Shown: in pieces, positions 1 through 64,000 of the stretch
How positions within the stretch are numbered: position 1 is the stretch's first letter
How the letters are laid out: each line of letters starts with the position of its first letter
Assembly (NCBI GenBank): GCA_000934665.2
Contig: JYFJ02001528.1
Coordinates: 1 to 64,000 of the forward strand
Source: Catajapyx aquilonaris
Taxonomy: Eukaryota
Reading direction: 5' to 3'
Length of the DNA stretch: 64,000 nt
Translations under genes and position numbers: made by a program
Notes under the pieces: generated by a model
Told to the model about the DNA's origin: nothing
Database searches by the model: none
The model's input: the letters and a program-made list of their open reading frames with translations, nothing else

Positions 1-12728: not shown

Positions 12729-13167
12729 AAGTGCACTACCAGCAGTTAATTAGATGATCTGAAAGAAACCAGCCGGTGTAACAGTAAACAAAGATTCATT
12801 TGCATGGTATTAGTTTTTATTTAAATTCAGCATTTATGTAGCCCAATGCAGTCCTCCCCAACCCCCATATCAGTTGGTGATCTCTCACATAATGCAATTG
12901 TTTTTGTCCCATTAAGATAAATAATAAGTGCAGGTAAACAGGTAACGTTGTCATATGTTTCTTTTGCATATTTATTTATTAGTTACTGCGAACAGAACAG
13001 TGCTCAATGCAGCAATGTTCACACCGGGCGCTCCAAATCTCGCACCTTGTGACGTAGGTGCCTTGGGGAAAAGGGGCGTGAACCTGCGTAGCGTTCGACG
13101 GGTTTTGGGTGGGAATGTGGGAGACGACTGCATGGTAACGCATGCCAACCTGGCAACCCATCACATA

Positions 13168-14068
13168 CGAGGGTAGTCCAATAAGTTCTGAGCCTAAGGT
13201 AGATGGCGTGGGCTGATAATGATGTCCTTCCACCTGAAGGTAGTGACACTCATTAGAGCAACAACCCCCAAACTTCACCCCGATTGCATCATTCTATCAG
13301 GAGATACTGGCACTTGCAGGCGTGAAAGTGCGGATTAGTCTCCGACATTGACAAAATCGAGCTGCGAGCAGTGATCAAATACTTCCAGAAAGAGGGGATG
13401 ACCCCTAAGAAGATTCACGAGGACATGAGGGAAATACTGTTTGACGAAGCTCCTTCATATGCCACTGTCAAAAGGTGGGCACGGGATTTCAAGATGGGTC
13501 GGGAGAGTGTGGAAGATGACCCCCGCTCGGGCCGCCCAGCAACGGCAACCACTGCGGAGAACGTCAACCGCATCCATGACATGGTCATGGGCTCATGGCA
13601 GATGGCCGACTCACCTCAGGGAGATGGCCATCTCGCGAGGTACTGTGAATCAATCCTAACGGACATATTGGGGATGCACAAGCTGTCGGCCAGATGGGTA
13701 ACCCGCGACTTGACGCCTGATCAGAAGCGGATCTGTGTGACACATTCACAGGCGCCATTGGAGGAGTATCGGAGGGACCGGGACACTTTTTGGCTCGTTA
13801 CGTAACACAAGATGAGACCTGGCTCCATCATTATTCTCCTGAAACCTCCGTGGGACGCACTTCTCCAGTGACAATGAGGTGATAAGTGCAATGTATGAGT
13901 GGTTGGGTGGGGTCGAGGAAGATTTTTTTACACGGAATACAGAGGTTGGAGCACCGGTGGGACAAATTCATCCTGGTTCAAGGTGACTACGTCGAAAAGT
14001 CTTAATTAAATTTTGACCATCAAACATGTCTTTCAACATCAGGCTCAGAACTTATTGGACGACCCTCG
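13168..14068 (+). mobile_element. Internally deleted mariner transposon
   Basis: TIRs CGAGGGTAGTCCAATAAGTTCTGAGCCT / AGGCTCAGAACTTATTGGACGACCCTCG with TA TSD. Length 901 bp. Confidence 0.95.
13346..14005 (+). pseudogene. Mariner transposase pseudogene
   Basis: HTH region, SGRP, KLSARWV motif, frameshifted VTQDETWLHHY, then a jump to the C-terminus LRGTHFSS...GDYVEK. Most of the catalytic domain is missing. Confidence 0.92.
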
Positions 14069-14196
14069 TACAGTAGCGTTACGGTAGTGTTTGAATTTCG
14101 CGGGCGGACGTGACGTCACGATTTGGCTTCAACTTTCGGAGGCCTCGTGAGAGATGACCACGCATCGTAGAGCAATCGGATATTCACTTCCTTATA

Positions 14197-14524
14197 CAGT
14201 AGAACCCCGATTATCCGACTCCTCGGTTTATCCGACCGTCCCGCAATAAACCGGCAATAAATCTGTGTTTTTTCATGAAATACTGTAATGTTCTATGCAT
14301 TTGTTTGCTCTGCCGGAGTTAAATGGTAAATACAGTACAGTAGAGTGTGTGTAAAAGATAAATACTCCACGATTTCATAGAAAAGCATAATATTGTACGT
14401 TATTTCATGTTTTTATGTTTTTGTTGTGTTTTATTAACGTATTTTACTCCTAGGATTATCCGACCTTTTCGGTTACCCAACGATGCCCCAGTGCCGTTGG
14501 TGACGGATAATCGGGGATTAACTG
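14197..14524. mobile_element. pogo/Tigger-like MITE
   Basis: TA-CAGTAGAACCCCGATTATCCG ... CGGATAATCGGGGATTAACTG-TA. Confidence 0.88.
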
Positions 14525-14618
14525 TACTGGTTTTTCACAAGGAATCTCGCTACGTGAATCTTGTGCGCCATTTACCGACCACCATGGTATACACCAAAGA
14601 TAATTATCAGCTAATATA

Positions 14619-14859
14619 CAGGGTGTTTATTGTAACTCTGCAAAGACTTTCAGGGGTAATAGAGGGGACCAAGACAAGTATTTTTGACATAGGAACCTGT
14701 GTCCGGAAACGCCATCTAGAGGGGGTTCATAGGCAAGGAACGGGTGCGCTCAGACGCGTCAGGCGAGAGGCGCTAGGCGAGCGGACTGTTTTGTTGATAG
14801 ATGGCGCACAGTTGTTGCCAGGTTATGGTGTATCGCGTCTCAACGCGATACGCCATAAC
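14619..14859. mobile_element. Half copy of Tc1/mariner-type MITE family C
   Basis: TA-CAGGGTG start. Matches the arms of 16751-17281 and 23157-23706. The right arm is lost at the junction with a SINE. Confidence 0.85.
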
Positions 14860-15155
14860 CCCGGGTTCGATCCCAGCCCGGGGACACCCCATTCATCTCG
14901 TGCAGAGTTTAGGGTCACCTCTGGCTTCGTCTCGGGTGGTATTTCCAATAGACTAAACCACCCAGGGGAGTTCACTAAAAATGGCCACATTAAGACATTG
15001 CACTGCACCTTGCACATCCCCTCCCGTCATCCTGCCCGTGGGCCCGGGCTTTAATTAAATATGCACCATGTACTGAACAACTCAAAATACAATAAAGGTC
15101 CATGCGATATACCCCGGAAGGCATTACCCACAAATTATTATTAAAATTATTATTA
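14860..15155 (+). mobile_element. SINE family B, 5'-truncated
   Basis: B box GGTTCGATCCC, core matching 11688-12013, and an (ATT)n tail. Confidence 0.88.
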
Positions 15156-15157
15156 TA

Positions 15158-16103
15158 CAGGGTTGGGCAAAATGTATGACATGATTTGAATCACGTGGTA
15201 CGGTGGTGCTGTTTGAGCATGCAAGGGATATGGGCATGTGCTGGAGTAAGGAAGGTTTGCCATTTGCAAAAATGGTGTCTTGGTCTGCAAAGCACCGTGC
15301 AGTCATCATGGAGATTTATTTTAAAAATAATGACTCCACCAGAGCTGTGCGAAGGATCTTTCTTCACCATTTTGGGCTGGGACGTCAGAACCAAGTCCCC
15401 GACCATCAGGCAATCATAAGGGGGGTGAAGCAGTTCCGGGACACAGCATCAGAAACCAAAAAAGCACTGGACATCCAAAGACATAGCCGACCTTCCCAAG
15501 ATGTCCACAATGCGCTCCTCCGAAGTCCTTAGTGATCAGCAGTTAGGCACGCCTTGGCACTATGAATGTTGGCACACTCCCTGTGCTACATCATCCATGA
15601 TGTCCTGCACTTATATCCTTACAAGATCAAGCTGTGCAACAGTTGAAAGCAAGGGACAAAGTGGCCCGAAGAACCTTTTTGGATGCTTGGAACGGCCAAT
15701 AGCCCAGGAATTCGGAGTTGTGCGTTGAATACCCTTTGGGTGGGGGTCCGTTGTGTCCTAGAATAGCACTGTCCAAGGACTCCTTGGACAGTGCTATTCT
15801 GGTCCAGGCATGATGATGTGTTCAGGAATTGCTTCGCCCACCTTATGTTTGTCTGGTGGTTGATAACTTCGTCCTGATATCCCAGTTCAAAATGGCTAAG
15901 AAATATCCTTCGTAGAGCTATGGGGAACTCGGTAATATTAAAATACGTCTCCACAAAGAATGCACAGTGCTCTGGCGACCACGACACCATTTTTGCAAAT
16001 GGCAAACCATTCCCACTCCAGCACATGACAATATCCCCTGCATGCTCAAACAGCATCATCGTACACGTGATTCAAATCATGTCATACATTTTGCCCAACC
16101 CTG
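15158..16103. mobile_element. Palindromic Tc1/mariner-superfamily derivative made of two transposon 5' ends
   Basis: TA-CAGGGTTGGGCAAAATGTATGAC TIRs. Both strands encode a transposase N-terminus (MVSWSAKHRAVIMEIYFKNN on +, MVSWSPEHCAFFVETYFNI on -). Confidence 0.88.
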
Positions 16104-16730
16104 TATAAAGCCCCAATCCGAGGAGGAGGATGGAAAAGATTTCGCACTTCCCGAGGTCGTAGAACGCTGGTCGACGCTCCGTTGCATTTCTTGCCTCCGG
16201 TTTACCAATGCCAAAAATCCTCATAATCGCAAAATTCCCAGCCGTTTTGGAGATGGGCAAAAAGTTGACTTTTTCACGCGCCACCTTGCCCATCTGCTCG
16301 TAATTAAGCCGTCGGAGAACAGCAGCCCCTCTCCGGCGCTCCCTCCCCCCACCGCTGACAATCTGGATCCACTCTAATCCCACCCCAGTGCCTTTTCTCA
16401 CCATACGTCAGCTAGGGCGCATTCTCATACTCCACACCTTTAGCGATGAAGTCACGGGTTCTGTAAACGGATGCCACCCCGCTCCGACCAATTTTTGCGT
16501 AAAATGACTTGCTCTGTTCGCATCGGAGAGTGGGGTAAGTGTGGGGCGGACGGGTGCACTGGGCCTCGGAGAGATACGGAGACCGAGGAGGACCTGCGCG
16601 GGAACGGACCAATTCGCGCTGCAGGCGCGCAAGTGGGTCGCAGCCCCCCGCGGGATGTGTGTGTGTGTGGGGGGGGGGGGNGTGTGTGTGGGGGGGGGGG
16701 GGGTCCTTCGCTCCCCCCCCCCCCGCCTCG

Positions 16731-17802
16731 CAAAGCGAGTCTGCTCTATACAGGGTATAAATGAATTCGGGGGACAAACTTGTAGGGGTAATAGAGGGGA
16801 CCAAGGCAAACATATTTGACCTAGGAACCCGTGTCCGGAAACGCCATCTAGAGGGGGTTCATAGACAAGGAATGGGTGCGCTCAGACGCGTCAGGCGGAC
16901 GGCGTTAGCGAGCGGACCGTTTAGTTGCTAGGTGGCGCGCGGATTGTACACAACTTCGCAATTTGCCATAACCTGGCAACAACAGAGCCACCTAACAACT
17001 AAAGTCAGCATGCTGCTTGGTAGTGCATATATAATAAACAACAACTCTGGCGTTGCCAAGTTATGGCGAATTGCAAAGTTGTGTACAATCCGCGCGCCAC
17101 CTAGCAACTAAACGGTCCGCTCGTTAGCGCCTCTCGCCTGACGCGTCTGAGCGCACCCATTCCTTGTCTATGAACCCCCTCTAGATGGCGTTTCCGGACA
17201 CGGGTTCCTAGGTCAAATATGTTTGTCTTGGTCCCCTCTATTACCCCTACAAGTTTGTCCCCCGAATTCATTTACACCCTGTATACTTCTACATGCATAA
17301 CTCGCTATCCCTTTCCATACAAGCCGAGTGAAGCCAAATCACGCCCAAAGTAACGATGGCGCCATCCTTTCTTTCGGCGTGATTTTGCATGGCGGGAGTT
17401 TGGAACTACAATCAAAATGCTCATGTCGTAAGTATGCACGACGGGTAAGGGTTGGTTGGACCACGGGTTGGACTGTGGCATTTTGCTTACCTGTAAAAGG
17501 ATATTCCCGAACCGCCCTTGTCGGCTCCCGTTTTGCACCCACATGCAGAGCAGTGACACTGCGGCATGATGGAACAGACAGGCGGCGGGGAAGCAGAAGC
17601 GGCCTTAGGGGCGCCCCCTGTGCAGATGGGACGTACCGCAGTGGGACGTTTCCAGGGGCGCGGGACATCCCTTGAAGATGCCCAACGTACACGCCACCAC
17701 TGCAGATCGACCCGCCATCTTTGCTTTGGGCGATTGGCAGACTGGCTTCACATTTTCCGTAGCAGTTATGTATCTAGAAGTTATATATAGCAGATATCTT
17801 TG
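16731..17802. mobile_element. MITE family D copy 1, with left TIR interrupted by MITE C
   Basis: Homologous to 38939-39304. Right end TATATAGCAGATATCTTTG; degenerate left end CAAAGCGAGTCTGCTCTATA. Confidence 0.75.
16751..17281. mobile_element. Tc1/mariner-type MITE family C, complete
   Basis: Near-perfect ~230-bp arms, CAGGGT...ACCCTG ends, TA TSD. Confidence 0.93.
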
Positions 17803-17815
17803 GTATACACATATA

Positions 17816-18103
17816 GCCGGCCTTGGTGGACTAGTGGTTAGCGCGCTCGCCTCTGGTCCCAAGGTTGTGGGTTCGAACCCGGCCGAGGTCGGTGACTTTT
17901 CTCCGGGTGGTAGAAAAGTGAGAGTGCGCCTTCCTTCGGAGGGGAAGTAAAGCCGTCGCGTCGGTACCGTGTGCTTGTGACATTGCGCGAGTGCACGTTA
18001 AAGATCCCCAGAGTGGTCAAATTTCCAGGAGGAGGACCACCCCTGGCGTCGGTGTTGAGCCTTAGAGGCATAAATAGGCCGACGTTAAGCCCCACTGAAC
18101 CCA
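17816..18103 (+). mobile_element. Full-length tRNA-derived SINE (third family)
   Basis: A box TGGACTAGTGG, B box GGTTCGAACCC, 13-bp TSD GTATACACATATA (17803-17815, 18104-18116). Confidence 0.93.
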
Positions 18104-18116
18104 GTATACACATATA

Positions 18117-18980
18117 CAGTGGTGCCTCGTAGCCTACTAGTCGTACTTCTAACTTAATTAGTTCCAGGAGGCCGTTAGAACTCTGAATTGTTCAAAGTCT
18201 GAATCAATTTCCCCATTATAAATAATGGAAAGTTAATTAGTCCGTTCTCAGACGCTTAAAGGGACACTCCCCTCAAAAAACAAGTTTGGCTCTAAAAATC
18301 GGGCAAAAAATCCTGAATCCGACGGTGAAATTCGTTTTTCGCTACGCAGAAGGGTAATCCCAGGGCGAGGTGTTAAAGTGTGTTGTCTGCTAATGAGCGG
18401 CGCCGCCATGCGGGGAACAGGGGAACTGTAGGGCTGCACCTCTCTGGGATGGGCCTAGGCGGGATAGCAGCCCACCAGTTCCCAAGGTCAGGAAGGCGTC
18501 GCTGGCGGACGGCCAGCTTCTAGCGCACTATTTGAATTTCCCCACTTTGACCCCTCGCCCTGAGATTACCGTTCCGCGTAGCGAAAAACAGATTGCACCT
18601 TCGGATTCAGGATTTTTTGCCCGATTTTGAGAGCCAAACTTGTGTTTTGAGTGGCGTGTCCCTTTAACAATACCCTTTTCGATAAACATGACATCAAACA
18701 CGCATAATGTAAGGTATATATAACACAATTAAATGCCCTAAATAATAAATTAAGTCATGAAAATAATACGATATTGTAAATAAAATTAAAAAAGCACACG
18801 AAAATAATGCAAGAGAATGATGCTTTCACAGCGAGAACCAGAGACTCATCAGACGCACAACAGACGGCGTATACGCAGAGAGCTCATTTTTTCACTGCGC
18901 GCACAGTTCGAACTTAGAAGCATCGTTCGATCTCCGGATTGAATTTCTCACGAATTTAGCGTACGAACGTTCGAAGTAAC
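18117..18980. mobile_element. Decayed Tigger-like MITE
   Basis: TA-CAGTGGTGCCTCG start and repeated GTTCGAA subterminal motifs at both ends. The right TIR is not clearly preserved. Confidence 0.5.
18260..18663. mobile_element. Kolobok-type MITE
   Basis: TTAA-AGGGACAC...GTGTCCCT-TTAA with ~120-bp inverted arms. Confidence 0.85.
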
Positions 18981-19413
18981 TTATAGGGCCTTCACAGGGT
19001 GATCCCAAATATTTCTCCGACTTATATGTCTGTTGGCATTAAGCTTATTATATTTAAGCAGTTACTCTTCAATTGTTACTTTTAATGGTTATCAAAGGTG
19101 TTTGGTGCTAATATTAGGTTACATGTAGCCTACAGTAGGCCTACCCAATCCTTTTTAAAAGCCTGCGAACATTTTCATATTGAAATCTGCGCCTTGGCAC
19201 TTACAACCTTTTACATCTCCATTTTGTTTCTATGACGCAATTATTTACAGGATTGAGAATATTTGAAAGATCACCCTACGCCCATTCTAAAATTTTCGTA
19301 CGTGTAAGCGAAAGGGGAACATTTGGCCACGTAACTTTGCGCGCTGGCTTACTGTGCAACGGCATAAGAGAGCTGCAGTTTCATCCCGACACAACGGGAC
19401 AAACCATAATATA

Positions 19414-19629
19414 CAGGGTGTCTCAACTTTTTTGTCCAAACAGTTATCGGAAAAGCCTATGTATCTTCTAGCTATACGTAGTCAGAATATGCCCCCACAT
19501 TCCTGGCACATCCTTCAACTGATAAAGCCAGGGAAGCATCACTGGTTGCAAGTCACTGCTAAAAAATAAGCAGCTTAGTGCAATATTTCCGATAATTGTT
19601 CGGACAAAAAAGTTGAGACAACCGTCCTG
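19414..19629. mobile_element. Tc1/mariner-type MITE
   Basis: TA-CAGGGTGTCTCAACTTTTTTGTCC mirrors GGACAAAAAAGTTGAGACA...CCTG-TA. Confidence 0.8.
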
Positions 19630-20056
19630 TACACTATATGCCTCCCCATCATTTATGGTTTGCCCGCAAAACGTTATTTTGAAAGGGAGAAAAAGCTGAT
19701 TCTCTTTACGGTGATATGTAAAATATACGACTTTAATAATTCTCAGGGCATGTAGTGGCTACCTCTGCAAAAAAAAAAAAAAAAATGCCTGGACAGGCAT
19801 ATCATTTGTTGATTATATTTATACTGTCATGTGAATGGTCCCAGAATGTCTGGGTACCATTAGCCTAGTTGCCGTAGTGGCATAAAAATATAATTTCTGA
19901 AATAATTTTTAATATTCTAACCAATCAGAAATGTAGGCCTATAGCATGCACATAAGTATACTTTAGAAGCTTTGGGAAGGGAGTATTGGGATGTGTGGGA
20001 GAGAAAATGCAATAATTGAAGAGGACGATGTAATTAAAATATTGTTGAACACAGTC

Positions 20057-20787
20057 TATTACCATTCCCAGAAAGTAAGGCTCATTTGTATGCATTACAA
20101 TATGTTTCAAGAATTACCTGCAGAAATGATTCATTTCGGAGTAATGGCACATTCTGTACCTTTAGCTTTATTATTTCACACAATTCCCATGTCGATAGAG
20201 GCATTTTCTTATCGTGGTAGAAATTTTGTAATCCTATGTCGAGCACTCCTGTCGCCAAAGTCTCCCTTTTCTTGATAACTCCCTATAAGCTATATGACAA
20301 AAGGGTTTCCGAGGTGGTAAAACATGTGAAGGTCTGTACTCTGGGAATGATGCTTAAAGATGTTCCACTTGAACTATTAGAGGAGGCACTACAATGCCTG
20401 ACAGCTCATTGTAGACCTTACACGGGCATTAACTTAGTACTCAAGGGCTGAAGCACCTCAAGAGGGGAAGCATTCTCCACACAGTTTAGACCGTGGTCCA
20501 GACTTTGCACTGAGTGACTTTTACATGTTAGTTACCTCATAAATACTTGGTAGTTGAAAAAAACTTTGCTTGGCGGCGTGAGTGATGGACCTAGACTATA
20601 TCAGATTTTGCAAGGCTTCAAAATCTGGTATACCATGATACGAAAAGTTCCTTTATCTGGATGGTGCAAGTAGTGTCGAGTAGTTGCTCAAGATAAGTGC
20701 CATCATGCTGCTATATGGGGATTTTAAGAGGAATTGTTTAAGCATTTTAAACACCCAAATAGCCCCTTACTCTCTGGACGAGGCAAT
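20057..20787. mobile_element. Old palindromic mariner derivative made of two 3' ends
   Basis: Decayed mariner C-terminus on - (FKWNIFKHHSQSTDL; GLQN..LPR..CLYRHGNCVK) and on + (HSPHS..PDFALSDF; LQNLV..YEKFLYLDG..VE). TIR remnants CCAGAAAGTAAGG / CCTTACTCTCTGG. Confidence 0.7.
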
Positions 20788-20791
20788 ATTG

Positions 20792-20898
20792 CACAGAATT
20801 CTAGATCTTATCACCGATTGGTTGGGTTGATCCTTAAAAATAAAATTTCCTTTTAAGGACCCACCCAACCAATCGGTGACAAGATTCAGAATTCTGTG
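20792..20898. repeat. 107-bp hairpin or mini-MITE
   Basis: CACAGAATTCT..ATCTT.TCACCGATTGGTTGGGT mirrors ACCCAACCAATCGGTGACAAGAT..AGAATTCTGTG. Confidence 0.8.
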
Positions 20899-21426
20899 TT
20901 CTGAATTTATGCGCAGCTGTCCAGAATATTATGTCTTCCGTAGCACACTGATGACCCAAGCCCCAAGACTCCGAATGTGTAGGTGTTAACTGTTAACCCC
21001 CCGAGCATAATTCAAGTGACGTTATCAGTTAGTCCTACACAGTGTAGAAGAGAGTGTTCTACAATGAGGCCGTTTTTCTAGACTCTAGAGAGAGGCAGAA
21101 AGAGGGAAAGGGAAAGCTACTCATACATATAAAGCTACCCCGACCGGACTGAGTCAGGTCGATAAGCTGATCGATCATAAAATGATATTTTGTGTTCCCA
21201 CCATGCTATATGACTGAAATTATACCATAAATTGACATTTTCTATCAAAACAGCAGAGAAAAGCCTTAAATCTGAAGATTTCCTCAGGAAAACAAAGTGA
21301 GACTGATCTACGTAGTGCAGAGTGATATGTTGGTATACAGGGTGAAGGGAAACTCGCGGAAAATCGCTAGGTAGACTGATAGTACTCGTAAAACTAATAT
21401 AGGGATGTGCAATTACTTTTGGGCTC

Positions 21427-21702
21427 CGTTGCATAATTAATGCGTACGGCGCCGTCAAAGTTTCGTGACGTCACATCCGTTCCGCTAGCTTCAGCGAAGC
21501 AAAAGTTAGCTCGAGGGCCTCCGGTCCCTTGCCTTGGCCCCCTGACATATAGTAGGCTACATGTGCAATATAGGTGATAAAATCCAGTCAGAGTAAGAAT
21601 CCGGGTACGACACCCGTGCACTTAGTCGTTTTTACCTCGTACAGTATTTTATCATCCGTCCCTCTACACTTTAAAGGCACCGTACGCATTAACTATGCAA
21701 CG
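21427..21702. mobile_element. MITE-like element with 27-bp inverted ends
   Basis: CGTTGCATAATTAATGCGTACGGCGCC / GGCACCGTACGCATTAACTATGCAACG. Confidence 0.65.
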
Positions 21703-21956
21703 CATGCATTTCAAGTAACCGTAACATTACTGTATTTTCAAGTAAGTTACTTCAACTTATTTCAAGTAACCGTAACTGTTATTTCAAGTAGCCCAACTCC
21801 AAGCCTAACTACTAATCGCATTTCCGAAATAAAGAGGGAAAACCCTCAGGCAGTTGGTATTGCACTTGAAAAGAAAACCCAGTACACCCCTACTCAACAG
21901 GTTAAAATGATCCTTTGGGGGCCAAATATAATTATGGAATCTGTATGTTTGTCATG

Positions 21957-22130
21957 GGCGTGATGGTGTAGTGTTTAACTGTTTATTGCCATAGCCTTCC
22001 ACCTGACGTCCCGAGTTAGATCTCCGGATCGGACGGAGGACACTCATGTGGAAATAATTTCTGTGGGTTCTTTCCGTGTTAGCGTGGGTTTTCTCTGGGC
22101 TCTCTCTTTTCTTCCCATAATCAAAATCAA
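21957..22130 (+). mobile_element. Decayed tRNA-derived SINE with V-domain-like core
   Basis: A box TGGTGTAGTG, degenerate B box GAGTTAGATCTCC, then TCTGTGGGTTCTTTCCGTGTTAGCGTGGGTTTTCTCTGGG. Confidence 0.6.
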
Positions 22131-23156
22131 TCACATTGAAGTGGATGATCAGGTTAGTCATAGGAGGATCTCCCAAACCAGCACAGCCATATCACGGGGT
22201 AACCAATTAGTAACACTTTAGGCTTGTCCAAATCATTACAAAACACCCTATGTTGACGATTATGAATGCAGAGAAAAGTCTATAAGTGGAACAAATGTGT
22301 ACGCAAGTGACACACTAATGATAAACTTTTTTTTAACTTTCCAAGACTGATAAGCTACACATCCCTCTTAGTCTACGCCAATAATATGATTAAGTAGTGA
22401 CATTAATATTAGTTGCTCATTCCTGCATAATGAATATCAACCTGAACCATTTTCATCGCCTTTCTTTGTGACAGTGGTCTGGCGAGGGGGAGAATAAGTT
22501 ATGAAAGCCGTGAATTGACAGTATGAAATGTAAAGAAGCTGCCTCAGGGCTTGTGATTACGGTAAAGGAGTATAAAACGCTCTCCGGGGTGTCATATCTT
22601 TTGGGAAGTTTCTTCGAGACCGCTCATAAGGTGGCTATTTATTTTTCACTCGAATAATAAGGCACTTGACGCGCAAGTAAAATGGTAATAATATAGGGTC
22701 TTCTCCCACCTTACCCTTCACATAATGCACTTAATACAGGGTGCTTCAACAAAGGAAACTTAATTATCATAGTGTCGTTGCTGTTCAAATCCCATAATAG
22801 TGAGTGTAATAGTCTGTCAGTAGTAAGAGCTAAAACATGGATAGTTGAAGAGTTAGCTAGCAGTATATTCTCACGTGGTGTTGTCACCAAGACATAATTC
22901 CCTTCACACGATGTAACCAAGATTGATATAGAGCATTTGGTATTGAAATAATTTATTCTAGAAATCGGCTTACCTCTAGTACCTATACCCATTACGTGGA
23001 AGTTACTGACCACAAGTATGGAGTAACATATTTTCCTTCTTAATAGGCGGTAACACTCGCTAGATTCTGGCATTTGCACACCAAATGAGCTGCTCTAATT
23101 GTTGAAACATCGTCTTGTATTTTCATTGAAGGTATGGCAGGATTATCTGCAATATA

Positions 23157-23706
23157 AGGGTGTTCCCTGTAACTCTGTCAAGACTTTCAGGGGTAATACA
23201 GGGGACCTAGACAAGTATTTTTCACATAGGAACCCGTGTCCGGAAACGCCATCTAGGTTCATAGATGAGGAACGGGTGCGCTCAGACGTGTCACTCGGGA
23301 GGCGCTAGGCGAGCGGACTGTTTTGTTGATAGATGGTGCTCGGATAGTAAACAACGATCGAACGATGCGAAGTGCCGTAACATGGCAACAACAGAGCCAT
23401 CTACCACCTAAAGTCCGCCTCCTAGGAGACGCACGGATAGTAAATAGCGGTTCTGTTGTTGCCAGGTTATGGCGTATCGCGTCATTGTTTACTTACAACG
23501 ACGTGATACGCCATAACCTGATAACAACTGCGCGCCATCTATCAACAAAATAGTCCGCTCGCCTAGCGCAGGGCCGCGCACCCGTTCCTTGTCTATGAAC
23601 CCCCTGTAGATGGCGTTTCCGGACACGGGTTCCTGCGTAAAAAAATACTTGTCTTGGTCCCCTCTATTACCCCTGAAAGTCTTTACCTAGTTGCAGGGAA
23701 CACCCT
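23157..23706. mobile_element. MITE family C, complete and more diverged
   Basis: AGGGTGTTCCCTG...CAGGGAACACCCT. Arms homologous to the 14619 and 16751 copies. Confidence 0.9.
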
Positions 23707-24139
23707 ATAAGGCCTCTACAGTATAGTATAAAAAAGAAATTGATCGTTTGTATTAGGCAACTTTGGCCCACTGATTCTCTCTGCTTTAGAAGCTAGGCCT
23801 ATACGTTGCATGATCAAAATGCTACGGGAGAAATGTCAAATAATGTAAAATTAAATTTGAAATTAATGACGAAGGTAGAACTTAATAAGTGTTAACTGTT
23901 CAGGATATTGAGTCCATAAAATACATTACTTGAAGGGGCCAATGGTAGTGTCAAGATATAGGGAGAAATAAATATTTAATTGCATTACGTATCAAATTTC
24001 CGGTATGATTTTAGTATAAAATTGGGACGCCATTAGTGGCTTTTAAACGGTCCACTAAAGCGAGTAATTGCTAATTAAGTTTTGAAATATCTCGCGGCAG
24101 GCTGCCACGTATATCTGCATAATATAAAAACAATATGCA

Positions 24140-24300
24140 TGTGCACTACTGAAAAATATAGCCTTGTACCCCTGCAAGCAGCGCCAGCGCGTGTGTGGGT
24201 GCTGGAAGCATAGCACACTTCCACCAACACCCACTTGACTTGCCGCATGGCGCTGCTTGCGGGGGTATACAGTACATTGCTGTTTTTCCAGCAGTGTACA
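24140..24300. repeat. Imperfect inverted repeat, probably an old MITE
   Basis: TACCCCTGCAAGCAGCGCCA / TGGCGCTGCTTGCGGGGGTA plus outer mirrored blocks. Confidence 0.6.
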
Positions 24301-26288
24301 ACTATACGCTTTCCCGGTCATTGTGTCGCTAGGTCGAAAAAACCTTGTACGTAGGGATACGCTATTTTACGTCGAGATGACAATGACAGTAGCAGTGGAA
24401 CGTGATGAGTTACAATGAAACCCTACCATAATAAATGTCCACAGTTAGCCGCTAGGCATATGACCTGTTAAGTAATTACGGACTCGCTGCAATAATTTCA
24501 CTAATTACTTCAGCTGATAAATCTTTAGGGAAAGCAGAGCCCCAGGCAGTATTAACCTGTATGGCCTATCTGCAGCTATTCCATATAGGGTGGTGGAAAA
24601 GGATCGCACATTCTCTCGATTCCAAGATGTTAGTGTACCGGTAGTTGTAAGTTATTTACAAGTTTAAGCTTTTTCGGAAATAATAGCACGTTACCGATTT
24701 GTTGCTGTAACGCAAGGATACTGCAGAGAATATTCTGTGCGTCAGATGATCCATCTACAAATATTATTGCCAGAAAAAAACCTATTTGAGATAGGCCTTA
24801 TGCGCGTCACATTGGTTGATGAAAAACTGGTTTTTTAAAATCTGAAATGAGCTCTTATTTAGAGAGGCGTGACAAGTTAAAATGTGGCCTTTCCTCTCGT
24901 TGTTGACATCACAATAAGGTACTATCGGACAAATATTAGCCTATTGCGGACACTCGTTCGTTGGTATATCCTGTAAGTGCCACTACCTGGGGCAGGCACA
25001 TGCCTCACATGTGGCATGAGAGGAATGTGTCGCAGATAGTGTAAACAGAATGTAAAAAAAAGAACGAATGTCTGCAATAACATTAGGCCGATAGAATCTA
25101 CCAGTGTTTCAAATAATTGTCATTACAACACTTACGTTATTGTATTTGTGATTAATAAGCAATTAATCATCTTCATTAAAAACAAATTAACAAACCTTTG
25201 ATCATGCACAGGTTTTCGCTATACTGTACATAATAACAGTTTTAATTCTCTTGAGTTAATTTAAAAAATTGAACTTTGTAAACTTGATGATTTCGCAATA
25301 CATTGTAATGACTGTACTGCATTATAATGTATTGGTTGGGTAGTATAATATCCCCTCAAATGGAGTATTACAATGGGCATGTAGTAACACGCATAATCAA
25401 GTTCATAAATTGTTAGTGTTACAATGACTCAAAAAATCTGATTGTCTGCCAATTCTGTGAAAATTGAAACCGCTGAAATATTGACGACTTCTAGTTCCAT
25501 TTGTGGCCACTTGAAACTTGACAATTAATTGTAAATATGCAACAAGATTAATCCCTCAGCTCAACAATCCTGGTTTACAGTATAATAGCTCACTTTTACA
25601 GTATAGGCACTTGCAGGCATACCGTATGTATACAAAGACTACAAACTTAAGAGTTTATACGCTTAGTAGCCTACGTAAACTAGGGTAGGCTGAATCTGGG
25701 TAAGAATATTCTCACAACGATATTGATGCATAAAACGCCATTGGCGTCCTGAACATTCCCTGTATCTTATTATTATTCGTGGTTGTCGTACAAGGCTTTA
25801 CCTATGTTTGAAAGTGACCTGCTAGATGCAAATTTCCTTTACTGTAACACGGATTTACTTATATCAGTGGACAGGAATGGCAAGTGCATTTTTATCAGGT
25901 CAACAGCAACTTGAGGCTTCCTTAGACCAAAAAAGAAAATTTGGGTAGTCAACCGTACATGGGCATGGTTGCAAACTGCTAGTAGGTGCATTGACATACG
26001 AACGATATTGGGAATTGCGAGTAATTTCGGATAGGGACCTTGCCATCACGAAACGTTGTACTGTGCATTCCATTCTGCCATGGCATTACTCGCCTCTCAC
26101 ATCACTCAATTATTGTGTCCAACAGAGCCTACGAATGTTGAAACCCGTCACTCGACGGCCAAAGATATAGCTCGCTTTTGATGCCAGAGGGCCTTTCAAG
26201 TCGAATTCCGCTTTTAGGTTTGGCTATACTACATGATAAAAGCAAGTTATTTCAGTAACGACCAACTGACACCTGTACAGTGTACATA

Positions 26289-26682
26289 CAGGGTGGTACA
26301 ACTTCAAGTGTCGTTTTATAACGGCGATTAATAGCAGTGATTTTGCGATGACGTAGCAGCGACGTGTAAAATGTCCCACTTTGGGGCCATCGAAAATATT
26401 AGCTGCCAATAGCAGCACACATGTAATCAACCCTGCTGCTGGGTTGACATGGAAAGAAGGAGGTGCACACATGACCTGCGATGCGCCTGGGTGAAATGGG
26501 TGACGTCCAAGGCACCAGATGGACCATGGACCTGTAATGCAAGGGGGAAACCTGCAAACGAAACACAGCTAATATTTTCGAAGGCGTCGAAGTGGGCCAT
26601 TTTACACGTGGCTGCTACGATAATCGTAAAGCGCTTCTATTAATAGCCGTTATAAAACGACACTTGAAGTTGGACCACCCTG
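26289..26682. mobile_element. Tc1/mariner-type MITE
   Basis: TA-CAGGGTGGTACAACTTCAAGTGTCG...CGACACTTGAAGTTGGACCACCCTG-TA with arms of about 120 bp. Confidence 0.92.
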
Positions 26683-27899
26683 TATATATAGAGACCACTA
26701 ATTTATTCGAAGCTTGTCGATCTAGTAACTAACTCCATGCAAAAAATAGCGTGTAGAAAGTAATAAACATATTAAGTTACGCTGCTTATATCAAATTTTT
26801 AGCCCACCCTCCTGTAAATGTCTCTTCCTCACGCAACACACTGGCGCTTCCGTGTAAAAACTCATCCCTCTAAAATTCAATAAAAAATGCCACTTCTGCC
26901 CAATTCCAAGCCCCATCCCGTTCACCCAAAACCACGAGACATTTCTTGCGAAACGAAGTAACGAGGAAGGAGGGAAAGACTTTTGGAGGGTGTGGAGGGA
27001 ACTATCATCATGAAGTTTTCCACCAAGGTCGAACGAGAAAAGAAGAAAATGCATCAAATTGCAATCACCTATAAGGTTCGGCATTACCCGAAAAGCTATA
27101 GTTTATTAGATATTATATACGATGCCAATGCCAGGTTGAGGACGTTCTAATTGGGTGGTACCTATGAATATTAATTGAGCCGGCAAGAGCTACTTAACAG
27201 AGGAAAACAACATGGCATCTCATCCACCCGATAAATTATTAACTGCGCAAAATGCTTACCCGTGCTGTGGTTCTACCCCCCAGGAAACGATTCCGGGTTT
27301 GAGCCGGAGGCTGCAAAATATTCGGCCCTGGGGCAGGGCCCTCTGGCGTACAAATTCCGGAACTATGGTTGACTCTGCGGTATCTCCGCCATCCCCCCCC
27401 CCCCCCCCCTCCTTTTTCTTCATATGTTTGACCGCTTCATAATTTATGTCTATAATATATGAACCACATATATGCTTATGACGGTATATACATTTGTACA
27501 GCTGCCAGAAGCAGGACTAGATACAATAGTGAAGCTACCAACCATTTCAATAGTATGTTCTATACTATAAAAGGCACTGTAGCGCCTGAATCATCAGAAA
27601 GTTCCCATCGCTTCCTCTAATAATATGTATGCACGTAATAGCGAGCCCAATCCAAGCCTGATGAGTAGCCTGACTGTTTTGACCCATAACTGTTGAACTT
27701 GTCTATGAAATGGCCTGGAGGAATGCAAATGAAGACATGAGCGCGGGATGCGAAGGCAAGTGCTTGCTTAAGCTCTGGGATGAAGTAAATGCATTTTCTT
27801 GCACGGCCTGGTTCCCCCTCCGCTCTCCCACCCTTCAGAGAGTACTGAAGAGTTCCGAATGCAGGAGGCCCTAAAATGGAGGTAGGCTTTGGGAGTGGC

Positions 27900-28155
27900 G
27901 ATGTAAGCGTCGGCGCGCGCGCCCCCTGTACCACTAGTGCTTGTGCTTTGCTTGCGGCGCCTGCACTATAAATACGGGCCTGGGTCCGGAGCTCTGCCGA
28001 CAGTGTGGTCTGGCTGGGCCTCGTGGTGCCAGTGTTTTAGTGGGTGTTCCGTGGCTGGCTGGCTGGCTGGCTGCAGCTGTTTTGCGACGGACTCAAAGGC
28101 GTCCCTATATTTAGGGCCAACTTCTGACTGTGCTGAGGATTAAGGGAGGTGAGAG
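27900..28155 (+). promoter_or_regulatory. Candidate Pol II core promoter and non-coding first exon
   Basis: Local GC-rich island, CTATAAATA at 27966, Inr-like ACAGT at about 28000, donor-like AG|GTGAGA at 28149. Confidence 0.4.
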
Positions 28156-29177
28156 GGAAGTTGGAAAATGGTGGGGGGACAACCAACGTGGACTCTTGTC
28201 CAGAAACCTACAGTTGCTTGCCTTTGCCTGCCTATTAAAGCCTGCAGGACCGGAGCTGGCTCTCCGCAAATTCCGGAAGGACACGGCTCTAACAGCGCGA
28301 ATGAAATTTTCATGCCCTGTTGTCACACGAGGATTATCATTTTGTTCAGGTCTGCTTTCAGATTTGCCGAGGGGGATGGGAATGGTATTCATCTTTTATT
28401 TACTGCCGACTTTTTTGAAAACGAGGTTTGACATTATGCGTGGTAAGGGATTGGGTGTATGGATGATGCCGATGGATGTTTAATGCGACCGCGTTTGGGT
28501 TCAAGTGGCATGCCGGCTGGAATTACCAAACTCGTCCGTTGGTAGTTGAACCACCTCGTTATTGCTCTGTCAGGCGGACATCATATTGTCAAGCTATTTT
28601 CTAATGCAGTTGGAGAGTGGGACCTAATGTGCCGTTACCGTCATTTAGCAGTTATTTCTCATCCGGAAGCAGTCTGGAAATCCCGCCGGCTGAAAACAAA
28701 CGGCATAGAACAGGTGAATTTCCATTTCACAAATAACTCGTTTGTTTTTGTACATTGTGTAAACAGCCGCACTCTATTTTAGCCCAACTTGGTTCTGACA
28801 TTTGCATGCACCATTCATGAATTAAAGTGTTGCGTTGCACGTAAAACCACAGCGACTATGTTGGTCTTGTCATCCTCCCCCATTTTAACCTATAATGCGT
28901 ACATCGGTCTACTATTCGGCTGCAATACAATGAGAATGGATTACTTTTTGTTGTACCCATCCTAAAGGAATATTTGACATTGTTACACCGCAAAAAAGTA
29001 CCGCCAGAAACTTCTAGCCGAGACTGTCGCCAGTATTTGAATCGGATCTGTCCAACTCCGTAGCCCAACACTCCCCTCGAGAGTTGGGGTCAACAAGTAA
29101 GACCCAGTGGGAATACCCGCTTTACGTTATACTGTGGCAGGACTGAAGCGCGTTCAAAATAAAAATTATGCCTGAAA

Positions 29178-29255
29178 GTCCCCGTAGCTTAGTGGTAGAG
29201 CACACGCATCCCATTGGGCTCAGCGTGGTCCCGGGTTCGATTCCCGGCGGGGTTT
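29178..29255 (+). tRNA. tRNA-like cloverleaf (pseudogene, SINE head, or intron-containing Gly-CCC-like)
   Basis: Intact D arm (GCTT/GAGC), anticodon stem CACGC/GCGTG and T arm CCGGG-TTCGATT-CCCGG. The anticodon loop is 15 nt, the variable loop 3 nt, and the top of the acceptor stem is mismatched. Confidence 0.55.
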
Positions 29256-32188
29256 TGTGCATAGCGATATGAAAAAAATGGCATTCTCGTGTTAGAGCTC
29301 AACTCTCACGCTTCAGTCGCCAATTCCCTAGAACAGCAAGAGGCAGCGGACTAATAGTGCATTTTTTATACAGCAGTTTAAACTCGTTCACAGGGTCATT
29401 AGATAGCAAGTAGAAAAGACGCTGAATTATATCCGGTAGTAATTTGAATATACAATGTACAATAAAGTAGCAAACATGATAAATTTGTTACAGTTTCTTA
29501 TTCGAAAAATGAATCACGGGCTGTCGAAAGCCGGAGGAAAAGTTTTTCCCCCAATGCATTATACTGATAGCATTTGTTATTAGTTTATTGATTTCCCCGA
29601 GGCCAGGGTATTATTACATGTGCTGTATTTTTTTGTTTTGTTGTGTCTTCTTGACTGTAGTCATTAAAGGTCGATAAGGTATCATTACGGAACTTTTTCG
29701 GTGGAAGTGGTGAAGCTTGGTATAGGTACAGAAGCAGTAATGGCGGAGTCGGCGAGGAAACTAGTTGCATTTCCGTCAATGGTGGACTTAGGCCGTATAG
29801 TCCGCTGTAATCTTACGGTACTTGGAGGTTGAGTCAGTTGAGTTGGTAGTTTTTTGTGGCGTACAGTCATTTTTAGCAGGTGCGGGGTTTATTGTTTGTC
29901 ATTACGTCGGGTATCCACGAAGATCTTACACTCACTTTCTTAGTAAAGCCTATTTTCTCTTAATCTCATAAAATAATGATAGGAGTATTTTCCCAGTAGT
30001 CGTATTTTCTGTCACAGAAACGGTAGTTATTTCTGTCACAGTCTTTACTAGACATATCCAGATGGATTGAAGCAGCTAGTACTGCTTAATATTCTGATTA
30101 TGTAGTAAACTACTTTTGCCTTTGTAAATTGACACCTCCAGAAAGCCATGCCTAAGGCGTACGAAAAGAAACACTATTGCACGAAAAGAAACCCTGAATT
30201 TGAAAGGTGCGAAAGACGTAGTCCTACTTGAATCATTAGTTTAATTATTTTTTGTCTGTGCAATGTTATATAACTATAGCTGAAGAGGAAAAGAACTCAT
30301 TTCGCTACCAACCAGGCTTCACGATTTTAAAAACAATCTCATTTCCGTAAAGCCCACCAGATATCAAAAGTATACTGGGTCAAATTTAATTTCCTTGCAA
30401 GTCGTTATTACTTATGCTCAGATGCTCCGTTGCAGCTTGCACATTTCCCGACTTTTGTAAAATGCCAATTAGTGAGAGTTGCATCAATGCCTGGTAGCGC
30501 TTTTGCCCACAACAGTTCATATATTAATATAATAGTGCGCACCTTTGAACGTGCGGAAATTACTGTATGTAACCGCATGCAAGCCCACATTTACTTCCTT
30601 CTATCGGAAATGTTTTCTTCGCAATTGATATGAAATGAAACCTCTGGCTTATTGAAAAGTGTTTTCTGTACCTTCTGCAATCCTATAGCGCTCCACATTT
30701 CAGGATGAAAAGTAATACGGCACTAAGTTTTGAATCAGTTCAGCACATTATAAACTCCAACGTCATCCTGGTATGGAGTCGTTTTGTTTCTAGTTCAGGC
30801 TCCGATACTGTACGGTCTACACAGAAGCAACATGCATTAAACTTCAGGCTGACAGAGTTGGCTCAAACTGACACGGTCGCAACTAATTTTACGCAGACGT
30901 TATAACCCCCAGTTCCAGCCCTCCAAGGTGACAAGTCAAATTTGATAGCCATGTTACAACCGAAGTCGTACACCACCACGATTACCTCTGACTGAATGTT
31001 CCAGGCACGCAATTCCGTCCGCGTCCAGCAGGATCTAAAAAATTCACGACAACTCTTTGTACAACCTAGAAAACCTTTCCCGTCTAGCTCTCCACTACAG
31101 ATAATGAATCTATTTCTTAGCACTTTGGCAGACTCCCCTGGAACGAAGTCTTGATAGGTTGTAAGTTCCCCTTTTCCCTTTGCCTGCACTCACTCCATCA
31201 AGGTAATTACCCGTAGGCTTGCACTTTCTTCTGGGATGCCGCCTCATCTCCTCCCTCAACAAGCCAAATCCCACTTCAGTGGAAGGCCGGGCCAACCTAT
31301 TATTCTCGCCCTTCCTGCCACTTGCTGTCTCCTCTTTCATCTCGGACGGTTGGAGCACGGTTTCCCCCTCAAAACACGCAGGCCTCTAGCTGCTCTATAG
31401 ACCTACCTAACTACTGTGCATTAGAATTACGCTCTACGTCGCAGTATGTATTAGCTACACTCGCTCTTTTACCTGCTGGATTCCGGACTATAGTCAGCAA
31501 CATTCTCCCTATGGGCAATCATAATCCGATTAAACTCAACAGAACCGTGTGCACTTTCAGAAAGCCGTATAATTATACTGTAGCCTCAGAATCACTCCCG
31601 ATGATGTGATGTACCCGTCTTTTAGACGGGTTAAAGCAGCTTTGATAAAAATAAGTGCACCGTAATGCATATATGAGAAGTCTACTCCAGAAGAAGGGTC
31701 TACTCGGTTGGCAAAATAATTAGATCTATCTCTATGAAGGTAAATTTGCAGGAGTAGGTTGTGAATTTAATATTGTAATTTTTTTTGAAACTCTTCACTC
31801 TGAAGCGAATTATTGAGTTACTGTTGTGAATATGTTACTCCGTCTAGCCCATGTTTTTTGGTACTCTAGTTTTTAAAAAAGCTACAGAGAAATATCCGTG
31901 CCCCGTGACGTCGCGTCGGTTCTTTTTCATCATCCTGCAAGTCCGCAGGGAAAGCGCGCATCAAGTAATACGGACTGCATAAACATTTATGTAAATCTAA
32001 CATTGCCCTGTACCTCAATACATGATTTTCTATTCTGTCACGTAGCACGTTTTGAAATTAAAAGTCACTTATGTTTATTTGCGTTTATTATTAGGTATAC
32101 CGTATAACTAGCAGCTTCCTCTTTTGTCTCCTTGTTGGCGTTCAGGTGGCTCATTACATGGAGGCCAGACAGATGGTCTGACCTCTAG

Positions 32189-32190
<2 letters not shown>

Positions 32191-32248
<58 letters not shown>

Positions 32249-32536
32249 TTGTACCCCGTGCTAGAGCCATAGGCCCTCTTAGGGGGGTGGGATACCACCA
32301 TATTTTTTTATCTGGAACTCTTGCTTTCGTTTTTACTTCTCGTATATGGGGATGGGATAGGGACGGAAGGAAGCGGCTGTGGCCTATAATTACGGACACG
32401 ACCCCGGAATTTTCCTGGTGAGACCATGGGAAACCACAGAAAACCACGGTCAGGGTCGGCGGCCACCGGGATTCGAACCCAGGACCTCCCGATTAGCAGT
32501 CGGGTACCATATCCCCTCCGCTACCACTGCTTCGGT
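32191..32536 (-). mobile_element. tRNA-derived SINE, family A copy 2
   Basis: A box TGGTAGCGG, B box GGTTCGAATCCC, long (TAA)n at 32191-32247, TSD CCTCTAGAT (32182-32190, 32538-32546). Confidence 0.93.
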
Positions 32537-35500
32537 CCCTCTAGATAAATGATAATAACGCAGTTGTAATTTCCATCAAATTTGGTTATTGATAAATTCA
32601 TTAATGAAGAGTATTGCTACTATATTTCATTCAGACAAGTTTCCCCCTTGATGCATAAGGCGACCGAAAATGAAGAATGCCCTCTTCTTTGGGAGTCGAT
32701 CTCCGACGGGGCTTCTGGTTGCCAGGCGATCATTGTGTGTGAGGGGACGTAATTTAAAATCCGGCTTAAGATATGCAGCCTGTTGCAGGAAATGTGTCGC
32801 TAAAATATCTCCGACGGTCTCCCCTCGCCATACCATTAGTCGCACGCACTCTCTCGAGCGCTTGAAGCTGTATTTATGGCTCGAGGGTAAAGAAGGGGCA
32901 TAGGAAAAAGACTTCCAACAATACCTACACTCAGATTCTTTTTAAGGAGCTCTGCTGAGGGATTCCAAATGCTGGCAGAACTTTAGCCTTGTTTGGTTTT
33001 ACAAGGATGAGTTTGTATATAGGGTTGTTTTAAGAGACATCTGGAAATATATGCTATACCTATAGCCATGCGATTCGGTTATAGTAGAGTATATTATACA
33101 GTACTTTTTTAAAAATCAATAGGCGACTGTGTTCCGCAATAAGTCAGGCGATGTTTGAAAATGTGATAGCGAGTGCTGTCTCGGCTGCGATAAACACAAA
33201 TAAACATGCAAAATTTGGAGTATTTGTCAAATGTCCCAGTTTTTTGCTACATAAACATGAATAATCCAAGGGCCACGTGAAAAGAATAGTTTCCGGCCGT
33301 CATTTGAGCAACATTATGGGATGAAATTCGGACATATATGACTGCGACAGCGACGTGGTCCGAAATGAGGCACAGCCCATTGTGCCCTAGGTGCTGCCTA
33401 GGTGTATGAGGTGTCACTACCCATATGATGGGAATTATCAGTAAGGCCTATAGAAGAGAGTAGGAAAATGAATCAAAATGGGACGCGGAGCATGAGACTG
33501 ATAAACCACGGCGAGGATGCCGGAAGAATTTTAATTAAAGAAGGCCAACTTCTAAATGGCAATTAGCTTTCAGATGGCGACACAATTTCCAGATTTGGAT
33601 AGAATAGGTGCGATAAAATTACACAGCGTGTCTCAGAATTTAGCTCACATTCGTATTGGAAAAGCGGTGAGGCTTGCAAAATGTTTGTACGTTTTAGTGC
33701 CACGCCCCACCACACCCATATCAAATGTAGTGGGTATATAGTGATATTGTTCTGTTGTCGTGCGCTTTATTTCACACTTGAGGTAACGTTATGATACTAA
33801 TTACTAACCAGGCGCCATTAGTAATGTAATTTGTGGCGTAAACAATAATTGAGGGGGAGGGTCTTGGGAGGTAATTCAGTGCTTCTGGAGGCTTAACTGC
33901 TTAGGCATCATAGAGGTTGACAGAAACTTGATTCAAAGCGATGTGGAAGAGCTATAGAGTATACGGGACGTGCTGATTTAGTAATGCTCAGTATAAATGG
34001 AAGCAACATTGCGTGGCAATGCTTACAGATTACATTCGGAAAATGCAGACATGAGTAATAAAAACTTATATATTGTACCCTGTAGGTTTACCAGTTCAAT
34101 TATTAGTTACGTATTTTACACTCTATATAGTCTACTTATAAACACTCTGCATTGAACTGTACTGCACGCATACACTGTAGCTAGCTACATACTTTGTTGC
34201 GGATGGAACTCTCTGCAGCTTTCCAGACTCTGATGTACGAGGCGAGAAACAATTAAACTTATTTTGCATTGGTTCTTTGCATAATATCAGCTCTATTACA
34301 AATGACCCGTTTTCGTCGCGGTTCCCCGTCGTACAAGATTCATTTGTCAAGTGAAAACGTGACTCTTAGTCTGTTATTATTTGCTCCCCAGATGAGATTA
34401 CAGTTACGTAATTTTTGTCCGTATATTATTTTACTCTAGCGGTTTTTGACATATGTACCGAAATTCACGCTAGACGTCAATATCACACGGCGAATCGCTT
34501 ACCTACTGTAGTCCTACTATGTTAAAGAACAATCCCCAGAACATATGCTTCAGAAGACTATAACAAATACGAGAGCACACGGGAATACGTTTAGGTCTTG
34601 TAGCCATCCGGCTGAGCAAAAAAACTTTGGCATTTCTGAGCATGAAGAATGGCTAAGATGCCTGACAGGCTTGTATAAAAGTGGCGTCAAATGTGAATGC
34701 AATATTTCCATGTCGATCCACGCCAAGTGAGGAATGACCGCGGGCTAGCCAATCCTGTCCACGACCATCAGACGAGCAAAAAAGGAGGACTGGCGGACTA
34801 GAGGAATTGAATCTTTCAGGTCCGTTGCCTCGCTGCAAAGAATATATTCAAAGGGGAGTAGATTGGCTTTCCGCAAATGAGTTTCAGTGGTATATAGAGG
34901 GTGAAGTGAGATGTGGTTACAACATATTTTGCTTCGGAAATAGAGCGCTTAGTCAGGGAATGCTAATAGCGTTTTCTTGAGCCTCTTCGATTCCATATAA
35001 AAAAAATCCGGCGAGAGGATTTTCCAGAATGTGACTTCTCGGTTCGATTCCGTTCCGAGATGAAACAAACAATGGTCTGCTGCATACCAAGTAGTTTCTT
35101 GTACCCACAGTGAGTATACGTGATCCAGAAGATCGATGCTTTTGGTCGGAGGGAAGTCTTTTCCTATGCCTTCGACCTCATTTGTACCTATAGCATGACC
35201 ACTAGCTTTCAATGTGAGCGTAGCCCAACAACTAGGGTGGGGTATTTTAGTGGAGAGGGTGGGGACTGTGGGGGATGAGTGTGACGGGAGGATGAAAATG
35301 CCACTTCTGGCTTGCGGAATACGGCATGTTGGATAGTGGGGAAACGCAATTGGTAGGATGAGAGTAGGATGGAAATGTTGGAAGTCTCCACCGGGAATGA
35401 TGCTTGCAACCTGAAAGCTGCTTTTCAGCTTATTACCAAAGTTGGCCAATTTTGATCGAGCGGGAATGAATGGTGTAATCGCATGGAGCCAGCTCTATTT

Positions 35501-36062
35501 AGGGTGAAAGATGTTTAACCACAATGCTACCCTTGTGTCATTTTGTTATAAGTGTATAAAGGGGAAATTCGGCTTTTCAAAGTATTAATATTATTGATGG
35601 TTGCAGCTTTCTGATACTAAATTCATTCAGTTCTCCCTTTTTAAAAGGTTTAGCCAATATGTAGAGTATTTCTGAGAATTAGGCTAGTTTTTCGGTTTTC
35701 CTTCTTTTCCCATTATTTTTAATATGTAGCCGGGCTACATGTTAAAAATAATTGTATTTTTTTCAAAAGTAAACTTATCACTTTACGTGAGCAGCAATCC
35801 ATGTACAGTGTAGCCAGCGGTGCCTGAAGTTAGGCGAAACATAGTGCTGTTGGTTACAGTGTCTATAAGTCGGAATCTCCTTGTTTCGCAAAATTTTACC
35901 TTCCTGAGCACACATGCTTTTGATATATAGGACAGAAACCCGTTAAAAATTCCACCCTCCAGAAAATTTGTAGCCTAGTGTACAAGAGTTTCCAGTTCTG
36001 AATCCAGGGTATGTTATATGCAGCTTTTTCTGTAACATCTCAACACAAACCCCAGTCAAACG

Positions 36063-36390
36063 AAACATTTTTGAACCTTGACACCAGATTTTGTAAGCTT
36101 ATGTCGAGTACTCTCGCTGATAAGTCTATACTCTTGTCTCTCTGTCATCTCATGCCATATAGGCTCTCGGCTGCCAACAATTTTGCATAGGTGGCAAAAC
36201 AAGGGAAGGTTGCTTGATGCAAGGTCTGGACCATGATCTGAACTACATACTCCTCAAAGGCACCGCACTTGCATTGTAGGAGAATGGAACACGAGAATGC
36301 CTGATGGCAAATGGCAGTTAATACGCTGGCATTACTCTGAGTGCTCAACAAAGGCTTACAAAATCTGGTTTCACAGTTCGAAAAATGTTT
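36063..36390. mobile_element. Old MITE-like inverted repeat
   Basis: AAACATTTTTGAAC...CCAGATTTTGTAAGC mirrors GCTTACAAAATCTGG...GTTCGAAAAATGTTT. Confidence 0.65.
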
Positions 36391-36692
36391 AGAATCAGGA
36401 TGGTGTTTTTGCGCAATGGTAGCTAAAACTATGTGCCATCATGTGGCTATGTTGATATTTTTTGTAGAGATTTTAAAACAATGGCTAAACGCTACTTATA
36501 CTTTAGAATGGGGGTAATATAGATTAAACTGCAGGTTGTGTAATACTGATAACTCGCGGTTATGCAGATTTAATTGACACTATTTTGCAATTACCCGGTT
36601 GGTAATTTGTTACTACCTGTTTGCATTTATGCGGATTAATATTATAATCAAAATGTTCGAGCCCACGCAATTTTGGTTTGTATTATCAGTAA

Positions 36693-36818
36693 GGGCCGGT
36701 TTCACCGAGCTCGGTATATGATTAAACCAGGTTTCTTGAGGAAAATCCATACAAATATGTAGGGATTTTCCGAAAGAACCCTGGCTTTATCATATATCGA
36801 GCTCGGTGAAACCGGCCC
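36693..36818. mobile_element. PIF/Harbinger-type mini-MITE
   Basis: GGGCCGGTTTCACCGAGCTCG / CGAGCTCGGTGAAACCGGCCC, flanked by TAA and TAT. Confidence 0.85.
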
Positions 36819-36899
36819 TATGGCACGAATTTCGTAGTCACAAACTAATCAGACTACCATTTTTTTCTAGTCACATTCATTGTTATCTACTTGGTCATC

Positions 36900-37330
36900 A
36901 AGTTATTTGACCAGATTGACCGACAACCCTCGGAAACGCCTTACTTCTGATGTATACAGTACGAGTATTACCATAGCTATCTGCAAGTCTTGCCGACTTG
37001 AATTCAATAAATTGGTGCTAAAACACTCATTTCATACATTCAAATTTAACTGTAATGCCATTTGCAATGCATTTCCACCAAGCTTTGAACAGAATAGTAA
37101 CTTATTTCCTCTGACTGCAGGAAGTGCTAAGTGGGGATGGCCTACTACGAATTCTTGCAGATTCTCACGGTGAAGAAAGATTGGAGAAAGAGTGACCACT
37201 GGAACTCCAACGGAGGAAGAAAAATGACCCAACCTGATTCGGCTCATTAATCTTGTGCAAGTCAAGATGCGATCTACTCGGCTAATGTTTTCCCAGGGTG
37301 CGCAAGTAGTAGAGCCGGTAGGAAGAATAT
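36900..37330 (-). pseudogene. Decayed LINE reverse-transcriptase fragment
   Basis: SSSVGVPVVTLSPIFL resembles the GVPQGSxLSPxLF motif, followed by LQLNLN. Confidence 0.45.
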
Positions 37331-38938
37331 CCATTTATCCCCACACATAACCCCAGCTAGCAGACGTGCTTGTCTGCCAACGCTCCACATTACAAAGTGA
37401 TTTAATACATCGCCAGGGGACCTTCCTCAAATACCCTCCCGCTGCAATGCAGGCAGACAAAAAAGAAAAGAGAGGCAGGGAAAAATGCCACTTGACTAAC
37501 CCTCCAAACGTTCCCTTTCATAAACTCTACATCAGAGAGCTTTTGGGGCTCAATGTGTGCTCATTTCATTGGGCCTTTGCCTTGGGGCTTTCTACCTCCA
37601 CATGTTTTAACCACAGATACCCAAATATTCCTTTCCGCCCTTCTTTTATGACCTGAAAGTTATAGAACAATAGCCATAGTTGGCTATTGCTGGGGTGCGA
37701 GAAAAGGCCGTGGCCACCCTTTGACGGAGGTTCAATAATTGGGTAATTTAGTCAAGAGCGAACGTGGTGTCTGCATCAAACAGGAGGCGGGAAGAGCCAC
37801 TTGAGAGGTCTCTGGCAAAGGGACACCAAATGGGGGGCTTCCCTCACTGGGATATAATAATAAAAATAGACGAGGACGGAGCTTCGTGGATACTGTGTAG
37901 CAGTAATCATTGTTTGCGAACATTGCTGGACAATACTGGCGGGGGAAGATGATAAACAACAGCTGAAAATATCTGCATTTTTGGTATACCAACTAATTTT
38001 CCGATAACAAAAGTTGCAAGAAAATTATATTTGCATTACTGTTCCTGCATACCTGCATAACTCCCTTTTCTGGCCGGCTTCCAGTGGTCCCTTCACAGTT
38101 AAACCCCTTCCCCCAGCCCATCGTGCCTGTGTCTCTAGGTATATAGGGATTAGGGAACGAGAATCTGTACCCACTGTGTACAGTCTGTATAGACCGACTT
38201 TAGCGTGGCGTCTCTTGTGGTGAAATACAGTATGTCGTGCCTTTGTGATGGTAGCAGCAAGCGAGTGGCTCATGCAACTGCATGATTATGCCAGGTGGCT
38301 TTATACGCACTTGTAATGGCGCAGTTTATTACCTGGTGTATTACTGGAATGTACAAAGTGGAGGGTTGAAGGAAAGGAGGAAGGGGAGTTTTAAATTATT
38401 GTTCGCATGTGCCCGTTTTAAAATGAAATAATATGCGTTAAAATCAACTCAGTAATTATTTTGAAATATTGTCGCCATCTTGGTTTAAAATCAAAATTAC
38501 TGTCACAAGAATACACAACATCGGGCAAAAGTTTATCTGCAGCTTTAGTGAATAGGTATACACTTATACATATAACACTTGTAAGTTTGTGTATGAACGA
38601 AGAGACCATAGAATGAAAATGATACAAAATAATTGATTACATTATTTCTAAATTCTACGTTTTGTCAAAAATGATCGACTGAATATGCAAACCACCATCG
38701 AGGAGTGTGTATGTGTATATACAGGTCTGGCAACTTGCCCTCTTATCACGTAGATCTTAGAGTCCCACCCGCTCGCTGATCCACTAAGTGTATGGAGCGA
38801 GACCCCTACACTGCGGCGACAATTATTACTATTATTCAGAACGGATGATGAGAAAGTGGATACGAACAAGCCTCAGTGAAAAGGAACGAACGGACCATGC
38901 CTACTAGATTTGAATTGGCTGTTTGGGACAAAGCGGGA

Positions 38939-39304
38939 CAAAGATATCTGCTATATATTACTTTAGATACATAACTCGCTATCCCTTTCCATACGAGCAA
39001 AGTGATGCCTGCCAATCACGCCCAAAGTAAAGATGGCGTCATCGTTACTTTGGGCGGGGTAGCAGAAGCGGCCGTAGGGGCGGCCCCTGTGCAGATGGGC
39101 CGGACCGCAGTGGGACGTTTCCAGGGGCGCGGGGCATCCCTTGAAGATGCCCAACTACGTACAGGCCACGACGGAAGATCGATCCAAGTCGCCCAAAGCC
39201 GCCATCTTTGCTTTGGGCGACTGGCACAATCACCTATCACAAACTGGCATCACTTTTTCTTAGCAGTTATGTATCTAGAGTTATATATGTAGCAGAAATA
39301 TTTG
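38939..39304. mobile_element. MITE family D copy 2, shorter internal variant
   Basis: CAAAGATATCTGCTATAT ... TAGCAGAAATATTTG. Body matches 17285-17802 minus about 210 bp. Confidence 0.85.
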
Positions 39305-41399
39305 GTTTGGGAGTCTTGGTCCGTCGTGTTCCGCCACCAGCTGCATCCTGTTGGTTAAAGTAAATAATGGAACGGAACAAGCGCCGCAACTAAGCGGCAC
39401 CCCACCTAACTACTGATATGCCGATCTAAGGTCACAGGGGTCTGACGGAGAAACCTATATGAAAAAAAGCGTAGTTGCAGTGGAGTGATGCAAACAGCAC
39501 CAATTTCAGGACATCTCGTAGAGTCCGTAGTGACCATAAAGCTCTTTGTTTATCGTTTACAAGGGTTGCGCCAGCTGTTAATGTAATCGATTTGGGAGTA
39601 AATTATAGCAACATTATAACTCTTCTCTACACTCGAAACATGGTCACGCGGACAAGCATTTCAATGTCAGGTTATTTATTGCTGGGTACTTCAATCGTCA
39701 CCCAATTTTTGGTTGACGTTATCCAGGAAATTCGCCTGAATATTCTGCCCAATTTGCATAAATCATTGTTGAAACGACGGTACACTGTATATGGTAGGTA
39801 AATAGATATTCAAATAGTAAGAGTTCCGAGAATGAGGTCAATTGGCTGGTACTATTGTCCCTTACGTTCATGTAGGCCTATACACGGTATTGCTTTTCTC
39901 CCGCATTGCATTCAATATTTATTCAGGTCAGAAAAAGTGGCGTAAAACTTTGCGGAATTAATACATTCATGGGACGTGGTGTTTGAATGAGAAAATTACG
40001 TGTCATAGAAATCCAATTCACTTAATGACCTGTATAGTCAAGCAGTCCGTGAAATTATCTACCGTACATTAGCTACCCCACTTCATCGGTCAGTGAAAGA
40101 GAAACCGAATGATCCTTTCTGTAGAATTGACTTTACTGTGGCACTCAGTAATTTCAGAGAAACTTTTTCCTAATAAAACCAGATGAAAAGAGCGCGAAAC
40201 TCACTTTTTTCTTATCGATTCACCGAGCAGTTACAATCCGGGTGTGAAGGTAGTGATTTTATTTATAACGTGGTACCATTACAAAACACGCAAAAACCAC
40301 AAAAAAAACTTTGTTTCATAGTTTATTCTTGGCCGTATATAAAACCCCGTGGTAGAATGTAATATTCATTATTCAGTAGTTTTGGTCAATTTTGAAATGT
40401 GTCGGAATTATAAACTGATTATTAGCACCATAAATATTGTCTATTCATTTCGCTCTAAATTAACGCAAGTCATGCTGGCACATATCATTTAGGATGTGTA
40501 TGCACAGTGTAAAATAGCAATAAAAACTGTTGAATCACAAGTTAAACATGGATTTTCATTACTCTGGCAAAATTGATAATATTAAAAAGAAGTTTTACTT
40601 GTTATACACTAATATACAATAATGTATTAGCAACAACCTTCATTCACAATATATTTTGGCATGCCATGGAGAAACAATTCCTGAGGAACACGCTTCTTCT
40701 GCGGCGATGAATTCATAAATTACTCAGTCAATACGTGATAAAACCAGCGAAAAATGGAACGGGCGCCATTTCGGAACTATTTTGGCAGTGTTTTAGAGCG
40801 CAATCCGGGTTGGAAGAAGACTCAAAAATATGAATTCCTGCTGCGTTTACTGCGGCAGGAATGAATACCTGACCTACTATCGGATGAAAATGTGCAAAGC
40901 AAGGTTGTGTACCGGTAGAAGGAATTCTCCAGATAGGCGCAATAGAACATCCAACCCTACGTGGTGATAGAAAATTATTGACTTTTTGCTGACGTACTGC
41001 TGCATCTCCTGTGGCCCAAAAGTTCAAATAACGAGCATCATTTGAGCCACAGCCGATGTACGTCATTAGCGATTTAATTCAGTTGCTTAACTTTCACTTT
41101 TGCAGTATAATGGTGAAGTTTAAATTAATATTATTCAGATTAAAGTTATATTTTAAAGTCAGTATTTAAATGCGCACTACAACTTGAATGCATGACCTTT
41201 ATGCTACATAGTGTTGTCCCTTGAGCTTCATGTAGGATGCATCGAAAACTTTCCGGAATAATTTTCAAAATCATCCAGCAAGAATTATGTAATTCTAAAG
41301 AAGCTTTTCTATAAAGAATGTTCCTCTCCCAATTTGTGACATCGAAATCAAATAATCAATTTCATAAAACGGTAAATGTTGGAAGCCTGCTGCTGAGAG

Positions 41400-42000
41400 A
41401 ATAATTTATTATGGCCTTTTCAACTTTCCCGATAAAAACTAATACTCGTCTGAATTATTGCAAGCTCAAGACTGACCTGCACATAATATTTTTATTCAAT
41501 GTTCTTACAAAGCTTTCATAAATATTCTTTCTTAAAATTTGTGTAAGCCTGGTTTATATAACCCTTTTGGCGTCATAAAAACAAAATGAAAAATTGCTTA
41601 AAATTTTTCGTACGCACGTATACAGTGGTTAAACTGTATTTATACATTGCATCATAAAACTAAATGCACAGAAGAGCATATTGCAAGATGTGGTCACTTA
41701 AACGAAGCTTGAACTGGAGAAGTATATGGCTTCCCCTCCCATTATTTCTGTCGAAAGTGGGTATGTGTCACAACAAATAACAATTTTCCACTTGACCACG
41801 CCTTCTCCTTCATCAAAAACAGTTTTATTGCCTCCAAGTACTTTAGTCTGCCGAAAAAAACAGGCGTAAAATTCCATTGGCCATTGATATCACATGGAAC
41901 ACAACCTATAAAGAACCCGGGGTTTTACTATTTTCAAAATAAAATACAGCTCTTAACTCTCCTTTTTGTAATCATACTTTGCAGACTAAACCCTCTCCTG
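41400..42000 (-). pseudogene. Decayed LINE (RTE-like) RT relic
   Basis: Broken minus-strand motifs FR...ST.EAI...MKEKAW...FD. Boundaries are uncertain. Confidence 0.35.
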
Positions 42001-45000
42001 ATTTCCATGATCTGGTTATTGGTTTTACGATAAAAGATTCTCTCGAGTATGAAGAAGATAAGCGTATAATGAAGCCATGAAACTTCACATGACCCCCCAA
42101 ATAAGCTTCAGAGCTCTTGATTCAATATACACGAGAAGCGATGTCATCTCAGAAGTTCCCCGACGGTGGAAGTTACTCGGCAAGTTGAAGAGATATTTTA
42201 TACTCGCAGTGGTTTTCCTTTATCGGAACCCTTTTCATGTATGGATGGATAATTGCCAGCCTCAGTCTCAGTCATAATGTCCATTTAAAACCATTTTGTA
42301 CACCATTCAAAAAAGTTTCTCCGCCACTCCTTGCTTTTTTGTAATTTGCAAATTACAACAGGCCAATAAGTTTCCTTAAGGCTCTCCGCACAGTGTACTT
42401 CAACTCCTAAGCCATCTGAAAATATTGATTATCTGACTTGACAATATTTACCTCTTTATCTCTCTGGTATAGTCCGATTAATTTTTAAAGCTTTGAGGAG
42501 AACATTAAAGTTTCCTTGCAACTTTGAGCAAAATATTTGAGAAGCTCGTCTTCTTTGCTCCAAATCCTTTAGCCCTGCTGACCGTCGCCACCCCCTTTCC
42601 TCTTCCTCCGCCCAGAATATAATGATTTTTTATGAGGGAATGGAGGAACTTGATGTGTCCCCAAGCTCTCTTGCAATTTATAACCTCAGTAAAATTGTAA
42701 CCAATAAAGAATGTCGGGGATCAAGAGGTGCGCATCTGGACTTTGTGGCCGAGATAATCCGATTTTTTTGCCGAACACTTTGAGTTGTCATATGCCATGA
42801 ATCATATAACTTGATGCAATTGATGCGGAAATAAGTACCCACCAATATTTATACGTTCTACAAACTTTATCGACGCTCCTTTCTCAGCATGGATGTAATT
42901 CAAGAAAATAATGTTGTGCGTGGTCCTTCAAGGTGCGTGAGTTTGCACAGTAAACTGCATAAAGTGTGGCTATTCTCCACCTGAGAGGCAGCAGAAACCC
43001 CGTCCTGGTAGCCTGCAGATGTGTTCATTTCAAATTGCGCCAGGCATTCATTTTCTGCATCCGGAATCCCTACCAGAAGGAAATAATTAGCAGTCCAAAT
43101 AAAGCGCAGGGGCAGCCACGTTGACGTGAGCAACAGTTTCGACCTCATCCCCTAGCATCAAATAGGACCTCCGCATATACTACGCCATACAGCTCCGAAT
43201 TTCGCAGGTTGAATTACACTTGATATATAGCTCTGAAGCTTCACCAGGGCTCAAATCCCGCCTAGTCATCCTCTTGCAGGTGTTTGGCCTAGGAAGTAGA
43301 CGAACCGCTGCAGCTTATTGTTTAGTAATGGTGGTCAGTCCAGTGACTCTTTGGCAATATTGACGTGCTGGATCGGGTTCGAGTTCTTGCGCCCTAGGCA
43401 CGGCTGGATATCAGGTTAGCCCTCTCTATCCCATAGTCTCAGCCGCAGTGTAATAAGGCGGGGGACCCCCCAGTCAACAATGCACCAGGAAAAAAGTTTG
43501 TGCGATTATGAGAAAGAATTAATTCTTTCCAAAATTTCTTTTCCAAGAAGTCGCAGAGGTTGATGCTTCTGGAGAGGGAAAGGATGGTTCAAATCCGTCT
43601 CCCTTCCAGTCGCACCCAAGGCTCTCATTAAAGTTGCAAGACTATCAGGGGATGAGTCTTATCAGAAACACTGAGGAGAAGGGGGAATTCAATTGCATAA
43701 GGGAGTTGGTTCGTTGTAAGAGCCGTGAAACGGAAATGCTTGGCGAGTGGCCAATGCCAGCCAGCAGCCTCCTAAAGCAGGGAGAGATGAGAAGGAGTTT
43801 GTTAGGGAACGCCTGCTGCTCCAGGAGGAATGGAAAAAAAAGAGAGAAAAAGGGGCGCAAATCAAGTCTGAAGGGGAGGGGTGGCTGAATGAGTGGCTGA
43901 ATGAATGAATGAATTCAGGGGGACTCAAATAGGGAAGGCGGGTTGAGGGCGGGCGTCGTGTCCCTGTAAACTCGAAACCTTTTCCATTCAATTTCCTAGG
44001 CACACAGGCTGGGCAATAAGTTCTCGGGTAAATTGTCGCATTTAGGAGACAGGCCTAGGCGAGGAGGACAACCGAGTGTTGGGTTCTCTTGGGAATTAAT
44101 CTTGGGAGTCTGCCTGGGAGAAGCTGTGGTTTCCTGCGCGATCACGTGGTCCTAAGAAATTATCTGGGGGCTTATGAGCTCAACGCTACTTGATGAATAC
44201 ACGGCGTGCGTGTATTGAATATGAAGCGCACAAAGGGTATTTCAGACAATGGGCCCGAGGCCTATTAATTTTTGGAAATTGTTGGATTAAAACCAGCATT
44301 GCGCCGCTGGTCAGTAATTTGCTTTTTTATTAAAAACGGAAAGTACCTTTCACCTCCTGTGTTTTTTTTTGAACCGCCATGGTGTTCTCTGATCATTATT
44401 TATGATGTTCCAAAAGTCTGTCTAGATCCATATCGGGGTGTATTTTGCATATGCTCCTCCGGCGCACAGTTCAATCGAGGTGCCAATTGATCCAGGATAT
44501 CCACTGATGCGGCTCCAATCTGACATTAGAGACACCCTGTTATACTTTATTTCGCTGCTTTGTCTACCATTCATATTCCAAGTTATTTTAATACTCTATA
44601 ATACTTGGAATCCACATTTAGTATAGGCGTTATGAAAATCGTAGGTAGCCAAGGCGAACCGACTCATCCTATTGATCTCTCGAATCTCCCGCAAAAAACA
44701 TCGCTTTACAACTTCGAGCTTCTTTTCCTCCTTTGTCTCCCTATCCTTTCTCTGGCCATTAGGAAATTCTTTCACTTAAGGGATTAGTTTCGCTTTATGA
44801 CGTACGAAAAGATAGCAGCGAGACAAAATACACTTGAACAAATTTGTTTTACCTCAGATCTCTGATATCTATTAAGGAAAGGCCTTTACGAAAACCGGAG
44901 CAATGGTTTAAAAATTAAAACCATGTATTTCATTTAGGAAAAACTAATGTTAAGATTAATTCTAGTAGTTTCTGTAGCTTATACTTCGGCATGTTACTTC

Positions 45001-47597
45001 TTTACGGCAAGAAGTGGTTCAATAAAATAAGTTACTCCGTTTTTTCGATACAAATATCGCAAATTGAAAGCTTTGATTTTAAAATAAAATTTTACAAAGT
45101 GATTAGTAAAGCCAGAGATTTGAAACAATTAGACTACCTCTGACATTCATACTTTACTTGAACCACACTGTTCCATGAGATATTTTAATATCTACTTATT
45201 TCGACTACCCAGCACTTGTTCTTTGGTGACACATACGTATGCTGTCTCTTGTTTGAGCGGTAATACTGTATGCTCCCATGTTGCTGGTTTGTACGAAAGC
45301 TTGCGTGGCTGAATGGATGTGTAGGAAGGAAGTTAGATCTAGTGGATCTGGGCCAGAAACTTGTTGGTCGTGGTCAATATATGACCACGCTTTTACGAAA
45401 GTGGACCCTTTTTTGTTGCCAGTGTTACAGGGTGGAAAACTGACTAATTGCCATTTGCAACACAGATTTTTACTACTCGGACACACTATGCAGAATAAAG
45501 ACTGAGCATCACGCTTTCAACATTTTAGCTTTAATTAACATGATTGTATTATCTATTCCCTTTATTCCCTTCTCCTTCAAATGCAAATTCTTACAGTAAA
45601 AGACGGTTTCTATATTTCCTGCACACATCATCATGCGAAGATGTGTACCGTGAGCCTATCACTTCCGTTCGGAATTGAGTAAGCGCAGATGTATATACTA
45701 TTTAGTGTCCTGCATGCTTGGAATGCTTCTATAGTACTGCAAAATGTCTGCCCCGTCCTGCATTCGAACTGCTGCCCACTCAAAATGCAGATCAGTCGCT
45801 GTTGACTATAATGAGACCGCCAGTTAGGGAATTCCGAACCAGCCAGTTGAGCAATCTCTCTCTCTTGCTCGTGAAGCTCGCAAGCTGCTTCAAGTCACGT
45901 TTCCTCCAAGGTGAAGAAGTCGGACAGGTCCAAATCCACTGCCGTTTTGATTACTGACTCGCTTCTTATTCTACCAGACTATTGGTATGACGAAGTTCCG
46001 AATAATGCAGCCCACTCTTCATTGTATTTACATAACCGGACAAGTGGGAGGAACTGCATATGATAATGCTGGAAGAAAATGGTGGTAGCAGCATTGGTCT
46101 GCATTTGCTCGAATGTCACAAGCCCAAAAAGTATTAGGATGTGATGCTGCTGCACAAGGGGAAAAAGTTTCCCAAGTAGCCAAGAGGCTTTTCTGTGCTG
46201 CCAAATCAGCATTTTGCAAGGAGGGGAGAGCTGACTCTCAAACACTGCAGGTCACGACGCATCGCTGCAGAGTCAACTTTTTTTTTGTCCGGCGACCATT
46301 TTGCTCCCTACATTGGCATAGTTTGGTCCGGGAGTTCCGGATAGGCCTACTTGCAGCTTAGAGTTATGACCTGCATTTTATGAAAGGCCCACAAAAAAAG
46401 GGGATGTCGAACTATATAGCTGCTTTGTACGTGTCCAGCTAATTCGAGAGTTCATCGATTGTTTTTTTGTTACGGTCCAGCAAAATATCCCAGGAATAGT
46501 CGAGAGTAAATATTTTTGAGCTTGTGCAAAAGGGTGAGATGTGAGGGTCAGAAATCCAATCCCCGTCCCCCAGGTCAGGGACACCCCAGACCAATTTGAG
46601 AATGAGGGAGAAAATAAGAACAGAGGGAGTTGGCGATAAGGTTAGCTGTTAGTAAAGCAATAAATGTCATGTTGGGAGGAAATGTGTATAGTTTCTCAAA
46701 GAATAGTGCTTGCAGCACTGTATGATGAATGGTTTTTCGGATGCGAACTGCCAATGTGCAGAGGGCATTGGAGCGACTAACAAATCCCCAGTTCAAATAG
46801 CCCGATTCGGTGGCAATCAATCAACACGCCTTACCCCAAGATTGGCTCGATTAACGTGTAGGCCTGCGAGTATCGGCACGGTTGGAAACAACCCCGTAGG
46901 ACTTCCTGTGATGGATGACCGGGTTGGCATGTGTTCTCTATACCGAGTGGTCCACGATCAACTCCCCTCTTGTGATGTCATAATATGATCATTTTAAATC
47001 TCTGATTAAACCCCCCCAAATTACGCCTTAGCTTGGAGTGTAGATGAGCATGTAACCCATATAAGTCATCGACACAGTTTTGCATAGATTGGATCATTCA
47101 TAATTAGGTGAATTTGATTTTATGATATGGTGTTGGGAGTTTATGGCAGATTGCGGCCCCTAATGATCATGCACGGGCCGTAAACACAGGGTCTAATATG
47201 TTCCATCAAATATCTCAACTTGGGCATCCTTCTATAGGACTCAATTTTTGAACATATTGCATATAGGGCCTACAGTATCTTTTTTATAACGGAAGCCCCT
47301 ATATAAGACTAGGTTTTAGTTTACGTTCTACAAATTATTCCTAAATTTTGTAGTGCTTTGAGAGATATTTTTTTCTCACGCGAGTGTGGATAATAACGCA
47401 CGTTAATTTTGCTTGATTATAAAATATACAGTTTGCACTCCAGAACACTGTCCTCTCAGCAACATATACGGAAATGCTGCACATTTTTAGAGTGCTTGCA
47501 GTGGCGGTAATGTCAAATTTTAAACATTTTAAAATCGCAAGTTTCAAAGCTGTTTGCACAACTTTAATGCCAATGATCAAAACTGCTCCACTTTATC

Positions 47598-48090
47598 GTA
47601 TTCAGTATTCAGTATTCAGTATTCAGTATTAGCAATAATCTTTATTGAAAATTGTTGCGTTCCATGGCGAACCAGTCCTTATTATGGAAACTTTTTTGAA
47701 ACATCAAAAACGGTAGAAATTCAGATGTCTGTTATGCATAGAAATAATTGATTGTTGTTTTGGCACAATGATTTGTTGTTCTAATGCCTGTAACATATTG
47801 CATGATAAAAGGGGAGCACTGTTGCAGAATTTGCTTCATTACAATGACCTGACTCTGATGTACGATCGTGATTATTCGCTCGGGAAAATGCTCAGTGTAA
47901 TGTCAGTTTTACTTTTCACACTGTTTAATAATTCAGTTGCTGTTGGGATGAGCATTTTGCACTTGTATGGTGCCAACTAGTCACTGACTCAGAGGCAGGA
48001 CGTGATTCACCGTTCCGTATAATATCCCAGTGTGCAGCATTGATTGAGCCAGGCATTGTCTGTAGAACGTGACTGCGAATTATGGAATGA
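47598..48090 (-). mobile_element. 3' end of an old CR1/L2-like LINE with (CTGAATA)n tail
   Basis: (TATTCAG)4 next to TTTATT, which reads as AATAAA before a tandem tail on the minus strand. Decayed coding-like sequence upstream. Confidence 0.45.
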
Positions 48091-48554
48091 GGCAAGGGGC
48101 AGTCCATAAATTACGTCAAGCTGTTTTTGACCATTTTTACCTTTCACTTTTCCCCTTGCAAAGCAGTCATAATATATTAAACTCTCTAACTTACGTCACC
48201 TTCTCCCTCCATCTCCCTTTCCTCCCTGTTTATTATGTACCATATTCAACATCATCAATATATTGTAGTTATGGAATAAATGCCCTGTATACCTTTACAG
48301 TTTACAGTGTAGAGTAATAGTAAACTGTACGCATTAATATATGTATATTTTTTATTCATTGCTATATAGACTGAATAAGATTTGGGACAATAATTATTAC
48401 TCTACAGTACATTTGCATAGTCTAATAAAAAGTTGAAATGAAGTTTCAGAGCGTAGCGACAAGCTTGCCTAAATCCTCCCTCAGACTATATGGTTACGTA
48501 CTAACATGAGGAGAGTTCTTCCCCTCAGTCCCTCCCCTCTGGCTGACAGCAGCA

Positions 48555-48601
48555 GGGAATATTGGGGGGCCATCCATATATGGATGGCCCCCAATATTCC
48601 C
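48555..48601. repeat. 47-bp near-perfect palindrome containing two Harbinger-like TIR tips
   Basis: GGGAATATTGGGGGGCCATCCATATATGGATGGCCCCCAATATTCCC. Confidence 0.85.
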
Positions 48602-48799
48602 AGCTGTAGATGTCTGTTGAGCTTTGGGCTAAGGGATTTAGGAATGTTCCGTCTCACAACGTCAGCCTGTTTCCGTCCAGCCCATCGTTTCCACCCAACT
48701 GCTAGCCTGCGACTCCTCCACAAGATACTAAAGAAGTCCAAGAGCTCTCCCTCCTCCACCTCTCTATATATGTTGCGGTGCAAGCAGTGGAACAAAATA

Positions 48800-49300
48800 A
48801 TGGTGAGCATCCAAGTGAAGCCATTTTGGCAGTGTCATTAGAGGAAGAGAACAAGAGCCATTTCGACAGGAGCAGCCGAGAGGGGCGTTCAGTTAGTTGG
48901 AGGGGGTAGGGAATGAGATTATTTAGTGTCAAGCGCAGTAAGTGGGCGTATGAAAAGAGAAGAGTGACTGTGCAAGTGGCTGTGCCCAAGTCATAACCCA
49001 AACTACCCTCCCTTATTTCCATCCACAAACGACGCTGACTTACCACAGGAGACTCTGGAGAGAAATTTGCCCTTTTGCTTGCCTACCAGACCCGACTTTC
49101 TGTACCATCCCACCCCTTGCTAAGATGGATGGATGAGACCCTATGCGGACCTCATAACCTATCAGTTCCATGTGAGGGCCCCCCAGCAGTCGAGTGGGGA
49201 ACAATTTTCTTTCTTGGAAATTAGTCTGGATGAGCCTTTCCGGTGAGAGTGGGTGCCTACGTGACTGTGCCCGAGGGACCGGGACTAGGCCTCATTCATG
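48800..49300 (+). pseudogene. Decayed LINE RT fragment
   Basis: FDR-like motif, then EKRRVTVQVAVPK...PSLF resembling the GVPQG region. Confidence 0.35.
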
Positions 49301-52300
49301 CACCTATTAGGCAACTTGAATGCCGTTTGCATGCCCCACCCATTCACTCACTGGGCTCACTCACTTCCCAAACAACCCAGCACGTGGATCTCTCCCAAAT
49401 TACAAGCGACGGTTGGGCTCAAGCACGGCCATGGACGATCATCATCAATATTCATCAGAAAAGGCCTGTGGAGCCACTTCTTACACTAGCCTTTTACGAG
49501 TGCTTTGGGTGCCAATCCGCCATCGGAAAACTGTAACATGGCTCAAGAATAATGCATGTTTGACTATGTGAGACTATGATTTGTGTAGTACCTAACAAGA
49601 GGCCAAATGATGACGACATTGGCCGCATATAATCTTATCTCGTTATCGCAATTGCATTGCCAAATGCAAGGATTCAGCCTGAGCTCCAGTCAAAAGAGCG
49701 TGACATCATCTGGCTCCCTTTGCGTTCGAATCTACTCTGCTGTTAATATCTCTACATCTGGTCGTCCTCTTGTCGGAGCCGATGATATCCCAGGATTTGC
49801 GTAGGGGGTGTCGAGTGGTTGCGGCGACCGGCGAGGATGAAAGGAGGTGCCTATATACACTTGACACGCGATTTTGACCAGTTAACCTACGTGATTTTTA
49901 CGACGGGTTAATGACAAGGAAGGGCACGAGCCAATTATTGTCTCAAAGTGTTCATTTTGAAATTTCGTTTTACTGCGAAATAGTGAGTAAAATTCAAGAT
50001 GAATCATTAATTCGTGTACGGTATACCTTTCGTGAACGAATTCTGCATTGTACGAGTAGAGCAAAACCATCCTATCTTATCGTATGACAAAAAGTGTTCG
50101 GGCCAAGAAGCCGACGGTTTTTCTTGACTATCAACACTGTATCATGAGTATCATCAAGTATCATCTTGATTACGTCAAAGCAATGCGAATTCTCTGGAAA
50201 ACTGGGAAGAAAGCCCAGTACACAAACAACTTATTTTGTACCACACAAGAGTTTAGAAAAGAGCTATGACACTCTATGTCTGCCATTTTATGACGAAAAG
50301 AATGCAGCCCGAGTGGCTTAGAACACGAAACAAACCTTTCGTGCTTTCGTTTTTACTCCTATTTCAAGTAGCTTTGACTGCAGCAATCCGCAATCCTCGA
50401 GAGGGCAAGGAAGAGAAAATCCGGCGCTTGGCATCCACGCGATTGGGCAGTAAGCAGAGGAGTCAATAGTGCTCCAGAGATTTCTCTGTTGCTTTGGATC
50501 TCGAAGATATCTGCCCAGCGTCATTCAGAATGTCTGCCAAATTCCTCTGGCTGCCTGCAAGATTTTCTTGCCAAGCTGACACACTATAGTAGTCTGATCC
50601 TGTATTCCGACCTTAGTCACCTGCTCGTTCATAAAATAAAGAATTTTTTTTATGGAAACAGGCTAGGGTGATTCCAGGCTCACTGAATCAAAATGGAATA
50701 ATTGATATCTGCATGCAGAAAATTACTATTTTTGGCATTCACTTATTCAAATAACCGGCCAGGACTTTAAAGTCAAAAAGGTCGAGCAATCTCACTTGGC
50801 AAGGAAATACCAAGTTTATTTGCGCATATGCTGTGAAGTAATTGTTTGGTCATTGGCACTATTGTTGTATATTTCCAACTGATGAATGTGCATACGCAAT
50901 ATATTATACGCTACAGTGTATTAATTTGGTTTTAATGAAAAGTTCATTATATATTGTACACTGTTAATGCAAACGATTAGGTTTCAACTGCGGCCACTAG
51001 TAACAATGTTGGGGGGATCAGCTGTCATCAAGTCGTGTTGGATGGTGACCACAAACTACAGGTATATGCTATTATGATTATGCAGCAAGCTAACTCCCGA
51101 CTGCTAGGCGGTGCTAGTAAATGAGACATTTCGACGAATAAGGTTTCAGTTCATAGATTTACATTGAAAACATGCTGTAAGAGGCCATTAAACGATTTGT
51201 CCCTTTGTTAACGAAGGAGACACGAGAAGCTTGTGCATTAGAAAATTATTATGACTTACTGTAACGACGACTATACTGAGACTTTCTGCAAAATTCGGAA
51301 AATTCTGCTGTAGGCTCCCTGCATAATTACGACTATGCTTCCATGTTAAGGTAGCGTTTTCACGCTCTTTTATCCTAAATGAGCCTTGAGACGTTGTTGT
51401 ATCTTTGCTTACACTCTTAAACATTTGTTACAAGCATATTGTTTCTTATAACCTTAAGCTCTTATACAGCAGTCAATTACAGTAATAATATTATTGAAGC
51501 ACTACAAGTGCGCAACAATTTCGACATGAGAGTCTTACAGAAATTCTGCTTATTTTTTCAATTAGCAAAAAATATAATGTCGCTTTATTGTAAGCAACTA
51601 GCATAAGTAGGACAAAAATTGCCCAAAGCCGGAAATGCGTACCCCAAACCTGTAATATCCGCGATGAGAGATCAAGACGAAGGAAATAGCTTTTTGTCGC
51701 AAATTCAGAGGGTATCAATCGAGTGTACACATCAAAGCAAGTACTGTACTTTCAACTGCTGCCTTAGTAGAAAACAACTAAATATATAGCCAACGTTTCT
51801 CTAAGCAGTGTACCATGTGTGTTGATCCACCCTGTATAGAGCAATTCAGGACGTGGAAAACGATGACTTTTGTTTATAGGAATTACAAGCTCATCTGTAA
51901 TTACAAATCCATGCCTTTGCAAACGCGACATACCGGTGAAATTGCTCATGAAAAATTACCATATTATGACACGTGGGGAGTTGATCGTGGACCACACACT
52001 CTGGCGGTCAGGGATATATCACTTGCCAATATTAGTAACAGTTCGGAAGCCAATGTTACATCGATTTGCGCACGACATCAGGCGTACCGGTATGTGAGTT
52101 ATTACAGTAGAAATTTGGTTGCAAAATGTCGAAACAATTTCTTCTCTAATGGGTAATACCTTATACCTTATAGTAGGTGGAAGCGAATATGACATGTAAA
52201 TCTGTAATCAGTCTTGCATTATGACCATCATGCGGTTGACGCTAATCTCCTGAAGTTTATATGTGATTGTTTTTAATAACCAATTAAATCCAAATGCCGA

Positions 52301-53429
52301 TTTTCAAGCACCACATTTCTAATTAAATTAATCGAGATGAGTGCACAATTTATATAATTCATAAATACAGCTTTAATGGCCTGGGCACACCATCATTAGT
52401 TATGAAATATTGCTTCATGACGGAGGGGGGAATTTATTTTGGACCATTCTGGTATGGGATGTCGGTTTATATGATCAGTTAGTTGTGGAAGTTATCCCCC
52501 TAAAAAGCAGCGTCATTGATATGAGTAAACGTGAGTTAAATATCTTACGAGGAGTGACTGTATAAGACGGCGATTGTACTGATAATACCATGTGCCAAAT
52601 TTTGTGCGGAACATGTTTCAACTAACAACTAAGTTTCTCAATAAGTGAACAAGCTCCATAAGGAAATCTGATTTCTTCCCCTGTGAAGAAAGGGGCTTCC
52701 TGCACACCCTGTGTATCGCAGGTTGGCCATATTAAAGAATGACAACAGGGTAGTCACTCTGCATATAGAGTGGTTTCAATATGATTCCTCTTTGCACATG
52801 TGACGCATTGGAGGCAGCGGGCCGGTAGCATACAGCAGTGGCAGCAGGGGCAGTAGCAGCAAGTGCGCAAGCGGCAATGGTAACATGTGTCCCCTTTTCA
52901 GGCAACGCTAATGAGCCCGAGATGAGATTGGTGATGGCTAGTGGTGCTGGTGGTGGATGAATGTGGAAGTACGGTTTGGTGGCAGAGCCAGTCGGATTTT
53001 GATAGGGAGCCCCACCTGCAAAACCAATCACCTTTTCCCACAAGCACCATCGACTCCCAATGCAGTGTAAATTGCGTGAAATTAGCCTTCGTTAAGCGCC
53101 TAATTTTCAAAACAGGCTTACCGCTGCCGGAAGGAAATTTAGCTTCATTAACTAAGTTTCACTTCTGTCACAACGCAATTTGAAATCGCGTGAGGCGGCT
53201 CCTATTGATTAATAGCCTCTTCCGATCCCTACTTTAATTTCTCTCTTTGACGATAGCGTCCCGGTTGGTCCCGGTAGGTGCTTATTAGACAGTAGCCTGC
53301 ATAGAAAAGTGCGGTGTTTTGCCTGTGTTGGTTTCATCCCAGAGGAATCTCTGCCAGTCGAACTGCTCTGACATTTACAAACGACTGCATTCAAATCCCT
53401 CTGTGTCGCACCCAAATGCGGAGGAAGTA

Positions 53430-53850
53430 ATGCAGGGATCGCGGGAGGTCACATTCCATTCAGCCATAGTACTTTTCCAAAAGATGTTTCAGGCTGCGCT
53501 CGCAAAAGGAGGAAATATACGATTGCGGGCATATCCGAAGGAATATCATCGGTTGGGAATTGAGTAGATGGAAGCCGTTGTGGAAGGACAATAAATACGA
53601 CAAAGTTTGATTTATCGTAAGAGGCTCCCAAGTCAGCAACGTCATAAAACGGGTAGCTTTCTGAGAGAAAACAGTGAAGTGCACTCGCCTTTTCCCAGTA
53701 GTCTGTGGGGGCCTGGGTTGGGCATTAGCCCCCAATGTTCCATGCAGGTTGCTCCATGACTGCGGCCCAATGCGGATAAGTCAAGGTTATGCCCGGAAAC
53801 CACATCACACACTAGGAAGTCAAAGCACTCTACTTCCATTCTGGTTGAAA
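53430..53850 (-). pseudogene. Decayed LINE ORF2 C-terminus
   Basis: QKATRFMT, LTWEPL and STMAEWN resemble QRRAARF, LxWxxL and RTxxEWNxLP. Confidence 0.35.
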
Positions 53851-56800
53851 TTATTCAAATCGCCTTGTTTGCTCATCTGCGAATTACAAATTAATAACCA
53901 TTAAATATCAGCAGTTCGCTCCGTTTCAAGAGTGGTGAGGAAAGTTTTGAAGGGCTATTTTCAGGAAGAACTACTGATCATATCCACGGTCCTTGTTGGC
54001 CGCCAGCCACAGACCGGAATCATATTTAGGGGTAGCAGGGACACATAATTGTACCGGCAAGAGATGGCAGACTGTTTCAGACTGATTCATTGGAACGAGA
54101 TATTTCCTAACTTTACGTTATACGGCCCCGTTGTTTCAGAGGCGCTTCCCGCACGTCATATTTCCATGTCGCCAATAGTTCGCTTTGTGTACCTTATCTG
54201 TCGCAAAGAAAGAAACGGCAGTCGGCTGGTTTGAAACTTGTGCTGTAGCTCGACCCGGCACTATATAACTTACGTAGCTGTGTCCACCGGGACAACCGAC
54301 ATCGGCTATAGCCTCCTTGTGCAGGGTCATAAATTTTAGCGCACTTTCACATTCGCTTCATCCAAATCCCAGTTGGTTCCTCTGAGCTCCATGGACTTTT
54401 TTTTCAAAAATATCTGGACGAATACGATGCAGTGCAAAGCCTTATACAAACTGAGCGGATAAACAAATACGCTGGTTGAGAGTAACAATATGTTTATATA
54501 GAAACCCAAAAATGAGCCACGTTAAAAGTAACTAGTAGCCCATTGTATATTTTATGTGTGAGGATGAAGCACAGTCATGTATGTCCTATCATTTATATGC
54601 TTTTATGTTTCTTTTGAGCTGAGTATTTTCATTTGGGCATTGTTACACATACAGTGTATACATGAGGTACCGTATATAGACTACATGATTTTTATCGACG
54701 TTAAAAAATTGCCGTAAGTCGCATTATTATTGCAACATTTCAAACAAAGGTGGAATAGAGCTTTGTTAGCAGAACGCTGTACTCCCTTGTTAGAAGCACC
54801 TGAAACATTACAATCATACAGTATAAAAATATATATCCGCTTACAAATAACGTCAGCTCCTATGAATCAAAAAGTAAAGTGCACAAAGGAAAATGTGCAT
54901 TCGTCATAATATTTGCTTCTTTTAATTAAGATACGGACTTCATCACAAATTCAGGTAACAAGCTACCTCTTGTTTGTAGGATTCGATCTTTCTCTAAATG
55001 AGGAAATCCCATGCCTCTGCTTGCCAAGAGTGTGGAAGGATCGCTGCCAGCTGTGCCTGTCTTCTGACCTGCTTTGCAGAGATACATTTTGTAGTCAGGA
55101 ATGGGAATAAAGAAAGAACAACGCGAAAAAACGGCCGAAGAGCCAGTAACTTGTTGATTATAGGATTATGATACGTCCATGCTCTGTATAAGTTTATAGA
55201 TTTCTCTAAGGGAGAGTAACTTTTAGCCAGGAAGACAATGACTTGACCATCAGAAAGTAGCCTACTTGTCAAGAATTCACGCCTAAGACCTAACATTCAC
55301 AAATACAATATTATCTGCGATCTGTATTGTACAGTACATTGTAAACATGGGTGAGTCAGTCCCAATCGTTATAAACATTCAGTTAGGAAGCTTCTTTCTA
55401 GGATAAGAGAGGGAGTAGCATATTCGATGGATTGTGCTTAAAATGCATAAATTCACGTAAATAAAACACATTATAAGTTTTAAATGTTAGTTTTATACAA
55501 GTTGATCTCATTATACAGTTTTGTAGGATACTGAATTTTTAATATTATTATACGCTCCAAAGTTACCAATGATTCTAAAGCCGTCTAAAGCAGTGTCTGT
55601 ACAAATATAATGGCGCAGTGCGGATTTAAAGTATAGACCTGTATGCGAATGACGAGCTTTACAGGAGAGTAATTTTTGGTATATTGGTCGCAATTAATTA
55701 ACTTCCTCTAAAGGTTTTTTGACAGCTCCATATTAATTTTGGTTGTGTACATTATTAATGTGGTTGCAAATTTCGGTACTTAATTCTGCGCTTTCATTTC
55801 TCGCAATTTTATGTTATAGCGGTGAACTCTCGCCGAGATTTATTGTCAGCGTCTGGAAATTGTGGATAGATGGAATGCAGCAGAAGTAGTCGCCCAACCC
55901 CATTCTAGTTGGGAAACATTCCAGTGAAATATCTGGCAAGCGGTGGCTCATCAGTCATCAAGATAAGAAAGTCCAAATTCATCAACACATGACCTTCCGC
56001 AGAGAATATATGGTGAATGCTACCGTGGAAGAGAAGGGCATCATTCACATAAGAATTTCATCTTACCTTCAGGCCATTCAATCCTTTTACATAGCCCCTT
56101 TGTTTTAATGGTTTGAAACGAAGAACTGTATTGCACACCCTTTTCTTGGAAACTGCTTTAATATCGCTGGGGAAAAAACTCACTTAAGATTACAGTAACA
56201 TTGGATTGTAAGTTAATTTCACTAAGTGTGCCCGGAATTGTCTGCCAGTTGAAATCTTACACTACTATAATCTCTTTAGTTAATGCATATAGTTCCGGAG
56301 AGATTTGATAATCATGCTTTACAGTATAGCTTTGAGATCAGAAAGTTTCCCAAGTCCAGGTAATACACTGAATCTTGATTGACACTTAACTTTCTCTTGG
56401 TGTAGGGGGCTTGAGATATTTAGTATTGTAATGTCAACTAAATCAATAATCTGCACTTGACGTACCTTCTTACGTAGTAATTTATTTTTCAATAAAGTAT
56501 GTGTCTACTTGGAGCCTATATTATGAAGTAATTATCAAGCAAACGCTTCTTCTATTTTGGACCCTTGCTTACATTTAAAAATCTTAAAATTTAAAAACGA
56601 AGCTTTACTTCTCTGCGTCAATGATTGAATAATATGCAGGGCTAGTTCATTCATGGAGTGTCACAAGCATTAAAATTCAAATAATGCGACCCTTTTATGT
56701 TATCTAGTTTCAAAGTACACCGGCACATATTACATAGAAAATATTGTTAATTTGAATGATATTCACTGATTTTGGTCAAGTTTTCCTCTTTCTGCCCATA

Positions 56801-59800
56801 TTCTAACGAAGAGGTGGTGTCCATAGATAAGAGAGGGTTCTATTATCTATGGTTGTGGCAATCACGTGCATCATCTTATCGTAATCTCAATCCATACTTC
56901 ACACCTGAACTCAAACGGGATAACTTGCCGTTGACTCCCTTGCGAAGAAGTGAAATTGTCATGTCATGCATACGAAGCGAGGTACTGTCGCGGCCAAAAA
57001 GCGAAAGAAGAATCGCAAGTGATTCCAACGAGTTTCCCTGAAATTGCTGCAATGTCTGTACTTCAGTGTTATTGTACCATGGAGTATATCAAGATTATGA
57101 CGTCCGCTACTGCATAATCGCACTATATAGCAGAGACGTTTCTGCTTTTACAGTGTACTCATTGGAGCCATTAATGATGGACCGGCTTCATCTTTTTTTT
57201 CCGCTAGAGTACTTCAGAAATTATCATATGCATGTCATAAAAACTCCGCGTCTTATTGACTTAAGTTATAAACGAATTAAAACCCAGTATTTGACTTTGC
57301 TGTCACAATCCAGTGCAAATGCAATTGTACTAAATCCCTCATGATATTAGTCACATAATACATCATAACTTAGTCTTACACCTGCAGGAGTAGAATATTA
57401 ACGAAGTCAGGTGTGAATGATCCATATGGCTTGCATAGCTCTCCATAACTATAAATTGGATGCCGCATGAAAATCTGCGTGCCTTGAGCCGAAAAGTGTG
57501 CTCACGAGCTTTAGTTGTGCAAGGGTAGGCAAAATCTCTCTCTCTCCCTGAGGACTCTGGTACGCCCATGTTTGCGGAATGATGATTCGGTCGGGATTAA
57601 AGAGGTCACGTCCCATTAGGCTAGTGGGGAACCTCTTTGGAACCCTGGTGACATAAGCAAGTTTTCTCTTTTTGCCACATTCAGCAGCCAAGAGCCTGGA
57701 ATTTGCTTAGTTTTTACATGCTTGAAAAGAGCAGTCTCTTTTGTAAAGAAACACTTTCAAGCAGTTCATGCTACATTACTACATCCTTGCTATCCAGGGA
57801 GGCATTTTGTTATGCGTTTTCTCGACAATGCTTCTGAAAAGCACTCACTTCCGTAATGGAGTTACACCATTTCCCCTATTTTTTACTCCAGACATTCAAG
57901 TGCGCTAAACCAGGAATTTCATACAAATAGCCTACTGAAGTAGACACAGTTACTGCTGTGCATTTTTGGAAAGGTTTCTCACACCCTAGAAAGCTGAACC
58001 GGTGTACAATAGACCACAGTAGATGCCGCTGGCCAAAAGAGGGCTCATGTGTCTGAAAATTTTTGAAGTGTTGCTTCAACTCTGCTCTCGTTGACACGTG
58101 AAATACCAAGGGACGAGCCATCCGCCGGAAGATTAATTATCCTCAGCTTCCATAGCATCTTTTCACTTTAGACTTTCAACGTCAGTGGTGCGGAGGAAAA
58201 CCAAGTCATCGGATGAATGAAAACCGTTTTCCACATTGTGGCTTCACTTCCCCCCCCCCCTCTCCCCCGCTCAAAATGTTCAAAATGGATTCTTTTCAGA
58301 TGGCGTTTAAGATGGGGGGTTTCTGGGGGTGTCCAACGTTACTTACCACCTGAAAGCACTGGTGCGTTGGTGGTATGGTGCGCGCGCATTTTATAGAAGA
58401 GTGCCGGAGCCTGGCCAATCGACTAGAGTGTAGGACTTGTAGGCTACGCACAAGAGGTTTCGTCTTTGCTTGGGAGAGATCAATAACTGAATAGCGCTCC
58501 CACAGCCTAGTAGCACATGATGTGTAGAGGGGTACGTTGGGACTGCCTGTAGCATCCAGATATGCAGTACATGTCGTCGGAAATGGATTCGCGGGAAAAA
58601 AATTTGGCGTGATTTAGGGCGGTTCAGAAAAGGTGGGATGGCCACTAGGCCAGGGCTTACATTTCATAAACCTGTATCGTATAATCGATAGGTTGGTATA
58701 GCAAAGCTAAAATAGAACTATGCATCGACGCGCAAGCGTTGATTTCAAATACTCCCGCACCAAATCAATAGTGATAGTTCTGTAAGCAAACGTATTTGAT
58801 CGAAGTATGACCAATACTGTGCCTTTACTATAGCAAGGCTTTCATTTTGATCCAGTTTTGCCCGTGACTCCAAGTGTTTTCTGTTCCCCGCCACGACAGA
58901 CGAATCAAATGGAAATAAATGATCGGGGGAGTCGGAAGAGGCAAAGACAAGAGCAAGTCGATTCCCCGGTGCCGCTACTTTGGAGAGCCTCTCTCCAAGA
59001 GTTTGTGCCGTGAATTTCTGGCGCCGGAAAAGTTTGGTAGCCCCCATGCTTCACGTTGCTGGCCACGACACCTCGGCCAACGTGAGCAGGGAGTCGGCTC
59101 GGTGACGGGGAAGACACGCTTGATAAGCGAAAATCCAGTTTGTAGCTGAGCCTGCCCAGGGAATGGCAATGGCGCCACGTGCAGTGGTCTCTATACAGTC
59201 GCCGCAACAAGTAGCTGCAGGCTTGGACAAGAGGGGTGGGTGGGATGTGTGGTGGGAAGGAACGGAAAGTGCGGGAGAACTTCGGAACTGTTTTTGCACT
59301 ACTAGAGCTCGGTTGCAAAAGCATACACTGGCAGGCGGGCTGAGACAAAGGCAAGCAAGTGTATTGAACAAGCGCCTACGTGCTGGGAGAACCCTTTAAG
59401 AGAAGATAGTGAGATCGACCCAGACTCTAGTCTTCATTACAGTTGTGTTGCGGTAATGAGGGCACCTATTGATTATTATTTTTCTCTCTCCAAACCTTCC
59501 CTCCTTCCATGCTGTGCGAAACTTCTTTTGAATGCTCTGCCTCATTTTGCGCGAAATTTGACAAACTTGGGGTTTTCCAGCATTGTGTAACTCCGAGTTG
59601 GGGGGAGGGGGTTGTTGTCGTGAAGGAGGAGGGAAGGGAGGGAGGGAGGGTGAAGGGGGGAATGAGTGAGGGTAGAAGGGTGGAAAAAGAGATTCGTTTC
59701 ATTTTCTTCGATGGCCTCTCCGGATGTGGAGCCAGTTATTTCGGTCCCCGGGAGCTGTTGAGAGCGAGCTGAATCGATCCCGGACTCCCGAAAATGGGAA

Positions 59801-59971
59801 TCACCTGATGGAACGGGCTTGGCCGCCGAGGGAAGCAAGAGCTTGAAGGAATCAAGAGTAGCACCTCCTGTACGTCCTAACTACTTGACCTTCCTCCTTT
59901 CCCTCACGCCTCTCTCCATCCCACTTTCATTCATTCCCGTCTTTCTCTCTTTCTCTCTTTTTCGACGGCAG

Positions 59972-59978
59972 CCACAAT
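59972..59978 (+). CDS. Predicted 7-nt micro-exon supplying the AT of the LRR gene start codon
   Basis: AG-free pyrimidine tract 59881-59969, CAG acceptor, CCACAAT, then a consensus GTAAGT donor. Confidence 0.6.
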
Positions 59979-60178
59979 GTAAGTTGGTGCAGAGGCGGCA
60001 GAAGGCAAGGCGAGAGGCTTCATGGCCCCATCTGGTAGCTGGCAGACGACGTCATCACTGCCGCGCCTTTTCGTGACCTCCTACCTTCCCTGGTGGAAAG
60101 TTCAGTAAGCTACTAATAATAAAGCCAAATGTCTGGTACCAACCATATTCTACTGTACTGTGCTATTCGCAATGTTAG

Positions 60179-63100
60179 GTCCACCAGGGACGGCTGGCTG
60201 GGTGTAGTGTTGCTGCTGTTGCTGCCGGTCTTATTGCTTCCTGTTGGGGTCAACGGAAACAAATGCCCTCCGGTGCAAGAGAGTCCACAATGCGCCTGCT
60301 ACCACTTTGATGACGGCGTCTTTCTGGAGTGCCCCAGCGTGAGCCTACAGGCCCTGCATGACACTCTCAAGATGGTATCGGCTCCAATCAAATCGCTGAG
60401 CGTCTACGATCTGGACAGAAACTTGTCCGTGCTTCCCAAGAATATGTTTCCAGATGACTCCCCGCCCGTCCAGCATTTGCAAATATCGCATTCTGGCATC
60501 GAAGCTGTGGACGAGGAAAGCCTGACAGGTCTTCGGGACAGTCTTGAGGCATTGACGCTGGTCAACAGCCGCCTGCAGCATGTACCTCAAAAAGCGCTAG
60601 AAAGGTTGACTCGTCTGCGTTCATTAGATCTAGAGGGAAACCAGATTCACGAGCTTCCCAGTTATAGTTTTTTTGGCCTTTCCCTAGCCAAAGTAAACCT
60701 GAAGAGCAATCGTTTAGAAAAAATAGCCGAATATGCGTTTGCGGGATTGGAAGAGTCTTTAAGTGAATTGGGCATGACGGAGAACAAACTCAAAACGTTT
60801 CCGATGACAGCTGCGATACGATTGGCCAGTCTGCGCTTCCTGAAGCTGGCCTGGAACGAAATCGACACGATTCCTTCAGATGGGTACTCAAAGCTGCCAT
60901 CTCTCGAGTATCTAGATCTAAGTTCCAACAATTTCGTCGCCATTTCGGAAGACACTTTTGAAGCGATGCCGCAATTGACCACCTTGTCTCTCTTGTACAA
61001 TGCGATTGGCAATGTCGATAAGAATGCGTTTCGATCTCTGACCGAGCTTCAAACTATCGATTTGAGCCACAACAAGATCGTCTTTTTGGAGAGCACCACT
61101 TTCTTGCGGAACAAGCGCTTGAGGACTATCGACTTGAGTCATAATCACATTCACTACATCAACGAAGCCTTTTCCAATTTGACAGAATTGCGTGAACTCT
61201 TTTTGCTAGAAAACAATGTTTTGAGCATACCCAACGAAGCGTTTTTGGGCTCCAACCAACTCTCTGTCATTTATTTGCAACAAAACGCAGTCAAGAGCGT
61301 GGGGGCAGAGGCACTGGGATCTTTAACTAACCTCTCCCAGATTCATTTGAGTTCCAACTATATCGAACAGATACCTCCCACTCTGTTTGAGCACAATAGG
61401 AGGCTAGCCTCGCTCAGCCTAGACGGAAACAGACTCACTCAATTGTTTCCTGGCACCTTCCGCAGCTTACTTGAGTTGCGAGAGCTGCGCCTACAACTCA
61501 ACTTTTTGGGCTCCATTGAACGTGGAGTGTTTGCCCCTCTGCCTGCTCTCCTAGAATTACATCTCCAAAACAACCGTATCACACACATAGATCCTGGAGC
61601 ATTTTCTACCTTGAGAAAGCTTCAACACATCAATCTTCAGGGCAATTTCCTGACTCACCTTGGAGAGGTGTTTAGTTCCAGCGCGCCAAACCTGCTGTCC
61701 ATCCAATTGGACTGGAATCAGTTGGTCTCTATTCACCGGGACTCTCTGCAAGGTCAAACGGGTGTCCAAATAATGTGGTTGGGTCATAATCGGTTACCCC
61801 AGCTGAATGCCTCCCTCCTAAGCGACTTGCACAGCGTTCAACGCCTGTACCTTACCTACAACGAGCTGAAGGTGGTGGAAGATGGGGCCTTTGAAAACAT
61901 GGCAGCATTGCAATTTCTGGAGATGAACGACAACCGACTGGTCAGCATCACTCGAAACACGTTTCGCGGCTTGGCTAGCTTGGAAGAGCTGTACTTAGCT
62001 CGCAACGCACTGACGCAAATAGAACCGGCGTCTTTCGACGTACTGGTGCGTCTGGGCTCATTGGATTTGTCAGGAAATATTCTCCTGACCCTTAGCGACC
62101 AGATGTTTCAAGCTAAGCTACCCTTGCAAATGCTGAACCTTGGCCAAGCCGCACTCCAGAGCATCTCCCCGGGAGCCCTTAAGCCTCTGGTCAGCCTCCG
62201 CGAGTTGAACCTAGAGGACAACCAGATCAGTGCAGAGTCCATCCCACACTTACAAATCGACACGTTGCAAGTGCTGAAGCTCTCGGGTAATAATCTGAGC
62301 CGCTTGTCTGAGGAGGTCAGCCTGGCTCTGCCCTCTCTACAGCACCTGTCTGTAGAAGATGCTTCTCTGGGCAGGATTCCTGAGGGATTGTTCCTGCAGA
62401 CGCCCCAGGTGCAGGTGTTACGCCTAGCCCGGAACCAACTGCGGAACATCACGCCCTCTACCCTGTTGCCACTGCATGCCTCTCTCCGGGAGCTCTATCT
62501 GGATGGCAACAACCTACGTGCCTTTCCTTACCAAGCTTTGGCCAACGCCAGCAGTAGCTTGGAGGTGCTGACCCTTTCCAAGAACCGCATCTCCAACGTG
62601 GACGTGTCCAAGCTGTACCTGCCCAAGTTGCATACACTGGACCTGAGCGCCAACCGCCTGACGCGCATGGTGGACTTTGCCTGCTGCCCTCCGGCTCTTC
62701 CCAACATCCAGAAGCTCGATTTGAGCGGGAATCGCTTGTCACGTTTGCACCAGGCCTTCTTTCTCAACACCACTCTCTCCCGGGTCAATCTGGCCTCGAA
62801 TCATTTCGTGCACGTACCGGAGCCATTGTCAGAGAGGAATCTTCGAGCCTTGCGCGTGCTCAATCTGACGGGTAACCCCTTACTGAGTCTGCATGAGGAC
62901 GTGCCCCTGCTGCCCAGCTTTCCAGCAGTGCTGGAATTACATATCACTGGCACTAACCTCTCCATACTCACCAGCAAGGACTTTGAAGCCTTTCCGGCGC
63001 TCCTGCACTTATTCTTGCGCGCCAACCTGATTGCACGTGTTTCTCCGGGAGCCTTCCGGCCCCTGACAAGCCTTCTCACCCTTGATCTGGGCTCCAACGA

Positions 63101-63218
63101 GATGGAGTTGCTACCTCAAGAGCGACTGCGAGGGCTCCTCCAGCTGCGTCTGCTCAACCTCACTCATAATCGCCTGAAGATGTTGGAGGAGTTTCCCAGG
63201 GATCTGCAAAACTTACAA
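60179..63218 (+). CDS. Large coding exon of an extracellular leucine-rich-repeat protein (chaoptin/artichoke-like), 3'-incomplete
   Basis: Lies within the 1038-aa ORF 60129-63245. Hydrophobic signal peptide, Cys-rich LRRNT cap (CPP..CAC..LEC) and dozens of LxxLxLxxNxL repeats. Likely TAG acceptor at 60178 and phase-0 donor CAA|GTTAGT at 63219; no LRRCT or TM segment in the window. Confidence 0.95.
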
Positions 63219-64000
63219 GTTAGTCAATTCATTATTTCTGCATGATCCTTGAAGCTGGTTATTACATGTACTGTACGCTTTGATGTTCGAAATAGTTATT
63301 ACTTATTACTTATTAAGTTTAATCTGACCATGTCGCAGCTGGTAATTTGAAGTGTTTTTGCTCCGAATTGGAATCTACAGTGCACATAGTCTGCCTGCCT
63401 ATACACTTTTATACACAGAGATCCTTGAGTTTTTCATCATTTTGCCTGATATCTATATAGCTCGACATCTCTTTTGCGCTCTTTGAAGTATGCTTCAAAG
63501 GTTGAGTGAATATTCTACAGCCGCGTCATTATTCTCACTAGTAAGTTCTTGCAGTGTGTGACACTATAGAGTCCATAATCTAGGCCTCTGTGGGAGTGTG
63601 ATATCAGAGCAGTGCATATTATAAGGATGAATGATAAAGAGACGGGCCGTGTGCATTCGAGCCGTTAATATTTTCGCCCTCGTAGATTTCTCAAGCTGTG
63701 CAATTTCTTCACGTGCTTGATACATTAGAGGGCTATGGCCTATGCTATAGGAATTTGCGATCATATCGGAGAGAAAGGGACACTGCAACATATTATATTG
63801 CGTATTTATAAAACCACGACTTTATCCCCCCCCCNCCCCCCCCCCCCCAAATTAAGTTTTCGAATGATTTTCCGTTTTTATTGGTGCACTGCAGTACTAG
63901 AAACGAGCATTGTTACAGGCATACAAATTACCTGTACGACCTCACACGTGTTTTGCACTCCTCCGGCCATAGTCGTCCGAATGTCAGAAAATCGTCTCAA

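Follow-up and report, generated by a model that had tools for sequence, protein, structure and literature searches.

Introns interrupting the initiation codon (phase 1 or 2, codon 1) have been described as "relatively rare" (Nielsen and Wernersson 2006, PMC1626468), and another report gives 42 introns in Yarrowia lipolytica whose 5' splice site follows one of the start-codon letters A, T or G (PMC13309789). A literature search on start codons split by an intron returned no match on nuclear animal genes. Two other described arrangements resemble parts of the locus studied here, namely, start-stop elements, a regulatory class (10.1101/2021.07.26.453809, PMC13338717), and ultra-short micro-exons lying internally, e.g., those of human MPC1 (4 bp) and MUSK (7 bp) (PMC9929638).

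Near the end of the window (the whole 64-kb stretch of DNA analyzed), the sequence favors one model above all others, a start codon spliced from AT (59978) and G (60179), to which we assign a probability of about 0.5 (roughly 2:1 in its favor relative to the next model, a ratio that rests on rough hand-set likelihoods). As in the start-codon-disrupting introns, there is an exon-final AT, a GT donor and an AG/G acceptor in frame with the ORF, and the split ATG would be unusable productively when unspliced. However, the splice is putative here, is not conserved in orthologues and has a contiguous in-frame ATG within the putative intron. If real, the split ATG would belong to this known, rare class of gene layout and extend it by an animal case in which the break in the start codon comes after AT, perhaps on an exon of 7 nt. 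It would leave the mature protein unchanged, but automatic gene models would miss the start or call a longer N terminus from ATG 60129, a warning for annotation. The coordinates of this hypothetical gene model and of the features around it are collected in Table 1.

Table 1. Features around the candidate split start codon (window coordinates; slash, splice junction)
Feature	Position	Strand	Details
Purine-rich tract	59595..59694	+	Upstream of the gene; on the minus strand, the window's sole 88-nt tract with 84% pyrimidine or more
Pyrimidine tract	59871..59969	+	84% Y; AG-free over 59882-59969 (88 nt); CTAAC 59877-59881, TTGAC 59885
Candidate 3' splice site AG (CAG/CC)	59970..59971	+	Motif only; pyrimidine fraction 0.83 over -20..-4
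CCACAAT	59972..59978	+	Internal 7-nt exon or last 7 nt of a longer 5' exon
ATG-TAA	59977..59982	+	Start-stop only with the downstream intron retained
Candidate phase-2 intron, 200 nt	59979..60178	+	GTAAGT donor, CTAAT 60113-60117, AG-free 60125-60176, TTAG acceptor
28-codon ORF plus TAA	60022..60108	+	Intronic in the split-ATG model, uORF if unspliced
Inverted-repeat left arm, 14 nt	60084..60097	+	13/14 complementary to 60180-60193 (first exon bases)
Rival acceptors AAAG/ (60100), TTCAG/ (60105)	60099..60105	+	Pyrimidine fractions 0.72, 0.56
Contiguous in-frame ATG	60129..60131	+	17 codons upstream of 60180; C at -3, T at +4
Large coding exon	60179..63218	+	Signal-peptide core, LRRNT cysteines, LRR repeats; ends at donor CAA/GTTAGT (63219)
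Second in-phase acceptor AG (CACCAG/G)	60186..60187	+	9 nt downstream of the first; read from sequence

The gene and its product

Judging by its predicted product, the gene from 60179 onward is that of a receptor-like arthropod LRR(+FN3) protein, membrane-bound or secreted. The ORF is open from stop to stop over 60123-63245. The residues encoded from 60180 are STRDGWLGVVLLLLLPVLLLPVGVNG, followed by NKCPP..., and show, read by eye, a brief polar segment ahead of a hydrophobic core of 18 residues and a V-x-G cleavage motif. After the signal peptide comes an LRRNT-type cysteine cluster (C29, C38, C40 and C51 are invariant in alignment A1, with 14 sequences), and LRR_8 was detected above the Pfam threshold in 18 stretches of the exon product (E 3.4e-140). 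The predicted product has the make-up of a leucine-rich-repeat extracellular protein.

No close relatives were found, database identity reaching at best 53 to 57% (53% for the top full-length match, with 2317 matches among 8000 scored candidates, and 57% for the top short match, with 12 matches among 4713 candidates). The identity of 53%, over 97% of the exon product, is to arthropod LRR+FN3 proteins called "protein artichoke-like" or "chaoptin-like" (e.g., Timema shepardi UniRef P0001 and hymenopteran RefSeq models), with which it has in common the LRRNT cysteine motif and many LRR_8 repeats. Plain artichoke (Atk) proteins, e.g., P0102-P0107, are only 26 to 27% identical to the exon product; hence, the "artichoke-like" names are automatic labels and do not indicate orthology. 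The FN3 and C-terminal part of the gene lies beyond the window, which is of draft quality in places (there is an N within a poly-C run near 63836).

Splice signals of the candidate intron

A previous sequence-only reading of this DNA had proposed that the start codon is assembled by splicing from a 7-nt micro-exon, and every one of its motifs was found at the coordinates given. The donor AAT/GTAAGT (59976-59984) fits 8/9 consensus positions, with the exon-final AT directly abutting the GT. Of the 11 donors over 50000-60170 that are phase-compatible and have an in-frame ATG, none fits better and none lies nearer; the next-nearest is 2.96 kb farther upstream and fits 7/9. In the 64 kb, ATGTAAGT occurs once on the forward strand and never on the reverse. 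At the acceptor TTAG/G (60175-60178/60179), the G is codon position 3 and TCC begins at 60180 in the ORF frame. As proposed, joining AT (59977-59978) to this G gives an ATG in frame with TCC ACC AGG and with A at -3.

No AG occurs in the 53 nt preceding acceptor 60178, although its pyrimidine tract is modest (0.56) and the branch-point motif is 62 nt away. That motif, CTAAT at 60113, is the sole YTRAY within 59979-60178 and comes only after the two rival acceptors (60100, 60105), so the only branch-point-like motif would serve acceptor 60178 alone. Motifs, phase and frame of the split-ATG model are present in the DNA. The exon upstream would end in CCACA-AT at 59978, the phase-2 intron (GTAAGT, CTAAT, TTAG) would be spliced out, and the G at 60179, with which the body of the first coding exon starts, would complete the ATG. 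The translated protein would then open with Met and STRDGW, ahead of a cleavable signal peptide of standard type. That the splice takes place, where transcription begins and any regulation are inferred.

Instead, 60179 might be joined in phase 2 by a coding first exon located farther upstream or even outside the window, or a base-call error might hide a contiguous ATG. There are ten further phase-compatible donors with in-frame ATGs 3 to 9 kb upstream, and the draft-quality patches mentioned above speak for the second variant. However, those ten donors fit only 7/9 and have poor intronic positions, there is no sign of error at 60177-60179, and we give either variant very little credit.

Two structural features of the intron were also considered. 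The stem formed by 60084-60097 and 60180-60193 appears in both the MFE and the centroid folds; the fold of 59972-60200 is no better than those of shuffled sequences (z 0.06, 92/200 as good). An origin of the intron by duplication was rejected: the 24-nt direct repeat at the intron ends (16/24) does not extend, and the local alignment of 59975-60169 with 60170-60364 was equalled or beaten by 172/300 shuffles.

The pyrimidine tract and the candidate 7-nt exon

The pyrimidine tract is the sole 88-nt stretch with at least 84% pyrimidine on the forward strand of the 64 kb, where AG-free gaps of at least 110 nt number 6 out of 3775. It may be a long polypyrimidine tract whose branch point lies far off, or else a CT-rich element of a promoter or leader. 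Judged by eye against the consensus, an Inr-like TCATTC occurs twice at 59927-59936, and no DPE or TATA was seen. A hairpin between the purine-rich and pyrimidine tracts was discarded. The fold scored z -1.88 (1/100 shuffles as good), but the arm-to-arm alignment was equalled by 43/500 composition-preserving shuffles, which means that the pairing is compositional only.

At the motif level, CAG at 59971 and GTAAGT at 59979 are candidate splice sites flanking a micro-exon (15 nt or less), and the heptamer between them would supply the A and T of the start codon together with the A at -3. The proposed 7-nt exon has the pyrimidine tract and the CAG in its favor and no convincing upstream donor; for an exon ending before 59971, we found four sites at 7/9 and none at 8 over 58000-59900. 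Such an exon might be situated still farther upstream or beyond the window. An AT carried on an internal micro-exon of 7 nt seems to us possible but doubtful. Should the AT/G junction be real, we would lean slightly toward the micro-exon; the AT may just as well be the last two bases of a longer first exon. What the candidate has in common with the MPC1 and MUSK exons is a length of a few nucleotides and its flanks, a strong 3' splice site behind a long pyrimidine tract on one side and a consensus 5' splice site on the other. Those exons, however, are shown by cDNA and lie within coding sequence, whereas the present one is a motif-level candidate whose 7 nt may simply be the end of a first exon.

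Recursive splice sites (ratchet points) occur in long Drosophila introns and need juxtaposed AG/GT. The very long pyrimidine tract, the CAG and the GTAAGT close by are reminiscent of them, but CCACAAT parts the AG from the GT. Because of these 7 nt, and since the exon does not start with GT, no 5' splice site would be regenerated, and the ratchet-point reading was rejected.

Orthologous start codons

Conservation of the split ATG in orthologues was not borne out. In all five independent lineages with 5' DNA (the L001 group, L004, L009, L010 and L014), a contiguous ATG is found inside the big exon, 28 to 70 nt past the acceptor, and has a purine at -3. The split is therefore not conserved, which gives it a low prior. 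The motif ATGT[AG]AGT is absent from 15/17 loci; in the remaining two, L012 and L013, it is confined to unrelated places. Two shared 10-mers were dismissed: TTCGCAATGT is common to L001 only and is not kept in four close relatives of L001, and TTTTTCGACG, common to L001, L002, L003, L015 and L016, is no evidence of conservation, since 115/400 random 499-nt locus pieces share some 10-mer with 59700-60179.

In each orthologue, the leader contains a single short uORF whose start has a purine at -3, and L014 has an ATG-TGA start-stop 3 nt past the inferred acceptor, similar to the 5-nt spacing here. This would suit a gene without an intron at 59979-60178, in which the big exon starts at 59972, a 157-nt leader holds ATG-TAA and the 28-codon uORF, translation begins at ATG 60129, and GTAAGT is the chance result of TAA followed by GT. 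The pyrimidine tract, unique in the window, and its CAG form the strongest acceptor-like site (0.83), and start-stop elements are, as noted, a described regulatory class. However, the leader would be far longer than the 28 to 70 nt of the orthologues and have two uORFs instead of one. A strong donor 8 nt into the exon with usable acceptors downstream would be unlikely to remain silent. Together with the codon usage upstream of 60179 and the C at -3 of ATG 60129 (see below), this makes the intronless reading improbable.

The contiguous ATG at 60129

The split codon has a serious competitor in the ordinary start ATG 60129, which lies 50 bases before the exon; contrary to the expectation of no other usable in-frame ATG, its frame is open from 60123. 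If donor 59979 were spliced to TTCAG/ at 60105 (or to 60100), the intron would be an ordinary 5'-UTR intron, the big exon would run from 60106, and a leader of 7+23 nt free of upstream ATGs would precede ATG 60129. Such an arrangement fits the orthologue layout in 5/5 lineages, and acceptor 60105, a CAG, has pyrimidine-rich sequence at -19..-33. However, no YTRAY motif lies between the donor and 60100 or 60105. The reading also needs the AT at donor positions -2/-1 and the in-phase AGG codons to be coincidental, AGG being a rare codon (7/991 exon codons). The base at -3 is C, versus a purine in 5/5 orthologue starts and the A of the split ATG.

At the protein level, the spliced form would have a 7-residue polar stretch before the hydrophobic core, resembling most non-hymenopteran, non-dipteran orthologues, while a start at ATG 60129 would give a polar stretch of 23 residues. 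Long polar N-terminal stretches exist in the family (18 to 20 residues in L004 and L014), so 23 residues would not be out of family.

Codon usage argues for the split ATG. Raw codon log-odds were abandoned because they are confounded by amino acid composition (one Cys codon contributes -5.2), and a synonymous-only score, calibrated on orthologue N-terminal stretches, was used instead. The 16 codons after ATG 60129 (60132-60179) score -0.33, a value as low in only 4/970 in-frame exon windows; among open non-coding windows, 68% of 16,783 reach that value, and the coding/non-coding density ratio is 0.066. The same ratio is 5.4 for the held-out codons 60180-60257, and GC3 is 7/17 upstream of the acceptor versus 0.62 in the exon. 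The synonymous usage between ATG 60129 and the acceptor is thus non-coding-like, a moderately reliable result from an imperfect test, given that among four orthologue N-terminal stretches used as a control two were coding-like, one was ambiguous and one (L009) was non-coding-like.

All considered, we regard the ordinary 5'-UTR intron as rather unlikely. The splice-assembled start proposed by the sequence-only reading retains the donor, the phase-correct acceptor, the A at -3 and the codon usage; it is weakened by its absence from five orthologue lineages and by the existence of this ordinary rival.

Regulation and origin

The sequence-only reading went further and proposed a regulated switch, in which translation or secretion of the protein depends on whether the 7-nt exon is included or the 200-nt intron retained. 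This is a structural possibility. Regulated exons are associated with a layout like the one here, in which the AG-free pyrimidine tract is long and the branch-point motif distant. Both sequences claimed to follow from intron retention, the start-stop at 59977-59982 and the in-frame ATG 60129, are present, and the unspliced leader would hold two upstream ATGs, one opening the 28-codon uORF, ahead of the latter. Yet the ATG-TAA arises automatically from AT/GTAAGT and needs no selective explanation. Nothing supports a regulated switch. The hydrophobic core and the predicted cleavage site are identical for both starts, which would leave the mature protein and its secretion unchanged. The full regulatory proposal therefore appears quite unlikely. 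Like the described start-stop elements, the ATG-TAA has a good context (A at -3) and would stand upstream of the main ORF with the intron retained; it differs from them in that its stop is formed by the first bases of the donor.

A lineage-specific capture of the start codon is a comparably improbable scenario. The ancestral state would have been that of the orthologues, in which a single tiny uORF separates the acceptor from a contiguous main ATG. A start-stop uORF 5 nt past the acceptor would then have lent its ATG as the main start. TAA-GT would have come to be read as a GTAAGT donor and an AGG codon in the polar N-terminal stretch as an acceptor, and the old leader with the old start (ATG 60129) would thereby have become an intron. 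The choice between splicing and retention would switch the mRNA from a clean form to one repressed by the start-stop plus uORF, with an identical mature protein. If the junction is real, comparison with the contiguous ATG and short uORFs of the orthologues would make the locus a dated case of a leader turned intron. The 28-codon uORF at 60022-60108 adds to the earlier account of this DNA, as do the acceptors at 60100, 60105 and 60186-60187.

The LRR gene and its relatives

The DNA of the window is eukaryotic and rich in repeats, and the only clear gene of its final 5 kb is a long plus-strand ORF, open stop to stop from 60123 to 63245, which terminates at the donor CAA/GTTAGT (63219). Its product is dense in leucine-rich repeats (Pfam LRR_8, E = 3.4e-140, 18 stretches). 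The closest proteins are arthropod LRR+FN3 proteins auto-named "protein artichoke-like" or "chaoptin-like" (2,317 matches among 8,000 candidates scored), the top relative among these candidates being a Timema shepardi entry (53% identity, 97% query coverage). Identity was about 50 to 52% for Hymenoptera, 41 to 45% for Diptera and 39 to 43% for decapods; proteins plainly named artichoke reached only 26 to 27%, so the "artichoke-like" names are labels and not orthology. A search of shorter proteins gave no nearer relative (best, 57%; 12 matches among 4,713 candidates).

The big exon runs for about 1,013 codons up to its donor. In the orthologue protein P0121, an apparent intron follows after about 500 residues, where the product passes from ...NLQ to non-LRR sequence; intron positions thus vary among lineages. 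The 58 kb upstream of the gene are otherwise without long conserved-looking ORFs, apart from a 159-amino-acid open frame (13326-13805, plus strand) whose translation seems to resemble the DNA-binding N-terminus of mariner-type transposases. Long poly-C runs at 58250-58270 and 63827-63850, one of which includes an N, suggest locally uncertain assembly.

A candidate split start codon

The sequence-only reading had proposed that the start codon is assembled by splicing AT, at the end of a 7-nt micro-exon, to the G at 60179, and had inferred a splicing-controlled switch for translation or secretion. All the motifs it named were found exactly where claimed, and the join does give an ATG in frame with TCC ACC AGG and with A at -3. 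From 60180, the frame reads STRDGW, an 18-residue hydrophobic core, V-N-G, NKCPP and the LRRNT cysteines, by eye a plausible cleavable signal peptide. The start-region features exceed background noise: on the plus strand of the 64 kb, no 88-nt tract other than the pyrimidine tract reaches 84% pyrimidine and only 6 of 3,775 AG-free gaps reach at least 110 nt, while ATGTAAGT has one copy on the plus strand and none on the minus.

Features at the proposed start and in an orthologous leader
Feature	Position	Strand	Basis
CTAAC	59877	+	sequence inspection
AG-free stretch, 88 nt, 84% pyrimidine	59882-59969	+	
CAG, then CCACAAT, then GTAAGT	last base of CAG 59971; 59972-59978; from 59979	+	
ATG-TAA	59977-59982	+	
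TTAG/G acceptor motif	60178/60179	+	
In-frame ATG	60129	+	
Stretch of orthologous locus L001 with its short uORF	L001:2343-2375		

The survey took in every GT dinucleotide between 50000 and 60170 with an in-frame ATG and a phase matching that of 60179. Of these, eleven agree with the consensus at 7 or more of 9 positions, 8/9 is reached at 59979 only, and the next nearest phase-compatible donor lies 2.96 kb upstream of it. Within the putative intron, only one YTRAY branch-point-like motif occurs, CTAAT at 60113, which is downstream of the acceptors at 60100 and 60105 and hence usable only for 60178 or for the AG at 60186-60187; no AG occurs within 60125-60176. The AG at 60186-60187 belongs to a tandem in-phase acceptor, CAG/G, formed by the second in-frame AGG (60186-60188), 9 nt past the first; its use would remove S-T-R and keep the signal-peptide core.

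By a synonymous-codon test whose training set was the mature part of the big exon, the coding signal appears to start at the proposed acceptor. The 16 codons from ATG 60129 to the acceptor score -0.33, a value as low being found in 4 of 970 in-frame exon windows and one as high in 68% of 16,783 open non-coding windows (coding/non-coding density ratio, 0.066); the ratio for the held-out codons 60180-60257 is 5.4. Calibration on four orthologue N-termini shows that the test is informative though weak: L004 and L010 were coding-like, L009 was non-coding-like and L014, with just 94 training codons, was ambiguous.

A direct repeat, noticed post hoc, lies at the ends of the putative intron (59975-59998 and 60170-60193; 16/24 identical, both beginning CAATGT); it was equalled in 7 of 1,000 shuffles and 12 of 2,000 random window pieces, and no similarity extends beyond its 24 positions. 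There is also a 14-nt inverted repeat (13/14 complementary) between intron bases 60084-60097 and the first exon bases 60180-60193, pairing of which would loop out the acceptors at 60100 and 60105, CTAAT and ATG 60129. The stem appears in the MFE and centroid folds, and the whole fold is no better than shuffles.

Orthologous starts and competing models

Seventeen orthologous loci on metagenome contigs were compared, with 5' DNA present in five independent lineages (the closely related loci L001, L002, L003, L015 and L016 as one group, and L004, L009, L010 and L014). The split ATG is conserved in none of them. In all five, the start ATG continues without a break into the big exon, which makes this ordinary layout the one to expect a priori; the inferred acceptor lies 28 to 70 nt before the ATG, and every main start reads ATGA (A at +4) and has a purine at -3. 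Each leader also holds a single short uORF, with a purine at -3, between inferred acceptor and main ATG. In three of the five lineages (the L001 group, L004 and L010), its TGA stop and the main start overlap in the sequence ATGA; in L014 it is an ATG-TGA start-stop and in L009 a two-codon uORF. Judged from these sequences, the leader uORFs look like a conserved translational control of this gene family.

The orthologue layout agrees with an ordinary 5'-UTR intron from 59979 to TTCAG (60105), leaving a 30-nt leader and a start at ATG 60129. The 23-residue stretch from that ATG is not out of family, since polar N-terminal stretches of 18 to 20 residues occur in L004 and L014. This reading nevertheless needs several coincidences, namely an AT ahead of GTAAGT, an in-frame AGG (among the rare codons of this exon, 7/991), a C at -3 and codons that look non-coding, and we consider it unlikely. 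Very unlikely is an unspliced exon from 59972, carrying the start-stop and a 28-codon uORF before ATG 60129, despite some support from L014, whose start-stop lies 3 nt past its acceptor; other models are a shade less probable still. Setting a low prior for a split start against the coincidences, we give the junction 59978/60179 a probability of about 0.5, these odds being rough likelihoods of our own and not the output of a tool; together with the odds of the other models they leave a remainder that belongs to no named one. The split ATG is the leading though unproven model, and the sequence-only interpretation is partly supported.

The proposed switch found no support, and regulated splicing seems quite unlikely. 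The ATG-TAA of the unspliced form follows automatically from AT/GTAAGT. Both candidate starts share one hydrophobic core and one V-N-G cleavage motif downstream, so they would yield an identical mature protein and could differ in translation efficiency only.

Introns disrupting the start codon are described as "relatively rare" (PMC1626468), and in Yarrowia 42 introns are reported that have their 5' splice site after the A, the T or the G of the start codon (PMC13309789); if true, the split ATG would join this known class. Human genes have documented micro-exons of 4 to 7 bp (PMC9929638), and start-stop elements have been described as a class of regulatory element (10.1101/2021.07.26.453809, PMC13338717). 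A recursive splice site at 59971/59979 was rejected, as 7 nt separate AG and GT.

The putative upstream exon

Together with the CAG and the distant CTAAC, the pyrimidine tract makes a strong acceptor-like site (pyrimidine fraction, 0.83), and an acceptor here would be expected by analogy with the orthologues, each of which has one upstream of its start. It tells against a micro-exon that no donor over 58000-59900 scores above 7/9. If the 59978/60179 junction is real, an internal 7-nt micro-exon is somewhat probable; overall it is doubtful, the alternative being that AT merely ends a longer first exon. Immediately upstream of the gene, about 180 nt separate a purine tract (59595-59694) from the pyrimidine tract (59871-59969), and neither strand of the 64 kb has any other such tract. 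The complementarity of the two is only compositional. The mirror purine tract also tells against the micro-exon, as it suggests that both could be promoter-type low-complexity elements. GC is 0.49 to 0.53 over 58000-60250 versus 0.32 to 0.44 over 56000-58000, and the region directly upstream of the gene may be its promoter region. On reading the sequence, no ATG occurs from about 59811 to 59976, so a transcript starting there would have the split ATG as its first AUG, with or without the micro-exon.
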